The notes below the pieces were generated by a model that saw only the letters and a program-made list of their open reading frames with translations, searched no databases and had not been told where the DNA came from. This document shows, piece by piece, positions 1 to 64,000 of a stretch of 64,000 nucleotides of DNA. This stretch comes from an uncultured Gammaproteobacteria bacterium (GTDB lineage Bacteria; Patescibacteriota; Patescibacteriia; DYHP01). How positions within the stretch are numbered: position 1 is the stretch's first letter; each line of letters begins with the position of its first letter. The translations under genes and the position numbers were made by a program. The stretch spans positions 40,654-104,653 of the forward strand of contig CAZGDX010000001.1 in assembly GCA_964525225.1 (NCBI GenBank), given 5' to 3'.

Positions 1-189
1 AAGGAACGTATCCCCGAGAGCTGGAAGAAGAAAGATGTCATCGTCTTTGATGGTACTGAGTTGCAGAGCCCGCACGGCGACCGCTACGTTCTCTACCTGT
101 ACTGGTACGGCGTTGGGTGGGACTGGAACTACTACTGGCTTGGGAACGACTGGCGTGCTGGTTACCCGTCTGCGGTTCTCGCAAAGTAG
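1..189 (+). CDS. C-terminal fragment of a hypothetical protein (aromatic/Trp-Tyr-rich tail), gene truncated by window edge
   Basis: Open frame 1 runs from the window edge to TAG at 187-189. GC content is about 57%, against about 40% for neighbours, and codons are GC3-rich. A rho-independent terminator follows at 242-270. Confidence 0.3.
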   Translation, partial: KERIPESWKKKDVIVFDGTELQSPHGDRYVLYLYWYGVGWDWNYYWLGNDWRAGYPSAVLAK

Positions 190-241
190 TTCTTTGTTCT
201 TGAATTTTTGATTTTTTTGGTTTTTGACCCTTTATCTTTAG

Positions 242-270
242 CCCTTGGAATTTTTCCAAGGGTTTTTTAT
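242..270 (+). terminator. Rho-independent terminator (cccttggaatttttccaaggg + T-run)
   Basis: Perfect 8-bp stem and 5-nt loop followed by TTTTTT. The same hairpin sequence recurs at 56328-56355. Confidence 0.7.
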
Positions 271-275
271 ATATC

Positions 276-301
276 AAAAAACTCCCTCGCGGGAGTTTTT
301 T
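276..301. terminator. Bidirectional terminator hairpin (actccctcgcgggagt flanked by A-run/T-run) serving rpsA
   Basis: GC stem with an A-tract upstream and a T-tract downstream. It lies immediately 3' of the rpsA stop on the minus strand. Confidence 0.6.
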
Positions 302-308
302 GGTTTGC

Positions 309-1565
309 TTATTCTTTTGTTTCTTTAACAACTTCTTCTTTTACTTCTTCCACTTTTTCTTCAGCAGCTTCTTCTTTTACTTCCGTAGCTGCTTCTTCTG
401 TCTCTTCCGCTTTTTCTTTCTTTGATTTTTTTTCTTTTTTCGGTTTTTCCATTTTTTCGTCGCCCGCTTCTTCTTTCATTTGCTTCAAGCTCAAGCCAAG
501 ACGATGATATTCCGGTTCAATGGTAATAATTTTGAAATTCATCTTGTCGCCGGATTTGGCAATATCTTCAGGACGTTTTCCGCCTTCCAAACCGAGTTCG
601 GAAACGTGGGCAAGCCCATGAATATCGTGGTCAAGTTCCACAAAGAATCCGAATGGATTAGCTTTGAGTACCGTGCCTTCAACAATTTGTCCGATTTGGT
701 ATTTTTCGGCAATTTGCTTCCATGGGTCTTCCTTCAATTTTTTCATTGACAGGAATATTTTTGAACCTTCAATCCCGACGATTTGCGCTTTTATTGTTTC
801 GCCGACCTTCAAAAGGTCGCCCGGATGGTCAATGCGTTGCCAGGCAATTTCGGAAATATGGATTAAGCCCTCCAAATCGTCAAACTTCACGAAAGCTCCA
901 AAATCGGCAAGCGCGGAAATAACGCCTTCCACCATGTCCCCAACTTTGTATTTTTCAATAACTGATTTTTGTTCTTCTTCCCAGACGATTTTTTCCGAGA
1001 AAATCAATTTACCGTCGCCTTCGTCGGCATCCAGAATTTTAACTTTCATTTTTTGTCCGACAAAACCTTTTAATTTTTCAAGAATTTTTGCTTTATCGCC
1101 TCCGGAAACGCGCGGATAATTTTCCGGGCTTAATTGCGAGACCGGAATAAAACCAACCGCGCCCTCAAAAGACGCAATCAATCCGCCTTTGTTGGCTTCC
1201 GTGATTGTCGCGGCGATTGTTTCGCGTTTTTCTTTGGCTTCTTTTATCAAATCCCAGGCCTTTCTTTGACCGGCCGAGCGGAGCGATAGTTCCATTTCGC
1301 CATTTTCATTTTCCAATTCCAAAACCGTGGCCTCTATTTCTTCGCCGGGTTTAAGCATCGCGAGTGTCGGTTCTTCGGAAAGCTCGCGGCCTCGGACAAT
1401 GCCGGTGAAGCCGTTAATATCTATTTTAATTTCGCGCTTTGCGACGGAAATCACTTTACCTTTAACAATATCGCCTTCATTCGGAATGGCGAGATATGCT
1501 TTGTCGTTAAGCAATTTCTTTAATGCGCTGTCTTGCCCCAAAGGGGAGCTTTCAGCTTTAGACAT
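309..1565 (-). CDS. rpsA: 30S ribosomal protein S1 with Lys/Glu-rich C-terminal tail
   Basis: 418 aa with repeated S1 domains (GxxVxGxVxxIxxFGAFV motifs, e.g. the FGAFVKF segment). Confidence 0.88.
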   Translation of the reverse strand: MSKAESSPLGQDSALKKLLNDKAYLAIPNEGDIVKGKVISVAKREIKIDINGFTGIVRGRELSEEPTLAMLKPGEEIEATVLELENENGEMELSLRSAGQRKAWDLIKEAKEKRETIAATITEANKGGLIASFEGAVGFIPVSQLSPENYPRVSGGDKAKILEKLKGFVGQKMKVKILDADEGDGKLIFSEKIVWEEEQKSVIEKYKVGDMVEGVISALADFGAFVKFDDLEGLIHISEIAWQRIDHPGDLLKVGETIKAQIVGIEGSKIFLSMKKLKEDPWKQIAEKYQIGQIVEGTVLKANPFGFFVELDHDIHGLAHVSELGLEGGKRPEDIAKSGDKMNFKIITIEPEYHRLGLSLKQMKEEAGDEKMEKPKKEKKSKKEKAEETEEAATEVKEEAAEEKVEEVKEEVVKETKE

Positions 1566-1858
1566 AATTTAAGTATAAAAAAAAATATGTTAGCCCTTAT
1601 TCCGCCACAGGCGGATAGAGCCCCCGTTAGGGGATAAATTAGATTAATTAAGTTTGGTTTAATCTTAATACATTATTGGAAAATAGTCAAGATTTGGCGT
1701 CAAAATGCGGTTGAAATTACCTCTTGCGTGTTTTAAGCCAGCGTGATAAAATGTGGGTAGATTTTATAAGAAGATTTGACTTAAAGTAGATATAAAATTT
1801 CCATAGATTTTCACAGATAAAATCTGAAATCGTAAATCTTAAATCGTAAATTATATTT

Positions 1859-2506
1859 ATGGCTTTATCCATTACTTGGCACGGGCTTTCGTGCTTTGAA
1901 ATACAGACCAAGGTAGACAAAGAGGAATCAGTAGTTGTTACCGACCCGTACGATTCTTCGTCCGGACTTCGCGTTCCGCGCACTCTTGCCGCGGATATTG
2001 TGACAGTTTCAAAAGATAATCCGCTTTGCAACAATTTGGAAGCGATAAAAAGCGACGCGGTTGTTGTTAAAGCCCCGGGAGAATACGAAATAAAAGGAAT
2101 TTTTGTTTACGGTACCACATCTTCGCCGGAAAAGGGAAAAGACCAGACAATTTTTTATCGGTTTGAAATGGAGAATATTTCTCTTGTCCATCTCGGCGAT
2201 TTAAGTTACGAACCTTCAAACAAGGATTTGGAGGCACTTGGCGAACCGGATATTCTTTTCGTTCCGGTGAGCGGAGAAAAAACAATTGACATGAAAAAAA
2301 TTGCGGCCGTAGTTACCGCGCTTGACCCGCGGATTGTAATACCGATGAATTACGCGATTCCGAATTTAAAAATAAAACTTGACCCGGTGGAAAAATTTTT
2401 GAAAGAGATGGGAGTTAAAAATCAGGAAACAACCAAAAAAATTAAAGTTTCCAAAAAGGATTTAACCGGCGAAGAGATGAAAGTGGTGGTGCTGGATCGC
2501 GAGTAG
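1859..2506 (+). CDS. MBL-fold metal-dependent hydrolase (UPF0173-like)
   Basis: N-terminal ITWHGLSCF motif typical of beta-lactamase-fold hydrolases; 215 aa. Confidence 0.7.
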   Translation: MALSITWHGLSCFEIQTKVDKEESVVVTDPYDSSSGLRVPRTLAADIVTVSKDNPLCNNLEAIKSDAVVVKAPGEYEIKGIFVYGTTSSPEKGKDQTIFYRFEMENISLVHLGDLSYEPSNKDLEALGEPDILFVPVSGEKTIDMKKIAAVVTALDPRIVIPMNYAIPNLKIKLDPVEKFLKEMGVKNQETTKKIKVSKKDLTGEEMKVVVLDRE

Positions 2507-2592
2507 TTCATTTTAGATTTAAGATTTCTGATTTAAGATTTATTTAAAATAATTCGTAAATCGTAAATCGAAAATCATAAATAACTTATTCT

Positions 2593-2907
2593 ATGGAGGC
2601 GAAAAATAATCGTTTTTTAATCTATTTGTTGGTGGCCATAGTTGCCGGTTTTATATTTGTTTGCTGGCTGTATCTGTTGCCCTATATCATAAAACAAAAC
2701 AAAAATTTTAAAGACAATAAAAACGATTTTCAAAAAATCCACGAGGAAGCAAGGGGAACTTTGGATGAAGTGAGGGAGATGATAAAAAATATGGGCGAAA
2801 AAATTGAAGAATTGAAGACGGCCACGTCAACACAGGCGGCAGAAATTAAAAATCAGGACATAAATTTGTTAAAAGAAAAAATTTTGGAATTAAATTTGAA
2901 AAAATAA
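2593..2907 (+). CDS. hypothetical membrane-anchored coiled-coil protein
   Basis: N-terminal TM helix followed by a charged helical region; no family recognised. Confidence 0.4.
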   Translation: MEAKNNRFLIYLLVAIVAGFIFVCWLYLLPYIIKQNKNFKDNKNDFQKIHEEARGTLDEVREMIKNMGEKIEELKTATSTQAAEIKNQDINLLKEKILELNLKK

Positions 2908-2916
2908 CAGCAGTAT

Positions 2917-5400
2917 ATGGTTAGTAAAAAAGATGAAAAAACACCTCCAATGGAAGAAAAAATAAGCGATGCGAAAATTGTTAACCGTTCAATCGTTGAT
3001 GAGATGCAAGATTCCTATTTGGATTACGCAATGTCGGTAATCGTTTCGCGCGCGCTTCCGGATGTTCGCGACGGTTTAAAGCCGGTACACCGGAGAATTC
3101 TTTACGCAATGTGGAATATCGGGTTGAAAGCCGGAGCAAAGTTCAGAAAATCGGCGACTGTCGTCGGTGAAGTTCTTGGAAAATACCATCCTCACGGCGA
3201 TTCCGCGGTATACGAATCAATGGTCAGAATGGCCCAGGATTTTTCTTTGCGCTATCCGCTCGTGAACGGACAAGGAAACTTCGGCAGTTTGGATGGCGAC
3301 TCCGCGGCGGCTATGCGTTATACGGAAGCCAAGCTCACCGGAATCGCGGAAGAAATGCTTTTTGACCTTGAAAAAGATACAGTTGATTTTATTCCGAATT
3401 ATGACGGTTCAACAAAAGAACCGCAGGTCTTGCCGTCAAAACTTCCTAATTTGCTTTTAAACGGCACGATGGGCATTGCGGTCGGCATGGCGACAAATAT
3501 CCCGCCACACAATTTAGGAGAGTTGTGCGATGGCGCGGCGCATCTGATAGAAAATCCTAACGCTTCAATTGACGATTTGATGCAATTTATAAAAGGACCG
3601 GATTTTCCGACTGGCGGCATAATTTATGGGGCAAAAGATATCGCGCAGGCATACGCATGCGGAAAGGGCGGGGTGGTGGTGCGCGCGAAAACGGAAATTT
3701 CCGAAACCAAACAAGGGCATTTTCAGATTATTGTTTCCGAAATTCCTTACGCGGTCAATAAAGCGTCTCTTTTGGAAAAAATTGCCAATTTGGTTAATGA
3801 AAAGAAAATAGAGGGCATCCGCGATTTGCGCGATGAATCCAATAAAGACGGCTTGCGTATTGTTGTTGATTTGAAAAAAGACGCGTATCCGAAAAAAGTT
3901 TTAAACAAACTTTATCTTTCCACGCAGCTTCAAGATACTTTTCATTTCAATACGCTTGCGCTTGTTGACGGAATTCCGCGCATGCTCACGTTGAAAATGA
4001 TGCTTGAAGAATATCTCAAACACAGAGAAGTCGTAATTAAAAGGCGGACTAATTTTGAACTTCAAAAGGCAAAAGACAGAGCGCATATTTTAGAGGGTTT
4101 AAAAATCGCCATTCTTAAAATTGACCAAGTTATCTCTACGATTAAAAAATCCCGCGACAAAGATGAAGCGCGCGTTAATTTGATGAAAAAATTTAAGTTT
4201 TCCGAACCACAAACGCTCGCGATTTTGGAAATGCGCTTGCAGCAGCTTGCCAATATGGAACGCGTAAAAGTTGAGCAGGAATTGAAGGAAAAGAAAGAAC
4301 TGATAAAAGAACTGACTGATATTTTATCATCTCCGAAAAAAATAATGGCAGTGGTAAAAAAAGAAATAGTGGAAATAAAGGAAAAATATGCCGACGAACG
4401 AAGAACGCAAATTATTTCCCACGCGGTAAAAGAATTTTCCGCGGAAGATGTTATTCCGAACGAACCGACAATCATAATGATTACAAATGACGGGTACATA
4501 AAACGTTTGCCGCCGGATACTTTCCGCACTCAAGCGCGCGGAGGCAAAGGTGTTTCCGGACTTGCCATAAAAGAAGAAGACGTTGTTGAAGAAGTGAAGG
4601 CGACTATGACTCACGCCGACTTGCTTTTCTTTACCACTAGAGGGCGGGTATTTGAATTGAAAGCGTATGATGTTCCGGCTGCCTCCAGAATTTCCAAAGG
4701 GCAGGCATTGGTAAACTTTTTACAGCTCGGACCGAATGAAAAGGTCTCGGAAATGCTTTCCATTGAGGACTTGAAAGAATATAAATATTTGGTGATGACT
4801 ACGGCTATGGGCGTTGTGAAGAAAGTTGATATTAACGCTTTTGTAAATGTCCGCCGGTCCGGTCTTATCGCGCTGAAATTGCATGATGAAGATGTTCTTG
4901 GTTGGGTAAAACCGTCAACCGGAAGCGATGAGGTGGTAATTATCACATCGCTCGGTCAATCCATAAAATTTAAAGAAAAAGACGTGAGAGAAATGGGCAG
5001 AAATGCCGCCGGAGTGCGCGGTATCCGTTTGAAAAAGAACGACAAGGTCGTTGGTATGGATATAGTGGACCCGGCGCTCGTAAAAAAAGATGTCTTGGAA
5101 CTTTTCGTGGTAAGCCAGAATGGTTTTGGAAAACGCACGGGTCTTAAAAGTTATAAAACCCAGCATCGCGGCGGTTCAGGAATCAAGACCTCCAAAGTAA
5201 CTCCAAAAACCGGAAAGCTGGTAAGCGGATATATTACCAATTCCGAAGACGAACGCGACGTGATAATAATTTCCGATAAAGGGCAAGTTATTAGAATTCC
5301 GTTTTCAAGCATTTCTGTTATTGGTCGCGCGACCCAGGGTGTCTGTCTGATGAAATTCAAGGCCAAAGGAGATGAAATTGCCAGCGTGACAATCATTTAA
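2917..5400 (+). CDS. gyrA: DNA gyrase subunit A
   Basis: [32 protein letters not shown] active-site region; 827 aa. Confidence 0.95.
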
Positions 5401-5449
5401 TCACAGGTTTTTTCCACGCGGATAATGCCGATTGAAAATTGGCGTAAAA

Positions 5450-5473
5450 AATCCCCCATAGAAATGTGGGGGA
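5450..5473. terminator. bidirectional terminator hairpin (tcccccat agaa atgggggga)
   Basis: GC stem between the convergent gyrA gene and the small minus-strand ORF, flanked by A-run and T-run. Confidence 0.6.
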
Positions 5474-5483
5474 TTAATTGTGT

Positions 5484-5634
5484 TAATTATTTTCTCTGTA
5501 TGTCCGATTTTCCATTTCTTTTTTTAAGTTTTCTTCTCTGTGGCTCCTTTTGATTTTTGCCAGAATAATTGTAGCCAGGATAATAAAGCTGATAATTAAG
5601 CACATGGCAATAACTGCCTGCATTGTATTTTCCT
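5484..5634 (-). CDS. small hydrophobic membrane protein (49 aa), hypothetical
   Basis: ATG preceded by GGAGG at 8-nt spacing. Single TM helix (MQAVIAMCLIISFIILATIILAK). Not in the ORF track (under 60 aa). Confidence 0.35.
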
Positions 5635-5759
5635 CCGTTGATTTTTTTGTACTATGATATTTTTATCACAGAACCGCCATCTTGTCAAAATTAAAAAAAA
5701 GGTATATGATAAAAATGAATTAACAATTATCAAATTAAAACTGAAAATTAATATATAAT

Positions 5760-5963
5760 ATGCCTTTACCAAAAAAACGACATCCAAGTTCACGCAAACG
5801 GAGAAGGGCGGCGCATTTTGCTTTAAAAAAAGTAAATGTTGCAACTTGTCCGAAATGCAAGCAAGCGATTATGCCGCACACAGCTTGCTCTTTTTGCGGA
5901 ACTTATAAAAATAGAGAAGTGGTCAAACCCCGTGTTAAAGCGAAGAAAACAAGCAAGAAATAA
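5760..5963 (+). CDS. rpmF: 50S ribosomal protein L32
   Basis: MPLPKKRHPSSRKRRRAAH...CPKC...C.FCG: the L32 signature with a zinc ribbon. Confidence 0.9.
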   Translation: MPLPKKRHPSSRKRRRAAHFALKKVNVATCPKCKQAIMPHTACSFCGTYKNREVVKPRVKAKKTSKK

Positions 5964-6062
5964 ATTTTAACTTTGTGAGTTTTTCGTAAAGTTAAAATGT
6001 TAAATTGTTAAATATTGAGCGTTAAAACAATTTAACAATGAAACGATTTAACATTTGGATTT

Positions 6063-6521
6063 ATGTCTAGCCGCCATCTATCAAGGACAATCGCCATGCA
6101 ATCCCTTTATGAATGGGATTTTAAGGGCAAAATTAAAAACGAGCTGTCCACGATTGTAAAACACAATCTTGTTGAATTTGCGCCTGGAATCAAAGATGAT
6201 GCTTTTACTCGCGATCTTGCCGATGGAGTTTTGCGACACCTGGAAGAAATAGACGCATTGATTAAAAAATACGCCACCCAATGGCCCATAGACCAGATAA
6301 CTACGATAGACCGCAATGTTTTGCGTCTTGGAATTTTTGAACTTGTTTTTTATGAAAATACACCGTCGCGAGTCGCGATAAACGAAGCGATAGAAGTGGC
6401 AAAAAGTTTTGGCGGAGAATCTTCGGGGAAATTTATTAACGGCGTTCTTGGAGCGATATATAAAGACAGGATGGACGCGGGTCAAATAAAAGAGGCGGAT
6501 AAAGAGACAAAAATAAATTAA
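6063..6521 (+). CDS. nusB: transcription antitermination factor NusB
   Basis: AMQSLYEWDF... NusB fold signature; 152 aa. Confidence 0.85.
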   Translation: MSSRHLSRTIAMQSLYEWDFKGKIKNELSTIVKHNLVEFAPGIKDDAFTRDLADGVLRHLEEIDALIKKYATQWPIDQITTIDRNVLRLGIFELVFYENTPSRVAINEAIEVAKSFGGESSGKFINGVLGAIYKDRMDAGQIKEADKETKIN

Positions 6522-6645
6522 TTCAAATATCATGCGAATGGTATGCGAATGCCGCGAATAGTGAAATGCGCGAAGCGCGCATGGATAATTTGTGTCATTC
6601 GTATGTATTTGTGTGATATTGGCATCAAACGATGCTAATCGTACT

Positions 6646-7335
6646 ATGAAAGATTTTTCTAATTTGGAAAAAAAATTGGGGGTATCTTTTAAAAATCAAG
6701 ATTTGTTAATTCAGGCGCTTACGCACCGTTCGTATATAAACGAACACCCGTCGTTCCGTCTTGGGCACAATGAACGCCTGGAATTTTTGGGCGACGCGGT
6801 TTTGGAATTGGTGGTGACTGAAAATCTTTATAACAATTATCCGAATCCGGAAGGAGAGCTTACAAATTGGCGCGCCAGTTTGGTAAACGCCATAATGCTG
6901 TCAAAAATTTGTCGGGATATTGAAGTTGAAGAATTTTTATTGCTTTCCAAGGGGGAATCAAAAGACAAGAAAAGCAAAGCGCGGCAGTATATTTTAGCTA
7001 ACGCTTTTGAAGCGATTATTGGCGCTATTTATTTGGACGGCGGATATGAAACCGCCAAAGAATTTATTTTAAAAAACGTGGTAAAAGAACTTCAAAATAT
7101 TTTGGAGAAAAAACTTTACCTAGACCCAAAAAGCAACTTTCAGGAGATGGCGCAGGAGAGAGTCGGCATTACTCCATCTTATCGTGTTTTGGAAGAAACC
7201 GGTCCGGACCATGCTAAAAATTTTAAAGTGGGAGTTTATCTGGAAGACGAGCTTGTCGCCACAGGTGAAGGTTCGTCAAAACAGGAGGCGCAGGTGGAGG
7301 CGGCGACAAAAGCGATTGAGGCAAAACAGTGGTAA
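6646..7335 (+). CDS. rnc: ribonuclease III
   Basis: ALTHRSY...ERLEFLGDAVLELVV RNase III signature plus a C-terminal dsRBD. Start chosen at the internal ATG (MKDFSNLEKKLG) rather than the longer ORF start at 6592. Confidence 0.88.
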   Translation: MKDFSNLEKKLGVSFKNQDLLIQALTHRSYINEHPSFRLGHNERLEFLGDAVLELVVTENLYNNYPNPEGELTNWRASLVNAIMLSKICRDIEVEEFLLLSKGESKDKKSKARQYILANAFEAIIGAIYLDGGYETAKEFILKNVVKELQNILEKKLYLDPKSNFQEMAQERVGITPSYRVLEETGPDHAKNFKVGVYLEDELVATGEGSSKQEAQVEAATKAIEAKQW

Positions 7336-7481
7336 AATAGAATAAAATTCGAAATTTAAATATCGAAATCCGAAACAAATTCAAAATACAAAAATTAAAA
7401 TGTTTTAAACACGTTTTGAATTTTGAAAATTAGATATTGTTTCGTATTTAGGATTTCGCATTTCGAATTTTTTGTTAAACT

Positions 7482-8519
7482 ATGTCGTTAAATGTTTTAT
7501 TTAAAGTCGTGGAAAAACGGAATGCCTCTGATTTGCATTTGGTTGTCGGGCTTCCGCCGGTTTTACGCGTGGACGGCGAGCTGGAAGAAATCCAGGCGCA
7601 TACCGCGCTTACCGAAAAATCAATCAAAGAATTGGTTTTCGGAATTTTGGACCGCGAGCAGGAAGAAAAATTTGAGCGGGAAAAAGAATTGGATTTCGCG
7701 CACGAGATAGAAAACGGAACGCGTTTCCGCGTTAATATATTTTTTGAAAAAGGAAATATAAGTTTGGCGGCTCGCTTGATTCCGCAGGAAATTCCGACAA
7801 TGGAATCTTTGGAAATGCCGGAAGTGGCATACGATTTAGCGCGCAAACCGCACGGTTTGGTTCTGGTAACTGGTCCGACCGGCTCCGGAAAATCAACCAC
7901 GCTCGCGGCAATGATTGATTTGATTAACAAAGAAGAAAACGTTAATATCATAACTCTTGAAGACCCGATAGAATTTTTATTCAAGCCGGAAAAAGCAATA
8001 ATCAGGCAAAGGCAGGTTGGTTTTGACACTTCCAATTTTGCCGATTCGCTCCGCAGAGTTTTACGCCAGGACCCGGATGTCGTAATGGTGGGAGAAATGC
8101 GCGATTTGGAAACAATCGCCACCGCGCTGACATTGGCGGAAACCGGGCATTTGGTTTTTGCCACGCTTCATACTTGGAGCGCGGCGCAGACCATAGACCG
8201 CATAATAGACAGTTTTCCGGCGCATCAGCAAACACAAATTCGTTTGCAACTCGCGCTTACTCTTCGTGGAATTATTTCTCAGCAATTATTACCGCAAATC
8301 GGAGGCGGACGGGTGGCGGCGCGCGAGATTTTGGTAAATACTCCGGCAGTGGCAAATATGGTCCGTGAAAATAAAATTGTTCAGATAAATACTATTTTAG
8401 AAACTAACGCCAAACTTGGAATGGTAAGTTTGCGCCAGGATTTGCGTCGGCTTTTGAAAGAAAAAAGAATTGAAAAAGAAATCGCGGAAACATACGCAAT
8501 GGGAGAGATAGAAGAATAG
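7482..8519 (+). CDS. pilT: type IV pilus retraction ATPase PilT
   Basis: GPTGSGKSTTLAAMI Walker A and DPIEF...RQDPD motifs; about 345 aa, typical of PilT. Confidence 0.88.
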   Translation: MSLNVLFKVVEKRNASDLHLVVGLPPVLRVDGELEEIQAHTALTEKSIKELVFGILDREQEEKFEREKELDFAHEIENGTRFRVNIFFEKGNISLAARLIPQEIPTMESLEMPEVAYDLARKPHGLVLVTGPTGSGKSTTLAAMIDLINKEENVNIITLEDPIEFLFKPEKAIIRQRQVGFDTSNFADSLRRVLRQDPDVVMVGEMRDLETIATALTLAETGHLVFATLHTWSAAQTIDRIIDSFPAHQQTQIRLQLALTLRGIISQQLLPQIGGGRVAAREILVNTPAVANMVRENKIVQINTILETNAKLGMVSLRQDLRRLLKEKRIEKEIAETYAMGEIEE

Positions 8520-8530
8520 CTGGACATCGT

Positions 8531-8568
8531 GGTAGGGGACAGGCATGCCTGTTCCCTACATTTGTTTA
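8531..8568 (+). terminator. Rho-independent terminator after pilT
   Basis: taggggacagg-catg-cctgttcccta stem followed by atttgttt. Confidence 0.65.
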
Positions 8569-8578
8569 AGAACAGGAA

Positions 8579-8607
8579 TTGACAAAATTGCCATTTGGAG
8601 TTATAAT
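8579..8607 (+). promoter_or_regulatory. consensus sigma70-type promoter (TTGACA-17-TATAAT) for the tRNA-Arg/tRNA-Lys transcript
   Basis: Exact TTGACA at 8579-8584, 17-nt spacer, TATAAT at 8602-8607. Confidence 0.7.
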
Positions 8608-8674
8608 AAACATAAATTCTTTACATCTTCAACCCGGCGGATAGAGCATTGATTTCCTGCCCGCCACGGCCTGA

Positions 8675-8746
8675 GCCCTTGTAGCTTAATGGATAAAGTA
8701 GCGGTCTTCGGAACCGCTGATGTAGGTTCGATTCCTACCAAGGGCA
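8675..8746 (+). tRNA. tRNA-Arg (anticodon TCG)
   Basis: Manual cloverleaf: acceptor gcccttg/caagggc, anticodon stem gcggt/accgc, loop cttcgga, T-arm gtagg-ttcgatt-cctac, 4-nt variable loop. No encoded CCA. Confidence 0.85.
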
Positions 8747-8816
8747 TAGGCGATGGCAGGTGTGTTGAGGATTGGCAATCAGGGTTTGATTTTATCAGGA
8801 TGCTGTAAATAATTAC

Positions 8817-8889
8817 GCGCCCATAGCTCAATTGGCAGAGCAGATCCCTCTTAAGGATAAGGTTACAGGTTCGATTCCTGTTGGGCGCA
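8817..8889 (+). tRNA. tRNA-Lys (anticodon CTT)
   Basis: Acceptor gcgccca/tgggcgc, anticodon loop ctcttaa, T-arm acagg-ttcgatt-cctgt; 73 nt. Confidence 0.85.
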
Positions 8890-8940
8890 TTTTTGTTTAT
8901 TTAATTTTAAAAATACCCCGGATAAGCCGGGGTATTATTG

Positions 8941-9486
8941 TCAGATTGGTTCGTCTGTTGGTTCCGAGGTTCCTGATTCTGCCGGAGCCGGGTCGGATAC
9001 TTCTTCATAGTTGATGTTTTCGGGGTCAACTCCGTACATCATAAGCGCAAAAATAATTGCCAGCGCGCGGTCGCGGTTTATGCTGTTGTCGCCGGTTTCC
9101 GATATGGAAATAATGGAAATTCCCTGTAAATGGGAAGCCCGGTTGATGACCTCCGCGATAAGCCGAAGATTAATGTCAAGTTCGCTGGAAATGGCGGTAT
9201 TGGTATGGTTGCCAAAATCCGCAAAAAATGATAATCCGCCTTGTGTCATTTGGCCATTTCTGTCAACTACGACAACTCCAACCAAAATCCCGAGACCGCG
9301 TTGCCACATGTTTTCATCGTCCAGACGCGGGATCGTGCCGGAAAGCCGCGCCTCAATCGTTTCAATCTCGTTGGGTGTGATTTCGGCATCCGGAATACTG
9401 GAAATGGTTTGCCGCTGTTGTCCGGCGCATCCGCAGAAAATAACGAAAATAAGCGTAAAAATCAGGAACAAAGCGGCGTTTTTCAT
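8941..9486 (-). CDS. hypothetical secreted lipoprotein
   Basis: Signal peptide ending in the lipobox-like FCGCAG; RBS AAGGAG upstream; no recognised domain. Confidence 0.5.
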   Translation of the reverse strand: MKNAALFLIFTLIFVIFCGCAGQQRQTISSIPDAEITPNEIETIEARLSGTIPRLDDENMWQRGLGILVGVVVVDRNGQMTQGGLSFFADFGNHTNTAISSELDINLRLIAEVINRASHLQGISIISISETGDNSINRDRALAIIFALMMYGVDPENINYEEVSDPAPAESGTSEPTDEPI

Positions 9487-9684
9487 TTTCTCTTCTCCTT
9501 TTTTGTTTTCTCTCTTTACAGAGAGATTTTTAAATTTAGGCGGTTTTTAAAGGTCTATTTTGTTTTATCTTATATCTTATGAGTTTATTCGTCAAGTGTA
9601 ATAAAGGCCCCAGAAGTTTAGTTTTAAAATGGCTTAATTTAGCTAATAATTCGTGTTGACATTGATGGTTTGCCGTACACCCTC

Positions 9685-9713
9685 TTGACAAATTTTTTAA
9701 AATATGCTATATT
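9685..9713 (+). promoter_or_regulatory. consensus promoter TTGACA-17-TATATT for the tRNA cluster
   Basis: TTGACA at 9685-9690, 17-nt spacer, TATATT at 9708-9713, about 30 nt upstream of tRNA-Leu. Confidence 0.7.
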
Positions 9714-9744
9714 ACTTTGATACTTACAATACAAGTGAGTACCG

Positions 9745-9830
9745 GCTGAGATGGCGAAATGGCAGACGCCGGGCGCTTAAAACGCCCTGTCCCTCGGGAC
9801 GTGCGGGTTCAAATCCCGCTCTCGGCACCA
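9745..9830 (+). tRNA. tRNA-Leu (anticodon TAA), class II with long variable arm, CCA encoded
   Basis: Anticodon stem gggcg/cgccc, loop cttaaaa, variable arm tgtccctcgggacgt, T-arm gcggg-ttcaaat-cccgc, 3' end ...tctcggcacca. Confidence 0.85.
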
Positions 9831-9851
9831 AAAGACGGATTTTATCCGTCT

Positions 9852-9924
9852 GGCCCGGTAGTTAAGTGGCAATAACGCCCGCCTTATAAGTGGGAAGACG
9901 GGGGTTCGAGTCCCTCCCGGGTCA
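9852..9924 (+). tRNA. tRNA with anticodon TAT (AUA-decoding tRNA-Ile2-type), canonical 73-nt cloverleaf
   Basis: Acceptor ggcccgg/ccgggtc, D-arm gtta-agtggcaa-taac, anticodon stem cccgc/gtggg, loop cttataa, T-arm ggggg-ttcgagt-ccctc. Confidence 0.75.
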
Positions 9925-9944
9925 CTAAAGGCAGAAATGTCTTT

Positions 9945-10022
9945 GCGCCGTTAGAGGCTTAATAGGTTAGAGCCGCTGCTTAAGCATAGCAGAGGATGCA
10001 GGTTCGAATCCTGCACGGCGCG
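9945..10022 (+). tRNA. non-canonical tRNA-like gene (78 nt)
   Basis: Perfect 7-bp acceptor gcgccgt/acggcgc, good T-arm gcagg-ttcgaat-cctgc and D-arm ggct-taataggttag-agcc. Two extra nt lie between acceptor and D-stem, and the anticodon loop reads taagcat (A at position 33; anticodon would be AGC). Confidence 0.45.
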
Positions 10023-10024
10023 CA

Positions 10025-10075
10025 GGGGGTCCGCGTTGTTACGTTAAGGATAAAGGGAATAACAACGCGGACCCC
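10025..10075 (+). other. perfect 15-bp-stem hairpin (ggggtccgcgttgtt / aacaacgcggacccc, 21-nt loop) between tRNA genes
   Basis: Seen directly; it starts 3 nt after the tRNA-like gene, and tRNA-Lys follows immediately downstream. Confidence 0.6.
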
Positions 10076-10082
10076 ATTTCTC

Positions 10083-10158
10083 GGGTTAGTAGCTCAGTTG
10101 GCAGAGCACCGGACTTTTAATTCGATGGTCGAGGGTTCGAGCCCCTCCTGACCCACCA
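10083..10158 (+). tRNA. tRNA-Lys (anticodon TTT), CCA encoded
   Basis: Acceptor gggttag/ctgaccc, D-arm gctc-agttggca-gagc, anticodon loop cttttaa, T-arm gaggg-ttcgagc-ccctc. Confidence 0.85.
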
Positions 10159-10163
10159 CACAC

Positions 10164-10202
10164 AGGGTCCAAATCGCTTTATGGCGAGGCGGACCCTTTT
10201 TC
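10164..10202 (+). terminator. Rho-independent terminator ending the tRNA operon
   Basis: agggtcc...ggaccct stem followed by TTTTT. Confidence 0.7.
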
Positions 10203-10377
10203 CTTATTAGTTTTTACGTAAATTTATTTTGTTTTCGTTTATTGTCTTGAAAAGCTGTAAATTGCGGCTTGTTTGGATAATTGGCGAAAATGGTTTTGCC
10301 AATTGGGTCGTTGAAAATTAACCCTCCATTTGGAAAATGGAGGCAAACAAAAAAGAAAAAAGAAGGAGGATGTTGAG

Positions 10378-12681
10378 ATGAGGCACGAGAACACGGATTT
10401 GAATAACGCGATTTGTTTGGGTGTTTTTGCCGCTGTCGCGACGATTGTTTTTTTCGTGATGTCCGGATGCATTCAGGAGGACCTGCGGCGGACTTGCGAC
10501 GATTCGGATTGTTGCGCCGAGGATTCCGATTGCGATGACGAGCTTGCGTGCACGACCGATTCTTGCGTGCGCGGAGAATGCATGTTTACTGCGGTTGACG
10601 AATTGTGTGCCGATGGCGAGGTTTGCAACCTTGCGAGCGGCTGCGTTACCGAAAATGAGTGCGACGATGACGGAGATTGTGAAGACGCCTTTGATTGTAC
10701 TGGTGATGACTGCATTGGTGGCGTCTGCATTCACGTGGCGGATTCCGACCTCTGCGAAGAGGACGAGGTTTGCAATGAGTCAAGCGGATGTGTCCGCGAG
10801 GCAGAGTGTGTTTTTGACCGCGACTGCGACGAGGAAGGCCCGGATTGCAATGCCGATCGGTGCGCGGACGGAACCTGCGAGCGCGAGCCCAGCGATGGGC
10901 TTTGCGCCGACGGCTATGTCTGTAACGCGAGCGGCATTTGTGTTTTGGGTCATGAAGACGAGTGTGACGACGACGAAGATTGCGAGGATGGTGTGGCTTG
11001 CACCGAAGACGATTGTAGCGTCGGCAGGTGCATTTTCCGTCCTATGGATAATCGCTGCGACTCGTTTGAAGAGTGCGATGTCGAGCTCGGATGCGTTTGG
11101 GAGAGTTGGGTGCAGTGCGAGGTGAGTGGCGAGTGCACGGACGGTGTGGGTTGCACACGCAATATGTGTATTGGCCATCTATGTGTGTTTGAGCCAATGG
11201 ATGAGTCCTGCGGCGAGAACGAGCGTTGCGACACAACGCTCGGATGCATTGCAATGCCGGAGTGCGATGACGATACGGATTGCGATGATGGACAAATTTG
11301 CACGACCGACACTTGCGACGATGGCGAGTGCGCCAATACTCCAGTGAATAGTCGATGCGATGACGGCAATTACTGTTCTGCTGATATCTGTTTGGCTTCT
11401 GGTGAGTGCGTTCATATGCCACTCGATAGCTACTGTGCCGCGGACGGCGAACATTGTTCGCTGGCTGCCGGCGGTTGCGTGGAGTGTACTTCCAACAGCC
11501 ACTGCGCGGATTTTGAGTTTTGCAACGCCGATTACGAGTGCGAGAGCGGATGTGGTTCGTGCGACGATGGTGTTTTTTGCACCAATGATATTTGCACAAT
11601 TTATGGTTGTACTCACACCGCGACAAACTCTCGATGCGGCAGTTCTTTGCCGTATTGCCACTCGACCCGCGGTTGCGTGGAATGCCTCACAGACGCTCAT
11701 TGCGCGAGCAATGAACACTGTGATGGTTATGTCTGCGTGGCAGACGCCGAGTGCGATGCTGATTCTGACTGCGACGATTCCATCGCCTGCACTACCAACG
11801 ATTGCGATACTGCCGGACGTTGTCTTTACACGCCGAACGACGCTTTTTGCGATGATGGCGTGTACTGCACAGTAGACGATTGTTCGCTTGCCGAGCGCGG
11901 TTGTACTCACACCGCGACAAACTCTCGATGCGGCAGTTCTTTGCCGTATTGCCACTCGACCCGCGGTTGCGTGGAATGCCTCACGGATTCTCACTGTGGG
12001 ACGGGCGAGTATTGCAGCAGTTATGTCTGCGTGGTCGATGCCGAGTGTGATTATGATGCCGATTGTTCTGACGGCGTGTACTGTACTGTGGACGACTGCG
12101 CGAGCGGTTTCTGCACGAACACGGCCGACAACACGCGTTGTTCCTATGGTTTGCTTTGCCATTTGACCGCTGGTTGCGTGGAGTGCAGGACAGACGCGGA
12201 TTGTAGTTCTTCCGAGAGCTGCGCCTCGGACCACACTTGTGTATCCGATATCTGCACTTACGATTCTGACTGTTCCGACGACATTGCCTGCACGGTGGAC
12301 GACTGCACGTCGGCTCACGATTGCACGCACACGGCGATGAATTCGCTGTGTCTGTCTGGACAGTATTGCGATCCTCTATACGGATGCCGCACGAGCACTG
12401 GTTCCGATCTGGACTACGATGGCATTCCGGACAGTTCCGATAACTGTCCGACAACGCCAAATCCCGGGCAGGCAGACATGGATTATGACCACATCGGCGA
12501 CGTGTGCGACTGTGATGTGGACGGCGACGGTTCTGTCGCGTTCATCTGTGGTGGCTGGGATTGTAACGACTACAATAACAGCGTGCATCCCGGCGCTTGG
12601 GAGGATTGCGACGACGGCATGGATAATGATTGTGATGACCTGATCGATGGTTACGATGCCGACTGCGGTTGCTGTTCCTGA
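10378..12681 (+). CDS. large secreted/lipoprotein-like Cys- and Asp-rich repeat protein with C-terminal thrombospondin type-3-like Ca-binding repeat and MopE-like (CxDxDxxxxPGAxExCDGxDNDCD) motif
   Basis: Start set at the ATG with AGGAGG at 7-nt spacing. Signal peptide ends in the lipobox-like VMSGC. About 10 repeats of the CxxDxDCxDxxxCTxDxCxxGxC...CxDGxxC pattern. C-terminus: DYDGIPDSSDNCPTTPNPGQADMDYDHIGDVCDCDVDGDG, then CNDYNNSVHPGAWEDCDDGMDNDCDD. GC about 55%. Confidence 0.8.
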   Translation: MRHENTDLNNAICLGVFAAVATIVFFVMSGCIQEDLRRTCDDSDCCAEDSDCDDELACTTDSCVRGECMFTAVDELCADGEVCNLASGCVTENECDDDGDCEDAFDCTGDDCIGGVCIHVADSDLCEEDEVCNESSGCVREAECVFDRDCDEEGPDCNADRCADGTCEREPSDGLCADGYVCNASGICVLGHEDECDDDEDCEDGVACTEDDCSVGRCIFRPMDNRCDSFEECDVELGCVWESWVQCEVSGECTDGVGCTRNMCIGHLCVFEPMDESCGENERCDTTLGCIAMPECDDDTDCDDGQICTTDTCDDGECANTPVNSRCDDGNYCSADICLASGECVHMPLDSYCAADGEHCSLAAGGCVECTSNSHCADFEFCNADYECESGCGSCDDGVFCTNDICTIYGCTHTATNSRCGSSLPYCHSTRGCVECLTDAHCASNEHCDGYVCVADAECDADSDCDDSIACTTNDCDTAGRCLYTPNDAFCDDGVYCTVDDCSLAERGCTHTATNSRCGSSLPYCHSTRGCVECLTDSHCGTGEYCSSYVCVVDAECDYDADCSDGVYCTVDDCASGFCTNTADNTRCSYGLLCHLTAGCVECRTDADCSSSESCASDHTCVSDICTYDSDCSDDIACTVDDCTSAHDCTHTAMNSLCLSGQYCDPLYGCRTSTGSDLDYDGIPDSSDNCPTTPNPGQADMDYDHIGDVCDCDVDGDGSVAFICGGWDCNDYNNSVHPGAWEDCDDGMDNDCDDLIDGYDADCGCCS

Positions 12682-12718
12682 TGTCAACCACACCTTGAAA
12701 GGAGGTGAATAGTTCTTT

Positions 12719-12752
12719 GAGGGTTTCCTAATATAGGAAGCCCTCTTTTTTA
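12719..12752 (+). terminator. Rho-independent terminator after the Cys-rich gene
   Basis: gagggtttccta...taggaagccctc stem followed by TTTTTT. Confidence 0.7.
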
Positions 12753-12760
12753 TCTCCGTA

Positions 12761-12831
12761 TGTCATCCTCGGGGCAGCGAAGCGGATCCCTGGGATCCAC
12801 GTGGATTCCCCGAACAAGTCGGGGAATGACA
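12761..12831. repeat. GTCATCC hairpin element, copy A (about 71 bp, imperfect terminal inverted repeats tgtcatcc.../...ggaatgaca)
   Basis: Shares tgtcatcct.ggggc.gcg.agcggatcc.tgggatccacgtggatt with copy B at 20584 and the opening hairpin with copies at 53593 and 59846. Confidence 0.6.
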
Positions 12832-12993
12832 GAATGGTTTAGGGCGAGGTAATCCTTTATCTCTTTGTTCCTCTTGACATCTTTTTATTTTTTTGTTAAG
12901 ATAATGTGACATCTTTAAAAAACGCCCGAAAATAAAAAAACGGGCAAAAAACCGTCCTACGCTAAAAAGCTGCGGACGGCAAAGGAGGACAAA

Positions 12994-13671
12994 ATGGCAG
13001 GAAGAAGCGCGCTCGTGGCTCTATGTGTTCTTTTCGTTTTTGGTACCATGGGTTCCAGTTGCGCGGTTCAGCCGCCACCGGAGCCGGTGGAGTGCTATTC
13101 GGACAGCGATTGTTATGACGGCGTGAATTGCACTGATGATTATTGCTTCCGCAATTTTTGTGAGAATTACGAGAATGATGAAAATTGTCCGGTAAACGAG
13201 TGGTGCGATATGCGCCGCGGATGTATCAGCAACGATGTCCCGCCCCCTGTTGATTGCCATAGCGATATCGATTGTTTTGATGGAGTTTATTGCACCTGGG
13301 ACCTGTGCGAACAGGGCGAATGCGGAAATTACGACAGCGGAATTTGCGGAGTCGGGTACTATTGCGATTCGCTTTTGGATTGCCAGCCGATCGTCACGGT
13401 TTACGACTCTGATGGTGATGGTATTGAGGATTCTATAGACAACTGTTGGGAATTTTATAACCCGTGGCAGGAAGATATGGATTGGGACGGTTGGGGTGAC
13501 GCTTGCGATTGCGACGCGGATGGCGATTGGTACGACGACGCTGTTTGGTGTGGCGGATTGGATTGCAACGATTACGATTTGTATGTCAACCCCAGCGCTG
13601 TTGAGTGGTGTAACGATTGGATTGACAATGACTGTGATGGGTATATTGATTATTACGATTACTGCTGGTAA
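12994..13671 (+). CDS. smaller secreted paralog of the Cys-rich repeat protein (same repeat type, TSP3-like and MopE-like C-terminal motifs)
   Basis: Signal peptide with a GSSC lipobox-like site. Carries DSDGDGIEDSIDNCWEFYNPWQEDMDWDGWGDACDCDADGD, then CNDYDLYVNPSAVEWCNDWIDNDCDG. Confidence 0.75.
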   Translation: MAGRSALVALCVLFVFGTMGSSCAVQPPPEPVECYSDSDCYDGVNCTDDYCFRNFCENYENDENCPVNEWCDMRRGCISNDVPPPVDCHSDIDCFDGVYCTWDLCEQGECGNYDSGICGVGYYCDSLLDCQPIVTVYDSDGDGIEDSIDNCWEFYNPWQEDMDWDGWGDACDCDADGDWYDDAVWCGGLDCNDYDLYVNPSAVEWCNDWIDNDCDGYIDYYDYCW

Positions 13672-13680
13672 CAGTTTTTA

Positions 13681-13712
13681 TGCCCTTGGCAAATATGCCA
13701 AGGGTTTTTTAT
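13681..13712 (+). terminator. Rho-independent terminator (gcccttggc aaatat gccaaggg + T-run)
   Basis: Hairpin plus TTTTTT immediately after the stop. Confidence 0.7.
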
Positions 13713-13793
13713 TTTATCTCTTTATTATTTTATAAAGAAAAAGATAAAATAACCCTGCTCTAAACTGTTGTAATTACAACTAATTTTAATTTA

Positions 13794-13867
13794 GCGGAAG
13801 CCGAAGGCGTTTCCGAGAGACATACCCGAAAAATTATTAAATCGGCTTCGGGTTTAGGGTGGGGTAG
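13794..13867 (+). repeat. conserved ~75-nt element (GGAAGCCGAAGGCGTTTCCGAG...CTTCGGG.TTTAGG.GGGGT), copy 1, upstream of apt
   Basis: Near-identical 5' 22-mer and a conserved 3' G-rich tail shared with the copy at 61373-61447. Confidence 0.55.
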
Positions 13868-13934
13868 TCCTTTATTAATCTTCTTGATTTTATAGCTAAT
13901 AGTTGATAAGCTTTAAGCATAAATTATCTTTCGT

Positions 13935-14456
13935 ATGGATTTAAGACATCACATCCGCGAAGTTCCGGATTGGCCGAAATTAGGTATCCGTTTTTACGAC
14001 ATAACCACGCTTCTGGAAAATCCCGAAGCGTTGAAATATGCGATAGATAAATTAGCCGAGCCATTCCAAAATCAGAAAATAGATAAAGTTGTCGGCATTG
14101 ACGCGCGCGGTTTTTTGCTCGCATCCGCGGTTGCGTACATTTTGGGTTCAGGCGTTTCACTTGTCAGGAAAAAAGGAAAATTGCCGTATAAAACAATCTC
14201 CCGCGATTATACTTTGGAATACGCGTCAAACACCGTGGAAATGCACGAAGACACTATTAAACAGGGAGAAAGGGTGATTTTAATAGATGATTTAATTGCC
14301 ACAGGAGGCACCGCTTGCGCCGCGGTTGAGCTTATAGAACAAATGGGCGGACAAATTGTCGGAGTTGGATTTTTGGTGGATTTACCGTTTTTGGGAGGAA
14401 TAGAGCGATTATCAAAGTACAGTCCGTTTTCATTGGTAAAGTATCAAAACGAGTAA
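13935..14456 (+). CDS. apt: adenine phosphoribosyltransferase
   Basis: VILIDDLIATGGT PRPP-binding motif; 173 aa. Confidence 0.9.
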   Translation: MDLRHHIREVPDWPKLGIRFYDITTLLENPEALKYAIDKLAEPFQNQKIDKVVGIDARGFLLASAVAYILGSGVSLVRKKGKLPYKTISRDYTLEYASNTVEMHEDTIKQGERVILIDDLIATGGTACAAVELIEQMGGQIVGVGFLVDLPFLGGIERLSKYSPFSLVKYQNE

Positions 14457-14542
14457 GGAACAAAACTCCCACTAATCCATACCACTAATCCGCACTAATT
14501 ATTCGTGAGTATTGGTGGCAGAAATTAGTGGAAGTCTAGTAC
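14457..14542. repeat. 85-bp palindromic intergenic element, copy 1 (between apt and mtnP)
   Basis: Ends aacaaaactcccactaat / attagtggaagtctagtac with a cgcactaattattcgtg core; four further copies in the window. Confidence 0.7.
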
Positions 14543-14556
14543 ATAATTTATAGACT

Positions 14557-15345
14557 ATGATTGGTATTTTTGGCGGCTCGGGATTTTACGAGCTTTTGGA
14601 AAAATCTTCAGAAGTGGAAATAAAAACTCCGTACGGATTTCCGTCGGATAAAATTACGATTGGCGAGTATGCCGGAAAACGCGTGGCTTTTCTGCCAAGG
14701 CACGGAAAAAATCACAGGTTTGCTCCGCACACAATTCCTTACCGTGCGAACATCTGGGCAATGAAAGAACTTGGGGCGACAAAAATTTTCGGGCCATGCG
14801 CCGCCGGAGGACTTCAGGAAGAAGTGAGACCGGGCGACTTCGTCATCTGCGACAGTTTTGTTGACAGAACCCGCGGTAGGCAGGATACTTTTTTTGAATT
14901 TGACGATGTAAGACATATTTCATCAGCCAAGCCGTATTGTCCGGAACTGCGGAAAATCGCTTTGGAAACTGCCGGAGAGCTTGGAATCGTCGCGCACAAT
15001 GGCGGAACGGTTGTAATAATAAACGGCCCGCGATTTTCATCCGTTGCCGAAAGCAGGTGGTTTTCTTCGGCCGGATTTTCGGTAATAAATATGACAGGAT
15101 ATCCGGAAGTGATTTTGGCAAACGAACTTGGAATTTGTTATGTGAATATTTCTTTGATTACCGACTACGATTGCGGTCTTGAAGGACAAGGAAGCATTAG
15201 GGCGTCAGATGTAAATGAAATTTTTGCCACTTTCAAAAGCAATAACGAGCGGATTAAAAAAATGATTTTCAAAATGATAGAAAAAACAGAAGACAAGCCG
15301 TGCCTTCGTTGCGTAAGAAAAGCCGAAGCGGCCAAGCTTAAGTAA
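14557..15345 (+). CDS. mtnP: S-methyl-5'-thioadenosine phosphorylase (PNP family)
   Basis: Strong similarity across the whole length to MTAP (IGIFGGSG..., ARHGR.H..P..V.YRANIWA, GPRFSS.AES, INMT..PE). Confidence 0.85.
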   Translation: MIGIFGGSGFYELLEKSSEVEIKTPYGFPSDKITIGEYAGKRVAFLPRHGKNHRFAPHTIPYRANIWAMKELGATKIFGPCAAGGLQEEVRPGDFVICDSFVDRTRGRQDTFFEFDDVRHISSAKPYCPELRKIALETAGELGIVAHNGGTVVIINGPRFSSVAESRWFSSAGFSVINMTGYPEVILANELGICYVNISLITDYDCGLEGQGSIRASDVNEIFATFKSNNERIKKMIFKMIEKTEDKPCLRCVRKAEAAKLK

Positions 15346-15479
15346 AAATCCGAATTTTAAATTATAAATTTTAAATCAAATCCGAATTTTCAAGTTTAAA
15401 TTTTAAAACAGACGGCGAAATAATTTTTTAATTTTAGTCTTCATGTTTTAATCTTGAATTAAAATTGAAAAATTGATAA

Positions 15480-16742
15480 TTGAAAATTTCATCTATGTTA
15501 TATTCACAAATATTTCCAAAGACACAAAAGACCGCGCCGGCAGATGAAGAATCAAAAAATGCAAAATTTTTGGTTCGCGCCGGATTCACGGATAAATTGA
15601 TGGCCGGAGTTTATTCCTGGCTTCCTTTGGGATTGCGCGTGCGCGTCAAAGTGGAAGAGATAATCCGCGAAGAAATGAACGCCCTCGGCGCCAACGAAAT
15701 TTTGATGCCGGCATTGCAACCGAAAGAGAATTGGGACGCGACTAAACGTTGGGATTCTATGGATGTGCTTTTTAAAATTAAAAGCCAGACCGGAAAAGAA
15801 GTGGCGCTCGGGCCCACGCATGAAGAAATTGTTACTCCACTTGTCGGAAAATTCATCAAATCCTATAAAGATTTGCCGTTCGCGCTTTATCAGATACAAA
15901 ATAAATTCCGCGATGAATTGCGCGCCAAAAGCGGATTGCTTCGTGGCAGGGAATTTGGAATGAAGGACTTATACAGCTTTCACGCGGATGAAAAGTGTCT
16001 GGAAAAATATTATGAAAAAGTCGCCAAAGTTTATGTAAAACTTTTCGGCCGGATGGGATTGAAGGCGGTGCGCGTGCGCGCCACCGGCGGCGCTTTTTCA
16101 AAATTCTCCGATGAATTCCAGGTGCTCACCCCGAACGGCGAAGATACAATTTATTGGTGCCCGAAATGCAAAGTTTATTACAATCAAGAGCTTGTGAAAA
16201 ATAATAAATGTCCGGAGGGGCATATGTTGGAAAAATCGGAAAAGGCGGTTGAAGTCGGAAATATTTTTAAACTCGGCACGCGCTTTTCCGATTCTTTCGG
16301 TTTAAGCTTCTTGGACAAAGCCGGAAAAAAACAGCCGGTAATAATGGGATGTTATGGTCTTGGTCCGACCCGCGTTATCGGCGCTATCGCCGAACTTAAA
16401 AGCGATGACCGCGGTCTTATCTGGCCGAAATCAGTCGCACCATACGCGGTGCATCTTTTGGGATTGAATCTGAATGATAAAAAGATTAAAAAGGTTGCGG
16501 AAGATTTATATGAAAAGCTGGAAAAGCTTGGAGTTGAAGTTTTATACGATGACCGTGTGGAATCATCTGCCGGAGAAAAATTCGCCGACGCGGATTTAAT
16601 CGGCATCCCATTACGTCTTGTCATCTCTTCCCGAAGCATGGAGCATAAATCCGTAGAGTGGAAGATGCGAAATGAGCAGAAGGCGAAGCAGGTTAAGATC
16701 GCCAGCATTGTAAATGAAGTTAAGAGGTGGGCTAATAAATAA
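15480..16742 (+). CDS. proS: prolyl-tRNA synthetase, short form lacking the insertion/editing domain
   Basis: Class II aaRS motifs and C-terminal anticodon-binding domain. 420 aa, which is too short for an INS editing domain. Confidence 0.88.
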   Translation: MKISSMLYSQIFPKTQKTAPADEESKNAKFLVRAGFTDKLMAGVYSWLPLGLRVRVKVEEIIREEMNALGANEILMPALQPKENWDATKRWDSMDVLFKIKSQTGKEVALGPTHEEIVTPLVGKFIKSYKDLPFALYQIQNKFRDELRAKSGLLRGREFGMKDLYSFHADEKCLEKYYEKVAKVYVKLFGRMGLKAVRVRATGGAFSKFSDEFQVLTPNGEDTIYWCPKCKVYYNQELVKNNKCPEGHMLEKSEKAVEVGNIFKLGTRFSDSFGLSFLDKAGKKQPVIMGCYGLGPTRVIGAIAELKSDDRGLIWPKSVAPYAVHLLGLNLNDKKIKKVAEDLYEKLEKLGVEVLYDDRVESSAGEKFADADLIGIPLRLVISSRSMEHKSVEWKMRNEQKAKQVKIASIVNEVKRWANK

Positions 16743-16923
16743 AACATCAATTTACTTCTGTTGGCGCGAAGTCCCTCACTTGCGTGCTAGTGAGGGAGGG
16801 TGGAGTGGAAGGAGAGAGATAAAAAAGAGGGGAAGATTGTGAAGATGGGAAGCGTCATTAAAGAAGTTAAAAAGTTCGTATCGCATTAGATAATAAAAAG
16901 ACCCCGTGCGGGGTCTTTTTAAA

Positions 16924-17208
16924 TTATCTCTTATTTTTCAATACATCTTTAAGTTTCTTTCCTGTCTTGAATTTTGCCACTATAACCGATGGCATTTCAA
17001 TCTTTTGCGCGGTGTTCCGCGGGTTTACGCCGACCCGTCCTTTGCGGGCGCGGGCGCTGAATGTGCCGAATCCGGTGAGCGATACTTCGCCGCCGTTTTT
17101 TAACGTGGAGATGATTGTATCGGTAATCGCGTCAATTATCTCATCGGCTTTTGACTTTTGGACATTGCATTTTTCCGCAATGGCGTGGGCAAGTTGTGCC
17201 TTATTCAT
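16924..17208 (-). CDS. hup: DNA-binding protein HU
   Basis: MNKAQLAHAIAEK...GFGTFSARARKGRVGVNPRNTAQKIEMP HU signature; 94 aa. Terminator hairpin at 16896-16922. Confidence 0.9.
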   Translation of the reverse strand: MNKAQLAHAIAEKCNVQKSKADEIIDAITDTIISTLKNGGEVSLTGFGTFSARARKGRVGVNPRNTAQKIEMPSVIVAKFKTGKKLKDVLKNKR

Positions 17209-17248
17209 AAAACCTCAGATTTACGGGCACAGATAACACAGATATTAT

Positions 17249-18055
17249 CTATGCGCTTTTTATTTCTTTATAAATTCTTTCTATTTTTTTTGCTTTTTTA
17301 GTTTTGGGATCAATCTGTATCAGGACAGCGTTTAGTATTGCCGGCCATTCATCCGCAATTTCATATTTATGTTTTGTCCCCTCTGTATAAGATTTTACAA
17401 TACTTTCAGGATTTTCGCCAATTATGGAGTTTTTCGCGCCCGTCATTCCGACATCCGTGATGTAGGCGGTTGATTTATCAAACATTTGTTCGTCAGCCGT
17501 CGGTACGTGAGTATGTGTTCCGACCAGCGCCGAGATTCTTCCTTTGGCATAATGCAGAAGCGCTATTTTTTCCGATGTTGCTTCAGCGTGAAAATCTACA
17601 AATATTCCGTTCAGTTTTTCTTTCTTGTATTTTTCGAGTATCTTATCAAGAGTTTTAAAAGGGGATTCGTATTCTTCTTGGATGAAGACTTGCCCGTTTA
17701 AATTTATCACCAAAAGTTTATACTTCCCACTCTTGATTATTTTTTCTCCATCTCCAGTTTTGTTTTTATGGTTTGCCGGGCGGATAATAATGTTATTTAG
17801 CGCCGTGTCGGCAAACACTTTTTCTGCCTCATCTTTTTTGTCAAAAATATGATTGCCGGAGGTAAAGAATTGCGCGCCGGCATCAAGCGCGTCCGCCACT
17901 GTTTTTCTGGTAATTCCAAGCCCGTGCGCCAAGTTTTCCGCATTGGCGATGATAAAATTTGGCTTATATTTTTTAATCAAAGAAGGCAGGGCTTTGCGCA
18001 CCGTCTGCCTTCCGATTTTTCCGATTAAATCTCCGATAAAGAGAATTTTTAACAT
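17249..18055 (-). CDS. ymdB: YmdB-like metallophosphoesterase (2',3'-cyclic-nucleotide phosphodiesterase family)
   Basis: MLKILFIGDLIGKIGR...GNH metallophosphatase motifs; sits immediately downstream of rny, as in many bacteria. Confidence 0.85.
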   Translation of the reverse strand: MLKILFIGDLIGKIGRQTVRKALPSLIKKYKPNFIIANAENLAHGLGITRKTVADALDAGAQFFTSGNHIFDKKDEAEKVFADTALNNIIIRPANHKNKTGDGEKIIKSGKYKLLVINLNGQVFIQEEYESPFKTLDKILEKYKKEKLNGIFVDFHAEATSEKIALLHYAKGRISALVGTHTHVPTADEQMFDKSTAYITDVGMTGAKNSIIGENPESIVKSYTEGTKHKYEIADEWPAILNAVLIQIDPKTKKAKKIERIYKEIKSA

Positions 18056-18062
18056 AAATAAT

Positions 18063-18148
18063 GTACTAGACTTCCACTAATTAATATCACGAATTCGCAC
18101 TAATAATTCGTGCGTATTCGTGGTTTAGATTTGTGGAAGTTTTGTTCC
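18063..18148. repeat. 85-bp palindromic intergenic element, copy 2 (between rny and ymdB)
   Basis: gtactagacttccactaat...cacgaattcgcactaataattcgtgcg...agatttgtggaagttttgttcc. Confidence 0.7.
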
Positions 18149-18157
18149 TTTTATCAC

Positions 18158-19678
18158 TTACTTCGCGTACTCCGTCACTCTGGTTTCGCGGATGACTGTA
18201 ATTCTGATTTCGCCGGGATAACGAAGCTCGGCTTCCACTTTTTTGGCGATGTCGCGCGCTAAATTGTACGCGCTCAAATCATCAATTTCTTGCGGTTTGA
18301 CGAAAACGCGCACTTCGCGTCCGGCTTGGATGGCATAGGCCTTTTGCACGCCGGAAAAAGATGTCGCCACGTTTTCAAGTTCGGTAAGCCGTTGGACATA
18401 TTGTTCCAAGGTTTCTTTTCTTGCGCCCGGGCGGGCGCCGGAAATCGCATCCGCGGCTTTAACTATAATTGCTTCAATGTTTTTCGGAGAATCGCTGTGG
18501 TGCGAAAGCGCCGGATAAGCGATTTCATCGGAAATTCCGAATTTTTTCAGCAAATTAAAACCGATTTCAGTGTGGTTTCCTTGGACTTCATGGTCTACGG
18601 CTTTGCCGATATCGTGGAAAAGGCCGCCTTTTTTGGCAAGCGCCACGTCAGCCCCAAGTTCCTCGGCCATTAATCCGGAAAGATGCGCTACTTCAAGGGA
18701 GTGCGCCAAAATGTTTTGTCCGTAGCTGGTGCGGTATTTGAGCCGTCCGAGAATCTGGACAAGTTTTGGGTCAAATCCGGCAACGCTGATTCCCAAGTTG
18801 AAAAGCGCATCTTCGCCGGCTTTCTTAATTTCAATTGCCAGTTCTTTTTTGGATTCTTCAATCGCTTCTTCAATGCGCGCCGGTTGGATTCTGCCGTCGG
18901 CGACAAGTTTGGTAAGCGCCAATTTGGCGATCTGCCTGCGGATGGGGGAAAATCCGGAAACCGTAATGACATTTGGGGTTTCGTCTACGATAAGTTCCGT
19001 GCCGGTAAGCTGTTCTATTGTTTTAATATTTCTTCCTTCTTTGCCAATGATTCTTCCTTTCATTTCGTCATTTGGAATATCCACGCTTGAAGTTGTTGTC
19101 TCGCAAGCATGAGACGCGGCTATGCGTTGTATCACGCTGGATAAAACATCGCGCGCTCTTTTTTGCAGTTCGTCCGCTCCGACTTCCTGAACTTTTCTAG
19201 CGCGGGAAAGAATTGCGTCCTTGGCATCATCTTCCGCTAAACGCATCAGCTCTTCTTTTGCCTGGCTTTGGGATAAATTGCTGATTTTTTCAAGTTTTAC
19301 AATTTCATCCTGTTTTATCTTTAATGTTTCGTCTTTTATTTTTTCAATTTCTTGGGTTTTTTCGGTAAGCTGATGTTCCTTGTCCTGGAATTCAAGAAGT
19401 TTTTGTTCAAAAAGTCCGGTTCTTTTTTGGAGCTTTTTTTGGTATTCCAAAAGGTCCCTCCTGATGTCGCGCTCTTCTTTCTTTGCGTCATCAATTATTT
19501 TTAAAGCGCGTTCTTTTGCCTGCATCAGATATTTTTGTCCGCGCGTTTTTGCCTCCTCAAGAAGTTTTTCGGCCCTGGATTCTACCGTGTTAGCCCGGCG
19601 TTTGGCTACAGCCCTTCGGAGCAGATAGCCCGATATGCCGCCTCCAAATAGTCCGACGATAATATATATCAAAGACAT
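18158..19678 (-). CDS. rny: ribonuclease Y
   Basis: N-terminal TM and coiled coil, KH domain, HD domain (LAHSLEVAHLSGLMA...HDIGKA). Confidence 0.9.
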   Translation of the reverse strand: MSLIYIIVGLFGGGISGYLLRRAVAKRRANTVESRAEKLLEEAKTRGQKYLMQAKERALKIIDDAKKEERDIRRDLLEYQKKLQKRTGLFEQKLLEFQDKEHQLTEKTQEIEKIKDETLKIKQDEIVKLEKISNLSQSQAKEELMRLAEDDAKDAILSRARKVQEVGADELQKRARDVLSSVIQRIAASHACETTTSSVDIPNDEMKGRIIGKEGRNIKTIEQLTGTELIVDETPNVITVSGFSPIRRQIAKLALTKLVADGRIQPARIEEAIEESKKELAIEIKKAGEDALFNLGISVAGFDPKLVQILGRLKYRTSYGQNILAHSLEVAHLSGLMAEELGADVALAKKGGLFHDIGKAVDHEVQGNHTEIGFNLLKKFGISDEIAYPALSHHSDSPKNIEAIIVKAADAISGARPGARKETLEQYVQRLTELENVATSFSGVQKAYAIQAGREVRVFVKPQEIDDLSAYNLARDIAKKVEAELRYPGEIRITVIRETRVTEYAK

Positions 19679-19944
19679 ACTTTTTCAAACCAAAAAACGG
19701 CCGATTATAAAGAAAATCCGCATCAAAAATCTTCAGTTTTTTCTCTAAGTTTAGATTAAAAGTTAACATAAAGTTCGTTTCAAAACCATCTTTCTCTTTG
19801 CAACCGGTTTTTTGGTTTTTTTGTTTATTTGTTATATATCCAATTTAGCACATTTGGCGGAAATTGACAATAGGTATTGACTTTTTTTCCAAAAACCCCT
19901 AAATTTAGAGCAAAGGACATTAAAAATTTAAAACGGAGAGTAGA

Positions 19945-20526
19945 ATGCTAAAAAGGTTAGAAGATTGGCTTGGGCGGATTCCGCGCTGGACCGCGCTGAT
20001 TTTGTGGCTCGTTATGGCAAGCCCGTACGTGCCTATCAACTACCTTCTTCCGTATGAGGCGGGGCAGTTCCCATTGTTTCCGTGGGAAGACAGAATTCCT
20101 TTTATGGGTTGGACTATTTATATCTATGTTTCTTTCTTTTTACTCATTCCGGTGGCGATGTATCTTATTCCAAAGGAAAAATTTGGCAGAGTTTTTCTAT
20201 CTCTCTGTGTTTTGTGCTGGGTGCATTTTATTTTTTTCATTTTTTTTCCGGTAACATATCCGCGGACTTACAGCGATGGCGGACATATTTTCTTCGCGCT
20301 GGTGAAACTTTTGGACCAGCCGAACAATTGTTTTCCGTCGCTTCATGTGGCGATTTCGGTTTTCTTGACCATTGCCGTGTGGCGGACGCGCCATAGACAG
20401 GCGGGAACTCTTATGGCTTTCTGGACGCTTCTGATTATCATTTCAACCCTGACTGTCAAGCAACATTACGCGCTGGATATTATCGGAGGAATCGGGATGG
20501 CAGTTCTTGCGTCGTTTTTGCTCTGA
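19945..20526 (+). CDS. PAP2-superfamily membrane phosphatase-like protein
   Basis: Multi-TM protein with PSLHVA and KQHYALD motifs that resemble PAP2 motifs 2 and 3. Confidence 0.6.
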   Translation: MLKRLEDWLGRIPRWTALILWLVMASPYVPINYLLPYEAGQFPLFPWEDRIPFMGWTIYIYVSFFLLIPVAMYLIPKEKFGRVFLSLCVLCWVHFIFFIFFPVTYPRTYSDGGHIFFALVKLLDQPNNCFPSLHVAISVFLTIAVWRTRHRQAGTLMAFWTLLIIISTLTVKQHYALDIIGGIGMAVLASFLL

Positions 20527-20583
20527 TTATGTGAGAAAAAAGTTTTAGAATCAGACCCGCTCTTTAGCAGGTCTTTTTTAATT

Positions 20584-20745
20584 TGTCATCCTTGGGGCCG
20601 CGGAGCGGATCCTTGGGATCCACGTGGATTTTTGCCGGCGGACTTTGGGTCACCAGGCACGTCTCCGTATTTACTTTGGGGTGTCGGGCACCTCTCCTTG
20701 GTCTTTGCGGCACACCGCGGACAACGGAGCGGTACCCGACATCAT
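20584..20745. repeat. GTCATCC hairpin element, copy B (longer, about 160 bp, 61% GC)
   Basis: The first 55 bp are near-identical to copy A; the remainder is a unique GC-rich sequence with no obvious ORF. Confidence 0.55.
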
Positions 20746-20815
20746 TTAATTTTAGACATTAGGAATTAGATACTTGGAATTAAAAAAATCACCCCTTTCG
20801 GGGTGATTTTTTTTC

Positions 20816-22480
<1,665 letters not shown>

Positions 22481-22485
22481 TTAAT

Positions 22486-22587
22486 GGGTACTAAACTTCC
22501 ACAAATCTATGCCACGAATACGCACGAATTAGAAAATTAATTTATTAGTGCGAATTAGCGATAGAAATTAGTGGGAGTCTAGTTCCT
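22486..22587. repeat. 85-bp palindromic intergenic element, copy 3 (fills the groES-groEL spacer)
   Basis: actaaacttccacaaatctatgccacgaatacgcacgaattag...attagtgcgaattagcgatagaaattagtgggagtctag. Confidence 0.7.
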
Positions 22588-22875
22588 TTATTCAATAATT
22601 GCCAAGACGTCCGATTCCGAAATAAGTAATAATACTTCGCCGTCTGTTTTTATTTCGTCCGGACTGTATTTTTTAAACATAACAATATCGTCAATTTTGA
22701 CGGACATCGGAGCTTTGTTGCCGTTTTCAAGCGTCCTCCCCGGGCCTGTGGCAATAATTTTTCCTTTTTCCGGTTTTTCCTTTGCTGTATCGGGCAAAAG
22801 GATTCCGGATTTCGTGGCCGCTTCTTCAGCGAGCGGCTTGACCAAAATTCGGTCGCCTAATGGACGTATGTTCAT
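22588..22875 (-). CDS. groS: co-chaperonin GroES
   Basis: MNIRPLGDRILVKP... Start moved to the internal Met; about 95 aa, typical of GroES. Confidence 0.88.
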   Translation of the reverse strand: MNIRPLGDRILVKPLAEEAATKSGILLPDTAKEKPEKGKIIATGPGRTLENGNKAPMSVKIDDIVMFKKYSPDEIKTDGEVLLLISESDVLAIIE

Positions 22876-23023
22876 AAGGTTTTGTTTATCGGCAAAAGTA
22901 TAAAATATTATTTTATCGCTTTTTGCCTTTCTTAATTTCAGATTATATCTTGGCAAAATATATGGGATTTGTCAAGTAAAAAATACCCCGACTTAATAGC
23001 CGGGGCGGGTATGAGGATATAAT

Positions 23024-23458
23024 TTAAAACTTTTCTTTAAAAGTCCAGTATTTGTTCATGGTGAAATTCCATGCCCAGGAAATTGTGCCGACACAGAGTT
23101 TGGCTATTATATCGTGGACGCCGATTTTTACGAGACCATAGAGAACTGCTTCGGAAAGCAACAAACTGGAACCGCAGATGATAATGTATTTTAGGTATTG
23201 CCGGATTTTTTTGACATCTTTATTTTCAAAAGTCCATTTTTTATTCCAAATAAATCCCCAGCCGGTGGCTGTAAGAAAAGATATGGCATTGGCAATGAGG
23301 TAGTGTTCGCCAAAAAAAATGGTAAATCTCGTAAGCGCCCAATAAATAAAAAAATCTATTGAGGCGCTTGTAGCCCCGATAATTGAGTATTTTATAAAAT
23401 GTCTGAACCCGCGCGGAAGTATTATCCAGCAATTTTTTACTTTTGCGATAATAAACAT
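23024..23458 (-). CDS. GtrA-family membrane protein (polysaccharide biosynthesis)
   Basis: Four TM helices and a NKKWTF-type GtrA motif. Terminator hairpin downstream (ccccggctattaagtcgggg). Confidence 0.7.
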   Translation of the reverse strand: MFIIAKVKNCWIILPRGFRHFIKYSIIGATSASIDFFIYWALTRFTIFFGEHYLIANAISFLTATGWGFIWNKKWTFENKDVKKIRQYLKYIIICGSSLLLSEAVLYGLVKIGVHDIIAKLCVGTISWAWNFTMNKYWTFKEKF

Positions 23459-23565
23459 AATTTTCCGAAATTTTCAGTTTTAATTTTTAAATTTTAATTT
23501 ATTTTATTAAAAAGTAATTTAAAATTTATAAATTAAAATTGGGAAAGTTGCTTGTTGAGATAAAA

Positions 23566-24804
23566 TTATGTTTTTGTTTTGTTTGCTAAACAAGATAAAC
23601 CGACAACAAATCCCACCAACATTATACCAGCATAGATGCTTATTGGGTAATGGTCAAAAAGTCCGAGAATTAAAATGGGAGAGAGGAAAATAATTTTTAA
23701 TTTTAAATTATAAATTATAAATAAAATCATCAAAAATAAAAATGCTAAAATGCCAAATTTTGAAATAAAAAGAAGATAAATATTGTGCGTTGGCTGGTAT
23801 GCGAAAGATTTCAGATTTGGGTTAATTTCATTTTTCAGCGCCAGCGTATAATTTCCAGGACCCACGCCGAAAACAGGATGGAGTTTTATGATTTTGAAAG
23901 ATTCGCGGTAGAACTGCATCCGTTCGGCGTTTGATTTTTCTTCAAGCCGTGCGACACCCTCCACGCGAGTTTTTAGCAAAGGAGTGTAAATAAAAGAAAG
24001 AATCAGAGGTATGGTGGCGCAAACAATGGTTATAGACGCGATTTTTTTTAAGTTTGTTTTATTTTTTAAGTTGGCGAGTAAAAAAATCAGCAAGCAAAAA
24101 ATCAGGGCAATCCATGCGGCGCGGGAAAATGTTAAAAATAATGCTGAAGATAAAATTATTATTGCGGGAAATACTAATTTTGATTCTTTGTGGACATATA
24201 AAATTGCTAGAAGAAAAATCGCGATTACTAGATATCCTGCCAAAATGTTTGGATGAGGAAGCGCGCCATAAGCTCTTAGCCAGCGTCCGCTTCCTGTTTC
24301 AACGACCGATGCCCCAAGGATTGACGCGTTTTGCAAAGCCATTCCGAGCCATTTTGAAGAAAATGATGTTTGAGTAAAAAATTGCCAAAACGCGACAGAT
24401 GCCTGAATCAGCATACCGCCAGAAAATGCGTAAATTATTTTTTTAAAATTCGCCAGTTTGTAAATTAAAAATGCCAGAATTCCTCCTTCGGCGATTTTCA
24501 GAAGCGTATAAAACGCCAGCGCCGGATTAAACGCCAAAACAGCGGATATGAACGAAAAAATTAAAAATAAAAAAATCAGTATTTTAAATCGTAAATCGTA
24601 AATCGTAAATCGTAAATTTTCATTCTTAATCAGATAAAACAAACTTATCAAGGTTATCGTCCATAAGATTATCTCTGTCCCATAAAGCGAATAAGTATTA
24701 TATTCGGAATAGCCGTTCAAATTTCCGGCTTTAATAATCCACCGCGTTTGCCACGGCAATAAAAAGACAAGAAGATAAATCCCGTATTCTAAAATTTTCT
24801 TCAT
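23566..24804 (-). CDS. O-antigen ligase-like (Wzy_C family) polytopic membrane protein
   Basis: 12 predicted TM helices; the SRAAWIAL segment is typical of WaaL/O-antigen ligase loops. Contains an (acgattt)x4 repeat. Confidence 0.7.
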   Translation of the reverse strand: MKKILEYGIYLLVFLLPWQTRWIIKAGNLNGYSEYNTYSLYGTEIILWTITLISLFYLIKNENLRFTIYDLRFKILIFLFLIFSFISAVLAFNPALAFYTLLKIAEGGILAFLIYKLANFKKIIYAFSGGMLIQASVAFWQFFTQTSFSSKWLGMALQNASILGASVVETGSGRWLRAYGALPHPNILAGYLVIAIFLLAILYVHKESKLVFPAIIILSSALFLTFSRAAWIALIFCLLIFLLANLKNKTNLKKIASITIVCATIPLILSFIYTPLLKTRVEGVARLEEKSNAERMQFYRESFKIIKLHPVFGVGPGNYTLALKNEINPNLKSFAYQPTHNIYLLFISKFGILAFLFLMILFIIYNLKLKIIFLSPILILGLFDHYPISIYAGIMLVGFVVGLSCLANKTKT

Positions 24805-24807
24805 ACT

Positions 24808-25767
24808 TTATACTTTCGGGGGACCGTCCCCCGACGCGGGGGACGGTCCCCACGTAGTTATTTTATAAAATTTGTTTCTTAAATCTTCGCGGGAATCATG
24901 CGTATGAAATTTAAGTATGCTGTCGGTTATGACGACATTGGTATTTTTATTTGCCAGTCGTTTTAAATTTTCCGGCATTATTCCAAGTTGAATTTTTTTC
25001 GTTTTTTGTTCAAGCCAATCGCCAAAAAAACCTTGAAAAATTTTTTCAAAGTATTCGGCAACGGAGGATATGGCGATATTTCTTCGCGCCGGCGGTTTTT
25101 TTGCGACAAGGGCGTTTGGTAAAAAATCGTTGACCCACTTATTTTCTTCGCCGAATTTTTTATTAAACCCGTCTTTTTCTAAAATCGGCGCCATCTGGCA
25201 CACCCAATACGAAAAATGTGGGTCGTCCGGCGCGCCCAATTCGTTTTTAAGGGCCAGATTTTTTAGGTTGATATTGTCTTCGTCAATAAAAAAACTCGGG
25301 CATATCGCGTCGCGTGAATTTTCTCCGGGACGCATCTTGAATAGTTTTAAAAAACCGGTTATCAGCAGCCGCGCGAGCCAGATTCGTTTGCGCGAGGTAA
25401 TAACGAAGAGGTCTATATCACTTCCGTCGGGCGCGTTTGAATATCCCAAATCATTACAGACGGAAATCATTTTAATAAATGGAAAAAAAGAAAATATCCG
25501 CGCGAGACGCATAACTTTTTTATATTTTCTTTCGGCAAAAAGATATTTTTCCGCCCGTTCCGCCAAAATATTTTCTTTTCCGCGGATAAAATAAAAACCG
25601 TCTTTTTCCTGCAAAACGGTTTTTATCTCCTCGCTTTTTAATATCGTAAAAATTTCGGGAAGCGTTAAAATTTTTTCGTTTTTATATTGCCATTTCCAAA
25701 TTTCTTCGGCGCGGAGCGTCCAATTATAAATATCAAAATAGGATATTGTCCGCAAAATATTTTTCAT
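24808..25767 (-). CDS. hypothetical protein with minimal nucleotidyltransferase-fold motif (GSDIDLFV)
   Basis: GS...DIDL motif. The 3' end overlaps a GC-rich palindrome. Confidence 0.45.
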   Translation of the reverse strand: MKNILRTISYFDIYNWTLRAEEIWKWQYKNEKILTLPEIFTILKSEEIKTVLQEKDGFYFIRGKENILAERAEKYLFAERKYKKVMRLARIFSFFPFIKMISVCNDLGYSNAPDGSDIDLFVITSRKRIWLARLLITGFLKLFKMRPGENSRDAICPSFFIDEDNINLKNLALKNELGAPDDPHFSYWVCQMAPILEKDGFNKKFGEENKWVNDFLPNALVAKKPPARRNIAISSVAEYFEKIFQGFFGDWLEQKTKKIQLGIMPENLKRLANKNTNVVITDSILKFHTHDSREDLRNKFYKITTWGPSPASGDGPPKV

Positions 25768-25776
25768 ACATTGCTT

Positions 25777-26073
25777 TTATTTGGATGTTGCCGTAAGCGC
25801 GGGTTCCGTTTTTTTCATAAGAGTTTCTGTCGTATTTGATTTTATTTTTTCGCGGATTGCTCCATCTTCAACTATCATTTTTTGGCCGTCTATAGAGAGC
25901 ACCTGATTTCTTCCGATTATCAGATTTTCATTGCTGATAAATCCGCATCTGACGGCATACGAATTTACAATATGCGATTCAATATCCAAATTAATATCCG
26001 CGACTTTGCCGATTTTTGTTCCGCCACTCGTTTCAACCGGAAGCCCGATTATTTTTTTTGCATTCAAAATCAT
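25777..26073 (-). CDS. PRC-barrel-like small protein
   Basis: GLPVETSGGTKIGKVADINLD pattern resembling YlmC/YmxH PRC-barrel proteins. Confidence 0.45.
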   Translation of the reverse strand: MILNAKKIIGLPVETSGGTKIGKVADINLDIESHIVNSYAVRCGFISNENLIIGRNQVLSIDGQKMIVEDGAIREKIKSNTTETLMKKTEPALTATSK

Positions 26074-26076
26074 AAA

Positions 26077-26805
26077 TTAAATTACTTTTTTTGGCCGTAG
26101 GAATATCCATTGTTGAACAATTGTCAGCGCGTTCATAACTAGCCAGTAAAGCACCAGTCCTCCCGGAAGGGAATAGCCGATGAATACTGTGAGAATCGGC
26201 ATCATATAGAGCATTTGTTTATTCATTGAGCCAAGCATTGCCTCATCTTTGCTTCCAGGGTCTTTTTGGGCAACACGCGCCGGTGACGAAGTTGTCATCA
26301 TTTTTCCTTGAAAAAATTGCGTGATGCCGGCAAGCAGGCAAAGAATCACATTTTTGCTTTCGGCGAGGTCCATAAATTCCAGAAAGATGGTGTCAATGTG
26401 TCCCGGATTGGCGACAAAAGGATAAAGCGCTTCAAAGCCGCTGGATTTCAATCCGGCCGCGAGCACCTGATAAAGCGCTATCAAAAACGGAAGCTGGATT
26501 AAAATCGGCAAACACGAAGAAAACGGATTTACTTTTTCTTTGCGGTAAAGTTCCATTATCGCTTTTGACATTTCTTCTTTTTGATTTTTATATTTTTCTT
26601 TTATTTCGTTTATTTTGGGTTGAATTTCCTGCAATGCTTTTTGCGAACGCAAAGATTTTATCGTCAGGGGAAAAAGCAAAAATTTTAAAATTACCGTTAG
26701 CGCAATAATCGCAATGCCGATATCATAACCAGGGATGACGTCATAGAGCCAGACCAAAAGATTGAATATCGGTTGGTAAAATATGATGTGAAATAAATTA
26801 GCCAT
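26077..26805 (-). CDS. yidC: membrane protein insertase YidC/Oxa1 (short form)
   Basis: Five TM helices; QQWIFL... C-terminal region and conserved PGGLVLYW segment. Confidence 0.85.
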   Translation of the reverse strand: MANLFHIIFYQPIFNLLVWLYDVIPGYDIGIAIIALTVILKFLLFPLTIKSLRSQKALQEIQPKINEIKEKYKNQKEEMSKAIMELYRKEKVNPFSSCLPILIQLPFLIALYQVLAAGLKSSGFEALYPFVANPGHIDTIFLEFMDLAESKNVILCLLAGITQFFQGKMMTTSSPARVAQKDPGSKDEAMLGSMNKQMLYMMPILTVFIGYSLPGGLVLYWLVMNALTIVQQWIFLRPKKVI

Positions 26806-26809
26806 GGAT

Positions 26810-28186
26810 TTATTTTTTAGTGTTATTTTCTTTTATTTTATCAGTTTCTGTTTCTTTCGGCGAGGTTTCTTTTTTTGTTTCTTCCGGAGATTCGGCAATC
26901 GGAGGATTTTCGGCAGGAATTTCCGGTTTGGTTTCCTCCGCGGTTTCTTGTCCGGTTTCGGTCTTTTCCGCAACTTCGGTTTCTTTTTCTTTTGTTTCTT
27001 CCGGGATGTCTTTTGCTTTAATTTCTTCAATAGTAATGGTCCAGCCGGTCAGTCGCGCGGCCAAACGGACATTTTGTCCGCCTCTGCCGATAGCCAAAGA
27101 AAGCTGGTCGGATGAAACATGGGCGGTTGCGAGCTTGGTTTCCTGATTTAAATTTATTTTTTGGATTTTTGCCGGAGAAAGCGCGTTTCCGATAAATTTT
27201 TCCACATTTTCGCTGTATTCAACTATATCTATTTTTTCGCCGCCGAGTTCATTGATGATTGTTTGGATGCGAGTGCCGCGCTGGCCGATGCAGGAACCGA
27301 CCGGGTCAACGTTTTCTTCTTTTGAAGAAACCGCGATTTTGGTCCGCGATCCGGCTTCGCGCGCCACAGAGTTGATTGTAACGGCGCCTTCCGCGATTTC
27401 CGGAATTTCGGACATAAAAAGTTTTTTTACCAATTCCGGATGCGCGCGGGAAATCGTTATTTCTGGTCCGCGCGAACCGATTGTGACTGATTCAACATAA
27501 ACCTTTATGCGGTCGCCCGGATTATATCTTTCGGTCGGGATTTGTCCTTCGGGCGGTATGACGGCCGTGATTTTTCCAAGGTCAACTAAAACTACCCGGC
27601 CTTCGCGCCTTTGCACGATGCCGATAAGGACCTGTTGTTCCTTGTCTTTGAATTCCGCAAAGACATTTTCCCGTTCGGCTTCGCGGAGACGTTGGGTGAT
27701 TACTTGTTTTGCCGTTTGCGCGGCCATTCTTCCGAATTCGCCCGGAACTTCAAGTTCGGTTTTTAAAACTTCATCAAGTTTCGCGCTTTTCTTAATTTTT
27801 TTTGCTTCGGAAAGGGAAATATTAAGTTTCGGGCTGAAGCGCGGTTTTTCCTCTTCGCCTTCCGCCGGAACAATTTCTTCCTTTTCTTCCTTGGCGAGAG
27901 GAACAGCAACGCCTTCGGCTTCCATTTGTTCGCGCAATTTGGCGCGTTCTTCCATTTCTTTCTGGTATTCTTCAAAAAGCTCGTCAGAAACTACGGTTTT
28001 AATATCAAAAACGCGAAGAGCTCCGGTTTCCGGGTCAAATTCGGCTTTCAGATTTTGATTTTTTTCGCCAAAATCTTTGCGGTACGCGGAAGCCAACGCG
28101 GATTCCACTGTTTCCAAAACAGATTCGTACGAAAGATTTTTTTCCTCGCAGATTTGTTTGATTGCTTGCATTATTGGTGACGACAT
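26810..28186 (-). CDS. nusA: transcription termination/antitermination factor NusA with Glu/Lys-rich C-terminal extension
   Basis: N-terminal domain, S1 domain and two KH domains, followed by a low-complexity acidic/basic tail. Confidence 0.9.
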   Translation of the reverse strand: MSSPIMQAIKQICEEKNLSYESVLETVESALASAYRKDFGEKNQNLKAEFDPETGALRVFDIKTVVSDELFEEYQKEMEERAKLREQMEAEGVAVPLAKEEKEEIVPAEGEEEKPRFSPKLNISLSEAKKIKKSAKLDEVLKTELEVPGEFGRMAAQTAKQVITQRLREAERENVFAEFKDKEQQVLIGIVQRREGRVVLVDLGKITAVIPPEGQIPTERYNPGDRIKVYVESVTIGSRGPEITISRAHPELVKKLFMSEIPEIAEGAVTINSVAREAGSRTKIAVSSKEENVDPVGSCIGQRGTRIQTIINELGGEKIDIVEYSENVEKFIGNALSPAKIQKINLNQETKLATAHVSSDQLSLAIGRGGQNVRLAARLTGWTITIEEIKAKDIPEETKEKETEVAEKTETGQETAEETKPEIPAENPPIAESPEETKKETSPKETETDKIKENNTKK

Positions 28187-28197
28187 GATGTTTTATA

Positions 28198-28284
28198 GGG
28201 ATACAACTTCCACTAATTTTTTTCACCAATAAGCACGAATAATTAGTGCGGATTAGTGATATAGATTTGTGGGAGTCTTGTTCC
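28198..28284. repeat. 85-bp palindromic intergenic element, copy 4 (12 bp upstream of nusA start)
   Basis: gatacaacttccactaat...cacgaataattagtgcggattagtg...agatttgtgggagtcttgttcc. Confidence 0.7.
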
Positions 28285-28449
28285 TTTTTAATTAGTGCTT
28301 AATAAAAATGACCAGTCCGCAGAGACCAGTCCTTATGTTTTTATAATACTATAAATTGAAATAAATGTCAAGCGATTGACAAAAGTTGAGTTTTTTGATA
28401 AGTTGATTTAATGTTCGTTAAAATAAAAAAAAGAAAGAAGGGAAAGAAA

Positions 28450-28674
28450 ATGTCCGACAAAACAGATTTTGAAAAGGCGCGGAAAGCAAAGGCAAAATTG
28501 GCGGCAAAAATCAGACATTTGCATTGCGCAATCGGAATCGGCAGAAATGATAATGGTTTCATTCTCGTGGTGCAGGTAAAAGAATTAACCCCGGAAATCA
28601 AGGTGGCCATTCCGGACGAATTCGAAGGATTTGAAGTGAAAGTTGAGGCGGTTGGGCAGATCCGTCCGAGATAA
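28450..28674 (+). CDS. hypothetical small protein (75 aa)
   Basis: TTGACA-17-TAAGTT promoter at 28374 and a GGGAAAG RBS; terminator hairpin at 28681-28708. Confidence 0.45.
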   Translation: MSDKTDFEKARKAKAKLAAKIRHLHCAIGIGRNDNGFILVVQVKELTPEIKVAIPDEFEGFEVKVEAVGQIRPR

Positions 28675-28709
28675 AAGAATAAAGAGCGGTAATGTTCCGC
28701 TCTTTTTAA

Positions 28710-29069
28710 TTAACAAATACTTTCCAAAAACCGTACTTTGGCTTTTTTTGTTTTATAATCCAAGTCAATCGCCACGCAATCTATTTGGTAATTTTCGTGG
28801 CTGATATTATTTTCTGAAAGATAGCGATAAACCGATTTTGTAATCCGCTCCTGTTTTATTTTGGTAATCGCTTCTTCGGGCAAACCAAAAACGCGGTTGG
28901 TCCGCGTTTTTACTTCTACAAAATGCAAATGCCCATCTTTTTCCGCAACCACATCTATTTCGCCAAGCCGGCCGGCGTGATATTGTCCGCCAAGAATTTT
29001 ATATCCTTTGCCAACCAGGTATTTTTTGGCAATTTCCTCCCCAAGATTTCCTGTGGCGCGGGTTTTCAT
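28710..29069 (-). CDS. yraN: YraN-family endonuclease (UPF0102)
   Basis: GE..A..YL...GY.IL..N...GEID.V......L.FVEVK pattern. Confidence 0.8.
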   Translation of the reverse strand: MKTRATGNLGEEIAKKYLVGKGYKILGGQYHAGRLGEIDVVAEKDGHLHFVEVKTRTNRVFGLPEEAITKIKQERITKSVYRYLSENNISHENYQIDCVAIDLDYKTKKAKVRFLESIC

Positions 29070-29072
29070 AAT

Positions 29073-29477
29073 TTATTTTTTCTTCGGCAAATATTTTTCA
29101 AAACTTGCTTTGTCTTTATCCGCTTTTCTTTCTTTCGGCATTTTTTTTATCAAATCGTAAATAATAAATCCGAGCCAGGTCAAAAATCCCAAAATCCATA
29201 TCAGATACCAGAACCGCGCTCCGAAAACATAGGCCTTTTCGTAAGTAAAAAACAAAAGCGCAAATCCGGCGGCGCCGAGAGCCAGAAACATTCTTTGGAA
29301 GCGGTCAAATCTTTTTCTAAGGTATGAATCAATTTTTTTATCTTTTTTTATAAATGAAAAGACGATTGAAACAATTATGAATAATCCGAACAAGCTTATC
29401 AAAACTATTTCATAGCCCTGAAACAGGGGAGCCGGGCGCAGTGTGAACCAGAATGAAGGAGTAAAAAATTTAAGCAT
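29073..29477 (-). CDS. hypothetical membrane protein
   Basis: Four TM helices and a Lys-rich tail; no family recognised. Confidence 0.45.
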   Translation of the reverse strand: MLKFFTPSFWFTLRPAPLFQGYEIVLISLFGLFIIVSIVFSFIKKDKKIDSYLRKRFDRFQRMFLALGAAGFALLFFTYEKAYVFGARFWYLIWILGFLTWLGFIIYDLIKKMPKERKADKDKASFEKYLPKKK

Positions 29478-29544
29478 AGATTTTGAAATTTAAAGTTTAT
29501 ATCTTTCTTTTTATCGCATTTTGTCGCAACTTGTCAAATCAACA

Positions 29545-29573
29545 TTGACAGCGAAGAAATAATTTGATATAGT
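29545..29573 (+). promoter_or_regulatory. promoter TTGACA-17-TATAGT driving the GC-rich paralog 1
   Basis: Exact -35 hexamer, 17-nt spacer, TATAGT -10. Confidence 0.6.
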
Positions 29574-29620
29574 AAAGTGATTTGAAAATTAACAATAAAA
29601 AGAAAAGAAAGGAAGCTGAA

Positions 29621-30196
29621 ATGGAATACAAATGCGAAGAGTGCGGTTATAAGTGGAATCGCATTGAAGCTGGCCGGGCAAGATATTGCCAGCGATGCGG
29701 TTCGGATAGGATAGCACAGATTGGTTTGATAGGAGAAGCGTGGAGGACCATCAAGCTCGGTCTCCACAAGAGCGTTGACGAGTATCATCGCGCTCTCCAT
29801 GCGGCTGGTTTTTACATCAATAGCTGGGCCGATGATATTCTCGGACGCGTCACTTTTTCTGTGGCGGAAAGAGAAGTTAATCTTGTTGTTCGTTCCGTCG
29901 CCGAGCTGGGATTCGCCAATGGCGCCACATTCGCGCAAATCTGTGACGCCGCCAAGAAGCTCGGTCTGTCGCTGTGCCCCGCGGAAGTTGGTCCGGCGTT
30001 CCGCGAGCAGTATTGCGATCAGCCGATGTACGAATGGCTTATCATTGCCATGGAGCCGATTTCCGCCTCGGACGGCAGCCTCCGCGTGTTCTACGTGGCG
30101 CGCATTGGTGACGGTCTCTGGCTGGGCAACAGCTATGGCTCTCCCAGGGTTGTCTGGAATGCTGGCAACCGGTTCGTGTTCGCGTCCAGCAGGTGA
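29621..30196 (+). CDS. hypothetical protein, N-terminal C4 zinc ribbon plus a ~150-aa domain of an unrecognised family (paralog 1); GC-rich, foreign-looking
   Basis: MEYKCEECGYKW...CQRCGS, then WRTIKLG...CPAEVGPAFREQYCDQPMYEWLIIAMEP. GC about 57% with GC3-rich codons. Clear homology to the ORF at 46068-46571. Confidence 0.6.
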   Translation: MEYKCEECGYKWNRIEAGRARYCQRCGSDRIAQIGLIGEAWRTIKLGLHKSVDEYHRALHAAGFYINSWADDILGRVTFSVAEREVNLVVRSVAELGFANGATFAQICDAAKKLGLSLCPAEVGPAFREQYCDQPMYEWLIIAMEPISASDGSLRVFYVARIGDGLWLGNSYGSPRVVWNAGNRFVFASSR

Positions 30197-30269
30197 TCTG
30201 TACCTTTAGGCACCTTACTTCCCACCCCTTACCCTTGGATTTTTTCCGAGGGTCTTTTAAAATAAAAAA

Positions 30270-30305
30270 TTATGCTATCTTTCACGGTCGTAAAAGATAG
30301 TATAA
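30270..30305. promoter_or_regulatory. 11-6-11 inverted-repeat site (ctatctttca-cggtcg-taaaagatag) downstream of paralog 1
   Basis: Near-perfect palindrome; the same site recurs at 46626-46654 after paralog 2. Confidence 0.55.
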
Positions 30306-30349
30306 AAATAAAACACCGTGATTTTTTGTCGCGGTGTTTTTGTCTATGA

Positions 30350-30889
30350 TTATTTTACGAATATTATTCCGAAGTGGTATGGGCCGGCTTTGAATTCTTC
30401 CAAGAATTTAAGCCCGATTTCTTCCGCGTCTTTTTTAATTCGTTCCGGGTCAGGCCGGTTTTTGGTCGGAGGACCGAATGGCGCGGAGGTCTTTTCCCAA
30501 TCCACTATTAGAAGTTTTCCGCCGGGTTTTATGAGCCGCGCGGCTTCGCGTATCATATCCGCTTTTGCCCCAACATTATGCAAAAAGGCGATATCCACTT
30601 CGTTGTTGCCAACCTTTGTGCCGCCCAAAACTTCAATATCCGACCAGATTGTCTGGACATTGGAAACGCCTTCCATTTTTATCCGGCTTTCAATCCCGGC
30701 AAGCGCTGATTTCAAAATATCAATCGCGTAAACCGCGCCTCTATCGCCAACTAAGTGCGAGGCGGCGAATACAAAATGCCCCATGGTGCCGCATCCTAAA
30801 TCGGCAATTTTCATACCCTCGCCGATGCCGGCCCTTTTTAAAATTTCAAAAGGATTTAAGAGCTCTGTTCCTGATGGAATGTATGTCAT
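30350..30889 (-). CDS. class I SAM-dependent methyltransferase
   Basis: Motif I ADLGCGTMG and the Rossmann-fold pattern. Confidence 0.8.
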   Translation of the reverse strand: MTYIPSGTELLNPFEILKRAGIGEGMKIADLGCGTMGHFVFAASHLVGDRGAVYAIDILKSALAGIESRIKMEGVSNVQTIWSDIEVLGGTKVGNNEVDIAFLHNVGAKADMIREAARLIKPGGKLLIVDWEKTSAPFGPPTKNRPDPERIKKDAEEIGLKFLEEFKAGPYHFGIIFVK

Positions 30890-30898
30890 AATTTTATA

Positions 30899-30985
30899 TT
30901 GTACAAAACTTCCACAAATCTATGCCACTAATCCGCACTAATTATTCGTGAGTATTTGTGATAAAAATTAGTGGAAGTCTATTTC
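30899..30985. repeat. 85-bp palindromic intergenic element, copy 5 (10 bp upstream of methyltransferase start)
   Basis: gtacaaaacttccacaaatctatgccactaatccgcactaattattcgtgagtatttgtgataaaaattagtggaagtctatttc. Confidence 0.7.
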
Positions 30986-30990
30986 ATTTA

Positions 30991-31248
30991 TTATTTTACC
31001 CCTTGGAATATCGGACCGAAAAACCACATTATTATATCATCCAAACTTCCGCTTACCCAGATAAAACAGATTAAGATTATTAAAATTCCGAGAAGTTTGT
31101 AAAAAGTGTGCGAACCGCCGAAAGTTCCCAGATATTTTTCCGCGAACGGCACGCTGCCGACATTGTACAAAAACCAGGTGGCTTTCCAGACAAGCAAAAA
31201 TCCCAAGACCATTCCGCCGATTCCCAAAATGTATTTTATAATGCCCAT
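30991..31248 (-). CDS. small membrane protein, hypothetical
   Basis: Two TM helices; 85 aa. Confidence 0.4.
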   Translation of the reverse strand: MGIIKYILGIGGMVLGFLLVWKATWFLYNVGSVPFAEKYLGTFGGSHTFYKLLGILIILICFIWVSGSLDDIIMWFFGPIFQGVK

Positions 31249-31313
31249 ATATTCACATTATAGCAAAAATTTAAGAAAACAAAAAACTCCGAAAAAATTC
31301 GGAGTGTGCTGTT

Positions 31314-31940
31314 TTATTTTTCCGCTTCTTTGCGGCATTTTGCGATATGCCGTTCGCGAATAGGTCTTACGACAAGCTTGTTGATGAATGGAAAATACCA
31401 TGCAAGAACCAGCAGAGGGAATTTTAAAAGATATTCTTTGGCGCGATTTACCAGTTTCATCGATCTTGCGTCAAACGGCACGCCGATGAACTCATAAGCT
31501 TGATGATATGTACACATTTTAGCAAGAATGTGCCTAGCTAAAAACTCCATTTGAAATCTACGGGAATATTCCCAAAAGAAAAGTGTCAAATAAGTCATTG
31601 GAGGGTCTTCAATGGTTTGGGTAAATAACACTAGATTATCACGTCCAGTGGTTGATTCTTCAATAAGTATAACTCTTCTGACATTTTTTGGTAAACCATG
31701 ATGTTCAAACCACATTTGCATTGCCCGCGCTTCTGATAAATCGGTTCTATTTGTAAACCCACCAGCTAAATAAAGAGTAAAATCATACTTTGAGTTAGGT
31801 ATACCATATTTCGAATTGGATTCAACAAAATTTTCAACAGTACTTTTAACTGCCCCTAAATATCTTGATAGATTTCCGTCATTAACCGGATCTTTTGGTG
31901 CGCCATAACCATTGATGTATATCTTTGCACTCGTCGGCAT
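31314..31940 (-). CDS. DUF218 (YdcF/SanA/ElyC) family protein
   Basis: LYLAGGFTNRTDLSEARAMQ...VILIEESTTGRDN pattern of DUF218. Confidence 0.65.
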   Translation of the reverse strand: MPTSAKIYINGYGAPKDPVNDGNLSRYLGAVKSTVENFVESNSKYGIPNSKYDFTLYLAGGFTNRTDLSEARAMQMWFEHHGLPKNVRRVILIEESTTGRDNLVLFTQTIEDPPMTYLTLFFWEYSRRFQMEFLARHILAKMCTYHQAYEFIGVPFDARSMKLVNRAKEYLLKFPLLVLAWYFPFINKLVVRPIRERHIAKCRKEAEK

Positions 31941-32046
31941 TTTCTTGTCCCCGTTTCATTTTTTAAACAGCAGTCAATTTAATTTATCAGAAAGAGTAGT
32001 TTTTGTCAATAGTAAACAAAAAAACACCCGACTGCCGGATGCTCTT

Positions 32047-32081
32047 TGGTGCGCGCTTAGGGATTCGAACCCTATGCCCTG
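32047..32081 (-). pseudogene. 3' fragment of a tRNA (T-arm taggg-ttcgaat-cccta, acceptor 3' strand agcgcgc, discriminator A, CCA)
   Basis: Lacks the 5' half. Its acceptor strand is complementary to the 5' half-tRNA at 32185-32225. Confidence 0.5.
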
Positions 32082-32094
32082 TTAAATTCTCAAA

Positions 32095-32168
32095 TGGACG
32101 GTGCAGGATTCGAACCTGCGACCCTCTCGGTGTAAACGAGATACTCTAACCAACTGAGCTAACCGTCC
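32095..32168 (-). tRNA. tRNA-Val (anticodon TAC)
   Basis: ggacggt-ta-gctcagttggttagagt-a-tctcg-tttacac-cgaga-gggtc-gcagg-ttcgaat-cctgc-accgtcc-a. Confidence 0.85.
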
Positions 32169-32184
32169 GATGAAGATTTAACGG

Positions 32185-32225
32185 GGTAAATAAACGAGAT
32201 GCTCTAACCACTGAGTTAAGCGCGC
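32185..32225 (-). pseudogene. 5' half of a tRNA (acceptor gcgcgct, D-arm, anticodon-stem 5' strand tctcg, loop start ttta), interrupted
   Basis: gcgcgcttaactcagtggttagagcatctcgttta then non-tRNA sequence. Pairs with the 3' fragment at 32047-32081 across the tRNA-Val. Confidence 0.5.
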
Positions 32226-32229
32226 GAAA

Positions 32230-32312
32230 TGCGGACGAGAGGACTCGAACCTCCACGGTCTTGCGACCACCACCCCCTCAAAGTGGCGTGTATGCCATTT
32301 CACCACGTCCGC
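32230..32312 (-). tRNA. tRNA-Leu (anticodon GAG), class II with long variable arm
   Basis: gcggacg...anticodon stem ccact/ggtgg, loop ttgaggg, variable arm tggtcgcaagaccgt, T-arm ggagg-ttcgagt-cctct. Confidence 0.8.
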
Positions 32313-32543
32313 GTATTTTTATTGTATATTTTTAAAGATTATATTTTGTTTATTTCATCGGATTAGTGTTTTGATGCGCCCGCCACGCAAGACAGCTTGC
32401 TGGCGTTGCGGGCAGGCCACGTCCGCGTAATTTAATTTCAAATTGCAGATTTCAGATTTTACAATTTGAATTATTTTATCATAAATTTTTAATTTTGTCC
32501 AGTTTCACCGCCATCTGTGTTATCTGTGTTCCATAATCTGCGG

Positions 32544-33326
32544 TCAGAACATTCTCTCTTTTCCGGTTATCATCTTCAGCTTTTGGGGCACTACTTCAAT
32601 ATTTGCTTCCGAAGTTTCTATTTTGGCGCCATCCGCGAAAATTGAAAACAGACCCCCCGATTTTATGCGTATTTTTTTGACCGGAAGAATACTGATCCTT
32701 TCCTTGGAAAGATTTTTTGGATTTCCCAGCCACCATCTTACTTTGCCGAAAACCGAAGACAGGGGAGTGGCGATATAAAGGTCTAGATTGCCGTCGCATG
32801 GCCGCGACATTTTGGGTTCTACGGAAGAATCGGCGGCTATCGGCAAATTATGCACGTAAACGCTTGCAACATTTTCGGGATGGATCGTGAAGTTTTCATT
32901 ACAGATTATCGGCAAAGTGGTTTGCGGTATTGAAATGCTTCCAAAAAAGAATTTGTTGTTTATTTTTCCGATATCCATTTTTTTGATAATTCTCGCCGAG
33001 AGCACGTCGCATGCCGTTTCTCCTTCCGGAATCCCTAAAAATTTGGCGATTTTGTTTGGAGAGCCGACGGGAATAATTCCGAAAGTTAAATTAAAATCCG
33101 GAATCACTTCTAGAACCTTTCTGACTGTGTCGTCATTCCCGACAACCACTATTGTTTTCATTTCTCGGCGCACAGCGTCATGCAAAATTTCTTTCGGATT
33201 TTTAAAAGTGGAAATGCGATCAATACGTCCTTGGATTCCAAGGTCGGTAAGCCGCGTTTCAATTACCGCCAGTGTCTTCGCATATTTTATCTCTGTCAGA
33301 AAATTATCGTACAGATATGTATACAT
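32544..33326 (-). CDS. diacylglycerol-kinase-family lipid kinase (DAGK_cat/YegS-like)
   Basis: TIVVVGNDDTVRKVLEV resembles the GGDGT catalytic motif; 260 aa. Confidence 0.65.
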   Translation of the reverse strand: MYTYLYDNFLTEIKYAKTLAVIETRLTDLGIQGRIDRISTFKNPKEILHDAVRREMKTIVVVGNDDTVRKVLEVIPDFNLTFGIIPVGSPNKIAKFLGIPEGETACDVLSARIIKKMDIGKINNKFFFGSISIPQTTLPIICNENFTIHPENVASVYVHNLPIAADSSVEPKMSRPCDGNLDLYIATPLSSVFGKVRWWLGNPKNLSKERISILPVKKIRIKSGGLFSIFADGAKIETSEANIEVVPQKLKMITGKERMF

Positions 33327-33383
33327 AATATAAAATTCAGAATTATGGATTTGAAATTCTGAATTAAAATTCTCCGGTAAATT

Positions 33384-33785
33384 TTATCTTTCAGTTATTT
33401 CGGCTTCTTTTTCCCGCGCCACGCGCCCATTCGGTTTTTCCGCCGTTGCGTTTTCTCCCACAGCGCATTTTCCGTTCAGGTTGGCGCCTGCCTCAATTGA
33501 CAAAATATTCGCGGAAACATCTCCCTTTACGTTCGCGGTCCGCAAAATATCAAGCCGCCCTTTTATGCGGATGTCGCCTTTTATTTCTCCGGCTATGATT
33601 CCATTTTGCGCGGAAATATTCGCGACTATTTTTGCTTGTTCGCCTATGTTAATATCATCTTCTGTTTTTATGTTTCCCGCAACATCTCCGTCAATTATTA
33701 ATTTTCCTTTGCTTACGAACTCTCCTTCAACGCGAACACCGGCGGCTATAATTGTTTCCCCTCCCTGTTCTTCTTTTTTAAACAT
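33384..33785 (-). CDS. bactofilin-family cytoskeletal protein
   Basis: Repeating G.I.G.V/A beta-helix pattern (DUF583). Confidence 0.75.
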   Translation of the reverse strand: MFKKEEQGGETIIAAGVRVEGEFVSKGKLIIDGDVAGNIKTEDDINIGEQAKIVANISAQNGIIAGEIKGDIRIKGRLDILRTANVKGDVSANILSIEAGANLNGKCAVGENATAEKPNGRVAREKEAEITER

Positions 33786-33793
33786 ATGAGAAA

Positions 33794-33821
33794 TTTCAGA
33801 TTGCAGATTTCAGATTGCAGA
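33794..33821. promoter_or_regulatory. tandem 14-bp motif (tttcagattgcaga)x2 = TCTGCAATCTGAAA x2, immediately upstream of the SD-less bactofilin start
   Basis: Exact tandem; related TTGCAATYTGAAAT motifs at 32441, 50495, 53047 and 61557. Confidence 0.5.
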
Positions 33822-33897
33822 TTTTTAAATCCGCCTCTGCCCGCAAAATTATTTTATTTTGTGATTTTAAATTAACACAAAAAGTTTGGGTAGTCAA

Positions 33898-35610
33898 TTA
33901 CATCTTTTTTAACGGTTCTATGCCTAATAATTTTAATCCTTTTTCAAAAACAATCTGCAAATTGCGCAAGAAATACAATCTGGCCGTTTTTGTTTCTTTT
34001 CCGGCTCTTAAAACATTTTCATCGCGGTAGAAATCGCTGAAATCTTTTGCCAGTTCGTAAAGATATTTTGTCAGTTCGGATGGGTCGTAATTTATTTCGG
34101 CAGTTTTCAGCACTTCGCCAAAGCGAGCCAGGTCGGATATGATTTTGTGTTCGTTGTCGCCCAAAAGTTTTTCGTAATTTATTTTTCCGAAGATTTTCGG
34201 CGACTTGACTTTTTCAAAAATGTTTGCCATTCTGGCGTAAGTATAAAGAAGGTACGGGCCGGTGTTGCCGGCGAAGGAAAGAGAAGCGCGCGGGTCAAAA
34301 ATCATGCTGTTTTTCGGTCCGACATTTAAAATAAAATATTTCAAAGCCGCAAGCGCGATCGGCGTAGCGCGTTTTTCAACTTCTTTTTCTTTCAGAAAAT
34401 CGTGCCGGGTTTTTATTTCGTTGATTGCGTAATCTTCCAGTTTGTTAATTAAATCATCGGCGTCTACCACCGTGCCTTCGCGGGATTTCATCCGTCCTTC
34501 CGGCAAATTGACAATGCCATAACTTAAATGTTTCACGTCAAATTTGCGCCCGAGTTTTTTTAGTATCTGGAATAATTGTTTGAAAGACAAATCCTGTTCA
34601 CTCCCGACAACATAAATAAGGGCTGAAATTTTATTTTCTTTAAAAACTTTTTCCGCGTAAGCAAGGTCGGTGGTAATGTAAACCGCAGTGCCGTCGGCGC
34701 GTAAAAGCACGCGGTCGGGCAAGCCGTCCAATTTTGCGATTATGTTTTTATTTTCATCTTTTATAAAAATTCCTTTCTTAAAATTTTCCAAGACAATTTC
34801 TTTTCCTCGTTTGTAGATTTTACTTTCAAAATATTCTTTATTAAATTTAATTCCAAGTTTTTTGTAAGTTTCTTTGTATCCTTTTTGCGCCCAGCGGTTC
34901 ATTTTTTTCCAAAGTTCTAATGTTTTTTTATCTCCATCTTCCCATTTTTGAAGGAGTATTTTTAATTCTTCTTCAATTTCCGAATTGCCTTTTCCGCGTT
35001 GTTCAAACATCACATAATATTTTCCGACAAGGTGGTCGCTTTTCATGCCCGCGCTTTCCGGAGTTTCGCCATTTCCGAATTTTTCGTACATCAGAAGACA
35101 TTTGGAAATTCCCATTCCGCGGTCGTTATTCAGAACCCCGCGGATTACCTTGTATCCGGCCGTTTCAAAGATGTTTGAAACGGCCTCGCCCAGAAATCCG
35201 TTTCGCAAATGTCCCAGGTGGAGCGGCTTGTTGGTATTCGGAGAAACATATTCTATATAAACTTTTTTTCCGCGCCCGTCAGAAGAATTTCCGTATTTAT
35301 TTTTTTCTTTGGCGATTTGCTTCAGAGTCATCTCCGCGAATTTTTTTCTGTTAACACGGAAATTCAGGTAGGGCCCGGAATTTTCAATGGCAACAACCAA
35401 TCCGGATGGTTTTATTCTTTCTTTTAATTTCGCGGCAATATTTTGCGGAGAATTTTTTAATTCTTTTGCCAGTCCGAAGCAGGGAAATGAAAAGTCGCCC
35501 ATTTTTTGATTAGGCGGAACGATTATGTTGTTTTCGGATATATCCGCTTTGGCGGAGGCATTTTTTATGAGTTTCGTGATTTCTTTTTTGATTTTTAGAG
35601 ATGGTGTCAT
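33898..35610 (-). CDS. argS: arginyl-tRNA synthetase
   Basis: HLGHLRNGFLGEA class I HIGH region and KMSK-region equivalent; 570 aa. Confidence 0.92.
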   Translation of the reverse strand: MTPSLKIKKEITKLIKNASAKADISENNIIVPPNQKMGDFSFPCFGLAKELKNSPQNIAAKLKERIKPSGLVVAIENSGPYLNFRVNRKKFAEMTLKQIAKEKNKYGNSSDGRGKKVYIEYVSPNTNKPLHLGHLRNGFLGEAVSNIFETAGYKVIRGVLNNDRGMGISKCLLMYEKFGNGETPESAGMKSDHLVGKYYVMFEQRGKGNSEIEEELKILLQKWEDGDKKTLELWKKMNRWAQKGYKETYKKLGIKFNKEYFESKIYKRGKEIVLENFKKGIFIKDENKNIIAKLDGLPDRVLLRADGTAVYITTDLAYAEKVFKENKISALIYVVGSEQDLSFKQLFQILKKLGRKFDVKHLSYGIVNLPEGRMKSREGTVVDADDLINKLEDYAINEIKTRHDFLKEKEVEKRATPIALAALKYFILNVGPKNSMIFDPRASLSFAGNTGPYLLYTYARMANIFEKVKSPKIFGKINYEKLLGDNEHKIISDLARFGEVLKTAEINYDPSELTKYLYELAKDFSDFYRDENVLRAGKETKTARLYFLRNLQIVFEKGLKLLGIEPLKKM

Positions 35611-35724
35611 AATAATTTTATTATGAACTAAAATACTTAATTTGACAACGGCTCAAAATTCGGATGTAATGATTAAATAAGGTCTGTTCAAGGTCTTTAA
35701 AAAACAAAGAAAAGAGGAAATGGA

Positions 35725-35988
35725 ATGTCTTTTGTAAAACTTATCATTAAATTTGGCGGTGTTGGCGCGATTTTTTTGGTTATTGCCGCAGGTTTTTATA
35801 AAATGTGCGCCGTTATATCCGGTATGGTCGCGAGCGGAAATCCGGTTGACATCTTTTGCGGTTATCTTAGCTTGATTTTTTTGTCCGTAATGGCGATTTT
35901 ATTCGCGATTTTTATCGTGTCTATCATTGTATTTATTATAAAAATAAAACGGAGCGGCAAAGATGATAATAAAAAAGACGATTCGTAA
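35725..35988 (+). CDS. small membrane protein, hypothetical
   Basis: Three TM helices; GGAAATGG RBS region. Confidence 0.4.
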   Translation: MSFVKLIIKFGGVGAIFLVIAAGFYKMCAVISGMVASGNPVDIFCGYLSLIFLSVMAILFAIFIVSIIVFIIKIKRSGKDDNKKDDS

Positions 35989-36166
35989 GCTTGTTGTTAT
36001 CGCGTATTTTATTATTTTTTATGCGCTGTCCTGGGGCGCCGTGTATTTATGGATTACAGATAAGAACGAATTTAAATCAATAGCCGCGTTCGCCTTGGGT
36101 TTATTTCTTATTTTTGCGATACCGGCATCTTTTTGGTTCTTTATAAAGAACAAAAAACGGCCTTAA
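35963..36166 (+). CDS. small membrane protein, hypothetical (overlaps previous gene by 26 nt)
   Basis: Two TM helices; terminator hairpin at 36165-36200. Confidence 0.35.
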   Translation: MIIKKTIRKLVVIAYFIIFYALSWGAVYLWITDKNEFKSIAAFALGLFLIFAIPASFWFFIKNKKRP

Positions 36167-36277
36167 ATGGCTTTCTCCCGCATAATTTTGCGGGGGATTT
36201 TGTTTTGCCCTTGCATTATTTTTTAATATATGATAATCTATTTTAAGTTAAATTCGGAGGAAATACACATAAACACT

Positions 36278-36874
36278 ATGAAAAATTACGAAATTTTATT
36301 GATAATAAATCCGCAATTCAGCGATGAGGAAGTGCCATCCGTATTGGAAGGCGTTTTTGAAATTATAAAAAGAAACAGCGGCGAAATAAAAGAACACAAA
36401 ATTTTAGGAAGAAACAAGCTTGCTTATCCGATAAAACGCGCGAAATTCGGAATTTATGTCCTGACGCAAATGGAAATTGACCCGCTTCAAATGGAAAAAT
36501 TGGGTAAAGAAATAACAATGATGCCTGAAATTTTGCGGCTTGATGTTTCTAATGAGGTCTCCAAAGGGGATTTTTCCTTCAAGCCGTTTGGGACAAAAGA
36601 ATTAAACGAAACCGAAGTTTCAGGAATGCCGGCGCGCGAAGAGAATGTTCATCCTGAGCATAAAGCTTCGGACGGCAACGCGGAAAGCGCGGTGGAAAAT
36701 TTTGATGCCGCGCAACCGGTTGCTGCCGTTGAAGTTCCGGAAAAACTTGTCGAAGAACCGGAAGTTGCTCCGGCAATCGCGGAAGATGCGGAAAAGAAAG
36801 CAAAAGATTCCAAAGCATCTCTTGATGAATTGGATAAAAAATTAGACGAAATTTTAAAAGAAGAGATTATATAA
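36278..36874 (+). CDS. rpsF: 30S ribosomal protein S6 with acidic C-terminal extension
   Basis: MKNYEILLIINPQ...LAYPI S6 signature. Start moved to the internal Met that matches the conserved S6 N-terminus. Confidence 0.85.
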   Translation: MKNYEILLIINPQFSDEEVPSVLEGVFEIIKRNSGEIKEHKILGRNKLAYPIKRAKFGIYVLTQMEIDPLQMEKLGKEITMMPEILRLDVSNEVSKGDFSFKPFGTKELNETEVSGMPAREENVHPEHKASDGNAESAVENFDAAQPVAAVEVPEKLVEEPEVAPAIAEDAEKKAKDSKASLDELDKKLDEILKEEII

Positions 36875-36989
36875 CTTATAAGGTACAAAACCTCCACAGA
36901 TTTCTATCACAGATTTTCACAGATAAAAAAATTAATCTGTGCGTATCTGTGAAAAATATCTGCGGTGGTCTGGTACCGATAAAACGTTT

Positions 36990-37475
36990 ATGGCAAGTTT
37001 AAACCGCGCGACTTTAATAGGAAATTTAACCCGCGACCCGGAATTCCGGACAACGCCAACAGGGCAGTCGGTAGTTTCGTTCGCGATTGCCACAAATCAT
37101 TCTTGGCTTGACGCGAATAAGCAGAAGCAGGAAAAAGCCGAATTTCACAATATAGTCGCATGGGGCAAGCTTGCTGAAATCTGCAATCAATACTTAAAGA
37201 AAGGAAGAAAGGTTTATATTGACGGGCGTCTTCAAACCCGCGATTGGCAAGGGCAGGATGGCGTGAAAAGATACCGCACTGAAATTGTTGCCGACAATAT
37301 GATAATGCTTGACCGCGGAAATCAGGCCGGACAAACTTACGGCGAAGCGGGAATATCCGCTCCGGTGATGCACCAGGCGATGGGAAATTCGCAGTCGTAT
37401 GCTTCAGAAGAAATTCCGACAATTCAGCAGGAAGCGCCGGTTCAGGCCGTTGCCGAGGAAGAAGTTCCGTTTTAA
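36990..37475 (+). CDS. ssb: single-stranded DNA-binding protein
   Basis: MASLNRATLIGNLTRDPE...OB fold, with an acidic C-terminal tip (EEEVPF). Confidence 0.88.
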   Translation: MASLNRATLIGNLTRDPEFRTTPTGQSVVSFAIATNHSWLDANKQKQEKAEFHNIVAWGKLAEICNQYLKKGRKVYIDGRLQTRDWQGQDGVKRYRTEIVADNMIMLDRGNQAGQTYGEAGISAPVMHQAMGNSQSYASEEIPTIQQEAPVQAVAEEEVPF

Positions 37476-37492
37476 TCAAATTATTATAAATT

Positions 37493-37738
37493 ATGAGTGA
37501 AACAAAAACAACGCAAAATAAGAAGAAAACAACGCCTCATTCTTTTTGCTATTTCTGCGTTAAAAATATTAAAGAAATAGATTACAAAGACGTGGAATTG
37601 CTTAAAAAGTTTATGTCTTCTTACTGCAAAATCGTGGCTAAAAAAAGAAGCCATGTTTGCAATTGGCATCAAAGAAAACTCTCCAAAGCCATCAAAAGAG
37701 CGAGAGTTATGGGTCTGGTTCCGTTTGTTGAAGACTAG
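37493..37738 (+). CDS. rpsR: 30S ribosomal protein S18
   Basis: CYFC...IDYKDVELLKKF...RKLSKAIKRAR S18 signature; conserved rpsF-ssb-rpsR order. Confidence 0.9.
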   Translation: MSETKTTQNKKKTTPHSFCYFCVKNIKEIDYKDVELLKKFMSSYCKIVAKKRSHVCNWHQRKLSKAIKRARVMGLVPFVED

Positions 37739-37834
37739 GTCACTACGAAATTACGAAAAACGCGTACGAAAGTACGAAAACACTGAATAGAATTTAGTAA
37801 TTTCGTAAATTTTAGTAATTTAGTAGTATTTTTT

Positions 37835-38407
37835 ATGTCCGTCTTACCAAACTTAAATTCAATTAAAACTGGCTTGCGTATTCTTTGGAATGGCGAGCCA
37901 TATTTGGTCGTTACCGCTAATTTTGTAAGAATGCAACAAAGAAAGCCGGTAATGCAAACGAAGCTTAAAAATTTGATTACCGGAAAGGTTTTGGAATACA
38001 GCTTCCATCCGGGCGACAATGTTGAAGAAGCCGATTTGGAAAGAATAAAAGCCAGTTTTTTATACAAGACCGATACAGAGGCCTGTTTTATGGACAGCTC
38101 TTCTTATGAGCAATTTTCTTTGGAACTTCCAACCGTTGCGGATAAGATAAAATATTTAAAAGAAGGCGATGAAGTTGATATTTTGAAATTTGAAGGGCGT
38201 CCAATCAGCTTGGAAATTCAAAAGAAAATAACTTTGAAAGTGGTATCGGCCCCGCCCGGAGTAAAAGGCGATACCGCGGGCGGAAATGTCACCAAAGAAG
38301 CCGAACTTGAAAATGGCTTGATGGCCCGCGTTCCGTTGTTTATAAATGAAGGCGACAGTGTAGTTATCAATACAGATACGGGAGATTACGTGGAGCGAGC
38401 GAAGTGA
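37835..38407 (+). CDS. efp: elongation factor P
   Basis: 190 aa with three OB domains; the LRILWNGEPYLV segment is typical of EF-P. Confidence 0.9.
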   Translation: MSVLPNLNSIKTGLRILWNGEPYLVVTANFVRMQQRKPVMQTKLKNLITGKVLEYSFHPGDNVEEADLERIKASFLYKTDTEACFMDSSSYEQFSLELPTVADKIKYLKEGDEVDILKFEGRPISLEIQKKITLKVVSAPPGVKGDTAGGNVTKEAELENGLMARVPLFINEGDSVVINTDTGDYVERAK

Positions 38408-38538
38408 GATTTTAAAAAAGCCCTCTGTGAAAACGGAGGGCTTTTTGGTTGACAAAAATCCATTTTTATGATAATCTTTTATGAATGTTCTTTGAAATTG
38501 TGTTATGATGTAATCATAATTAATAAAATTATATTATT

Positions 38539-38817
38539 ATGAATTTACCCGAACAAATAAAAAATCAAGAAGGAGCGAAAATGGAACAAGAACAAACTCC
38601 GGAGCAGATTGAGGCCGTCGTAAAGGAAGCCCTTGAGAAAGCATTGGTTTTTGATATGGTTTATGACGGCCAAGAGGTTTGGGATTGTGTCTGTATGGAA
38701 GAGAATGGCGGATTGTACATATCTATCATTGAAGATGATGGTGAAATCGGAATGGGTATTCCGGCAGATATGGAGAATATAAATAAAGTTGCTCTCAAAT
38801 GGCCTTTTAATGAATAA
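38539..38817 (+). CDS. hypothetical acidic small protein
   Basis: No family recognised. Confidence 0.35.
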   Translation: MNLPEQIKNQEGAKMEQEQTPEQIEAVVKEALEKALVFDMVYDGQEVWDCVCMEENGGLYISIIEDDGEIGMGIPADMENINKVALKWPFNE

Positions 38818-38824
38818 AAATATG

Positions 38825-39265
38825 AAAAGAGCTCAAAATATCGTAGTCGCGTCCGGACCGGTTATTATAGAAAACGGCGAAGTTTTGTTGAATAGGCACG
38901 GCGATGATGATTTTTGGAAATTTTTGGGCGGAAAAGTTGAACCAAAAGACGTCGTTGGGGAAAATTCTTTGGAAGACACTTGTAGGAGAGAAGCAAAAGA
39001 AGAAAACGGTTTTGATATTGAAATAATTTGCCCGCTTAAGCCGATAATGATCCGAAAACCCGGCAGTAAAGATGAGTTTGTTGTGTTAATTCATTTTTTG
39101 GCAAAAAGAAAGGGCAAAAAGATTAAATTGGGAAGCGATATTCGCGAGTTTGGAAAGTTTAATATCGTTAAATTGGTAAAAGGAAAGTATAAGGAAAAAT
39201 TCGCCCCGAACATAATTTCGGTTTTAAAAAATTATTTGGAGTTGAAGAGAAAGAAAATATTATAA
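38825..39265 (+). CDS. NUDIX hydrolase
   Basis: Nudix box GGKVEPKDVVGENSLEDTCRREAKEENG. Confidence 0.75.
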   Translation, partial: KRAQNIVVASGPVIIENGEVLLNRHGDDDFWKFLGGKVEPKDVVGENSLEDTCRREAKEENGFDIEIICPLKPIMIRKPGSKDEFVVLIHFLAKRKGKKIKLGSDIREFGKFNIVKLVKGKYKEKFAPNIISVLKNYLELKRKKIL

Positions 39266-39308
39266 AACCAAAAGACGGGAAGTTATCCCGTCTTTTTTAA
39301 TTTCCGAT

Positions 39309-40370
39309 TTACTGTGTGGCGGCTTCTTTTGCTTTTACCGCTTCCCATGTTTGTTTGCGAAGCGTTGCCATAAGCGCGGGGTTTCCTTTTATATATGCTT
39401 TGGCGTTTTCTCTGCCGACGCCGAGTTTTTCCTCGCCAAAAGTATAAGAATTTCCGCTCTTGGTAATGACATTTAATTCCGTGCCCAAGTCCACCAAATC
39501 CCCGGATACCGAGATGCCTTCGTTATACATAATATCAAATTCGCAGGCGCGGAACGGCGGAGCGACTTTGTTTTTTACAATCTTCACTTTTACGCGGTTG
39601 CCGGTAATATTTTCTCCCTGCTTTAATTGCGCGGCTTTGCGCACTTCAATGCGGACGGAAGAATAAAATTTAAGCGCGTTTCCGCCGGTTGTTGTTTCCG
39701 GATTTCCAAAAAATACTCCTATTTTGTGGCGGATTTGGTTGATAAAGATAACAACCGTCTTGCTTTTAGCGCTGATGCCGGCAAGTTTTCTAAGCGCTTG
39801 GCTCATTAAACGGGCTTGTAGGCCCATATGCGACGCGCCCATTTCTCCTTCAATTTCCGCTTTTGGCACAAGCGCGGCAACCGAATCCACTACGATTACA
39901 TCAATGCCATTTGAGCGCACCAGCGTTTCCACAATATCAAGAGCTTGCTCCCCGGTATCCGGTTGAGAGATAAGCAAATCGTCTATGTTCACGCCGATTT
40001 TTTTCGCGTATTCAGGATCAAGCGCGTGTTCTGCGTCTACAAACGCGGCAATGCCTCCATTTTTTTGAACTTCAGCGATAATATGTTGGGTGAGCGTGGT
40101 TTTCCCCGATGCTTCAGGTCCAAAAATTTCAATGACGCGTCCGCGCGGAACTCCTCCGCCCAAGGCAATATCCAGAGATAAACAGCCGGTTGAAATTGTT
40201 TCTACAAACATTTTCTTGGCTTCGCCGAATTTCATTATGGAACCGGCGCCAAATTTTTCTCTGATTTGGGCAATGGCAAGCCCGGCGGCTTTAAACCGTT
40301 CGTCATATTCCCCCTGCGCCCCGCATTCCTGCGGGACGATTTTTCCTCCATCCTTTTCTTTTTTCGTCAT
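39309..40370 (-). CDS. recA: recombinase RecA
   Basis: Whole-length RecA similarity ([10 protein letters not shown]..., ALDP.YA...). Confidence 0.97.
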
Positions 40371-40394
40371 AGGATGTTTTTAATTATTAATTTT

Positions 40395-41066
40395 TTAATT
40401 ATTTTTTTCTTCGTCAAAAATTATTTTTCTGTAAATTATGTTTTCTTTGCTGTATTTTTTCGCCGCGGAGATTTTTATAACATTCAGACCGTGTTGCAAA
40501 TCTATCTCTTCATTGAATGTCCCGTCGGCATTTGGCATTACCGATTCGCCGTTTATTTTTATTCTTGTTTCTTTTTCGCTTTTTCCGGTTATTGAAAGTA
40601 TCGGGCTTTTTACTATTGTTTCGTCGGTCGGTTCAAAGATTTCCAGATTCGGGGGAGAAGTTATTTTTTTAATTTCCAGTCCGAGATAAGTGGCAAAGGA
40701 AATTATAATAAGACCCAAAACCGCGTATTTTGTTACGTGCGCCGGAAAAACAAAACATGGTTTTCCCATTCTTTTTTGGACTGTTTTATTGGTTTTATTT
40801 TTGCTTATTTCGGAAAAATACGCGTTTACAAACGGCGCGGGGTCTTGCTTGAAAAATTTAATGTAAGCGATTATATAATTTTTGGTATAAATTTCATCCG
40901 GCAAATCCGCGTAATTATTTTCTTCCAACGCTTCTATATATTTTTTATGTATGAAAATTTTTTTCGCGAGTCGTTTGACGGAGTAAAGATTTTTTTCGCG
41001 CAGATTTTTCAGTTTTTCGCCCAGTGTTGTTTCTGCCCCGATTTTTTTTACGGAGAAAGAATGCAT
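40395..41066 (-). CDS. RodZ-like HTH (XRE-family) membrane protein
   Basis: N-terminal HTH (LGEKLKNLREKNLYSVKRLAKKI), a single TM helix and a C-terminal beta domain. Confidence 0.6.
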   Translation of the reverse strand: MHSFSVKKIGAETTLGEKLKNLREKNLYSVKRLAKKIFIHKKYIEALEENNYADLPDEIYTKNYIIAYIKFFKQDPAPFVNAYFSEISKNKTNKTVQKRMGKPCFVFPAHVTKYAVLGLIIISFATYLGLEIKKITSPPNLEIFEPTDETIVKSPILSITGKSEKETRIKINGESVMPNADGTFNEEIDLQHGLNVIKISAAKKYSKENIIYRKIIFDEEKNN

Positions 41067-41084
41067 ACAAAAACAGGAATTAGT

Positions 41085-43439
41085 TTATTTTATTTTTTCC
41101 TCCTTTTCCTCATCTTCCTCATAATACTCTTCGTCCCCGATTTCATCAATGCCGTTGTTTATCGGTTCTATCTCGCCGCGCTCTTCGTAATATTCTTCCT
41201 CGTTATCCGGATTTTCTTCATATTCTTCGTATTTTGATTCGCCTTCAGGGTGTTCGTGTTCCGGATGTCCCGCCGACGGCTTGCCAAATCCCAAAATTTC
41301 CCGCGGTTTTGCGCCGTCGCTCGGACCAATGAGCCCTTGTTTTTCCATAATATCCAAAAGCCGGGCCGCTCTTGAATAGCCAACCTTGAGCCGGCGTTGC
41401 AGCAGAGAAGCGGATGCTTTGCCCGCTTGAATTATTACATCTTTCGCGCCTTCAAGCAACGGATCGTCATCTTCGTCAAAACCCGATGCGTTCCGCGCTC
41501 CGAATACCGTCGGTCCGAGCCCCAAACTTGAAACATTTATTTTTTCGGTCACTTCTTCAACATATTCTGGGGTTTCATTTTCGGATTTTATAAAATTGGC
41601 AATACGGATCAATTCTTCATCGGAAATAAACGCTCCTTGCAGACGTTTCGGTTTTGAAAGTTCGGATGACGTAAAAAGCATGTCGCCGCGGCCCAGCAAT
41701 TTTTCCGCTCCGCTGGTATCCAAGATGGTGCGCGAATCAATCATTGAACCGACGGCAAAAGCAATGCGCGATGTGATATTGGCTTTGATGAGCCCGGTAA
41801 TGACGTCAACCGAAGGACGTTGCGTGGCAATCACTAGATGAATGCCGACGGCGCGCGCCATTTGCGCGAGGCGGACAACACACCCTTCAACTTCTGAAGC
41901 GGCCGCGACCATCAAATCCGCCAGTTCGTCTATTACCACGACAAGATATGGCATTTTTTCGCCGGTTTCTTTGTTAAATGCGGTAATATCCCTTTTTTTA
42001 TATCTTGAAAGAAGTTCTAGACGCCTGTCCATTTCCAAGATTGTCCATTTTAAAGCGTTTACTATTTTCGGAACCTGTGTAACCACCGGAGTGATAAGGT
42101 GCGGAATGCCGTTGAATACCGGGAGTTCCACCCGTTTTGGGTCAATTAAAATAAATTTTAAATTATCCGGAGAATTTTGATAAAGAAGACAGGTGATAAT
42201 GGTTAGAAGGCAGATTGTTTTTCCGGAACCGGTGGTGCCGGCCACAAGAAGATGAGGCATTTTTCCAAGGTCGGCGGTCCAGATTTTTCCAGCAACATCT
42301 TTTCCGAGCCCGATTGAGAGATCGGTTTTTCTTTGTTTGTATTCAGGGGATTCCAAAATTTCGCGCATTCTTACTGTGGCAATGGTGTGATTCGGAACTT
42401 CAACTCCGACAAGAGATTTTCCCGGAATTGGCGCTTCAATGCGGATTGGATGCGCGGCAAGCGCGAGCGCCAAGTCGTTTGAAAGGGAAGTGATGCGGGA
42501 AAGTTTAATGCCTTCAGCCGGAGCAAGGGTGTATTGCGCCACTGTCGGACCAACGGAAATCGGACCCATTTCCACTGGAATTCCAAAATTTTCCAAGGTC
42601 TTTTTGATTTTTTCGCTGTTCATTTTTATATCGCCGGCAGACGGTTTGGTGACGGTGTTGCTCAAAAGACCGAGCGGAATATCTATTTTTTTTCTCGCAT
42701 CCGACGCTTTTCTGACCAGTGGCATTTTAATCGGAGAGCCGGAAATATTGTCTGCTGGCACGCGGTCGCCGGCGACTTCAACGGTTTTGAATCCGGAATT
42801 TTCATTTTTTAGGTATTCCGCGTTTGGTTCCGCGGGCATGGCTTCCAATTTTTTGAACCTTAAACTGTTAAAAATGTTTTGCGCCCCGGCAAACGCGGAA
42901 AAGATTGATGAAAACGGCGCGAATAGTCCTTTAAGGTCTGTGTTAAAAGATAAAATTACGGAAATTATAAAAATTGACGCGAGAGTGATTATTGTCGCGA
43001 CTAATCCGAAAGCCGATGAAAGCGGAGCGGCAAGAATCATTCCCGCATATCCTCCTCCTTGCTCCAGGTTTTCAAAAATCGCGTTCCGCGAAGCAATTAA
43101 ATGGATTAATCCGTTCGTGCTTAAAATCAGGAGAGCGAATCCCACCCAATTTTTTATGGTTAAGGAAAATTTTTCCGGATAAAGAAGAGTGAATCCGATA
43201 AATAAAAATGATATCGGAAGTATCAGCCGGTCTATGCCAAAAATGGCGCGCAGGGCATTGTCCAGATATTCGCCGGCATATCCGGCAAAATTAAAATAGC
43301 TTAAAAACGAAATAGCCGAAGCGGCAAAAAGAAAAACAATCAAAATTTCTTTTTGGGTCTGCGGCCGCAAATCCATATTGATGTTTTTAAGGTCAAGTTG
43401 CGTCTGTTTTTTTCGCGGTTGCCTTGCGTCCTGCCTCAT
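41085..43439 (-). CDS. ftsK: DNA translocase FtsK/SpoIIIE
   Basis: N-terminal TM domain, Walker A GTTGSGKT motor and C-terminal winged-helix gamma domain (LLQRRLKVGYSRAARLLD). Confidence 0.92.
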   Translation of the reverse strand: MRQDARQPRKKQTQLDLKNINMDLRPQTQKEILIVFLFAASAISFLSYFNFAGYAGEYLDNALRAIFGIDRLILPISFLFIGFTLLYPEKFSLTIKNWVGFALLILSTNGLIHLIASRNAIFENLEQGGGYAGMILAAPLSSAFGLVATIITLASIFIISVILSFNTDLKGLFAPFSSIFSAFAGAQNIFNSLRFKKLEAMPAEPNAEYLKNENSGFKTVEVAGDRVPADNISGSPIKMPLVRKASDARKKIDIPLGLLSNTVTKPSAGDIKMNSEKIKKTLENFGIPVEMGPISVGPTVAQYTLAPAEGIKLSRITSLSNDLALALAAHPIRIEAPIPGKSLVGVEVPNHTIATVRMREILESPEYKQRKTDLSIGLGKDVAGKIWTADLGKMPHLLVAGTTGSGKTICLLTIITCLLYQNSPDNLKFILIDPKRVELPVFNGIPHLITPVVTQVPKIVNALKWTILEMDRRLELLSRYKKRDITAFNKETGEKMPYLVVVIDELADLMVAAASEVEGCVVRLAQMARAVGIHLVIATQRPSVDVITGLIKANITSRIAFAVGSMIDSRTILDTSGAEKLLGRGDMLFTSSELSKPKRLQGAFISDEELIRIANFIKSENETPEYVEEVTEKINVSSLGLGPTVFGARNASGFDEDDDPLLEGAKDVIIQAGKASASLLQRRLKVGYSRAARLLDIMEKQGLIGPSDGAKPREILGFGKPSAGHPEHEHPEGESKYEEYEENPDNEEEYYEERGEIEPINNGIDEIGDEEYYEEDEEKEEKIK

Positions 43440-43547
43440 ATTGCAAGAAAATGAATATTATAATAAGGTTATTTATAACCATATTATATCAAATTATATA
43501 ATAAGGCGCAAAATAGTCCTTTAAAATTTAAAAAAGAGGAGTGAGCA

Positions 43548-44678
43548 ATGTCTGAACACGACATGAAACACGACCACAAGAGATTTAAAGATGTTATTAG
43601 GGGAAAGATTAGAAAAAATCTTAAAAAGTATGTTGCCCGCGGAGAAAATATTGTCAGACGGTATAAAGATAATGATGGTAATGTTCGCGAGAAGATTTTG
43701 GCGCCGATGCCTTGGATTGATATGCCAAGATTTACTTGGGACGATAAGCAACGCGGAGGTGTTGGACAGGGAGATGGCAAAGAAGGAGACCCGCTTTCCG
43801 GCAAAGAAGGTGAAGATTATGGAGATGCCGGCGAGCATGCCGGCGAGCACTTGATTGAGGAATTTACAATGGAGGATTTTGTGGATTTAATAGCCGAAGA
43901 TTTGGAATTGCCCGACCTCACAGAAACCGCAAAGAAATTTATCGTGGATGTAAAAAATGTTTATCGCGGGATTCAGCGCCATGGTCCGAAAGGGCTGATG
44001 CATAAAAAACGGACGCTTAAAAGAGCGTTGGCGCGGCAAATGTCTTCTGGAAATTATGACCCGCAAAATCCGATTTTGATTCCCGAACCGCCGGACCATC
44101 GTTACAAAGGTCCAAAGCCGAAAATTGTTGAAAGTATCCGGGCGGTTGTTTTTTTAATGAAAGATTGCTCCGGGAGTATGGGCGCGGAGCAGAATGAAAT
44201 GCTTAGAAATCTTGATTTTTGGATTCTTCGGTGGATTATGCGAAATTATAAAAAAACAGATACGAGATTTATTATTCACGATACCGACGCCAAAGAAGTT
44301 GATGAAGATATTTTTTTTAAGATGTCATCTAACGGTGGCACGCAAATTTCGTCCGCTCTCCGGCTGGCTCTAAAAATTATTGACGAGGAATATCCGCCCG
44401 AAGATTGGAATATTTATATGTTATACGGTTCGGACGGGGATAATTTTGATTCCGACAATCACGGTTGCGTTAATCTTTTGCGTAGCAGAATTCTTCCGGA
44501 TACCGTTAGAATGTTCGGCTACACGCAAGTGAAAAGTCCGTATTCAAGCAATAGGTTTAAAAATATTCTGGAAGGAAATTTTACTCCAAAAATGCGAGAA
44601 AAAATAAGGATTGCCAAAATGAATAGCATTGATGACACAATGAAAGCCATGAAAAAACTGTTTGGAAAGAAAAAGTAA
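43548..44678 (+). CDS. YhbH/YeaH-family (DUF444) protein with vWA-like domain
   Basis: FLMKDCSGSMG... is the DUF444 signature; 376 aa. Confidence 0.7.
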   Translation: MSEHDMKHDHKRFKDVIRGKIRKNLKKYVARGENIVRRYKDNDGNVREKILAPMPWIDMPRFTWDDKQRGGVGQGDGKEGDPLSGKEGEDYGDAGEHAGEHLIEEFTMEDFVDLIAEDLELPDLTETAKKFIVDVKNVYRGIQRHGPKGLMHKKRTLKRALARQMSSGNYDPQNPILIPEPPDHRYKGPKPKIVESIRAVVFLMKDCSGSMGAEQNEMLRNLDFWILRWIMRNYKKTDTRFIIHDTDAKEVDEDIFFKMSSNGGTQISSALRLALKIIDEEYPPEDWNIYMLYGSDGDNFDSDNHGCVNLLRSRILPDTVRMFGYTQVKSPYSSNRFKNILEGNFTPKMREKIRIAKMNSIDDTMKAMKKLFGKKK

Positions 44679-44694
44679 AAGATAAGCTCCGTTT

Positions 44695-45846
44695 TTACGC
44701 GGAGCTTTTTATTATTTCCAGAGTTTCTTCAGCTGTTTTTCGCCAATTGAATTTTTTTATTCGTTCAAATCCGCGTTGTATCATTTCATTTCTCACGGCG
44801 CTGTCTTTAATGAGTACATTTATTGCGCAGGCGAGGTTGTTGGCGTCATAGGGATTTATCAAAATGCCGGCATTGCCGATTGTTTCGGTTAAAGATGAGG
44901 AAACGGAAGAAATTATTGGGACGCCTTGTGCCATGGCTTCAAGCGGGGGAAAACCAAAACCTTCATAAAAAGACGGAAAGACAAAAATTTTGGCAAGCTT
45001 GTAAAGCGCCGGACGGTCTTCGGTATCCGCGTAATCAAGTATTTTAATATTTCTGGTTTCACTGCTTTTTTCCACAACTTCAAAAAAAGAGTCGGATTTA
45101 TATCCCAGCGCTCCGACAATTATTAATTGTAGGGGACGAAAATTTTCGTCCTCTACGTTTTTTAAAATCTCAAAAGCTCTTATCAACGTCTCTAAATTTT
45201 TTCTCGGTTCAATATTTCCAAGATACAAAATAAAATTGTCCGGCAGATTGTATTTTTCTTTAACTCTTCTCAAATCGTATTCTTGCGCTTCGGTTGTTTT
45301 GATTCCCGAGTAAATTGTTTTTATTTTTTCAGACCGAATTTTGTAAATTTTTTCCAAATCGCGGGCGGTATTTTTAGAAACCGCGATTACCTTATCCGCT
45401 TCACCGCAGATTTTTTTAAGATTAGCCAGTTTGTGCCACAAACGGCTTTTGGGAGAAAAAAATTCGGGATAAATTTCAAAAGACAAATCGTGGATAACAA
45501 CTATTTTTTTGCAGTTCTTCGATAGAGAAATAAAATTAGTGTTCGGTATCAAAAATGTATCTAGTCGTTCTTTTATTAGCCAATCTATTTTTGGAAAACC
45601 AAAAAATTTCAAACCGAAGTTTAAAATTTTGTTGGGAATTTTAAAACCGAAAAATTTAGCGTTCGGAAAATTCCAGGATGGGAGTGAAACGTTTTTCCAA
45701 GAATTATAAAAAAGAAAATACTGGTTTTCTTTATCAATCTTCAAAAGATTTTCCACCAGATTCTCGGTGTATTCCGCCACGCCGGATTTTTTTTCATCGC
45801 AAAGGCATCTTACGTCTATTCCAATTTTCATATCATCCGTTGCCAC
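44695..45846 (-). CDS. GT4-family glycosyltransferase
   Basis: GT-B C-terminal motifs (EGFGFPPLEAMAQGVPII). Confidence 0.85.
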   Translation of the reverse strand: MATDDMKIGIDVRCLCDEKKSGVAEYTENLVENLLKIDKENQYFLFYNSWKNVSLPSWNFPNAKFFGFKIPNKILNFGLKFFGFPKIDWLIKERLDTFLIPNTNFISLSKNCKKIVVIHDLSFEIYPEFFSPKSRLWHKLANLKKICGEADKVIAVSKNTARDLEKIYKIRSEKIKTIYSGIKTTEAQEYDLRRVKEKYNLPDNFILYLGNIEPRKNLETLIRAFEILKNVEDENFRPLQLIIVGALGYKSDSFFEVVEKSSETRNIKILDYADTEDRPALYKLAKIFVFPSFYEGFGFPPLEAMAQGVPIISSVSSSLTETIGNAGILINPYDANNLACAINVLIKDSAVRNEMIQRGFERIKKFNWRKTAEETLEIIKSSA

Positions 45847-45996
45847 TGAGTATCACGCCGTAGTCGGTGTCGGGTATCACTCCGTTTGTCTGCTGTGTGC
45901 GGCGAAGTCCAAGGAGGGATACTCGACACCCCGAAGTCAAAATACTCGGTGGCCCAAAGGTTTATTACGCCTAAACTTTACCAAAATAAGCCACTA

Positions 45997-46024
45997 TTGA
46001 CAAACTTGTTAAAGGTGTTATAGT
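45997..46024 (+). promoter_or_regulatory. promoter TTGACA-16-TATAGT driving paralog 2
   Basis: Same hexamers as the paralog-1 promoter; AAGAGGAGG RBS follows. Confidence 0.6.
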
Positions 46025-46067
46025 TCAAAGTTGTAATGGTTCATTTAAAAAAAGAGGAGGGCGGATA

Positions 46068-46571
46068 ATGGCTGCCGGAAAAAAGAAAGTCAAGGTATTC
46101 CCCGTTTGGAAAACCATCAAGCTTGGCGTAAATAGAACAAAAGAAGGCTATAGGCGAGCTTTAAAAGATGCTGGTTGCGCAATGTCTAATTTTTTAACGT
46201 GTTGTATTCTTGATATAAATACGGTCTTTTCAGATGTTGAATTAGAGGTTGATCTTGTCAGAGTTTCTGTCGGCGATCTGGACTTGAAGAACGGAACGGC
46301 TGTTCACGAAGTGTGTGAACAGGCATTGAAGTTTGGGCTTGAATTTTGTCCTTTGGAGGCTATTTTTGCTCTTCGCCTGCAGTATCCTGATCAGCCGGAA
46401 GGTGAGTGGCTTCTTGTTGTGACAGACCATGGTAATGAAAATCTTATCACAACAGGTGATGTGATAAAAACCAATGGTGTTAATTTCGTCGGTGCCAAAT
46501 ACACCAATCGCTTCTTTTACACTCTTGATGAAAAACATCGTCTGGTATTTGTCCGTCCCAAACCAGCCTGA
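46068..46571 (+). CDS. hypothetical protein, paralog 2 of the unrecognised family (no zinc ribbon)
   Basis: WKTIKLG...FCPLEAIFALRLQYPDQPEGEWLLVVTD aligns with the 29621-30196 protein at about 30% identity. Confidence 0.6.
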   Translation: MAAGKKKVKVFPVWKTIKLGVNRTKEGYRRALKDAGCAMSNFLTCCILDINTVFSDVELEVDLVRVSVGDLDLKNGTAVHEVCEQALKFGLEFCPLEAIFALRLQYPDQPEGEWLLVVTDHGNENLITTGDVIKTNGVNFVGAKYTNRFFYTLDEKHRLVFVRPKPA

Positions 46572-46625
46572 TTTTATTTCCAAAACTCTCGGATTTTTCC
46601 GAGAGTTTTTTTAAAAAATAATTAT

Positions 46626-46654
46626 ACTATTTATTCACGGTCGTGAAAGATAGT
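46626..46654. promoter_or_regulatory. 11-6-11 inverted-repeat site (actatttattca-cggtcg-tgaaagatagt), second copy
   Basis: Conserved against 30270-30305 in a shared ~45-bp context (aaaattatRctatYtt..tcacggtcgtRaaagatagtataa). Confidence 0.55.
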
Positions 46655-46660
46655 ATAATT

Positions 46661-47764
46661 TTATAGTGAGTTGTGCGCGTGCCAGTTGTTTTCAACAAAG
46701 TTTTTTATCTTTGTTTTAAATATTTCCGAATCGTACTGAAGCGCATGGGCGCGGATTTTGGTTGGCGAATATTTTTCCGGATTGAATTTTAAAATTGAAT
46801 GCGCCAGACATTCCCAGGTTTGTTCTTCAAAAAATTCTCCCGTCTCGCCGGGAATTATCGTTTCAACGGCTCCGCCTTTTCCGAACGCGATTACCGGTCT
46901 GCCGGATGCCATTGCCTCAAGAGCGGTAATGCCAAAGTCCTCTTCTTGAGGATGTATGAAAGCGATACATTTTTTGTAAAGTTCCGTTTTTTCAACGTCG
47001 GAAATTTTTCCAAGGAATTCTATATTTTTTTTGGCGGTTTCTTTTAAATTTTTAAGTTCCGGACCGATGCCGAAAATTTTCAAAGGAAGTCCGAGCCGTG
47101 AAAAAACTTTTATCGCGATGTCAAAACGTTTGTATGGCACAAGACGTCCTCCCGCAAGATAATAATTGTCCGGCCGAATGGTGGCAATGGAGAATTTGCG
47201 CGCTTCCACGGGCGGGTTTATCACTTCCGAAACGCGCCCGAAATATTTTTTTATTCTTTTGCCGACAGTTTTTGAGTTGGCAATTATTTTTTCCGGACGT
47301 GTCGCGCCCGCTCTGTCCCAAACGCGCATCCGCGGGAGAAAAAACGGCAGAACGCTTTTTACAAAAAAATTTTTGTTAAGTTCATTTACGTAATTTATGG
47401 CTTCTGTCCAAAGAAACCGCGCCGGCGTGTGGCAGTAGCATATATGCAAGGTCTCCGGTCTGGTAATTACATTTTTTGAAAACGCGCTGGAACTTGAAAG
47501 CACAACGTCAAAATTCGATAAATCCAGTCGTTCAACCGCTGCCGGCATAAAAGGCAAAAGCCACTGATAATGTCTTACGCCAAACGGAATTTTTTGCAGA
47601 AAAGAAGTGTGAATTTTTCCATTTTTGAAGTAATCGGGCGCGCGTTTTTTATCGTGCGCCAGAGTAAATACTGGGGCGTCCGGCCAAATTTCTCGGAAAA
47701 CGCAAAGTACCCGTTCGGCCCCCCCATCTTGTATAAGAAAATCATGGACAAGCGCAATTTTCAT
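46661..47764 (-). CDS. GT4-family glycosyltransferase
   Basis: EDFGITALEAMASGRPVIA motif. Confidence 0.85.
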   Translation of the reverse strand: MKIALVHDFLIQDGGAERVLCVFREIWPDAPVFTLAHDKKRAPDYFKNGKIHTSFLQKIPFGVRHYQWLLPFMPAAVERLDLSNFDVVLSSSSAFSKNVITRPETLHICYCHTPARFLWTEAINYVNELNKNFFVKSVLPFFLPRMRVWDRAGATRPEKIIANSKTVGKRIKKYFGRVSEVINPPVEARKFSIATIRPDNYYLAGGRLVPYKRFDIAIKVFSRLGLPLKIFGIGPELKNLKETAKKNIEFLGKISDVEKTELYKKCIAFIHPQEEDFGITALEAMASGRPVIAFGKGGAVETIIPGETGEFFEEQTWECLAHSILKFNPEKYSPTKIRAHALQYDSEIFKTKIKNFVENNWHAHNSL

Positions 47765-47774
47765 ATTTGGAATT

Positions 47775-49184
47775 TTAATACGCTCCTTTTTTTGTTATTA
47801 TCGCAATTGGTGTTTTTAACAGTATATACAAATCCATCTTTGGCGACCAGTTTTCAATATAGAAAATGTCAAGACGCGCTTCGTCGTCAAATTCTAGATT
47901 GGAACGTCCGGAAATTTGCGCGAGTCCGGTAATGCCGGGTTTGATTTCAAAAATTTTTTGATGATGGCGCGCGTATTTTTCCACTTCTCTCGGCTGGTGC
48001 GGGCGCGGGCCGACCAAACTCATATTTCCAATTAAACAGTTAAAGAATTGCGGAAGTTCATCCATGCTCCACTGGCGTAAAAAACGCCCGAATCCTGTAA
48101 CGCGCGGGTCATCTTTTATTTTATAAACCGGACCTTCTTTAATGCCTTTTTCGGTAATCAGCTGTTGTTCAAGAGCCATCGCTTCTTCTTGATTTCCGAA
48201 TTGTTTTCCCACGGATACTTCTTTTTTCATTGTTCGGAATTTAAAAGCGTCAAATTTTTTTCCGCGTTCGCCGACGCGTTCATTTTTGAAAATTACCGGC
48301 AAGCCGGTTTCCAGCAAAATTCCAATAGTCGCGAAAATCAAAAGGGGAGAGAAAATGATGATTAAAAACAGCGCGCCCAAAATATCAAAAGCCCTTTTGA
48401 AAATTTTCCCCCATCCTTCAAGAGATGTTTTTTTGATTTCTACGAACGGAATTCCGGCAATGGCGTGAACTTCAATTTTGGCGCTGCCACTGGCAAAAAT
48501 ATCCGCCGAATATTTTATGGATATATGATGCGTGATGGAAAAATCCAAAATTCGTTCAAGTTCTTCGCGGGAAATTTTTGGGTCGGTTATTATGATTTCA
48601 TCAATTCTCATTTTGTCGATTTCTTCTTCCGCGGACAGGTCAAAGCGTGGAAAGGCGCGCAGAATATTTATTCCGGCCGAAGAATCTTTTTTGAATTCCT
48701 CAATGATTATTTCCGCTTCTTTGTTCCCGCCGACAACCACAATATTTTTTCGTATTATGCCTTTTTTCGCCAGCATTTTATAAATTTGTTGGAAAACCTG
48801 TCGTTCCAATCCGGCAAAAGAAAAACTTAAAAACCATACGGCAATGATAATAAACCGCGAAGCAAAAAATTCCCGGCGGAAAAAGAGAATCAAAATAGTA
48901 AGCGCGATGGCTGCCGACGAAGCGAAAAATATCTTTATGATTTCTTCAAATACCGGGCGTCTTTCTTTTTTATATAGGCCGGAAAGAGTGAAGAAAAACA
49001 CGATTACAAAAGAAAAGCTGAAGGAAATTAAAAGATAGTTTGGAAATGTAATAATTTCGGTGGCCGGACGCCACTCGGTTAAAGCGCTGAAACGTAAATA
49101 ATATGCCGCGAGGGTCGCCAAAAAGACCGCGGCAAAATCCAGCGGGAGTTTAAGGAATAGAAGTATGAGCTCTATTCTTTTCAT
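47775..49184 (-). CDS. polyprenyl-phosphate sugar phosphotransferase (WbaP/bacterial sugar transferase family)
   Basis: Five N-terminal TM helices and the C-terminal catalytic domain ...RPLLIFATIGILLETGLPVIFKNERVGERGKKFDAFKFRTM...LVGPRP. Confidence 0.85.
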   Translation of the reverse strand: MKRIELILLFLKLPLDFAAVFLATLAAYYLRFSALTEWRPATEIITFPNYLLISFSFSFVIVFFFTLSGLYKKERRPVFEEIIKIFFASSAAIALTILILFFRREFFASRFIIIAVWFLSFSFAGLERQVFQQIYKMLAKKGIIRKNIVVVGGNKEAEIIIEEFKKDSSAGINILRAFPRFDLSAEEEIDKMRIDEIIITDPKISREELERILDFSITHHISIKYSADIFASGSAKIEVHAIAGIPFVEIKKTSLEGWGKIFKRAFDILGALFLIIIFSPLLIFATIGILLETGLPVIFKNERVGERGKKFDAFKFRTMKKEVSVGKQFGNQEEAMALEQQLITEKGIKEGPVYKIKDDPRVTGFGRFLRQWSMDELPQFFNCLIGNMSLVGPRPHQPREVEKYARHHQKIFEIKPGITGLAQISGRSNLEFDDEARLDIFYIENWSPKMDLYILLKTPIAIITKKGAY

Positions 49185-49212
49185 GCCTCTACCTTACCAA
49201 AAAGAACCAATC

Positions 49213-49241
49213 TTGACAATTAGCTTAAAATGTGCTACAAT
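49213..49241 (+). promoter_or_regulatory. promoter TTGACA-17-TACAAT (extended -10 TGcTACAAT) for RNase P RNA
   Basis: Exact -35; TG dinucleotide sits two bp upstream of the -10 hexamer. Confidence 0.65.
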
Positions 49242-49249
49242 ACATCTGT

Positions 49250-49800
49250 TCCTTGAAATAAGAAAACCGGATAGCTGCCCCACACCTTTTGGCTTTTATT
49301 ATTTAAGTTTCGTCTATGTTCTATGTTTATATCTTAAAAAGCATGCAAAGGCCCTAGTCCAATTAAAGAGAAGAATAAGATGGTCGCTAGATGAAAGCTA
49401 AAAGGTGTGGGGAGGAAAGTCCGAACACCATTCTTCGCAGCAATGCGGGGCTTAGAGGTAGTCGCTAACGGCGACGGGGAGTAAATAATTTTGTTTTATC
49501 GCGGATTTGCGTTTATAGCGCAAACAAGCGAATGCAGTTTTAAGAAGCCCACGGATAGTGTCTTGAAAAAGGTTTGTTTTTCTTGTAGTAATATAAGAAA
49601 GATAAGCAACAGAAAATATACCGCCGAATTCCCGATTTTTCGGGAATGGCAAGGTTGAAATCGTGAGGTAAGAGCTCACGCGTAACCGCAGCGATGCGGC
49701 ATGTGGCAAACACCTACCCGGTGCAAGGTTTAAAAACCGCTTGAGCTTTATAGAAATATAAAGCCCAGAGAAATAGCTATCCACCCCTCACACGGAAAGC
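49250..49800 (+). ncRNA. rnpB: RNase P RNA (bacterial type), with an unusually long insertion in the P3 region
   Basis: Universally conserved GGAGGAAAGUCCG (P4 5' strand), ACAGAAAAUAUACCGCC, GGUAAGAGCUCACG and CACCUACCCGGUGCAAGG blocks in the canonical order. P1 candidate pairing ggatagct(49282)/agctatcc(49778). Ends are approximate. Confidence 0.75.
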
Positions 49801-50138
49801 GATTGTGTGCAACGCTTGATATTATTGGCGATATTTTAAAATGTCACTTAGAAATATTAAATGTTCAAATTATTGCATACTTTCGTTTTTTCGCTTTCCG
49901 TGTGAAGGGGGACAGAATTCGGCTTATAGGTTATCTTATATTTAAGGAACAAAAATACGCTTGAGTACTCAAGCGTATTTTTGTTTGAACACCAACTGTG
50001 TACAATTCCAATTGACACAAGTCCAAAAAAATGGTATAATATATGTGTAAGCTCGAAAAGGGTTTACTAAAACAAAAAAATAGAAATGCCCCAATTTAAT
50101 CCGCGTATAGGCGTGGAACATCTGTGGCAAAAACAAAA

Positions 50139-50462
50139 ATGAACGAAGAAATAACGAATTTTAATAATCTTGATACCGCCCCGATTTTTGAAGCGGAAAA
50201 TACGGCGCCGCAAAGCGTCCCGGAAGCTGTTTTAAAAGACAGTTTTTTTGTTTTTTTAAAACCGAATTGTTATTACGAAGACGGCGCGGTGCAGACGGAT
50301 TTCGTGGCATATAATATTCCGATGGAGAATTTGAATTTAAGTTCGGAACTAATCCACAAATTAAATGTCTGCCCAACTTCCTTAATGAAGGACTTCCAGA
50401 CCCTTGAATCGCAGGCGTATGATATCAAATCTCTGGCAGAACATGGTATAATGGAATCATAA
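50139..50462 (+). CDS. hypothetical protein
   Basis: No family recognised. Confidence 0.35.
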   Translation: MNEEITNFNNLDTAPIFEAENTAPQSVPEAVLKDSFFVFLKPNCYYEDGAVQTDFVAYNIPMENLNLSSELIHKLNVCPTSLMKDFQTLESQAYDIKSLAEHGIMES

Positions 50463-50536
50463 ATCAATTTAAGATTTCAAATTTCAAATTTCAAATTTAA
50501 TTTTGCAATTTGCAATCTGAAATTTGCATTTAGCAT

Positions 50537-50863
50537 ATGGACACAAAACAAATTCAAAAAGAAATTAAGAAAGGTTTAAATTCAAAGAATTTCATCGCGG
50601 CGCTATCTTATCTTTGGATTCTTTGTCTCGTTCCGTTAATTCTTAAAAGAAACGACAAGCTCGCGCAATTTCACGGCAAGCAAGGTTTGCTTTTGGCGGT
50701 GCTTTGGTTTTTTGGCGGTTTGATTTTTTGGATACCAGTAATCGGCTGGCTTGCGGCATTGACTCTCGCGATTGCGTCGGTCGTTGGATTTTTTAAAGCG
50801 TTGCAAGGTGAAATGTGGGAAATGCCGGTAATCGGCCAATACGCTAAAAAAATTGATTTATAA
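50537..50863 (+). CDS. small membrane protein (DUF4870/TM2-like topology)
   Basis: Two or three TM helices; FHGKQGLLL pattern. Confidence 0.45.
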   Translation: MDTKQIQKEIKKGLNSKNFIAALSYLWILCLVPLILKRNDKLAQFHGKQGLLLAVLWFFGGLIFWIPVIGWLAALTLAIASVVGFFKALQGEMWEMPVIGQYAKKIDL

Positions 50864-51009
50864 TTTATGCCCAGTAATACAACCCAGTATAAAAAGCTAA
50901 TGCTTTTATACTGGACTTCATTCACTACTGTTCACTCCGCTTCCAGAAATCTTGAAGCGAAGCCCGGTAGTTAACCGAAGGTTATTACTACTGGGTTGAT
51001 ATACTGGGT

Positions 51010-52096
51010 ATGAATCCCAAAATAGAAGAATTGCAGCAAAAGGTCCGGGATTTAGGGAGGTTTCTTTGACATAGAAACAGCCCGGAAAGAAATTAGAGTT
51101 TTAGAGGCGGAAATGAATTCCGCTGATTTTTGGAAAAACACCGAAGAAGCAAAAAAAGTTTCTGCCGAACACGGCGCCTTGTCGCAAAAGGTAAAGACAT
51201 TTGAAGATTTGGAAGATGAAGTGGCCGCGCTTGTTGATTTTGAAAAAGAAGCTGCGGTTTTGGCAGATAAAGAACTAAACGAAGAAATAACAAAAAAAAT
51301 AATTGAACTCCAAGCCCGGGTGGCTAAATTGGAGTTTTTTCTTTTATTTTCCGAAAAATACGACAAAAGTAATGCCATTATTTCAATTCATGCCGGCGCC
51401 GGGGGAACGGAAGCCCAGGATTGGGTCGGAATGATTCTGCGGATGATTATGAGGTATTGTGAAAAAAAGGGTTTTAAAACGCAGATTTTGGACGAGCATA
51501 GGGGCGCGGAAGCCGGATACAAGAGCGCGACTCTTTCGGTTGAAGGGGAATATGCTTATGGATATTTAAAATCCGAATCAGGGACGCACCGCCTGGTGCG
51601 CATTTCTCCGTTTGACGCGGAAAAAATGCGCCACACATCTTTTGCCGGGGTGGAAATTTTGCCGGAAATTCCAGAGACCGAAGAAGTGGTGATAGACCCT
51701 AAAGATTTGCGAGTGGATACATTTTTATCCGGCGGACATGGCGGTCAAAGCGTGCAAACCACTTATTCCGCGGTCCGCATAGTTCATATTCCAACCGGAA
51801 TTACGGTTTCTTGCCAAAATGAGCGCTCACAGCTAAAGAACAAGGAAATAGCAATGAAAGTGCTCCGCGCTAAATTATTTAAAAAATACGAAGAAGAACG
51901 GACAAAGGAAGTTCAAGAAATTCGCGGGGAGCATGTTTCCGCGGAGTGGGGAAGGCAAATCCGTTCGTATGTTTTGCACCCTTATAAAATGGTCAAAGAC
52001 CACCGCACCGATTACGAAACCCAAGATACCGACGCGGTTCTTGATGGCAATTTGGATGAATTTGTGGAACAATACTTAAGAAGTTTAAAGAAATAA
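51010..52096 (+). CDS. prfB: peptide chain release factor 2, requires +1 programmed ribosomal frameshift at CTT TGA C (join 51010..51066,51068..52096)
   Basis: The short frame-0 ORF MNPKIEELQQKVRDLGRFL ends at TGA within GGGAGG TTT CTT TGA C, the canonical RF2 autoregulatory site with an internal SD. The +1 frame continues DIETARKEIRVLEAEMNSADFW...SPF motif...GGQ. Confidence 0.9.
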
Positions 52097-52097
52097 A

Positions 52098-52664
52098 ATG
52101 AAAATCGCAAAGAAAATAAAAACAGAAGAAATTGCCCGTCTTTTAAAAAAGGGCGGAGTTGTGGTATTGCCGACCGATACGGCGTATGGCTTTTCGTGTG
52201 ATTCAAAAAATAAAAAAGCCATTAAAAGAATATATAATATAAAAGGAAGGCCGAAACAAAAACCATTCCTATTTATAGTATCAGATTTGAAAATGGTGGA
52301 AAAATTTTTTGTTTTATCGCCGGAGGAAAAGAAGCTTGCCAAAAAGCACTGGCCGGGACCGCTCTCGATTGTTCTTCGTCCCAAAAAAGACGGGAGGAGA
52401 GTGGGCGTGCGTGTGCCGGATAATAATCTTTGCCGCAAAATAATAAAAAAACTCGGCCGGCCGATTATCACGACTTCGGCGAATGTTTCCGGAATGGAAA
52501 CTCCGTACAGTATTACGGAAATTTTAAAACAATTCGGTAAAGCGGATTTTGCGGATTTGATAATTGATGTCGGAAAATTAAAAAAAGTTAAACCGTCAAC
52601 ATTGATAAAAATAGAGAAGGGGAAAGTAGTGGTTTTAAGGCAGGGGCCGGTTAAAATTATATAA
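52098..52664 (+). CDS. tsaC: L-threonylcarbamoyladenylate synthase (YrdC/Sua5 family)
   Basis: VVVLPTDTAYGF...YrdC fold pattern; 188 aa. Confidence 0.85.
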   Translation: MKIAKKIKTEEIARLLKKGGVVVLPTDTAYGFSCDSKNKKAIKRIYNIKGRPKQKPFLFIVSDLKMVEKFFVLSPEEKKLAKKHWPGPLSIVLRPKKDGRRVGVRVPDNNLCRKIIKKLGRPIITTSANVSGMETPYSITEILKQFGKADFADLIIDVGKLKKVKPSTLIKIEKGKVVVLRQGPVKII

Positions 52665-52756
52665 CCCCTCTTAATCTCCCCTTTGACAAAAGGGGAGAAA
52701 GTGTCGTCTCCCGCCCTTTTTCTAAAAGGAGGGTGGGGAGGGTTAATTAAAGAAAT

Positions 52757-53558
52757 GTTAAACGCGTTTGAAATCAAAAAACTTTGTGAAGAACTCGGAA
52801 TCGTCCCCACAAAAAGCAAAGGACAGAATTTTTTGATAGATAAAAATATTTTGGATAAAATAATCGCTGCCGCGGATTTGAAAAAGAGTGATACGGTTTT
52901 GGAAGTTGGCCCGGGTCTGGGCGTTTTGACCGAAGAGCTTTTGAAGCGGGTACAAAAAGTGTTCGCCGTGGAATTGGATAAAAAATTATTTGAAAGATTA
53001 AGTGTTGTCTTTAAAAATAACAAAAATTTAAAAATCTACAACGCCGACATTTTGCAATTTGAAATTTGCAATTTGAAATTCAACAAAGTAGTTGCCAATC
53101 TTCCGTATCAGATAACGTCCGCGGTTATTAGAAAATTTTTGGAAAATGAGATTAAGCCGGAACTTATTGTTTTGATGGTTCAAAAAGAAGTGGCCGAACG
53201 CATTTGCACGCGTTCCGGAGATATGGGGCTCTTGTCAGTTTCCGTTCAATTTTATGGCAAACCGGAAATAGTTTCAAAAGTTTCAAAAAATTCTTTCTGG
53301 CCGGTGCCAAAAGTGGATTCGGCGATTTTAAAAATTACGCCGATTAAGCGAGAAAAAATAAATGAAGAAAAATTTTTCCGTATTGTCCGCGCGGGTTTTG
53401 CTCATCCTCGCAAACAGCTTCGTAGAAATTTGGCAGACGGATTAAATTTGCCGGTGAAAAAAATAGACAAAGCGATTCTATCCGCCAAGTTAAATCCAAA
53501 AATTCGGGCCGAAGAATTGGAGGTGGAGGATTGGATAAAGATTATGAGAATAATATAA
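52757..53558 (+). CDS. rsmA: 16S rRNA (adenine1518/1519-N6)-dimethyltransferase
   Basis: KSKGQNFLIDKNILDKI, VLEVGPGLGVLT, VVANLPYQITS motifs. Start set at Met MLNAFEIKK; the ORF extends upstream to 52683. Confidence 0.88.
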
Positions 53559-53586
53559 AATGAACGTTCACTGAACGTTCATTTTA
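53559..53586 (+). terminator. terminator hairpin (aatgaacg ttcactgaa cgttcatt) after rsmA
   Basis: 8-bp stem plus T-rich tail. Confidence 0.55.
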
Positions 53587-53592
53587 TGTTTT

Positions 53593-53680
53593 TGTCATCC
53601 CGAGCGAAGCCGAGGGATCCCTTAAACATTGTCGAAGCGATTCCTCCACTCACTGCGGTTCGGTCGGAAAGACAATGTGA
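53593..53680. repeat. GTCATCC hairpin element, copy C
   Basis: tgtcatcccgagcgaagccgagggatccc..., with an internal acattgtc/gacaatgt inverted repeat. Confidence 0.55.
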
Positions 53681-53684
53681 TTTT

Positions 53685-54827
53685 CTATTCTTCAATAGCA
53701 AACCCGTCTTCGGTGTAAACATTCCGCGCGTTCCAGAACATCCATCCCGCTCCGCCAGCATCGGCCACCGCCTTAATCTGCGCTTTGATTTTTGCGGCAT
53801 CGTAATTCGCGCCCATATCAAAATCCTGAAGCCAAGGGCGGAGTTTGGCGAATTTTTCCGCGGGAATTTCAGGATGCGCTTTGCGGAAGTGTTCCAGGCG
53901 GACCATGGTTTCTTCTAAGCTCATTTTTACCACTTCATAAGGAAATTCCGCCGGGTTTTTATATTGCCTGAAACCGCCGTAATAGTGCGACGGATACATC
54001 ATTTGGGAAATGGCGTCAAAATGCGGATACGCGTCTATAATGCGCTGTCCGATGGTCAGGTCGTTATCATTGCAACAGGTTAGTCCGAACAGGTCCGCGG
54101 AAATCGGAATACCTTGCTGCCGGAGATTTTTATCTAGATATTCGTAAAAAGATTTTAAAGTTGCAAATTTTTCCCCGCCTTTCCAATAGTTGAATTTCAT
54201 TTGCGCCACCGGGCCATCGGAGGGAAAACGGATGTAGTCAAAATTTATTTCATCAAATCCGCGTTCGTATGCTTCGCGCGCCAACGTTATATTGTAATCC
54301 CAAATTCCTTGAACCGCGGGGTCTATCCACGTCGTTCCGCGCCAGTCCTTCCATAATCCGCCGTATTTGTTTTGAACGGCCCATTGCGGATTTTTGGCAA
54401 CGGCGGCCGGGTCCTGAAAAACAAAAACGCGCGCGATTAAATAGATATTTTTGCCATGCGCCTTTTTAATCATTCCGTCAAAATCCGGAATTTGAATATT
54501 GACATCTGCAAATTTTTTTAGATTTTGGTTTTTTGGTTCAAACGCCAGATATCCGGCGCCGGTTTTTATATCAATAACAAAAGAATTGATTTCGGTTTTT
54601 TCCGCGAATTTCAAAAGTTCTTCAAATCTTCTTGAACCCGCTGAATAAGCGGTTAAATAAATCGCTTTTGCTGTTTCAGGGGTTTGAATATGGAAGATTT
54701 TGGTTTCCGCGAATTCCGCCGGTTTTCTGTCAAATTGAAATAAAATCACAGTTCCGGCAATCAGAAAAGCCAGGCAAACGGCAGGAATCCAGAATATAGA
54801 TTTAATTTTAGAATAATTAATCTTCAT
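53685..54827 (-). CDS. secreted/membrane-anchored putative glycoside-hydrolase-like TIM-barrel protein (GH-like, DUF4015-type resemblance)
   Basis: N-terminal TM/signal sequence; pattern typical of the GHL families (…NSFVIDIK…, …EINFDYIRFP…). Confidence 0.55.
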   Translation of the reverse strand: MKINYSKIKSIFWIPAVCLAFLIAGTVILFQFDRKPAEFAETKIFHIQTPETAKAIYLTAYSAGSRRFEELLKFAEKTEINSFVIDIKTGAGYLAFEPKNQNLKKFADVNIQIPDFDGMIKKAHGKNIYLIARVFVFQDPAAVAKNPQWAVQNKYGGLWKDWRGTTWIDPAVQGIWDYNITLAREAYERGFDEINFDYIRFPSDGPVAQMKFNYWKGGEKFATLKSFYEYLDKNLRQQGIPISADLFGLTCCNDNDLTIGQRIIDAYPHFDAISQMMYPSHYYGGFRQYKNPAEFPYEVVKMSLEETMVRLEHFRKAHPEIPAEKFAKLRPWLQDFDMGANYDAAKIKAQIKAVADAGGAGWMFWNARNVYTEDGFAIEE

Positions 54828-54977
54828 TCTTATATTATATCATTTTTGCGGTTCTTTTAAGAATGGCAAAGGGCACCTTTGACAACCCTGTCAAAGGTGC
54901 CCTTTGCCATTGACTTTTAGCTGATTTTTTGTTAACCTTTTCTTAAAGGACTTTAAAAAATAGCAAGAGGCAAGCAG

Positions 54978-55397
54978 ATGAAAAAAAAGGTAGTTTTGTG
55001 TTTTTTGCTCTTGTTTTTTGAAAATACGGCTTTTGCCGAAGAATACAGGGTTGATGGCGGGATAGTGTCTGTATTAAGAACAGAAGATTATGTCAGATTT
55101 AGTTATATTCCGGACGATGTTTCGCAAAATTATACGCAGTATCTTTATATTTTAAGAGGGAACCACAGACATTTTAGGGAATTGCGAATATATCAGGCAG
55201 GAAGGCCGATGATATTTATCACGGCGAACGCGCAAGCCGACATCGTGAGAGTCGGAGTCGGGACGGAAAATTGTTATTGCGCTTTAAGCCGGTGCAAATC
55301 TCAGTGCGGATTGGGCAAAATGCTTTTAAATCTCTGGACAAACAAATTGAGGATAAACGAACATCTTGTGAACCCTAATCGCATTATTATTTTTTAA
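54978..55397 (+). CDS. hypothetical secreted protein
   Basis: Signal peptide and four Cys; no family recognised. Confidence 0.4.
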   Translation: MKKKVVLCFLLLFFENTAFAEEYRVDGGIVSVLRTEDYVRFSYIPDDVSQNYTQYLYILRGNHRHFRELRIYQAGRPMIFITANAQADIVRVGVGTENCYCALSRCKSQCGLGKMLLNLWTNKLRINEHLVNPNRIIIF

Positions 55398-55450
55398 AAA
55401 CTCCGCTTTCGTCTCGCGGCATTGCGGGACTATGGCGGGTAAGGAGAAGA

Positions 55451-55678
55451 ATGGGCAATAATTACGAGACCACTGCTTTGGCAAGAGCGGTTGTTATCGC
55501 GGTATTTGTTATCTTTATATTGTTGATTATTTTTGTGTCTAAATTTTTTCCAGAATCTTTGCCCGGTTCCGGCGGTTTTGACGCGGATGTCCGTGAATCG
55601 GATGTTTGTTGTTGCGAGAACGGTTTTGTGGTTGAACAAATTTCGTTTGGTCAATGTCCGGCCGAATGTTCGCCTTGA
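55451..55678 (+). CDS. hypothetical small membrane protein
   Basis: One TM helix and a CCC motif. Weak call; a terminator hairpin lies at 55752-55785. Confidence 0.3.
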   Translation: MGNNYETTALARAVVIAVFVIFILLIIFVSKFFPESLPGSGGFDADVRESDVCCCENGFVVEQISFGQCPAECSP

Positions 55679-55851
55679 CGGCCTCCTTGGCAGCGTCCGG
55701 GCGACGCTGGAAATTCTGACGGCGGCACTAAACGGGATGCCGACTGATTTCAAACTCTCCGCAGTACTGTGGAGAGTTTTTTATTGACAAAACGCGGTTT
55801 TTATGCAAAGATAGCGCAATACGGTCATTAAAAAAACGAAAAGGAGAGCAG

Positions 55852-56325
55852 ATGAGATATCCGCCGTTTCGGATAATTTTAATTCTGTTGTCAATTTATT
55901 GCCTGTCATTTTTTTTACAATGCGCAACGGAAGAAACGCAAGCGGGACAACTGCGGCAATTGCAAGAAGATTCTCAAGAAGAGCCGAAGGAAAAAATTAT
56001 CACTACAAAAAGAATGAGCACAATAACGATTGATTATTATGAAGGGAAAATTTACGTCGCGCGATATACCCATTTTTTAAAAAATCATCCAAGATATAAT
56101 AAATATTCCGGACGGGCCGCTTTTTATAAAAAGAATCCTCAAGTAAAGGCATGGATAAACCGCAAAAGAGAAGTTGCCATTGTTTATTATGGGGATTCCC
56201 GTTATGATTGCAGTTTTTTTAGATATAAATATACGAGTTGCAGAGCTGTCCAAAAAAGATTAATTTATTGGGAAAAACGGCTGGAGATTAAGCGGAGAGT
56301 GGAAGAAGCCGGAGGCGAGTATTGA
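55852..56325 (+). CDS. hypothetical secreted protein
   Basis: Signal peptide, basic, Tyr-rich; terminator cccttggaatttttccaaggg at 56328-56355. Confidence 0.4.
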   Translation: MRYPPFRIILILLSIYCLSFFLQCATEETQAGQLRQLQEDSQEEPKEKIITTKRMSTITIDYYEGKIYVARYTHFLKNHPRYNKYSGRAAFYKKNPQVKAWINRKREVAIVYYGDSRYDCSFFRYKYTSCRAVQKRLIYWEKRLEIKRRVEEAGGEY

Positions 56326-56400
56326 TTTTTGACCCTTGGAATTTTTCCAAGGGTTTTTTTTAATTGAATTTTTATCCGGAATTTAGTATTATATAAAAAT

Positions 56401-57174
56401 ATGAAACCAATCATAAAATCAAAAGAAGAAATAGAAATAATGCGCCAGGGCGGGAAAATCCTGTCGCGGGTTTTGAAGCAGGTCGTAAAGATGGCTAAGC
56501 CGGGTGTTGGGACTGTGGCGCTTGATGAATTTGCTGAAGAAGAAATGAGAAAAATCGGCGGGAAACCGGCGTTCAAGGGTTATCCGGCGCATTCAAAAAA
56601 TCCTTTCCCAAATACTTTATGCATTTCAATAAATGATGAAGTGGTTCATGGAATGGCAGCCCCTAACCGTATTTTGAAATCCGGGGATGTTTTGAGTTTG
56701 GACGCGGGATTAATATATAAAGGAATGTTTACGGATATGGCGGTTACGGTACCGGTTGGAAAAATTGACAAAGATGCCAAACGGCTCATAGACGCCACAA
56801 GCCAATCGCTGAATACCGGATTAAAAACAATAAAATCTGGCGCTGACCTTTCGGATTTGGGGCGGGCGATTGAAGAATTTGTTACTAAAAAAGGTTTTTA
56901 CGTGGTGCGCGATTTGACCGGGCACGGAGTTGGCAGGGAATTGCACGAAGCCCCGTCCATTCCAAATTTTTTTGACCGCGGATTTAGTGTTATCTTGCGC
57001 GAAGGAATGACGCTCGCGATTGAACCGATGGTTTGCGAATGTTCGCATGAAGTTTTTACAGATGACGATAATTGGACAATAAAAACTTGTGAAGGCGGGC
57101 GCGCGGCGCATTTTGAAGCGACTCTTGCGGTTACAAAAAACGGATGCGAAATTTTAACACCGATGTTTTGGTAA
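56401..57174 (+). CDS. map: methionine aminopeptidase type I
   Basis: Metal ligands are in the typical context (D...D...H...E...E). Confidence 0.92.
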   Translation: MKPIIKSKEEIEIMRQGGKILSRVLKQVVKMAKPGVGTVALDEFAEEEMRKIGGKPAFKGYPAHSKNPFPNTLCISINDEVVHGMAAPNRILKSGDVLSLDAGLIYKGMFTDMAVTVPVGKIDKDAKRLIDATSQSLNTGLKTIKSGADLSDLGRAIEEFVTKKGFYVVRDLTGHGVGRELHEAPSIPNFFDRGFSVILREGMTLAIEPMVCECSHEVFTDDDNWTIKTCEGGRAAHFEATLAVTKNGCEILTPMFW

Positions 57175-57175
57175 T

Positions 57176-57568
57176 ATGATGCTCGGAATTGATTACGGCA
57201 CAAAAAATGTGGGAGTGGCGATCGGCGGGCCTGAAACCGGCCTGGCTTTGCCATATAAAACTTTGAAAAACGGAGATAAATTTTTTGCGGAACTTAAAAA
57301 AATTTGCGAAGACGAAAGAATAGAAAAAATAATAATCGGAATTCCGATGCCAACGCGAGGCGAGGCAGGGGAGCAAGTGGCGCGGGCGAAAAAGTTCGCT
57401 CATGCGATAGGCGAGAAAACCGGATGCCCGGTCGTCACGGTAGACGAGAAGTTCACCACCCGCGAGGTGAAAAGCTATTTCTCCGATTTTAAAAAAAAAA
57501 TGAAGAAAATAGAAAAAGACGCAGCCGCAGCTGCGATAATCCTTCAGAGTTATTTGGATAGGAAATAA
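57176..57568 (+). CDS. ruvX: Holliday-junction-resolvase-like YqgF/RuvX
   Basis: MLGIDYGTKNVGVAIG N-terminus; 130 aa. Confidence 0.85.
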   Translation: MMLGIDYGTKNVGVAIGGPETGLALPYKTLKNGDKFFAELKKICEDERIEKIIIGIPMPTRGEAGEQVARAKKFAHAIGEKTGCPVVTVDEKFTTREVKSYFSDFKKKMKKIEKDAAAAAIILQSYLDRK

Positions 57569-57673
57569 GCCCTTGACAAAAAAGTAAAATTATAATAATA
57601 TAAAATGATTCTTTAATAAGAGTCATTTTTGTTCTTTTTAGAGTAAAAAATAAAAAAAGAGGAGCGAAGAAAA

Positions 57674-58372
57674 ATGTACCGAGAAAACGATGCCCATCTT
57701 GTTAGCGCAATTCAATTTGCCGAAGGATGTCGCGAGCTTGGAAAGAGATTTGAATTTACGAATGAAGAATAGGCGCAAGCATTTAATACGGTTTTTGGGA
57801 CTCGTATTAAGGTATCGTCCGTGGGTGTTCAGGATATTTTTGCCGATTGGCAGAAATTTTATAAAGATGTTTTCAACATTGATGTTAACTTGTCAAGCAT
57901 TCAAGTTCCCGCGCATCAGCAAGATTTTGACCGCGTTCTCATCATCGCCCAAGGCCTTACCCTAAACCAAGCATTTCAAGTTTGCATTAATAATTTTTCC
58001 TCGTGGAAATATGCCGACGATTTGGATAAAGCCATCACGAAAAACGACAGAAACCCAACCGTCGCCTACGCCGTTCGTTTCCGTGACAGGGTGGAAGCCG
58101 ATGAAGAACTAAAGAATCTTTCTGCTAATGATCTTGCCAGACAAGGCGTCAAAGGTATTACCCTGCTTGAACGGCTCATCTATGAGCTCAAGTATTGGAA
58201 AGAAACCAGCATGCATCTTGATATTGTCAATTGGACTCTTTGTACGGGTTCGCGCTATGCCGACGGCTGTGTTCCGGGCGTCAGTTGGCGCGATGTCAGG
58301 TTGTGCGTCAATTGGGACTTTTCTGCTTACTCTCGCGGCCTTTTGCGAGCTCGTTCCGCAGTTACCCTTTAA
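57674..58372 (+). pseudogene. GC-rich hypothetical gene interrupted by an in-frame TAG (57770-57772); the ORF continues in the same frame from a GTG at 57821
   Basis: Promoter TTGACA-17-TAATAT at 57574 and an AAGAGGAG RBS serve the 32-codon N-terminal ORF. The 184-codon continuation lacks its own SD. GC is about 48%. Confidence 0.45.
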
Positions 58373-58498
58373 TCTTTTATCTTTAACCCTTCGTACCGTT
58401 CTGCCGTATTGGCACGAACGGTATTTTTTATATAATGTGTTCGACTTGCTAAAAGATAAAAATTATTGTTAAGATAATTCTGAAATCGGAAATTATCT

Positions 58499-59230
58499 AT
58501 GTCCACCATCAGAACCTCCGGCATCGTGCTTCAAAAAAAAGAAATACGGGAAAATGACCGGCTGTACGTTGTATATACAAATGATTTGGGTAAAATTGAA
58601 GCGGTTGCCCGGGGAAGCAGAAAGATTTTAAGTAAATTGGCGCCACATTTGGAACCGCCAATTTTTTCTGACTTGATGATTGCCAAGGGAAAACAGTTGG
58701 ATAAAATCGCCGGCGCGGATACGATAAAAACGTATCCGAAAATCAGAGCGGATTTGGCGCGAACACAAGTAGTGTTCAGTGTTTTAAATCAGCTGAATCG
58801 CCTTACCAAGTTTAATAGCCATGACCCCAAAATATGGGCGCTTCTTGTGAAATTCTTGGAAATATGTGAAAATATCGTTGATAATATTTTTATTGAAAAA
58901 AAAGAAATATTGGAAAACGCGTTTTTAATAAAGTTTCTTTCGTTTTTGGGCTATAAGCCGGAACTTAAAAAATGCGTTTTTTGCGGAAAAGAAAATTTAT
59001 CGGAAAAATGGTATTTTGATTTTTTGAAAGGCGGAATTTTTTGCGCGGAATGCCTTAATAAAAATTCCTATCCGGACAGCCGTCAAAATCCGGTTTCTGT
59101 TTTATTTTTGGAAGAAATGAATTTTCTTTTATATAAAAAATTTGATGAAATTTTGGAAAGTTCTTTAAAAAATATGTCAAAAGAAACCAAAGAAATGGTA
59201 TCGTCCTTAATTGAAAATTACAGGGTCTAA
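58499..59230 (+). CDS. recO: DNA repair protein RecO
   Basis: N-terminal OB fold and a C-terminal CxxC...CxxC zinc motif (CVFCGKE...CAEC). Confidence 0.85.
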   Translation: MSTIRTSGIVLQKKEIRENDRLYVVYTNDLGKIEAVARGSRKILSKLAPHLEPPIFSDLMIAKGKQLDKIAGADTIKTYPKIRADLARTQVVFSVLNQLNRLTKFNSHDPKIWALLVKFLEICENIVDNIFIEKKEILENAFLIKFLSFLGYKPELKKCVFCGKENLSEKWYFDFLKGGIFCAECLNKNSYPDSRQNPVSVLFLEEMNFLLYKKFDEILESSLKNMSKETKEMVSSLIENYRV

Positions 59231-59250
59231 AATCAAAAAACGGAGAAAAG

Positions 59251-59523
59251 ATGCTTGAGACGATTTTGGGTATCGCGCTGGTATTGTATATTTTAATCGG
59301 ATTTTATATGACCGCGGTGATTTCCGCGCGGTTTCAGGAAGCGACAGGAGTAAGGATTGAATGGTACTATAAAATTATAGCGGTAATTTTTGGAATTTTT
59401 TGGATTTTGACAATAGCCATAAGCTTAATAATATTGTCCATTGAGCGCATACCGCCGGAAGTGAAAAACAAAAAGAAACAATCCGAAGAAAAACAGATTG
59501 GTTTTATTTCGCGATTAAAATAA
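59251..59523 (+). CDS. small membrane protein, hypothetical
   Basis: Two TM helices. Confidence 0.4.
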   Translation: MLETILGIALVLYILIGFYMTAVISARFQEATGVRIEWYYKIIAVIFGIFWILTIAISLIILSIERIPPEVKNKKKQSEEKQIGFISRLK

Positions 59524-59540
59524 AAAAGAGAGGGAGAATA

Positions 59541-59750
59541 ATGAAGGAACAGCCAAAGCAGGAAGAGCATTACGGCGCGCGGGTCTGGGTTAATCCGACC
59601 ATTGAGTCGCTGAGACGAAAAGAATGTTTGTGCTTGAATTGTGGCAAAATTGGCGGATGCGCGAAAGCCAAAGCGCTTTATCAAATCTGTAAAGACGGAG
59701 ATTTGGCGCTCGCGGTAACCCGGTGTCCGGATTGGGAAGAGAAAGTTTGA
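59541..59750 (+). CDS. small Cys-rich (CxxC / C / C) protein, hypothetical
   Basis: AAGGAAC RBS; terminator at 59757-59790. Confidence 0.4.
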   Translation: MKEQPKQEEHYGARVWVNPTIESLRRKECLCLNCGKIGGCAKAKALYQICKDGDLALAVTRCPDWEEKV

Positions 59751-59845
59751 AATTGAGCCCCGAAATTAAGTCGGGGCTTTTATTTTTTAAGCAAAATGTT
59801 ATACTATTATAAAGATGAATGAACTCATATTGAGTTCCTATTTTA

Positions 59846-59914
59846 TGTCATTCCGAGCCACAGCGAGGAATCTCACCCCGAGGTATGAGATCCTTCACTT
59901 CGTTCAGGATGACG
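59846..59914. repeat. GTCATCC hairpin element, copy D (terminal inverted repeats tgtcattccgagc / gttcaggatgacg)
   Basis: The reverse complement reads gtcatcctgaacgaagtgaaggatctc; it ends 17 bp before the aspS start. Confidence 0.55.
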
Positions 59915-59930
59915 TTAATTGATTATTACT

Positions 59931-61316
59931 ATGAGAACTTTAGCGCGCGACACAATCAAGATGGAGGGAAAAGAAGTGCAAATATCCGGATGGGTGCATA
60001 ACCGCCGCGATATGGGAAAAATTATTTTTATTGACTTCCGCGACCGGAGCGGAATTTTGCAGCTTGTTTTTGCGCCGAGCGAACTTTCGGAGCGGGCGTA
60101 TCAAGCCGCCAAAGGTTTGCGTTCAGAATTTGTCATTAAAGTTAAAGGCAATGTAGTGGCGCGTTCGCCAAAAGCGGTGAATCCCAATTTGCCGACCGGA
60201 AAAATTGAAATTTTGGTGAAGGACTTGGAAATTTTAAACGAAGCGAAGACAACACCGTTTGAACTGGATAAAGATACTCGCGTCATCAGCGAAGATGTTC
60301 GCTTGAAATACAGATACTTGGATTTGAGGAGCGAACGAATGAGAAACAATCTGGAGCTTCGCCATAATGTAATAAAATTTTTCCGCGATTATTTTTCCGC
60401 CGAAGGATTTTTTGAAATAGAGACCCCGTTTTTGACCAAGGGGACTCCTGAAGGTTCAAGAGAGTATATCGTCCCTTCGCGTCTTCATCCGGAAAATTTT
60501 TATGTTTTGCCTCAGTCACCGCAGCAATTTAAACAGCTTTTGATGGTTGCCGGGATGGAAAAATATTTTCAGGTGGCGCGGTGTTTTCGCGACGAAGACC
60601 AGCGCGGTGATCGCCAGCCGGAATTCACCCAGCTTGACGTGGAAATGTCTTTTGTCGAAGAAGAAGATATTATTTCTTTTATGGAAAAAGCGATAGTGGA
60701 AATGGTGAAAAAAGTCGCTTCGGAAAAAAAGATTTTACAGACCCCGTTTCCGCGCGTCACTTACGCCGACGCGATAAAAAAATACAAGTCCGACAAGCCG
60801 GATATGCGCAAAAACAAAGAAGATAAAAATGAATTGGCTTTTTGCTGGGTGGTGGATTTTCCGATGTTTGAAAAAGGGGATGACGGAAAAATTAACGCGT
60901 CACACCATCCTTTTACCGCGCCAAAAGACAGAGACCTCAAAAATCTTTCCAAGACCCCGCTCAAAGTCCGCGCCAAGGCATACGATATTGTTCTAAACGG
61001 TTATGAAATCGGCGGCGGAAGCGTTAGAATCCACAATCGTGATTTGCAAAACAAAATTTTTGAAATTTTAGGGCTTAAAGAAAAAGAAATCAAAGAAAGA
61101 TTCGGGCACATTCTTGAGGCGTTTGAATACGGCGCGCCTCCGCACGGCGGAATTGCCCTCGGTTTGGACCGGCTTTTAATGATTTTGCGCGGAGAAGAAA
61201 GCATTCGCGAAGTTATTGCGTTTCCGAAAACCGGAGAAGCGGAGGATTTAATGATGGGCGCTCCTTCCGAACTTCCAAACAAACAGTTAAGGGAGGCGCA
61301 TATAAAAACTGCATAA
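59931..61316 (+). CDS. aspS: aspartyl-tRNA synthetase, compact form without GAD insertion
   Basis: LPQSPQQFKQLLMVAG and class II motifs; about 460 aa. Start set at Met MRTLARDTI; the ORF extends to 59919 with TTG. Confidence 0.9.
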   Translation: MRTLARDTIKMEGKEVQISGWVHNRRDMGKIIFIDFRDRSGILQLVFAPSELSERAYQAAKGLRSEFVIKVKGNVVARSPKAVNPNLPTGKIEILVKDLEILNEAKTTPFELDKDTRVISEDVRLKYRYLDLRSERMRNNLELRHNVIKFFRDYFSAEGFFEIETPFLTKGTPEGSREYIVPSRLHPENFYVLPQSPQQFKQLLMVAGMEKYFQVARCFRDEDQRGDRQPEFTQLDVEMSFVEEEDIISFMEKAIVEMVKKVASEKKILQTPFPRVTYADAIKKYKSDKPDMRKNKEDKNELAFCWVVDFPMFEKGDDGKINASHHPFTAPKDRDLKNLSKTPLKVRAKAYDIVLNGYEIGGGSVRIHNRDLQNKIFEILGLKEKEIKERFGHILEAFEYGAPPHGGIALGLDRLLMILRGEESIREVIAFPKTGEAEDLMMGAPSELPNKQLREAHIKTA

Positions 61317-61372
61317 TCATAAACCAAATCTCGCCCCGCTTAAAGCTATGCTACAATCGTCCAATTTTGATA

Positions 61373-61447
61373 GGGGAAGCCGAAGGCGTTTCCGAGTGAA
61401 AGACATGTGGTAAAATAATTGACGACTTCGGGCTTTAGGCGGGGTGG
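61373..61447 (+). repeat. conserved ~75-nt element copy 2, preceded by an extended -10 (TGcTACAAT at 61350-61358) and flanked by a degenerate duplicate of the aspS 3' end
   Basis: ggggaagccgaaggcgtttccgag...cttcgggctttaggcggggtg. Sequence 61447-61505 is about 75% identical to aspS 61258-61318. Confidence 0.55.
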
Positions 61448-61579
61448 GCGCTCCTTCCAAATTGCCGTCCAAACAATTAAAAGAAGCAAATATAAAATCT
61501 TTATAAAATAAAGATTGCAAGGTGGAGATTTTAAATTTTAAAAAATCTTAAATCTAAAATTTGCAATCTGAAATTATTT

Positions 61580-62140
61580 ATGGCTATTCCAAAAAAAGTT
61601 CTTGCTCATTTGGAAGCGCATGGTGTCAAATTTGACATTGTGGAACACAAAAAAGTGTTCACGGCTTATGACTTGGCCCAAACTTTGGGGCATAAGCTGG
61701 AAAAAATTGGAAAAACTCTGCTTATAAAAGCGGATATTCCGGAGATTAAGAAAAAAGGGAAAAATTATTTTGTGGTGGTGTTGCCGGCATCCTACAGAGT
61801 TGACCTTAAAAAAATTGAGAAATTTTTAAAGGCCAAAAAAGCGGAGATAGTGCCGGAAAAAATGTTTAAACAATTAGGGATAAAGCCGGGAGCGCTTGTT
61901 CCGTTTGGCCGGCTTCATAAATTTGAAGTTCTTCTTGATAAATCACTGCTAAAAGCAAAAGAAGTTCTTTTGAATGCCGGAAGTTATACCGAATCGCTCC
62001 GAATGAAAGTAAAAGATTTGCACAAGCTTGAAAACGCGGTGGTCGCGGCAATCGGGATGAAAGGGAAAAAGATAAAGGCGCGGAAAAAACCGAAAAAATC
62101 AGCGCCAAAAAAACTAAGAGGACGGGGCAAGAAAAAATAA
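61580..62140 (+). CDS. ybaK: YbaK/ProX-type aminoacyl-tRNA deacylase with Lys-rich C-terminal tail
   Basis: Fold pattern of trans-editing deacylases (FDIVEHKKVFTAYDLA...KTLLIK...). This fits the fact that ProRS lacks an editing domain. Confidence 0.65.
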   Translation: MAIPKKVLAHLEAHGVKFDIVEHKKVFTAYDLAQTLGHKLEKIGKTLLIKADIPEIKKKGKNYFVVVLPASYRVDLKKIEKFLKAKKAEIVPEKMFKQLGIKPGALVPFGRLHKFEVLLDKSLLKAKEVLLNAGSYTESLRMKVKDLHKLENAVVAAIGMKGKKIKARKKPKKSAPKKLRGRGKKK

Positions 62141-62836
62141 ATGGATTTCAAGATAGAAAAATTTGAAGGCCCATTAGACCTCCTGCTTAATCTTATTGAG
62201 CAGAAGGAACTTGATATAACGGAAGTGAATATCGCGCGCGTGGCTGATCAATTTTTACAGTATCTGAAAAAAGCGGAAATAAAAAATCCGGATGAAATCG
62301 CCGATTTTTTGGTAGTGGCGGCAAAACTTATTTTTATAAAGTCCAAATCAATTTTACCCGGTCTTGAGGATGAATTTGAAGAAGAGGGCGAGACATTGGA
62401 ACAACAATTGAAAATGTATCGCGAGTTTGTGGAGGCCTCCCGCGGAATAGACGAAATGCTTTTACAAAAGTATTTTTCTTTTAGCAGGCAGAAAATCGCG
62501 GCGCAGGAGGGCGTGTTTTTCCCGCCCAAATTTTTCACCGCGGAAAAAATGGCGAAAATTTTTGAGGAAGTCATAGCTTTCATAAAGCCGGTGCTCAAAT
62601 TACCGGAACAGGCAATTAAAAAAGCCATTTCCATTCAGGAAAAAATAAATCACATTCAGAGCATAATTAAAAAAAGGGGGAGCGTGATTTTTAGCAAAGT
62701 GCTGAAAGACGCCAAAGATAAAACGGAAAAAATTGTAAGTTTCCTGGCGCTTCTGGAACTTGTAAAACAAAAATATGTTTCCGTTGACCAAGGGAAAATT
62801 TTTGATGACATAGAGGTGGAAAATATAAAATCATAA
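62141..62836 (+). CDS. scpA: segregation and condensation protein A
   Basis: FEGPLDLLLNLIEQKELDITEVNIARVADQFL signature. Confidence 0.88.
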   Translation: MDFKIEKFEGPLDLLLNLIEQKELDITEVNIARVADQFLQYLKKAEIKNPDEIADFLVVAAKLIFIKSKSILPGLEDEFEEEGETLEQQLKMYREFVEASRGIDEMLLQKYFSFSRQKIAAQEGVFFPPKFFTAEKMAKIFEEVIAFIKPVLKLPEQAIKKAISIQEKINHIQSIIKKRGSVIFSKVLKDAKDKTEKIVSFLALLELVKQKYVSVDQGKIFDDIEVENIKS

Positions 62837-62837
62837 T

Positions 62838-63386
62838 ATGAATTTCAAAACAAAAATAGAAAGTTTGCTGTTTGTTTCCGACCGACCGCTTTCGGCGGAG
62901 GATATTTTAAAAATCTTCGGAGAAAACGCGCCCACGGCCGAAGAAATCGGAAAAAACTTGGAAGAGCTGTTTGTGGAATATAAAGAGAAGAAGAGAGGAA
63001 TAATTATTATAAAAAATTCCGGAAAATACCAAATGTCTTCATCGCCGGAAAGCGCGGATGTAGTGCAGAAATTTTTAAGCGACGAAACAACCGGCGAACT
63101 TACCCGCCCGCAATTAGAAACTTTAACCATTGTCGCTTACCGCGGGCCGATCGGAAAAACCGAGCTGGAACAAATCAGGGGCGTGAACTGTTCGTTGGTG
63201 CTCCGGAATCTTTTGATACGCGGGTTGGTTGAAGAAAGAGAACAGGACGGCGAAGCGCATTTTTTCGTGACCGCGGATTTTCTGAAGTTTTTGGGGATAA
63301 ACTCAACAGAAGAATTGCCCGATTATCAAAAATTGCGTAATAATGAGATTATAAATCAGGTAATTGAAAATGAAAATTTGTCATGA
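62838..63386 (+). CDS. scpB: segregation and condensation protein B
   Basis: Tandem winged-helix pattern (LLFVSDRPLS...LTIVAYRGPI...). Confidence 0.88.
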   Translation: MNFKTKIESLLFVSDRPLSAEDILKIFGENAPTAEEIGKNLEELFVEYKEKKRGIIIIKNSGKYQMSSSPESADVVQKFLSDETTGELTRPQLETLTIVAYRGPIGKTELEQIRGVNCSLVLRNLLIRGLVEEREQDGEAHFFVTADFLKFLGINSTEELPDYQKLRNNEIINQVIENENLS

Positions 63387-64000
63387 GAAAGATTTTGCTA
63401 TTATCGGCATTTTTTTTGTTTTTTGTTTTTGTCGCGCTGATTTTATCGGTTCCCGCGGAAGAAATTAAAAAAGCCGTAACAACACAAGAGGGCGCCGGTT
63501 TGGTTCTGGCCGAAGAAAAAAAAGCGCTGGAGCCGGCGGATATATTCAAAGACACGGAGATTTTGGAAATCGGCGGAGTTGCCCTTTCCGCTAAGGGAAT
63601 TTTAGTGATGGATGCGGAAACAGGAAGAATGATTTTTTCAAAAAATCCGGAGGAAATTTTTCCTCTTGCAAGCATAACCAAGCTGATGTCTTTGGTTATT
63701 TTTATTGAATCAAAAACCGATTTGGAAAAAATAATAACAGTAGAAGAAAATGATTATGCGGATTTACAAAGATATGTCGGTACGGAAGATGCGGTAGCTC
63801 ATGTTCCGCTTTTGGCCGGAGATGAGATAAAAGTTAAAGACGCGGTTTATTCCGGCATTGTGCATTCGGCAAATAACGCGGTAAAAATTTTCGCCCGCGC
63901 TACCGGAATGAGCGATGAAGAATTCGTCGGGAAGATGAATGAAAAGGCGCGGGAGCTCAATCTTTCAAATACTTATTTCACCGAGCCGACCGGGCTTGAT
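63383..64000 (+). CDS. dacA: D-alanyl-D-alanine carboxypeptidase (PBP5/DacA-like), 3'-truncated by window edge
   Basis: Signal peptide and the SITKLM (SxxK) active-site motif. ATGA overlap with the scpB stop. Confidence 0.8.
   Translation, partial: MRKILLLSAFFLFFVFVALILSVPAEEIKKAVTTQEGAGLVLAEEKKALEPADIFKDTEILEIGGVALSAKGILVMDAETGRMIFSKNPEEIFPLASITKLMSLVIFIESKTDLEKIITVEENDYADLQRYVGTEDAVAHVPLLAGDEIKVKDAVYSGIVHSANNAVKIFARATGMSDEEFVGKMNEKARELNLSNTYFTEPTGLD

What the first reader, a model, noticed from the sequence alone, without database searches (positions are those of the whole stretch)
10378..13671. Pair of GC-rich, secreted Cys/Asp-rich repeat proteins with thrombospondin-type-3-like and MopE-like metal-binding C-termini
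A 768-aa protein (10378-12681) and a 225-aa paralog (12994-13671) both begin with lipoprotein-like signal peptides. Both consist of about 35-45-aa Cys repeats (C.DSDC.DG..CT.DDC..G.C...P.D..CDDG.YC...) and end with a calcium-binding TSP3-type repeat (D.D.DG..D..DNCP...NP.Q.D.D.DG.GD.CD) followed by the CxDxDxxxxPGAxExCNDxxDNDCDG putative metal-binding motif. The big gene is about 55% GC, against about 40% for the genome. Proteins of this kind are candidate surface adhesins or host-attachment proteins, which would matter biologically for an episymbiotic, reduced-genome bacterium. The repeat type does not match any family I can name precisely.
Basis: partly seen in the sequence, partly recalled or inferred. 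Interest (0 to 1): 0.65.

Follow-up and report, generated by a model that had tools for sequence, protein, structure and literature searches.

The report
Cysteine-rich surface protein pair, Patescibacteria
Two real but poorly annotated genes of an ultrasmall (Patescibacteria) bacterium encode exported, extremely acidic, lysine-free proteins built from disulfide-type cysteine modules and tipped by a calcium-binding head. They are probably cell-surface stalks or adhesins made of already known building blocks, not a new kind of system.

Summary
10378-12681 (767 aa, "p1") and 12994-13671 (225 aa, "p2") are genuine coding genes. Each has an AAGGAGG ribosome-binding site and an N-terminal hydrophobic signal ending in a lipobox-like Cys, and p2 has its own promoter-like site and terminator.

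The body is not an unnamed repeat. It consists of about 50-aa, 8-Cys modules that reach NCBIfam TIGR04201 (the Myxococcus TraA stalk repeat) and fall just below the Pfam Dicty_CTDC cut-off. AlphaFold (pLDDT 80) models each module as two beta-hairpins.

Both proteins end in one thrombospondin type-3 repeat plus a PF11617 motif, a unit found in tens of thousands of bacterial proteins. The "copper/MopE" label is weak; calcium binding is more likely.

New points: the mature proteins contain no lysine, carry net charges of about -154 and -49, and hold 54% of the cysteines in the window's 53 ORFs. IMG called antisense ORFs over p1.

The 55% GC is mainly an amino-acid-composition effect. The genes sit in conserved synteny in at least five related lineages, so recent transfer is not supported.

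They evolve 4-5 times faster than their neighbours, with module indels and discordant heads.

Best reading: membrane-tethered, Ca2+-stabilised surface stalk-and-head proteins, possibly adhesins. This is a new member of a known kind, of moderate interest.

The parts
10363..10369 (+). Shine-Dalgarno AAGGAGG of p1, 8 nt before the ATG at 10378
   Evidence: It is the only one of six in-frame start candidates that has an SD.
10378..12681 (+). p1: 767-aa Cys/Asp-rich exported protein (signal, stalk, head)
   Evidence: pN 0.227 against pS 0.744 versus the L009 orthologue. Identical DNA in four independent assemblies.
10378..10470 (+). p1 signal region, residues 1-31: hydrophobic core 12-26, lipobox-like VMSG|C31
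   Evidence: PROSITE-type lipobox rule met; Kyte-Doolittle 2.71. The G-C pair is conserved in all five orthologues.
10471..11412 (+). p1 N-terminal stalk, residues 32-345: six tandem 49-52-aa 8-Cys modules
   Evidence: AlphaFold2 mean pLDDT 80.4, two beta-hairpins per module.
11413..12405 (+). p1 C-terminal stalk, residues 346-676: three more 8-Cys units, three extra CTDC-type half units and four TIGR04201-type units
   Evidence: TIGR04201 37.2 bits (cut-off 25), 4 stretches. Dicty_CTDC 24.5 bits (cut-off 27).
11605..12065 (+). Recent internal tandem duplication with a 294-nt (98-aa) period: 11605-11771 and 11899-12065
   Evidence: 83-94% DNA identity. The Logan assemblies break in this stretch: L005 ends at 11634 and L001 starts at 11955.
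12400..12537 (+). p1 head, part 1: one thrombospondin type-3 repeat (DLDYDGIPDSSDNCP...DMDYDHIGDVCDCDVDGDG)
   Evidence: TSP_3 38.8 bits. COMP 3fby E=5e-33; TSP-2 1yo8 and TSP-1 1ux6 also hit.
12559..12648 (+). p1 head, part 2: PF11617 motif (DCNDYNNSVHPGAWEDCDDGMDNDCDDLID)
   Evidence: PF11617 35.4 bits. MopE 2vov residues 5-45, E=1.7e-5. Weak teneurin-4 C-rich 7plp, E=0.087.
12719..12745 (+). Terminator-like hairpin (12-bp stem plus T-run) after p1
12874..12902 (+). Promoter-like site for p2 (TTGACA-17-TAAGAT, TG-extended)
   Evidence: consensus match only
12982..12988 (+). Shine-Dalgarno AAGGAGG of p2, 5 nt before the ATG
12994..13671 (+). p2: 225-aa short paralogue. Signal 1-23, two 8-Cys modules 34-132, Trp/Tyr-rich TSP3 plus PF11617 head 133-225
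   Evidence: pN 0.179 against pS 0.732. Head has 9 Trp and 9 Tyr in 93 aa.
13682..13705 (+). Terminator-like hairpin after p2
8941..9486 (-). Conserved neighbouring 181-aa lipobox protein of unknown function, embedded in the tRNA cluster. It may belong to the same variable surface-protein locus; membership is uncertain.
   Evidence: Lipobox rule met. Orthologues at the same position in L009 (46% identity) and L007 (42% identity). No Pfam or PDB match.
8675..10158 (+). tRNA cluster (Arg, Lys, Leu, Ile-tat, a weak tRNA, Lys-ttt) immediately upstream of p1. It is the synteny anchor in relatives.

Best explanation
p1 and p2 are exported cell-envelope proteins of a Patescibacteria bacterium.

Proposed mechanism:
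1. Each is taken across the membrane by an N-terminal Sec-type signal. It is probably held at the outer face of the cytoplasmic membrane through the conserved Cys that ends the signal, either by lipoprotein-type acylation or, failing that, by an uncleaved signal anchor.
2. The body folds into a chain of small modules, two beta-hairpins each, locked by four disulfides per roughly 50-aa unit. There are about 12 such units in p1 and 2 in p2.
3. At the far end this chain carries an approximately 90-aa head: one thrombospondin type-3 repeat plus a PF11617 motif. The head is built around bound Ca2+ ions.
4. With no lysine and a net charge of about -154 (p1) or -49 (p2), the whole molecule is a polyanionic, cation-loaded rod.
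5. The head is the likely interaction surface and the stalk sets its reach.

The most likely role is adhesion or surface recognition, of a host cell or of matrix, by analogy with the Myxococcus TraA stalk and the MtsC cohesion protein.

Shown here: the genes are coding, the module and motif identities, the hairpin fold prediction, fast mosaic evolution and a narrow clade distribution.

Inferred: export, lipidation, disulfides, Ca2+ binding and adhesion.
For: Coding status and starts:
- SD sites precede both ATGs.
- pN is far below pS (0.227/0.744 for p1; 0.179/0.732 for p2).
- Every Cys aligned after the signal region is invariant.

Export signal:
- Hydrophobic cores with Kyte-Doolittle 2.4-3.3 are followed by a conserved Cys. 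The PROSITE lipobox rule is met by p1, p2, P0001 and P0259.
- There is no C-terminal hydrophobic sorting tag (sequence).

Modules:
- TIGR04201 scores 27.5 and 37.2 bits, above its cut-off of 25.
- TIGR04201 was defined on the Cys-rich repeats of the TraA surface receptor, proposed to form a rigid stalk with oxidised cysteines (PMC3325183).
- Homologues carry PF00526.
- AlphaFold2 gives pLDDT 80.4 with two hairpins per module.
- The nearest, non-significant structural neighbours are all extracellular tandem EGF-type arrays.

Head:
- TSP_3 and PF11617 are above their cut-offs.
- COMP hits at E=5e-33.
- The type-3 repeat and the teneurin C-rich motif related to PF11617 are experimentally Ca2+-binding (PMC9058538; PMC3278476).
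- The head matches the TSP3 region of the cell-cohesion protein MtsC locally (PMC11980579).

Composition:
- There are 0 Lys in the 737 + 203 mature residues, against 9.8% Lys in the background, with net charges of -154 and -49.
- p1 and p2 hold 54% of the Cys in the window's 53 ORFs.

Surface-protein style of evolution:
- dN is 4-5 times that of neighbouring housekeeping genes.
- Orthologues differ by whole-module indels (503-767 aa).
- Head similarity (88% between window and P0002) is discordant with stalk similarity (52%).
- The sister species carries an extra paralogue.

Feasibility and precedent:
- CPR bacteria widely encode an MdbA-like oxidoreductase, often next to VKOR (10.1101/335083).
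- Large Cys-rich extracellular proteins proposed to act in attachment were reported in CPR Peribacteria (PMC4736985).
Against: - No experimental or expression data exist.
- No signal-peptide predictor was available. The n-region of the p1 family is neutral or acidic (net -1, -2, 0), which is atypical for Sec and lipoprotein signals.
- The lipobox is not conserved in all orthologues: AMPGC in L009, MNGC in L010, and T or N at position -1 in three p2 homologues.
- Lgt, LspA and Dsb/MdbA/VKOR genes were not found among the window ORFs that were scanned, and the rest of the genome could not be examined.
- The head could not be modelled (pLDDT 38).
- pTM 0.30 means stalk rigidity is not established.
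- No binding partner or lectin-type domain was identified.
- The episymbiotic lifestyle is assumed from the phylum only.
Confidence: 0.55

Rival explanations
1. Non-adhesive envelope scaffold or cation reservoir. On this reading the polyanionic, Ca2+-loaded rods are structural components of the wall or S-layer zone, or buffer divalent cations, rather than recognising a partner.
For: - Extreme acidity and lysine absence along the whole length, not only in the head.
- No recognisable lectin or receptor domain.
- The head unit occurs in up to 58 matched stretches in giant proteins of many bacteria, which suggests a generic structural unit.
Against: - Fast, mosaic evolution with head swapping and paralogue gain is more typical of interaction surfaces than of scaffolds.
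- The Trp/Tyr-rich head of p2, with 18 aromatic residues in 93, looks like a binding face.
Confidence: 0.22
2. Copper or other metal acquisition or sequestration protein, MopE/CorA-like or metallothionein-like, using the PF11617 motif and/or reduced cysteines.
For: - PF11617 'Cu-binding_MopE' is above its cut-off in both proteins.
- There are 117 Cys and 176 acidic residues in mature p1.
- The N-terminal 24 residues of MopE* contribute to weak Cu(II) retention on IMAC (PMC3423442).
Against: - The match covers only residues 5-45 of the MopE* chain. These are disordered or cleaved in the crystal, and the high-affinity Cu(I) site (His132, His203, kynurenine) lies elsewhere and has no counterpart here (PMC3423442).
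- PF11617 'lacks specificity' (PMC6189053).
- Cys spacing of 4-8 residues, 8 per module, with predicted hairpins fits disulfide modules, not CxC/CxxC thiolate clusters.
- His and Met are scarce.
Confidence: 0.07
3. The pair is a recently acquired foreign island, from Myxococcota- or Planctomycetota-like donors, inserted at a tRNA cluster. That would explain the high GC.
For: - The pair is adjacent to a tRNA cluster.
- p1 GC3 is 0.597 against 0.499 expected, about +2 SD, and Glu GAG is 74% against 15% in the background.
- All homologues outside the clade that carry an organism name come from Myxococcota, Planctomycetota or Binatia.
- The only hit among 185,579 GTDB species genomes was a Myxococcota genome at 26% identity.
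Against: - About 70% of the GC excess is explained by amino-acid composition (0.515 expected against 0.552 observed). p2 is within 1 SD.
- The same genes sit at the same tRNA/PilT/APRT position in L009, L007, L008 and L010.
- Identity to any outside protein is at most 38%.
- SD sites are of host type.
- An ancient acquisition cannot be excluded.
Confidence: 0.1
4. Not a real gene: a chance ORF in a compositionally odd stretch, an assembly artefact, or a case where the antisense ORFs called by IMG are the true genes.
For: IMG calls antisense ORFs of 327, 132 and 138 aa over p1 and keeps only a 67-aa fragment of it. Long antisense ORFs do exist, for example 383 aa at 11179-12330.
Against: - Sequence is 100% identical in four independent assemblies.
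- pN is far below pS in the sense frame.
- Cysteines are invariant.
- Curated domain hits occur only in the sense frame.
- Orthologues show 47-68% identity.
- An SD precedes the ATG.
- Antisense openness follows from GAY/TGY-rich codons, whose complements contain no stop codons.
Confidence: 0.01

Closest known systems
Myxococcus xanthus TraA (Cys-rich repeat stalk, TIGR04201) and other Myxococcota 'cysteine-rich repeat proteins'
   Same: p1 reaches the TIGR04201 cut-off, with four units. It is homologous (E about 1e-35, 27-38% identity) to proteins built of the same kind of roughly 50-aa 8-Cys module. These proteins are secreted, cysteine-rich and proposed to act as rigid stalks that present a recognition domain (PMC3325183).
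   Different: - No PA14 domain and no MYXO-CTERM tag. Anchoring, if any, is N-terminal (lipobox-like).
- The TraA model scores 11.5 bits against a cut-off of 750.
- The host is a monoderm-like Patescibacteria bacterium.
- The head is TSP3 plus PF11617.
Thrombospondin/COMP type-3 repeats (PF02412; PDB 3fby, 1yo8, 1ux6) and bacterial TSP3-containing envelope proteins (OmpA-family 5wtl; MtsC)
   Same: One complete type-3 repeat with the DxDxDGxxDxxDNC...DxDxDxxGDxCD pattern and its Cys pair. There is a local match to the TSP3 segment of MtsC, a cell-cell cohesion protein (PMC11980579).
   Different: - Only one repeat, rather than a 7-repeat 'wire' followed by a lectin-like C-terminal domain.
- MtsC model scores 33-36 bits against a cut-off of 350.
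- Not a member of those protein families, only of the repeat family.
PF11617 'Cu-binding_MopE' motif, and the teneurin C-rich Ca2+-binding domain
   Same: - The motif CxDxDxxxxPGxxExCDDGxDNDCD is above the Pfam cut-off.
- The TSP3-plus-PF11617 unit (profile positions about 135-221) recurs widely: 55,788 representative proteins at E<=1e-3.
- The p1 tail CDDGMDNDCDDLIDGYDADCGCCS resembles the teneurin core motif tabulated in PMC3278476, which binds three Ca2+ ions in teneurin-4 (PMC9058538).
   Different: - There is no similarity to the copper-site domain of MopE (PMC3423442).
- The teneurin match is sub-significant (7plp, E=0.087).
Large cysteine-rich extracellular proteins of CPR Peribacteria (Anantharaman et al. 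2016)
   Same: CPR bacteria with a signal peptide and high Cys content, weak similarity to Myxococcus Cys-rich repeat proteins, strain-level variation and a proposed attachment role (PMC4736985).
   Different: - Those proteins average 1,655 aa and about 7% Cys, and belong to a different CPR phylum.
- No homology to p1/p2 was tested or shown here.
- p1/p2 are smaller and about twice as Cys-rich, and have a defined TSP3/PF11617 head.
Dictyostelium CTDC repeat proteins (PF00526)
   Same: The CxDxxxCTxDxCxxxGxCxxxP half of each module is of CTDC type. Most homologues of p1 carry PF00526.
   Different: p1 itself stays below the Pfam cut-off, with a best score of 24.5 against 27. PF00526 was listed among repeat families without a known structure (PMC8078820), so fold identity cannot be checked.

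Membership tests
Pfam PF02412 TSP_3 (thrombospondin type-3 repeat) | Score at or above the gathering cut-off (25 bits) | tested here: met
   p1 residues 667-767 score 38.8 bits. The p2 head alone scores 28.0 bits, while full-length p2 scores 22.2 bits.
Pfam PF02412 TSP_3 | DxDxDGxxDxxD Ca2+-binding motifs with the intra-repeat Cys pair | tested here: met
   Sequence DLDYDGIPDSSDNC...DMDYDHIGDVCDCDVDGDG aligns to COMP/TSP-1/-2 repeats. The acidic positions and Cys are invariant in the family.
Pfam PF02412 TSP_3 | Actual Ca2+ binding | not testable with these tools
   Needs biochemistry or a structure with ions. The AlphaFold model of p2 was unusable.
Thrombospondin/COMP protein family | Signature domain: an array of type-3 repeats followed by a lectin-like C-terminal domain | tested here: not met
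   There is only one repeat. The protein ends 47 residues after it. The PDB matches are confined to the repeat.
Pfam PF11617 Cu-binding_MopE motif | Score at or above the gathering cut-off (27 bits) | tested here: met
   p1 35.4 bits. p2 37.3 and 39.3 bits.
MopE/CorA copper-binding proteins | Homology to the domain carrying the Cu(I) site (two His plus kynurenine) | tested here: not met
   Only residues 5-45 of chain 2vov_A are matched. That region is absent from the crystal structure and the Cu(I) site lies elsewhere (PMC3423442).
NCBIfam TIGR04201 Myxo_Cys_RPT | Score at or above the cut-off (25 bits) | tested here: met
   Full-length p1 scores 27.5 bits. p1 residues 346-671 score 37.2 bits in 4 stretches. 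The p1 N-terminal stalk and p2 gave no hit.
Pfam PF00526 Dicty_CTDC | Score at or above the gathering cut-off (27 bits) | tested here: not met
   Scores of 17.4, 22.9 and 24.5 bits, depending on the segment scanned. The link exists only through homologues that carry PF00526.
LDL-receptor class A module | Any Pfam match to Ldl_recept_a | tested here: not met
   No hit was listed at the E<=10 setting on module segments, although HMMER's filters drop most matches above about 0.1.
Bacterial lipoproteins (Lgt/LspA substrates) | Lipobox after a hydrophobic signal (PROSITE PS51257-type rule) | tested here: inconclusive
   The rule is met by p1, p2, P0001 and P0259. It fails in the L009 p1 orthologue (AMPGC), and in P0256, P0257 and the L009 p2 orthologue, which have T or N at position -1. 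P0258 (ASC) is also not counted as a match by the rule. L010 has MNGC.
Bacterial lipoproteins (Lgt/LspA substrates) | Presence of lgt and lspA in the genome | not testable with these tools
   Neither was found among the ORFs scanned in the 64-kb window. The rest of the genome is not available.
TraA outer-membrane-exchange receptor (NF033759) | Full-length model score (cut-off 750), PA14 domain, MYXO-CTERM | tested here: not met
   11.5 bits. No PA14 hit. No C-terminal hydrophobic tag.
MtsC cell-cohesion protein (NF047638) | Equivalog score (cut-off 350) | tested here: not met
   33-36 bits, covering only model positions 194-266.
Teneurin C-rich Ca2+-binding domain | Significant sequence match to the solved domain (7plp) | tested here: inconclusive
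   Profile of 13 head motifs against PDB: 7plp_A at E=0.087, 16 bits. The motif resemblance is taken from PMC3278476.

The most novel reading that the evidence does not exclude
p1 and p2 form a length-variable, head-swappable recognition system of a narrow Patescibacteria clade. A lipid-anchored, Ca2+-rigidified, lysine-free stalk presents an exchangeable TSP3/PF11617 head that determines which host cell, or which surface glycan, the episymbiont attaches to. The short, aromatic-rich p2 acts as a second-specificity or co-receptor form. Complete avoidance of lysine would then be an adaptation, for example resistance to host or environmental trypsin-like proteases or to amine-reactive chemistry. 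The locus would be a host-range determinant that standard annotation has missed.
Probability: 0.2. Interest if true: 0.65.

Novelty: new member of a known kind. Interest (0 to 1): 0.38.

Why it matters
How ultrasmall Patescibacteria attach to and recognise partner cells is largely unknown outside a few cultivated Saccharibacteria.

This locus gives a concrete, compact candidate: two exported, disulfide-type, Ca2+-motif proteins that evolve quickly, vary in module number and show discordant heads between close relatives.

It also shows a practical annotation problem. Genes of this composition, rich in Cys and Asp and free of Lys, are open on the antisense strand. IMG mis-called p1, and the full-length protein is absent from a collection of 15 billion sequences. 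Surface proteins of this type may therefore be under-counted in CPR genomes.

The building blocks themselves are known and widespread, so the biological novelty is modest unless a host-recognition role is demonstrated.

Tried and rejected
1. AlphaFold2 of p2 with a 7-sequence alignment gave pLDDT 37.8 and was unusable.
3. The PDB sequence search with the p1 stalk found no relative.
4. The scan of GTDB species genomes with p1 found one Myxococcota locus at 26% identity.
5. The viral contig scan gave no relative. PADLOC defence models gave no hit. Phage and defence readings were dropped.
6. The metagenome scan with the p2-family alignment found only one further full-length member, L010. The other 79 loci share only the head.
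7. No LDLa hit appeared, so the LDLa-like idea was rejected.
8. I suspected from memory that the neighbouring 181-aa lipoprotein had an OmpA-like peptidoglycan-binding C-terminus, which would parallel TraB. Pfam at the E<=10 setting found nothing, and a 3-sequence profile against PDB gave only two non-significant, unrelated hits (E=0.93). The idea was rejected for lack of support.
9. I looked for lgt, lspA, dsb, mdbA and VKOR in the window. None was found among the ORFs scanned.
10. Exact look-ups of p1 with alternative starts (783, 767 and 740 aa) found none in the protein collection. Only the 67-aa IMG fragment is present.
11. dN/dS as a ratio is not reliable, because synonymous sites are saturated (pS 0.73-0.74). 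Only pN against pS and relative dN are used.

Full report
**Observation.** p1 is 15.4% Cys and 16.3% Asp. p2 is 11.6% Cys and 17.8% Asp. GC is 55.1% for p1 and 49.3% for p2, against 41.7% for the window, and the 10-13 kb region is the GC maximum of the profile. Each ATG is preceded by AAGGAGG, at 8 nt and 5 nt respectively. Of six in-frame start candidates for p1, only 10378 has such a site. A terminator-like hairpin follows p1 (12719-12745). A TTGACA-17-TAAGAT site precedes p2 (12874-12902), and another hairpin follows p2 (13682-13705). They therefore look like separate transcription units, on consensus matches only. tblastn found no further paralogue in the window.

**Are they real genes?** Yes.
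- The DNA is 100% identical in three JGI metagenome assemblies and one Logan assembly.
- Against the orthologues in a sister species (L009, GroEL 94%), pN is 0.227 and pS 0.744 for p1, and 0.179 and 0.732 for p2. That means clear purifying selection in this frame.
- Every Cys aligned after the signal region is invariant across eight family sequences.
- IMG nevertheless called antisense ORFs (327, 132 and 138 aa) over p1 and kept only a 67-aa C-terminal fragment. Full-length p1 with a 767-, 783- or 740-aa start is absent from the 15-billion-protein collection.
- The antisense strand is open because GAY and TGY codons have stop-free complements. This is an annotation artefact, not evidence against p1.

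**Anatomy of p1.**
- Residues 1-31 contain a hydrophobic core and end in VMSG-C31.
- Residues 46-345 are six tandem modules of 49-52 aa, each with eight Cys spaced C-x5-C-x5-C-x4-C-x4-C-x8-C-x5-C-x5-C.
- Residues 346-676 hold three more such units, three extra CTDC-type half units and four units of the form C-x-[TS]-[DN]-x-x-C-x3-E-x-C-x4-5-C. This region includes a recent 294-nt tandem duplication, at 11605-11771 and 11899-12065, with 83-94% DNA identity. The short-read Logan assemblies break in this stretch.
- Residues 677-767 are the head.

**Anatomy of p2.** It has a signal (1-23), two of the same modules (34-132) and the same head (133-225).

**Naming the pieces.**
- *Head.* TSP_3 scores 38.8 bits (cut-off 25) and PF11617 scores 35.4 bits (cut-off 27) in p1. 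In p2, PF11617 scores 37-39 bits and TSP_3 scores 28.0 bits when the head is scanned alone. Against PDB sequences the p1 head hits COMP (E=5e-33), thrombospondin-2 and -1, and residues 5-45 of MopE* (E=1.7e-5).
- *Stalk.* TIGR04201 Myxo_Cys_RPT is reached, at 27.5 bits on full length and 37.2 bits on residues 346-671, against a cut-off of 25. Pfam Dicty_CTDC stays just below threshold, with a best score of 24.5 against 27. No LDLa match appears.
- *Homologues.* Apart from two close relatives (P0001 at 56%, P0002 at 47%), they are 25-38%-identical "cysteine-rich repeat proteins". Most carry PF00526, and those that have an organism name come from Myxococcota, Planctomycetota or Binatia. Their consensus shows the same 8-Cys module with slightly different loop lengths.
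- So the repeat does belong to a named class. TIGR04201 was defined on the Cys-rich stalk of the Myxococcus surface receptor TraA (PMC3325183).

[quoted passage not shown] That part is disordered or cleaved in the crystal. The high-affinity Cu(I) site (His132, His203, kynurenine) lies elsewhere (PMC3423442), and others have noted that the model lacks specificity (PMC6189053). The same motif class was aligned to the teneurin Cys-rich region (PMC3278476). In teneurin-4 that region is a disulfide-bonded domain binding three Ca2+ ions, two of them coordinated as in thrombospondin type-3 repeats (PMC9058538). A profile of 13 head motifs hits MopE (E=2.5e-5). It hits acyloxyacyl hydrolase and the teneurin-4 C-rich crystal only weakly, at E of about 0.02-0.04 and E=0.087 respectively. 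Calcium is therefore the better-supported ligand, by inference. The TSP3-plus-PF11617 unit is very common: 55,788 representative proteins at E<=1e-3 and 2,400 at E<=1e-30, with up to 58 matched stretches in a single giant protein.

**Organism and locus.**
- GroEL is 80% identical to "Patescibacteria group bacterium" and 71-72% identical to Ca. Uhrbacteria/Magasanikbacteria. The window is part of a 107-kb contig.
- p1 lies directly after a tRNA cluster (8675-10158) that also encloses a conserved 181-aa lipobox protein on the other strand. PilT is upstream and APRT is downstream.
- The same arrangement is found in L009, L007, L008 and L010. Three further p2 homologues come from contigs of the same lengths as three contigs that carry APRT relatives, which suggests the same adjacency.
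- L009 has an extra p2 paralogue and an inserted ORF. L010 adds a third lipobox ORF with an Asp-rich tract.
- The p2 family is tiny. There are five homologues among 5.8 billion proteins, one further full-length locus in 241 million metagenome records, and p2 itself is the only protein among the 150 best representative hits that matches the whole profile.

**GC and horizontal transfer.** With the codon usage of 51 other window ORFs, p1's amino-acid sequence alone predicts GC 0.515 against 0.552 observed, so about 70% of the excess is compositional. GC3 is 0.597 against 0.499 expected, which is +0.098 or about 2 SD. The shift is driven by avoidance of A-ending codons; Glu GAG is 74% against 15% in the background. 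p2 deviates by only +0.033. Together with host-type SD sites and conserved synteny, this argues against recent acquisition. An old acquisition from a Myxococcota-like lineage cannot be excluded.

**New observations.**
- The mature parts of p1 and p2 contain no lysine: 0 of 737 and 0 of 203 residues. The housekeeping proteins sampled from the window contain 9.8% Lys. The ten family members examined have 0-3 Lys each.
- Net charge is -154 for p1 and -49 for p2.
- Together the two proteins hold 144 of the 266 Cys (54%) encoded by 53 window ORFs, while making up 6% of the residues.
- The p2 head is aromatic-rich, with 9 Trp and 9 Tyr in 93 aa against 2 Trp and 5 Tyr in the p1 head. The Trp richness (9-11 per mature protein) is shared by five of the six p2-family sequences examined, and most of the aromatic positions are conserved among them.

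**Evolution.**
- Protein divergence from the sister species is 4-5 times that of neighbouring genes: dN is 0.27 and 0.20, against 0.03-0.06.
- Orthologues range from 503 to at least 767 aa through whole-module indels.
- Similarity is mosaic. The window head is 88% identical to that of P0002 although their N-terminal stalks are 52% identical. With L009 the stalk is 68% and the head 63% identical. Two head types are distinguishable, ending in ...CGCCS or ...GGCS(Y).

**Mechanism (best reading, confidence about 0.55).**
- *Shown:* the genes are coding, the module and motif identities, the predicted hairpin modules, the extreme acidity, and fast mosaic evolution in a narrow clade.
- *Inferred:*
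  - Sec export.
  - Tethering through the signal-terminal Cys. The PROSITE lipobox rule is met by p1 and p2 but not by all orthologues, and the p1 family has a non-basic n-region.
  - Four disulfides per module. This is feasible because CPR bacteria commonly encode MdbA-like oxidoreductases, often next to VKOR (10.1101/335083).
  - Ca2+ loading of the head, and perhaps of the acidic module junctions.
  - A surface interaction or adhesion role. This rests on analogy with the TraA stalk (PMC3325183), the MtsC cohesion protein, whose TSP3 segment the head matches locally (PMC11980579), and the Cys-rich extracellular proteins proposed for attachment in CPR Peribacteria (PMC4736985).
- Because there is no C-terminal anchor, the head would sit at the distal end of an N-terminally tethered stalk.

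**Rivals.**
- A non-adhesive envelope scaffold or cation reservoir (about 0.22).
- Copper or other metal handling (about 0.07). This is disfavoured by where PF11617 maps in MopE and by the Cys spacing.
- A recent foreign island (about 0.10).
- A non-gene (about 0.01).

**Verdict.** The finding is real and well described, but it is assembled from known, widespread modules, and Cys-rich extracellular proteins have already been noted in CPR genomes. It is a new member of a known kind. What is worth keeping:
- the lysine-free polyanionic composition;
- the mosaic heads;
- the clade-restricted short paralogue;
- the annotation failure.

Interest: 0.38.

Noticed in passing
window 14455-14551, 18054-18150, 22487-22583, 30903-30998 (+) and 28206-28288 (-): A roughly 90-nt intergenic repeat in five copies, 72-89% identical in pairwise BLAST matches, with nested inverted repeats (CTTCCAC...GTGGAAG and CGCAC...GTGCG). 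Three of the copies lie just past the stop codons of APRT, the YmdB-like gene and GroEL. It could be a REP/MITE-like element, a shared terminator or a small RNA.
   Followed up: partly
window 12761-12807 and 20584-20630: A 47-nt GC-rich element (TGTCATCCTCGGGGCAGCGAAGCGGATCCCTGGGATCCACGTGGATT) occurs in the p1-p2 spacer and again downstream of the PAP2-family gene, at 91% identity.
   Followed up: partly
window 8675-10158; L009 2158-4174; L007 1338-1864: The tRNA cluster upstream of p1 changes content between close relatives. The window has Leu-taa / Ile-tat / a weak tRNA at 9947-10020 / Lys-ttt. L009 has Leu / Gln-ttg / an undetermined tRNA / Lys. L007 has Leu / Glu-ttc / Leu-caa / Lys. tRNA-Ile(UAU) is itself uncommon.
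   Followed up: no
window 29621-30196 (+): A 191-aa ORF is the other compositional outlier: GC 0.56, GC3 0.63, which is +0.14 over expectation. Its N-terminus has CxxC...CxxC, which looks like a zinc ribbon, and it has no Pfam match.
   Followed up: partly
window 8941-9486 (-): A 181-aa lipobox protein sits inside the tRNA cluster. It is conserved at this position in L009 (46% identity) and L007 (42% identity) and is fast-evolving (dN 0.44). It has no Pfam or PDB relative. An OmpA-like C-terminus was suspected but not supported.
   Followed up: yes
window 10318-12330 (- strand ORFs); L003 7325-9169: IMG gene calls over p1 are antisense ORFs (327, 132 and 138 aa) plus a 67-aa sense fragment. 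The p2 region and the L009 locus are also called as fragments. This looks like a systematic mis-annotation of Cys/Asp-rich, Lys-free genes.
   Followed up: yes
window 49367-49942 (+): The RNase P RNA (bacterial class A) spans 576 nt against a 367-position model and only just passes the Rfam gathering score (103.4 against 100). This suggests large insertions.
   Followed up: no
L010 (Ga0210057_1036844), downstream of the p2 orthologue; L009 6873-7424 and 8718-9425: The locus gains genes in relatives. L010 has a third lipobox ORF with a long (D-x)n Asp-rich tract. L009 has a 183-aa ORF inserted between p1 and p2, and a second p2 paralogue (identical to P0259).
   Followed up: partly
window 43548-44678 (+): A DUF444-family protein (252 bits) is encoded next to FtsK and glycosyltransferase genes. 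From memory, not checked here, DUF444 corresponds to the YeaH/YhbH stress- or sporulation-associated family.
   Followed up: no

What the first reader, a model, noticed from the sequence alone, without database searches (positions are those of the whole stretch)
12761..12831. Four-copy family of GC-rich elements that open with a conserved GTCATCC...GGATCC hairpin (also 20584-20745, 53593-53680, 59846-59914)
All four begin TGTCAT(C/T)CC, then a 13-15-nt loop containing GCGAAG/GCGGAG, then GGATCC (stem ATCC/GGAT). A and B share about 50 bp including an ATCCACGTGGAT palindrome; A and D have terminal inverted repeats (TGTCATCC.../...GGAATGACA; TGTCATTCCGAGC/GTTCAGGATGACG); B has a unique 61% GC 100-bp tail. 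All lie in intergenic spacers just after terminators, and D ends 17 bp before the aspS start. In a 40% GC genome these look like MITE-like mobile hairpin elements or a family of small structured RNAs with a common 5' stem-loop.
Basis: seen in the sequence. Interest (0 to 1): 0.55.

Follow-up and report, generated by a model that had tools for sequence, protein, structure and literature searches.

The report
Hairpin target repeats of Ssn nucleases
The four GC-rich elements are real copies of a DNA hairpin repeat already described in many bacteria (CGTC-tagged REPs, also called Ssn-related motifs), which small GIY-YIG nucleases recognise and cut in single-stranded DNA, so this is a new example of a known system.

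Summary
The window carries four elements built from seven half-sites, and an eighth half-site lies just beyond the right edge. Each half-site is an unpaired YGTC tag, an imperfect hairpin whose stem starts A-T, T-A, and a C after the stem. A, C and D are head-to-head dimers.

The exact consensus GTCATYCYGARCGAAGYGARGRATC occurs in MAGs of more than 15 phyla. Its stem covaries cleanly.

In other genomes the same hairpins bracket a roughly 93-aa single-domain GIY-YIG gene. Of 80 such genes chosen by protein alone, 46 have the hairpin upstream, 42 downstream and 31 on both sides. These proteins are 46% identical to Neisseria SsnA.

Both parts are published:
- Di Nocera 2013 described the repeats as CGTC-tagged REPs.
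- Chenal 2025 described Ssn-related motifs as the ssDNA targets of Ssn nucleases.

A covariance model built only from hairpins flanking ssn genes in other metagenomes ranks the seven window half-sites as its top seven hits.

Not shown:
- No ssn gene was found in the 77 kb available.
- Only one of the seven half-sites fits the published SRM search string. The rest are a subtype with a tandem G·A internal loop or a long interior.

Verdict: a new member of a known kind, of low to moderate interest.

The parts
12761..12831 (.). Element A: head-to-head dimer, TGTCAT...ATGACA, with central palindrome ATCCACGTGGAT
   Evidence: Both arms are among the top 7 covariance-model hits.
12762..12789 (+). Half-site A-L: GTCATCCTCGGGGCAGCGAAGCGGATCC (tag TGTC, outer stem ATCC/GGAT, long interior containing GCGAAGC, C after the stem)
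   Evidence: R1 gives 12.8 bits, E 0.73, the same range as validated Neisseria NTS.
12803..12830 (-). Half-site A-R: GTCATTCCCCGACTTGTTCGGGGAATCC (9-bp perfect stem, 5-nt loop, tail CCA). NTS/CGTC-1-like.
   Evidence: 14.8 bits. It is the only window site that fits the published SRM string (1 hit against 0.09 expected).
20584..20631 (+). Element B, left part: half-site B-L (20585-20612, GTCATCCTTGGGGCCGCGGAGCGGATCC) plus the spacer palindrome shared with A
   Evidence: R1 gives 12.8 bits. 43 of 47 bases are identical to A.
20680..20743 (.). B tail: a separate 64-nt GC-rich hairpin of unknown identity. It is not a recognisable half-site.
   Evidence: z -4.1 on plus, -6.6 on minus. No Rfam hit.
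53593..53674 (.). Element C: head-to-head dimer that folds as one long hairpin
53594..53620 (+). Half-site C-L: GTCATCCCGAGCGAAGCCGAGGGATCC (G·A type with one bulged C)
   Evidence: R1 gives 33.0 bits, E 1.4e-5.
53637..53673 (-). Half-site C-R: GTCTTTCCGACCGAACCGCAGTGAGTGGAGGAATCGC (degenerate, long interior)
   Evidence: R1 gives 13.6 bits, E 0.48.
59846..59914 (.). Element D: head-to-head dimer that ends 16 nt before the aspS ATG at 59931
   Evidence: Fold z-scores are -4.3 and -4.1.
59847..59872 (+). Half-site D-L: GTCATTCCGAGCCACAGCGAGGAATC (G·A type, 4-nt loop)
   Evidence: R1 gives 40.0 bits, E 3e-7.
59889..59913 (-). Half-site D-R: GTCATCCTGAACGAAGTGAAGGATC (canonical G·A type, tag CGTC)
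   Evidence: R1 gives 42.5 bits, E 8e-8. The exact 25-mer class is found in more than 15 phyla.

Best explanation
The elements are Ssn-related motifs (SRM), equivalent to the CGTC-tagged REP superfamily. These are short DNA hairpins that are recognised when the DNA is single-stranded.

Each half-site has three parts:
- an unpaired 5' tag, (T/C)GTC;
- a stem that starts A-T, T-A and covaries, in the commonest subtype interrupted by a conserved tandem G·A/A·G;
- a C straight after the stem.

Published work on Neisseria, N. elongata, N. wadsworthii and Wolbachia shows that a roughly 94-aa single-domain GIY-YIG nuclease (Ssn, cd10448) binds the hairpin on that strand only. [quoted passage not shown] It does not act on dsDNA, on RNA or on the reverse strand. 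ssn genes are typically bracketed by such hairpins (SRM-ssn-SRM).

A, C and D are gene-less head-to-head dimers of these sites, and B is a single site.

Shown here: family membership by sequence, structure and covariation; the gene-hairpin association in other genomes; and the homology of those genes to SsnA.

Inferred: that an Ssn enzyme acts on these particular copies. If it does, the result would be ssDNA cleavage next to them, for example of incoming or replicating DNA. How the copies spread is also inferred; the possibilities are an IS-like or homing-like SRM-ssn-SRM unit, or domestication.
For: Distribution and structure:
- Variant counts covary. ATTCT..AGAAT occurs 38 times, ATCCT..AGGAT 32, ATTCC..GGAAT 16 and ATCCC..GGGAT 5, while mixed forms occur 1-2 times each.
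- On 53 hairpins, 96.8% of cells are paired against 79% in shuffles, and 67 cells show double-sided changes against 14. On 133 distinct hairpins the figures are 99.2% and 133 against 28 (that alignment was fitted to the model).

Association with the gene:
- Unbiased neighbour clustering gave one family abutting the hairpins, a roughly 93-aa GIY-YIG protein (PF01541, E 1e-15 to 1e-17). In all four cases it lies between a '+' half-site upstream and a '-' half-site downstream.
- In the protein-first test on 80 metagenome loci, 46 have the upstream site, 42 the downstream site and 31 both.
- The upstream site ends a median of 48 nt before the start. The downstream site begins a median of 16 nt after the stop.
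- Chenal et al. report 71% of homologues with at least one SRM and 42% with SRMs on both sides.

Homology to SsnA:
- These proteins are 46% identical to the gonococcal SsnA orthologue (E 9e-18 by tblastn, 1e-25 pairwise).
- That orthologue is 94 aa, has Y6, Y17 and E64 at the published catalytic positions, and is flanked by NTS repeats.

The window copies:
- Model R1 was built only from hairpins flanking ssn genes in other metagenomes. It ranks the 7 window half-sites as its top 7 hits: three at E <= 1e-5 and four at 12.8-14.8 bits.
- Validated Neisseria NTS score 11-16 bits with the same model.
- All 7 half-sites keep the GTC tag and the C after the stem. In Nm SsnA these are the determinants of cleavage and of binding (PMC11893778).

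The architecture also fits Di Nocera 2013 (PMC3733652): tag CGTC or TGTC, a stem of 8-9 starting with AT, a tail CCA (A-R and the L207 copy), mostly head-to-head dimers, and no transposase.
Against: - No ssn gene was found in the window or in the 13 kb of the same genome fetched beyond its ends. Action of an Ssn on these copies is therefore unproven.
- Only A-R fits the published SRM search string. The G·A-type consensus itself fails it.
- Four half-sites (A-L, A-R, B-L, C-R) score only E 0.25-0.73 on their own. R1's E-values are rough.
- Specificity for the G·A subtype has never been tested biochemically.
- Hairpin covariation cannot by itself separate an ssDNA role from an RNA role.
Confidence: 0.85

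Rival explanations
1. REP/REPIN elements mobilised by a RAYT (HUH Y1 transposase), as in Pseudomonas and E. coli.
For: The layout is the same: a tagged hairpin, inverted dimers and an extragenic position. A RAYT-like ORF (PF01797, 27.5 bits, with HLH and YDH motifs) lies 0.3-0.6 kb beyond the window's left edge.
Against: That ORF carries its own GTAG-tagged palindrome, GTAGGGGACGCAGATCTGCGTCCCCTAC, in two copies. It is not flanked by GTCAT hairpins. No Y1 transposase recurs next to the hairpins in 120 loci. Di Nocera 2013 found no RAYT flanked by CGTC repeats. The tag here is GTC, not GTAG.
Confidence: 0.04
2. Classic MITEs: deletion derivatives of an insertion sequence, moved by a DDE transposase that recognises the terminal inverted repeats.
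For: A, C and D have terminal inverted repeats (TGTCAT.../...ATGACA) and are 69-82 bp long. Gene-bearing and gene-less versions exist.
Against: No direct repeat abuts the ends of A, C or D. No DDE transposase is associated. The internal gene is a 93-aa nuclease domain only. Single half-sites such as B and the L207 copy are common. The covarying intra-arm stem with a strand-specific G·A loop is not expected for a dsDNA inverted repeat bound by a transposase.
Confidence: 0.03
3. Structured RNA elements, such as 3'-UTR stabilisers, terminators or sRNAs, acting at the transcript level.
For: The elements lie just downstream of terminator-like hairpins and upstream of genes. They fold well and the stem covaries. 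RNA roles have been proposed for REPs (PMC3733652).
Against: No Rfam family reaches threshold; only generic miRNA-hairpin models score, below it. Head-to-head dimers put the G·A hairpin on opposite strands, so one transcript carries only one functional arm. Nm SsnA does not bind the RNA version (PMC11893778). The elements lie after the terminators, not within the transcription units.
Confidence: 0.05

Closest known systems
Ssn-related motifs (SRM) and the Neisseria NTS (oriented dRS3), with the Ssn GIY-YIG ssDNA nucleases (Chenal et al., Nat Commun 2025, PMC11893778)
   Same: Both have the (C/T)GTC tag, a hairpin starting AT, and a C after the stem. Both flank roughly 94-aa single-domain GIY-YIG genes on both sides. 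The associated proteins are 46% identical to SsnA, with the same catalytic positions. A-R fits the published search string.
   Different: Six of the 7 window half-sites, and the pan-bacterial consensus GTCATYCYGAGCGAAGCGARGRATC, do not fit the published string, because of a tandem G·A internal loop or a long interior. No ssn gene is seen in the DNA available for this genome. No biochemistry exists for this subtype.
CGTC-tagged REPs, families CGTC-1 to -4 (Di Nocera, De Gregorio, Rocco, BMC Genomics 2013, PMC3733652). These include Neisseria dRS3 and Rickettsia RPE-4 and RPE-6.
   Same: Both have the tag CGTC or TGTC, a stem of 8-9 positions starting with A-T, T-A, and a short tail (CCA in A-R and in the L207 copy). 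Both are mostly head-to-head dimers in extragenic positions with no transposase association.
   Different: Loops there are 4-5 nt and stems are perfect. Here most copies have a GAA triloop plus a G·A/A·G loop, or a long interior. That survey covered 5 phyla; this family reaches more than 15, including Patescibacteria-type MAGs.
REP/REPIN-RAYT systems (GTAG-tagged)
   Same: Both are tagged ssDNA hairpins in inverted doublets, with a single small nuclease-type gene bracketed by its own repeats.
   Different: The tag is GTAG there and GTC here. The enzyme fold is HUH Y1 there and GIY-YIG here. RAYT is not associated with these copies.
IS200/IS605 subterminal hairpins and integron attC sites
   Same: Both show strand-specific recognition of folded single-stranded DNA with extrahelical or non-canonical features.
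   Different: The enzymes differ (Y1 transposase, tyrosine recombinase). There, both ends lie on one strand. There is no sequence similarity.

Membership tests
Ssn-related motif (SRM/NTS), Chenal 2025 | Unpaired, oriented 5' tag HGTC immediately before the palindrome (needed for cleavage in Nm) | tested here: met
   All 7 half-sites carry it: TGTC in six and CGTC in D-R.
Ssn-related motif (SRM/NTS), Chenal 2025 | Hairpin-forming imperfect palindrome of 20-50 nt | tested here: met
   Covariation on independent hairpins is. The 7 window sites are the top 7 hits of model R1.
Ssn-related motif (SRM/NTS), Chenal 2025 | Cytosine immediately after the palindrome (the most critical base for binding in Nm) | tested here: met
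   All 7 half-sites end ...AT|C.
Ssn-related motif (SRM/NTS), Chenal 2025 | Fit to the published search string HGTCWYN(0-2)YYVSBRHN(0-5)WNVSBRGN(0-2)RNCYNB | tested here: inconclusive
   Only A-R matches (1 hit against 0.09 expected). The consensus that flanks ssn homologues also fails the string. This suggests the string, built from 29 genomes, is too narrow rather than that the sites lie outside the family.
Ssn-related motif (SRM/NTS), Chenal 2025 | Motif flanks genes of the Ssn family (single-domain GIY-YIG of about 94 aa, homologous to Nm SsnA at E < 1e-10 over at least 75% of its length) | tested here: met
   This holds at family level. Four of 4 gene-bearing genome loci show it. Of 80 metagenome loci, 46 have the motif upstream, 42 downstream and 31 both. 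PF01541 is confirmed. Identity to Ng SsnA is 46% (E 9e-18 and 1e-25), with Y6, Y17 and E64 conserved.
Ssn-related motif (SRM/NTS), Chenal 2025 | An ssn gene in the same genome | tested here: inconclusive
   None is present in the 64-kb window or in the 13 kb fetched beyond it. The rest of the genome was not available.
Ssn-related motif (SRM/NTS), Chenal 2025 | Bound and cut only as ssDNA, on one strand, a few nt upstream of the motif | not testable with these tools
   This needs purified enzyme and oligonucleotides.
CGTC-tagged REP (Di Nocera 2013) | Tag CGTC or TGTC, a stem of 8-9 bp whose first two pairs are A-T and T-A, and a short 3' tail | tested here: met
   All half-sites start (T/C)GTC-AT. 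A-R has a 9-bp stem and tail CCA. The L207 copy has an 8-bp stem and tail CCA. G·A-type stems have 9 positions.
CGTC-tagged REP (Di Nocera 2013) | Loop of 4-5 nt | tested here: inconclusive
   A-R has 5 nt and D-L 4 nt. D-R and C-L have the GAA triloop. A-L, B-L and C-R have long interiors.
CGTC-tagged REP (Di Nocera 2013) | Predominantly head-to-head dimers (tags outside), extragenic | tested here: met
   A, C and D are head-to-head dimers. All copies are intergenic.
REP/REPIN-RAYT | GTAG tag, and the repeats flank a RAYT gene | tested here: not met
   The tag is GTC. The nearby RAYT-like ORF is flanked by a different, GTAG-tagged palindrome. No Y1 transposase appears among recurrent neighbours.
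MITE | Terminal inverted repeats plus a target-site duplication, and a cognate IS with a transposase | tested here: not met
   Inverted repeats are present, but no direct repeat abuts the ends of A, C or D. No transposase family is associated.
Rfam RNA families | Match at the gathering score | tested here: not met
   There is no hit in the window. Canonical copies elsewhere hit only generic hairpin (miRNA) models below threshold.

The most novel reading that the evidence does not exclude
The tandem-G·A form (GTCATYCYGAGCGAAGCGARGRATC) may be a distinct and very widespread specificity class of the Ssn/SRM system. It reaches Patescibacteria-type genomes and is missed by the published SRM search string. 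In this genome the sites may be orphans with no resident ssn gene. In that case they would be relics of a selfish SRM-ssn-SRM unit that invades hairpin dimers and then loses its gene, rather than sites of a domesticated host function. The truncated 5'-arm duplications beside many copies could be repair scars of cleavage at the hairpin.
Probability: 0.3. Interest if true: 0.45.

Novelty: new member of a known kind. Interest (0 to 1): 0.25.

Why it matters
The repeat class was catalogued in 2013, and its partner enzyme and ssDNA-cleavage mechanism were published in 2025. The finding therefore does not open a new question.

It adds three modest points:
- The system is present in a small, 40%-GC uncultured genome, at about one element per 15 kb.
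- The commonest environmental form of the motif carries a conserved tandem G·A internal loop and escapes the published search string. Genome surveys that use that string will therefore undercount SRMs.
- Ssn enzymes paired with this form would be candidates for new ssDNA-cutting specificities, which is the application the 2025 paper highlights.

Tried and rejected
- Rfam at gathering score on the window, and at E-value threshold on canonical copies and on B, gave only generic hairpin or miRNA models below threshold.
- Full-text searches for the DNA words and for the peptides they would encode (VILSEAKDL, CAQNDK) found nothing.
- Searches for GIY-YIG with MITE, for YhbQ or UPF0213, and for COG2827 were uninformative.
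- The 2024 MITE survey (PMC11602168) and the RepRanger paper do not mention the family or GIY-YIG.
- Strain comparison for presence or absence failed. The three other contigs carrying the GroEL gene are 99.98-100% identical to the window.
- Neighbour clustering found no recurrent transposase.
- A 98-aa ORF beyond the left edge had a weak GIY-YIG hit (E 0.039). Read directly, it has no GIY or YIG motifs, so I rejected it.
- The PDB holds no Ssn structure, only distant UPF0213 proteins 1ZG2 and 1YWL.
- My first idea was a RAYT-type REP. I dropped it once the GIY-YIG link appeared and the nearby RAYT-like gene proved to carry its own GTAG palindrome.
- My second idea, a previously unreported GIY-YIG analogue of REP-RAYT, is superseded by Chenal et al. 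2025.

Full report
**1. What is in the window**

Read on both strands, the repeated unit is a half-site of about 26 nt rather than a 70-160-bp element. The seven half-sites are:

| Half-site | Coordinates | Sequence |
|---|---|---|
| A-L | 12762-12789 + | GTCATCCTCGGGGCAGCGAAGCGGATCC |
| A-R | 12803-12830 - | GTCATTCCCCGACTTGTTCGGGGAATCC |
| B-L | 20585-20612 + | GTCATCCTTGGGGCCGCGGAGCGGATCC |
| C-L | 53594-53620 + | GTCATCCCGAGCGAAGCCGAGGGATCC |
| C-R | 53637-53673 - | GTCTTTCCGACCGAACCGCAGTGAGTGGAGGAATCGC |
| D-L | 59847-59872 + | GTCATTCCGAGCCACAGCGAGGAATC |
| D-R | 59889-59913 - | GTCATCCTGAACGAAGTGAAGGATC |

A, C and D are head-to-head dimers with the GTC tags outside, and each can fold as one long hairpin (D has z = -4.3). 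B has one half-site, the spacer palindrome it shares with A (43 of 47 bases identical), and an unrelated 64-nt GC-rich hairpin at 20680-20743.

The pattern GTCATYCC-N10-18-GGAWYC gives 3 hits against 0.01 expected. The elements are intergenic. Terminator-like hairpins precede A, C and D, but none before B passes the scan's criteria.

**2. The family is very widespread and its hairpin covaries**

I scanned one genome per species with GTCATYCYGARCGAAGYGARGRATC, a pattern that D-R matches exactly. About 0.07 chance hits are expected in 596 Gb. By record title, the hits are in MAGs of:
- Acidobacteriota, Bacteroidota, Ignavibacteria and Chlorobi;
- Nitrospirota, Planctomycetota, Chloroflexota, Gemmatimonadota and Armatimonadota;
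- Bdellovibrionota, Omnitrophota, Desulfobacteria, Gammaproteobacteria and Bacillota;
- Saccharibacteria, Gracilibacteria and Parcubacteria.

The variants covary. ATTCT..AGAAT occurs 38 times, ATCCT..AGGAT 32, ATTCC..GGAAT 16 and ATCCC..GGGAT 5. GAGCGAAGCGA alternates with GAACGAAGTGA. Non-complementary mixtures occur once or twice each.

The fold is A-T, T-A, Y-R, C-G, Y-R, then a conserved tandem G·A/A·G, then R-Y, C-G and a GAA loop. From my own knowledge, GCGAAGC is the very stable DNA mini-hairpin described by Hirao and colleagues.

On 53 hairpins taken from other metagenomes, 96.8% of cells pair against 79% in shuffles. There are 67 cells with double-sided changes against 14 in shuffles, and 6 of 7 pairs show compensatory changes. 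A larger alignment, fitted to the model, gives 99.2% paired and 133 against 28.

The G·A/A·G loop is not palindromic in duplex DNA. The structure is therefore strand-specific, which points to recognition of a folded single strand.

**3. The partner gene**

I clustered all ORFs in the 120 loci. Only one family directly abuts the hairpins: a GIY-YIG protein of about 93 aa (PF01541, E 1e-15 to 1e-17). It occurs in a Saccharibacteria, a Cyclobacteriaceae, a Gracilibacteria and an Ignavibacteriales MAG. In all four, the ORF lies between a '+' half-site upstream and a '-' half-site downstream.

I then tested the link from the protein side. I fetched 80 metagenome loci by protein similarity alone and counted hairpins around the genes:
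- 46 have an upstream '+' half-site, 42 a downstream '-' half-site and 31 both.
- The upstream site ends a median of 48 nt before the start, and the downstream site begins a median of 16 nt after the stop.
- In 11 loci the stop codon is the TGA of ...ATGAC.

**4. It is already described**

Di Nocera et al. 2013 (PMC3733652) defined CGTC-tagged REPs. Their features are a tag CGTC, often TGTC; a stem of 8-9 bp starting with A-T, T-A; a loop of 4-5 nt; and a tail CCA. They form mostly head-to-head dimers, occur in five phyla and have no associated transposase. Neisseria dRS3 and Rickettsia RPE-4 and RPE-6 are members.

Chenal et al. 2025 (PMC11893778) showed the following:
- The oriented dRS3 (NTS, CGTCATTCCCGCGMAVGCGGGAATCYRG) and related Ssn-related motifs flank ssnA, a 94-aa single-domain GIY-YIG gene (cd10448).
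- 71% of ssnA homologues have at least one SRM nearby, and 42% have SRMs on both sides.
- SsnA binds the hairpin only as ssDNA. It does not bind dsDNA, RNA or the reverse strand.
- It cuts a few nucleotides upstream of the motif.
- The three bases before the stem govern cleavage, and the C after the stem governs binding.
- In N. meningitidis the system restricts transformation by DNA that carries NTS repeats.
- The authors note the IS-like SRM-ssnA-SRM layout and propose domestication.

My association figures agree with theirs.

**5. Tying the window to that system**

Four results link the window copies to the Ssn/SRM system:
- The L083 GIY-YIG protein hits a gonococcal chromosome at 46% identity (E 9e-18). 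The ORF there is 94 aa, has Y6, Y17 and E64 at the published catalytic positions, and is flanked by NTS repeats. The pairwise E-value with the L005 protein is 1e-25.
- Covariance model R1 was built only from hairpins flanking such genes in other metagenomes. Run with filters off, it ranks the seven window half-sites as its top seven hits. D-R scores 42.5 bits, D-L 40.0 and C-L 33.0 (E <= 1e-5). A-R scores 14.8, C-R 13.6, B-L 12.8 and A-L 12.8.
- The validated Neisseria NTS score 11-16 bits with the same model. The low scores of A and B are therefore typical of the perfect-stem NTS-like form.
- All seven half-sites keep the GTC tag and the C after the stem.

An eighth half-site lies about 500 nt beyond the right edge of the window (L207 1917-1963, tail CCA).

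**6. What does not fit or is not shown**

- No ssn gene is present in the window or in the 13 kb fetched beyond its ends.
- Only A-R fits the published SRM search string, and the G·A-type consensus itself fails it. I read this as a limit of a string derived from 29 genomes, because the same consensus brackets clear SsnA homologues.
- No enzyme has been tested on the G·A subtype.
- I could not compare filled and empty sites, because all contigs found are the same strain.

**7. Rivals**

- **RAYT-type REP.** The tag is wrong. No Y1 transposase recurs beside the hairpins. The RAYT-like ORF just outside the window carries its own GTAG palindrome and no GTCAT hairpin.
- **Classic MITE.** There is no target-site duplication and no transposase.
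- **RNA element.** There is no Rfam match, and dimers place the functional strand of the two arms on opposite strands. A secondary effect on transcripts is not excluded.

**8. Verdict**

The elements are new members of the published CGTC-REP/SRM family, the ssDNA hairpin targets of Ssn GIY-YIG nucleases. Most belong to a G·A-loop subtype that the published search string misses. Interest is low to moderate.

Noticed in passing
window 14455-14551, 18050-18156, 22477-22588, 28199-28294, 30901-30998, 36883-36926: A second, unrelated family of AT-rich palindromic repeats about 95 nt long (ACTTCCACTAATC...CACTAAT...ATTAGTGGAAGT). It has six copies at 66-91% identity to each other, all in intergenic spacers.
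   Followed up: no
L205 11880-12203 (-), about 0.3-0.6 kb beyond the window's left edge on the same contig: A RAYT-like Y1 transposase ORF (PF01797, 27.5 bits, with HLH and YDH motifs). Two copies of a perfect GTAG-tagged palindrome, GTAGGGGACGCAGATCTGCGTCCCCTAC, accompany it: one inside the ORF (12092-12119) and one upstream (12370-12397). There is no copy of this palindrome in the window.
   Followed up: partly
L207 1917-1963 (-), equivalent to about 64494-64540 just beyond the window's right edge: A fifth element of the GTCAT family. It is a single half-site with stem ATTCCCGA/TCGGGAAT, a branched interior and tail CCA, lying 7 nt before the ATG of a glycosyltransferase gene.
   Followed up: yes
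window 20680-20743: A GC-rich 64-nt hairpin in the tail of element B (z -6.6 on the minus strand, -4.1 on plus). Two roughly 30-nt direct repeats (TTTGGGTCACCAGGCACGTCTCC / TTTGGGGTGTCGGGCACCTCTCC) precede or overlap it. There is no Rfam match, and its identity is unknown.
   Followed up: partly
window 49367-49942 (+): The RNase P RNA (bacterial class A) is 576 nt against a 367-position model. It carries two insertions of about 110-125 nt and scores 103.4 bits, barely above the gathering score of 100.
   Followed up: no
L015, L034, L049, L054, L069, L072, L075, L089, L111, L117 (upstream of the matched half-site); L171 3325-3490: Many copies in other genomes have one or more truncated direct copies of the flank plus the 5' arm (GTCATYCYGAGC), 19-25 nt upstream of the full half-site. 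The truncation falls at the hairpin loop. These may be slippage products or repair scars.
   Followed up: no
L010, L019, L056, L080, L093, L109: Hairpin dimers nested inside an outer inverted repeat, GGCTGCGGAAAAA...TTTTTCCGCAGCC. This occurs in Acidobacteriota MAGs and also in a Saccharimonadales MAG. It recalls the target palindromes that Di Nocera 2013 reported around some CGTC-1 dimers.
   Followed up: no
L124-L203 (11 of 80 loci): In 11 ssn homologues the reading frame runs into the downstream half-site and stops at the TGA of ...ATGAC. The repeat therefore supplies the last 7-8 codons and the stop (example L020 ...RDSSLRSE*).
   Followed up: partly
window 10330-12681 and 12994-13671 (+): Two cysteine- and aspartate-rich repeat proteins (783 and 225 aa) flank element A. 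They have internal DNA repeats of about 50-100 nt, and the second has a MopE-type metal-binding motif. The larger one has no Pfam match.
   Followed up: no

What the first reader, a model, noticed from the sequence alone, without database searches (positions are those of the whole stretch)
14457..14542. Five-copy family of ~85-bp palindromic intergenic elements, each ending 10-15 bp from a start codon
Copies at 14457-14542, 18063-18148, 22486-22587, 28198-28284 and 30899-30985 are 80-90% identical. All have terminal inverted repeats (a)ACTTCCAC(T/A)AAT...ATT(A/T)GTGGAAGT and an internal CGCACTAATTATTCGTG-like core, so each is a long imperfect palindrome. In every case the element occupies a same-strand spacer and stops 10-15 bp before an ATG (mtnP, ymdB, groEL, nusA, SAM-methyltransferase), and those starts lack a Shine-Dalgarno. 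The start-proximal end supplies a TAGTAC/TACATAAT -10-like box. Copy 3 fills the groES-groEL spacer, where there is no CIRCE element. Five copies in 64 kb is a very high density for a small genome. Candidate roles are a REP/MITE-like mobile palindrome, a processing/stability hairpin in polycistronic mRNA, or a portable promoter/operator module.
Basis: seen in the sequence. Interest (0 to 1): 0.66.

Follow-up and report, generated by a model that had tools for sequence, protein, structure and literature searches.

The report
Mobile hairpin repeats at gene junctions
A small-genome Patescibacteria (CPR) bacterium carries a family of 81-94-bp hairpin-forming repeats that fill the gap between one gene's stop codon and the next gene's start codon; they behave like a previously undescribed miniature mobile element, not like a promoter or operator.

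Summary
Five copies sit at the stated coordinates, against 0 expected by chance. A sixth, divergent copy lies at 36885-36974 in the rpsF-ssb spacer. Each copy is an interrupted palindrome, and each arm carries three phased CACNAAT units. The copies end 9-18 nt before SD-less ATGs.

Relatives decide the interpretation. At the groES-groEL junction, four lineages with about 94% GroEL identity show three different states. One has family A (this window), two have an unrelated palindrome family B, and one has no spacer at all (TAAtATG). An 80% relative with conserved synteny has abutting genes at three of the sites. So these are recent, lineage-specific insertions into operon junctions and 5' leaders. 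They belong to a wider class of unit-repeat palindromes in this genus.

Family B is 89.5% identical between two species whose neighbouring 4-fold sites are 54% identical. It has matching 7-nt indels, one on each arm. The interior of family A occurs in two inverted forms (flip/flop) inside flanks that keep one orientation.

No -35/-10 pair, terminator, CIRCE or Rfam match was found. Copy 4 lies downstream of a canonical promoter. No cognate transposase was found. A RAYT-like gene just outside the window carries a different REP.

Best reading: a MITE/REPIN-like mobile palindrome, co-transcribed as an mRNA hairpin. Its function and its mobiliser are untested.

The parts
14460..14540 (+). Family A copy 1 (hpt->mtnP junction). 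The spacer is 14457-14556 and the interior is in 'forward' polarity.
   Evidence: CM R1 gives 99.8 bits. Sequence. In relative L013 the same two genes are 1 nt apart.
18065..18145 (-). Family A copy 2 (rny->ymdB junction). The spacer is 18056-18157 and the interior is forward.
   Evidence: 106 bits. L013 has a 5-nt spacer here and L011 has a family B element.
22490..22583 (-). Family A copy 3 (groES->groEL junction). The spacer is 22472-22587. It has a 13-nt central insertion and its interior is flipped.
   Evidence: 90.4 bits on the + strand against 68.4 on the - strand. The site is empty in L015/16/17 and L013, and holds family B in L011/L012/L030.
28201..28281 (-). Family A copy 4, in the nusA 5' leader, 14 nt before the ATG. 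Interior forward.
   Evidence: 98.1 bits. The promoter at 28371-28343 lies upstream. L011 has a heptamer array at this position.
30903..30983 (-). Family A copy 5 (85-aa ORF -> UbiE-type methyltransferase junction). Interior flipped.
   Evidence: 104.2 bits on + against 71.2 on -. L011 has an unrelated AT-rich spacer here.
36885..36974 (+). Variant copy 6 (rpsF->ssb junction). It has the same geometry and ends, but all six units are CACAGAT/ATCTGTG.
   Evidence: 56 bits. Fold -41 kcal/mol, z -7.6. The junction is only 21-22 nt in L019/L022/L023 and holds a third family in L021.
7336..7481 (+). Family B palindrome (rnc -> pilB-like ATPase junction). It is the only window copy of the family that is expanded in the sister species.
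   Evidence: the repeat finder I7. BLAST matches to L011 2098-2200, 9892-10000, 15037-15168, L019 and L030.
28343..28371 (-). Canonical promoter-like site TTGACA-17-TATTAT upstream of copy 4. It places that copy inside the nusA leader.
   Evidence: 11 of 12 matches.
6646..7335 (+). RNase III gene. It is a candidate processing enzyme for the long interrupted hairpins; this link is inferred only.
   Evidence: Pfam Ribonucleas_3_3 1e-41 plus dsrm.

Best explanation
Family A is a lineage-specific, non-autonomous mobile palindromic repeat. It resembles a MITE or REPIN in behaviour but does not belong to any described family. It is one member of a wider class of 'unit-repeat' palindromes: three or more phased short units on one arm and their inverted copies on the other. 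This class has colonised stop-start junctions and 5' leaders in this Patescibacteria genus.

Shown here:
- The copies are paralogous.
- The same junctions are empty, or hold other families, in relatives with about 94% and 80% GroEL identity.
- Different species have expanded different families.
- Family sequence is held far above the neutral level across species, and palindromic symmetry is maintained by two-sided changes.
- The interior flips between the 12-bp terminal inverted repeats, while a few outer positions keep one orientation relative to the gene.

Inferred:
- The element is co-transcribed with its flanking genes, because no terminator or promoter is predicted in the spacers.
- It folds into a roughly 35-bp hairpin interrupted by 5x5 and 3x3 internal loops.
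- That fold leaves the 9-18-nt A/U-rich, SD-less start region unpaired, so insertion does not disturb the SD-independent initiation these genes already use. This would explain why it is tolerated exactly there.
- The hairpin is a plausible RNase III substrate, so it may split or stabilise operon transcripts, as Correia elements do.

The mobilising enzyme is unknown.
For: Five copies against 0 expected. Copies score 90-106 bits with CM R1, and c6 scores 56 bits.

The groES-groEL junction reads 'gaaTAAtATG' in L015/16/17 (GroEL 93.6%). It holds family B in L011/L012 (93.8%) and L030 (93.8%), and family A in the window. It reads 'TAAacttATG' in L013 (80%) and holds an A-like element in L018 (80.5%). 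In L013, rny-ymdB is 5 nt and hpt-mtnP is 1 nt. The rpsF-ssb junction is 21-22 nt in three relatives, holds c6 in the window and holds a third family in L021.

Family A is absent from 38 kb of the sister species, which has 4 family B copies. The window has one family B copy.

The L011 and L030 family B cores are 89.5% identical, against 53.6% at 222 4-fold sites of the adjacent groEL. They differ by one 7-nt unit indel in each arm.

Palindrome register: 87% paired, and 7 pairs changed on both sides. Flip/flop: positions 14-37 invert in c3 and c5, while positions 0 and 9 stay fixed relative to the gene. CM strand scores agree.

No promoter or terminator is predicted in the five junction spacers. 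The starts lack an SD. The tail and AUG are unpaired in the folds. The sequence is identical in three independent assemblies, so it is not an assembly artefact. CACTAAT occurs 16 times in intergenic DNA and once in coding DNA.
Against: No transposase with matching ends was found in about 76 kb of this genome. No unambiguous target-site duplication can be read in the AT-rich flanks. The exact-pattern scans of the genome and metagenome collections found no further true members, so the total copy number and host range are unknown. All six copies cluster within 22.5 kb, which would also fit local gene conversion or duplication. The outer ends point the same way relative to the gene in 6 of 6 copies, which a purely neutral insertion model does not predict. 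The high cross-species conservation of family B could equally reflect host function.
Confidence: 0.6

Rival explanations
1. Host-selected cis-acting RNA hairpin. The elements, whatever their origin, are kept because they act in polycistronic mRNA. They could be RNase III or RNase Y processing sites, or stabilisers that uncouple the levels of neighbouring genes. They could also be a bridge that brings the upstream stop codon (3-12 nt from the 5' base) next to the downstream AUG (9-18 nt from the 3' base) for re-initiation.
For: The hairpins are stable (-23 to -41 kcal/mol, z -2.9 to -7.6). Their 12 + 8 + about 7 bp stems with conserved internal loops resemble phage T7-type RNase III sites (my own knowledge). 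The genes rnc, rny and S1 are present. Nearly all 50-150-nt co-directional spacers in the window are a hairpin followed by a short A/U tail and an SD-less ATG. Family B is conserved well above neutral and has compensating indels. The outer ends have a fixed orientation relative to the gene in 6 of 6 copies.
Against: Close relatives express the same essential genes with abutting or 1-5-nt junctions, so the hairpin is dispensable. The strand that folds better (more G.U pairs) follows the polarity of the element, not the mRNA strand: the antisense strand is better in c1, c2, c4, c6 and L018. Family B inserts as a whole in either orientation. No Rfam family matches.
Confidence: 0.25
2. Portable promoter for leaderless or short-leader mRNAs. 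The start-proximal end would supply a -10 box a few nucleotides before the ATG.
For: The genome does appear to use TATAAT boxes 6-9 nt before some ATGs, for example at ATG 31248(-), 54827(-) and 56401(+). The tails contain TAnnnT/TATAAA-like hexamers.
Against: No -35 partner or TG extension lies at the right spacing in any copy (and direct reading). The hexamer-to-ATG spacing ranges from 1 to 9 nt. Copy 4 already has a strong promoter upstream. Matches of this kind are expected in AT-rich sequence (the scan found 49 sites against a mean of 34 in shuffles).
Confidence: 0.07
3. Operator or iteron array. The six phased CACNAAT units (spacing 13 and 10 bp) would be binding sites for a dimeric or oligomeric DNA-binding protein that co-regulates the flanked genes.
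For: The units are phased at about one helical turn, are arranged symmetrically, and are almost exclusive to intergenic DNA (16 against 1).
Against: The sites are absent from orthologous junctions in relatives. Coexisting families use quite different units (CACAGAT, ATCCGAAA, ACGGAT), which would need many regulators in a small genome. The variable fourth base of each unit is usually mismatched between the arms. The flanked genes (mtnP, ymdB, groEL, nusA, a methyltransferase, ssb) are functionally unrelated.
Confidence: 0.05
4. In-situ origin. Each spacer would have grown locally by slippage of short tandem units followed by inverted duplication, without any transposition.
For: Unit-number changes do occur (7-nt indels). 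Simple heptamer arrays are common in the spacers and even occur inside an ORF.
Against: This cannot explain five unlinked copies that share the same irregular internal loops, loop sequence and ends at 81-90% identity.
Confidence: 0.03

Closest known systems
Correia repeat-enclosed elements (CREE/NEMIS) of Neisseria (PMC2649163; reviews PMC2229807, PMC10969869)
   Same: Both are 100-150-bp non-autonomous palindromic repeats. Both lie in intergenic DNA next to genes, are co-transcribed and fold into long hairpins. Both vary in presence or absence between strains.
   Different: There is no sequence similarity. Family A has no readable TA duplication and no -35/-10 created at its ends. Its arms are built from three phased 7-mers. 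It sits precisely between stop and start codons of operon genes. No IHF-type site was identified. RNase III cleavage is untested.
REPINs/BIMEs mobilised by RAYT tyrosine transposases (PMC3116915, PMC3337134, PMC3733652)
   Same: Both have two similar but non-identical inverted arms around a short spacer, giving an imperfect hairpin of 70-110 nt. Both show sequence populations conserved across species far longer than neutral DNA. A RAYT-like ORF exists in this genome.
   Different: Family A has no GTAG or CGTC tag. The arms are not themselves palindromes. The RAYT-like ORF is flanked and interrupted by a different, GC-rich GTAG REP that has no copy in the window. REPINs favour gene 3' ends, whereas these elements abut start codons.
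Flip/flop terminal palindromes of parvoviruses and poxviruses (my own knowledge)
   Same: An imperfect palindrome exists in two forms that are inverted complements of each other, inside constant flanks.
   Different: Here the palindromes are internal chromosomal repeats, not replicon ends. The flip is more likely recombination or template switching between the 12-bp inverted repeats than hairpin-transfer replication.
Repetitive hairpin-forming elements of sponge and fungal mitochondrial genomes (PMC2800124)
   Same: Both involve repeated invasion of the few intergenic gaps of a compact genome by diverse hairpin-forming repeats with no recognisable transposase.
   Different: The hosts, sequences and GC content differ, and those elements have no link to start codons.

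Membership tests
MITE (miniature inverted-repeat transposable element) | Short (<300 bp), non-coding and multi-copy within a genome | tested here: met
   There are 5 copies of 81-94 bp plus one variant in 64 kb.
MITE (miniature inverted-repeat transposable element) | Terminal inverted repeats | tested here: met
   ACTTCCACWAAT / ATTWGTGGAAGT in all copies. 87% of cells pair over the whole length.
MITE (miniature inverted-repeat transposable element) | Target-site duplication flanking each copy | tested here: inconclusive
   TA dinucleotides can be placed on both sides of every copy, but that is expected in AT-rich flanks. GAAC/GTAC at the ends is not a direct repeat. Filled sites cannot be aligned base for base with empty sites.
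MITE (miniature inverted-repeat transposable element) | Insertion polymorphism between related genomes | tested here: met
   Orthologous junctions are empty, family A or family B in lineages with 93-95% GroEL identity.
MITE (miniature inverted-repeat transposable element) | An autonomous IS in the genome with the same terminal repeats | tested here: not met
   No transposase lies in the window. The only candidate nearby is a RAYT-like ORF with unrelated repeats. Only about 76 kb of the genome could be examined.
REP / REPIN-RAYT system | GTAG or CGTC tetranucleotide tag at one end of each REP (PMC3733652) | tested here: not met
   The ends read GGWAC-WARAC-TYCCAC. No GTAG or CGTC is present.
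REP / REPIN-RAYT system | Each REP is itself a 20-40-bp palindrome, and two inverted REPs form the REPIN | tested here: not met
   Each arm is three direct CACNAAT units and folds only with the opposite arm.
REP / REPIN-RAYT system | A single-copy RAYT gene flanked by the same repeats | tested here: not met
   The RAYT-like ORF (Y1_Tnp 27 bits; NF047646 61.7 bits, below its cut-off of 80) is flanked by GTAGGGGACGCAGATCTGCGTCCCCTAC. That sequence has 0 copies in the window with up to 3 mismatches.
Correia element (CREE) | Promoter hexamers generated at the element ends | tested here: not met
   No -35/-10 pair lies within or at the ends of any copy.
Correia element (CREE) | Hairpin in the transcript bound or cleaved by RNase III | not testable with these tools
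   A hairpin is predicted and an rnc gene is present, but no RNA data are available.
Rho-independent terminator | GC-rich stem followed directly by a U-tract | tested here: not met
   None of the five spacers is listed among the terminator-like sites. Canonical terminators exist elsewhere in the window.
CIRCE/HrcA operator | TTAGCACTC-N9-GAGTGCTAA | tested here: not met
   0 matches with up to 3 mismatches.
TIGR (tandem interspaced guide RNA) stem-loop array (10.64898/2026.09.09.750476) | Tandem array of units with box C/D motifs next to a Tas (Nop-domain) gene | tested here: not met
   The copies are solitary. They contain no RUGAUGA/CUGA boxes (direct reading). No Nop-domain protein was found among the window proteins scanned.
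Any Rfam family | Match at or near the gathering score | tested here: not met
   Nothing reaches gathering score. Only sub-threshold generic hairpin (miRNA-precursor) matches appear at E 0.4-0.7.

The most novel reading that the evidence does not exclude
These elements could be a previously unrecognised kind of mobile 'junction cassette' specific to CPR bacteria. Each would be an oriented unit made of an interrupted hairpin plus an A/U-rich tail. It would insert between a stop and a start codon or just before a start codon. It would replace translational coupling or the native leader with its own SD-independent initiation context. It would be maintained by sequence-specific recognition, since family sequence is conserved at about 90% where neutral sites are saturated, by an unknown enzyme that is not a classical transposase. 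The hairpin intermediates of that enzyme would also produce the flip/flop isomers.
Probability: 0.15. Interest if true: 0.8.

Novelty: new variant of a known kind. Interest (0 to 1): 0.55.

Why it matters
CPR/Patescibacteria genomes are about 1 Mb and tightly packed, and they are usually described as poor in repeats. My searches of the paper library found no account of MITE- or REP-like elements in them.

Here several families of hairpin repeats turn over quickly at the junctions of essential operons: groES-groEL, rpsF-ssb-rpsR, rny-ymdB and the nusA leader. That makes them useful strain and species markers. It also makes them a likely cause of operon-junction differences in MAG comparisons.

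They are also a natural experiment. They show how SD-less, possibly leaderless-capable translation tolerates 100 nt of structured RNA placed immediately before a start codon. If the hairpins are RNase III or RNase Y sites, they would be a mobile source of operon mRNA processing sites in an uncultivated phylum.

Tried and rejected
1. Exact-pattern scans of the genome and metagenome collections gave 3 and 4 stretches. All were unrelated palindromes or coding sequence on inspection.
2. I tested for RNA-level selection by comparing sense and antisense folding and G.U counts. The asymmetry follows element polarity, not the gene strand. It therefore gives no support for a sense-RNA function.
3. I considered the SD-like AAGGA at the gene-distal base as half of a split ribosome-binding site brought to the AUG by the hairpin. 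I rejected this. In c3, c4 and c6 it is paired within the stem. The spacing to the AUG would be 11-21 nt. It is absent from family B and the other families.
4. Promoter: no -35/-10 pair was found.
5. Terminator: no U-tract and no listing in the scan.
6. CIRCE: absent.
7. Integron attC: the RYYYAAC/GTTRRRY ends are absent, and the flanked genes are syntenic housekeeping genes.
8. TIGR array: the copies are solitary, with no box C/D and no Tas gene.
9. The RAYT-like ORF as mobiliser: its REP is different.
10. Target-site duplication: it could not be resolved.
11. Walking further along the genome was limited by the look-up cap. Only 12.5 kb beyond the window was obtained, and it held no extra copies.

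Full report
**Observation**

A pattern built from the terminal repeats (ACTTCCACNAAT-N40-68-ATTNGTGGRAGT) matches exactly these five sites, with none expected in 100 shuffles. The repeat finder groups them independently.

A covariance model built from them gives boundaries 14460-14540, 18065-18145, 22490-22583, 28201-28281 and 30903-30983, scoring 90-106 bits. It also recovers a sixth, divergent copy at 36885-36974 (56 bits) in the rpsF-ssb spacer.

Each copy has a 12-bp outer stem, a 5x5 internal loop, an 8-bp stem, a 3x3 loop, a short inner stem and an AT-rich centre. Each arm carries three CACNAAT units spaced 13 and 10 nt apart. Across the six copies 87% of cells form pairs, against 28-44% when the register is slid. 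Copy 6 has CACAGAT in all six units, which gives most of the seven two-sided changes.

The RNA folds reach -23 to -41 kcal/mol with z scores of -2.9 to -7.6. The sequence is identical in three independent assemblies, so it is not an assembly artefact.

**Context**

GroEL places the organism in Patescibacteria.

Four family A copies, and copy 6, fill co-directional stop-to-start spacers of 100-116 nt. The core begins 3-12 nt after the stop codon and ends 9-18 nt before the ATG. Copy 4 is different. It lies in a divergent region, downstream of a TTGACA-17-TATTAT site and a conserved attenuator-like hairpin. That puts it in the nusA 5' leader.

None of the downstream starts has a Shine-Dalgarno sequence, whereas genes with long leaders in the window have strong ones. 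No promoter pair, terminator, CIRCE site or Rfam family coincides with the elements.

Family A is not alone. Nearly every 50-150-nt co-directional spacer in the window is a significant hairpin or heptamer array, followed by a short A/U tail and an SD-less ATG.

**Relatives**

This comparison is the decisive evidence. At the groES-groEL junction, four lineages are roughly equidistant at 93-95% GroEL identity, and they show three states:
- Family A in the window.
- An unrelated palindrome, family B (units ATCCGAAA/TTCGAAAT), in L011/L012 and L030.
- No spacer at all ('gaaTAAtATG') in L015/L016/L017.

In the 80% outgroup pair, L013 has 'TAAacttATG' and L018 has a divergent A-like element (36 bits).

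L013 keeps the gene order but has 5 nt between rny and ymdB and 1 nt between hpt and mtnP. The rpsF-ssb junction is 21-22 nt in three relatives, holds copy 6 in the window, and holds a third family (ACGGAT units) in L021. The neighbouring ssb-rpsR junction is 13 nt in the window but holds a 107-nt or 156-nt palindrome in two relatives.

The sister species has four family B copies and no family A in 38 kb. The window has one family B copy, at 7336-7481.

So these elements are recent, lineage-specific arrivals at operon junctions. They are dispensable for expression of the flanked essential genes, and different families have expanded in different species.

**Constraint**

The family B copies at groES-groEL in L011 and L030 are 89.5% identical in aligned columns. 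The 222 four-fold sites of the adjacent groEL are only 53.6% identical, which is saturated. The two copies differ by one 7-nt unit indel in each arm, so the symmetry is preserved. Either an orthologous copy is under strong constraint, or both are young copies of a family whose master sequence is constrained. In both cases the primary sequence matters, not only the fold. That points to recognition by a protein, either a mobilising enzyme or a host factor.

**Polarity**

Aligning the five family A copies in their better mutual orientation raises mean column identity from 67% to 80%. Copies 1, 2 and 4 then face one way relative to the downstream gene, and copies 3 and 5 the other.

A site-by-site table refines this. 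Positions 14-37 of the arms invert together. The outermost asymmetries stay fixed relative to the gene: GGAAC on the gene-distal side against GTAC on the proximal side in all copies, and ACTCCCAC on the distal side in three.

I read this as flip/flop of the interior between the 12-bp terminal inverted repeats. It could arise by recombination, by template switching, or by gene conversion in the inverted register. Under this reading the whole unit has one orientation relative to genes in 6 of 6 copies, which is suggestive only given the small sample. Family B, in contrast, is inverted as a whole between L011 copies.

The strand that folds better as RNA follows the interior polarity, not the gene strand. 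There is therefore no sign of selection for sense-strand G.U pairs.

**Mobiliser**

No transposase was found among 40 window proteins scanned against Pfam, nor in the annotated homologous regions. About 315 nt beyond the left end of the window lies a RAYT-like ORF. It has HUH and catalytic-Tyr motifs, scores 27 bits for Y1_Tnp and scores 61.7 bits for NF047646, below that model's cut-off. It lacks a proper start codon.

It is flanked and interrupted by a classic GTAG-tagged GC-rich REP, which has no copy in the window. It is therefore not the evident partner of family A.

**Mechanism**

The best-supported account is a non-autonomous mobile palindrome (confidence 0.6). It enters the very short stop-start junctions and leaders of a compact genome. 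It is co-transcribed and folds on itself. Because it leaves the A/U-rich start region single-stranded, it is tolerated by genes that already initiate without an SD.

The effects on mRNA processing or stability through RNase III (6646-7335) or RNase Y are inferred by analogy with Correia elements (PMC2649163) and are untested.

The rivals are:
- A host-selected RNA element (0.25). This is compatible with a mobile origin.
- A promoter for leaderless mRNAs (0.07).
- An operator array (0.05).
- Purely local origin (0.03).

**Comparison and novelty**

In behaviour the elements resemble MITEs, Correia elements and REPINs. They fail the defining tests for REP/REPIN: no GTAG tag, arms that are not palindromes themselves, and a RAYT with other repeats. 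They lack the Correia promoter ends. MITE membership is incomplete because no target duplication and no matching IS were found.

My literature searches found no description of such repeats in CPR bacteria.

I rate this a new variant of a known kind and of moderate interest. It is a clear, well-supported case of hairpin repeats colonising operon junctions in a phylum thought to be repeat-poor. Several features remain unexplained: the phased units, the flip/flop interior, the fixed outer orientation, the cross-species sequence conservation and the unknown mobiliser.

Noticed in passing
L028 11880-12400 (same genome, about 315-830 nt beyond window position 1): A RAYT-like tyrosine transposase ORF with HUH and Tyr motifs. 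It lacks a proper start codon and may be frameshifted. The GTAG REP GTAGGGGACGCAGATCTGCGTCCCCTAC occurs once upstream of it and once in frame inside it.
   Followed up: partly
window 31248(-), 54827(-), 56401(+), 35610(-) start codons: TATAAT-like boxes, with a -35 or a TG extension, lie only 6-9 nt before the ATG (for example tgcTATAATgtgaatatATG). This suggests the organism makes leaderless mRNAs for some genes.
   Followed up: no
window 28310-28331 (-); L011 about 3515-3545: A hairpin in the nusA leader, GACTGGTC-N5-GGACTGGTC, pairs only through G.U and is followed by a T-run. It is conserved in the sister species and looks like an attenuator.
   Followed up: no
window 6522-6645: The nusB-rnc spacer folds at -51.8 kcal/mol (z about -10), the strongest hairpin in the window. 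It lies immediately upstream of the RNase III gene, so it could be an autoregulatory site.
   Followed up: no
window 24576-24625: A heptamer array, (ATTTACG)x4 on the gene strand, lies in frame inside the 412-aa Wzy_C-family ORF. This region does not align with the sister species.
   Followed up: partly
window 12761-12833, 20563-20630, about 59840-59910; L011 5061-5197, 11657-11916: A separate GC-rich repeat family (GTCATCC...GGAATGACA) lies in gene 3' or convergent regions. It is shared with the sister species at about 90% identity.
   Followed up: no
window 49367-49942: The RNase P RNA is 576 nt long against a 367-position model, so it carries large insertions.
   Followed up: no
window 10378-12681 and 12994-13671: These are Cys/Asp-rich repeat proteins with MopE/TSP3-like motifs. 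Their internal DNA repeats of about 300 bp are 92-94% identical.
   Followed up: no
L021 3396-3551; L019 10487-10593: The ssb-rpsR junction is 13 nt in the window. In relatives it carries a 156-nt GC-rich palindrome (L021) or a 107-nt heptamer palindrome (L019).
   Followed up: partly
window 9852-9925: ARAGORN reports a tRNA-Ile with anticodon TAT.
   Followed up: no
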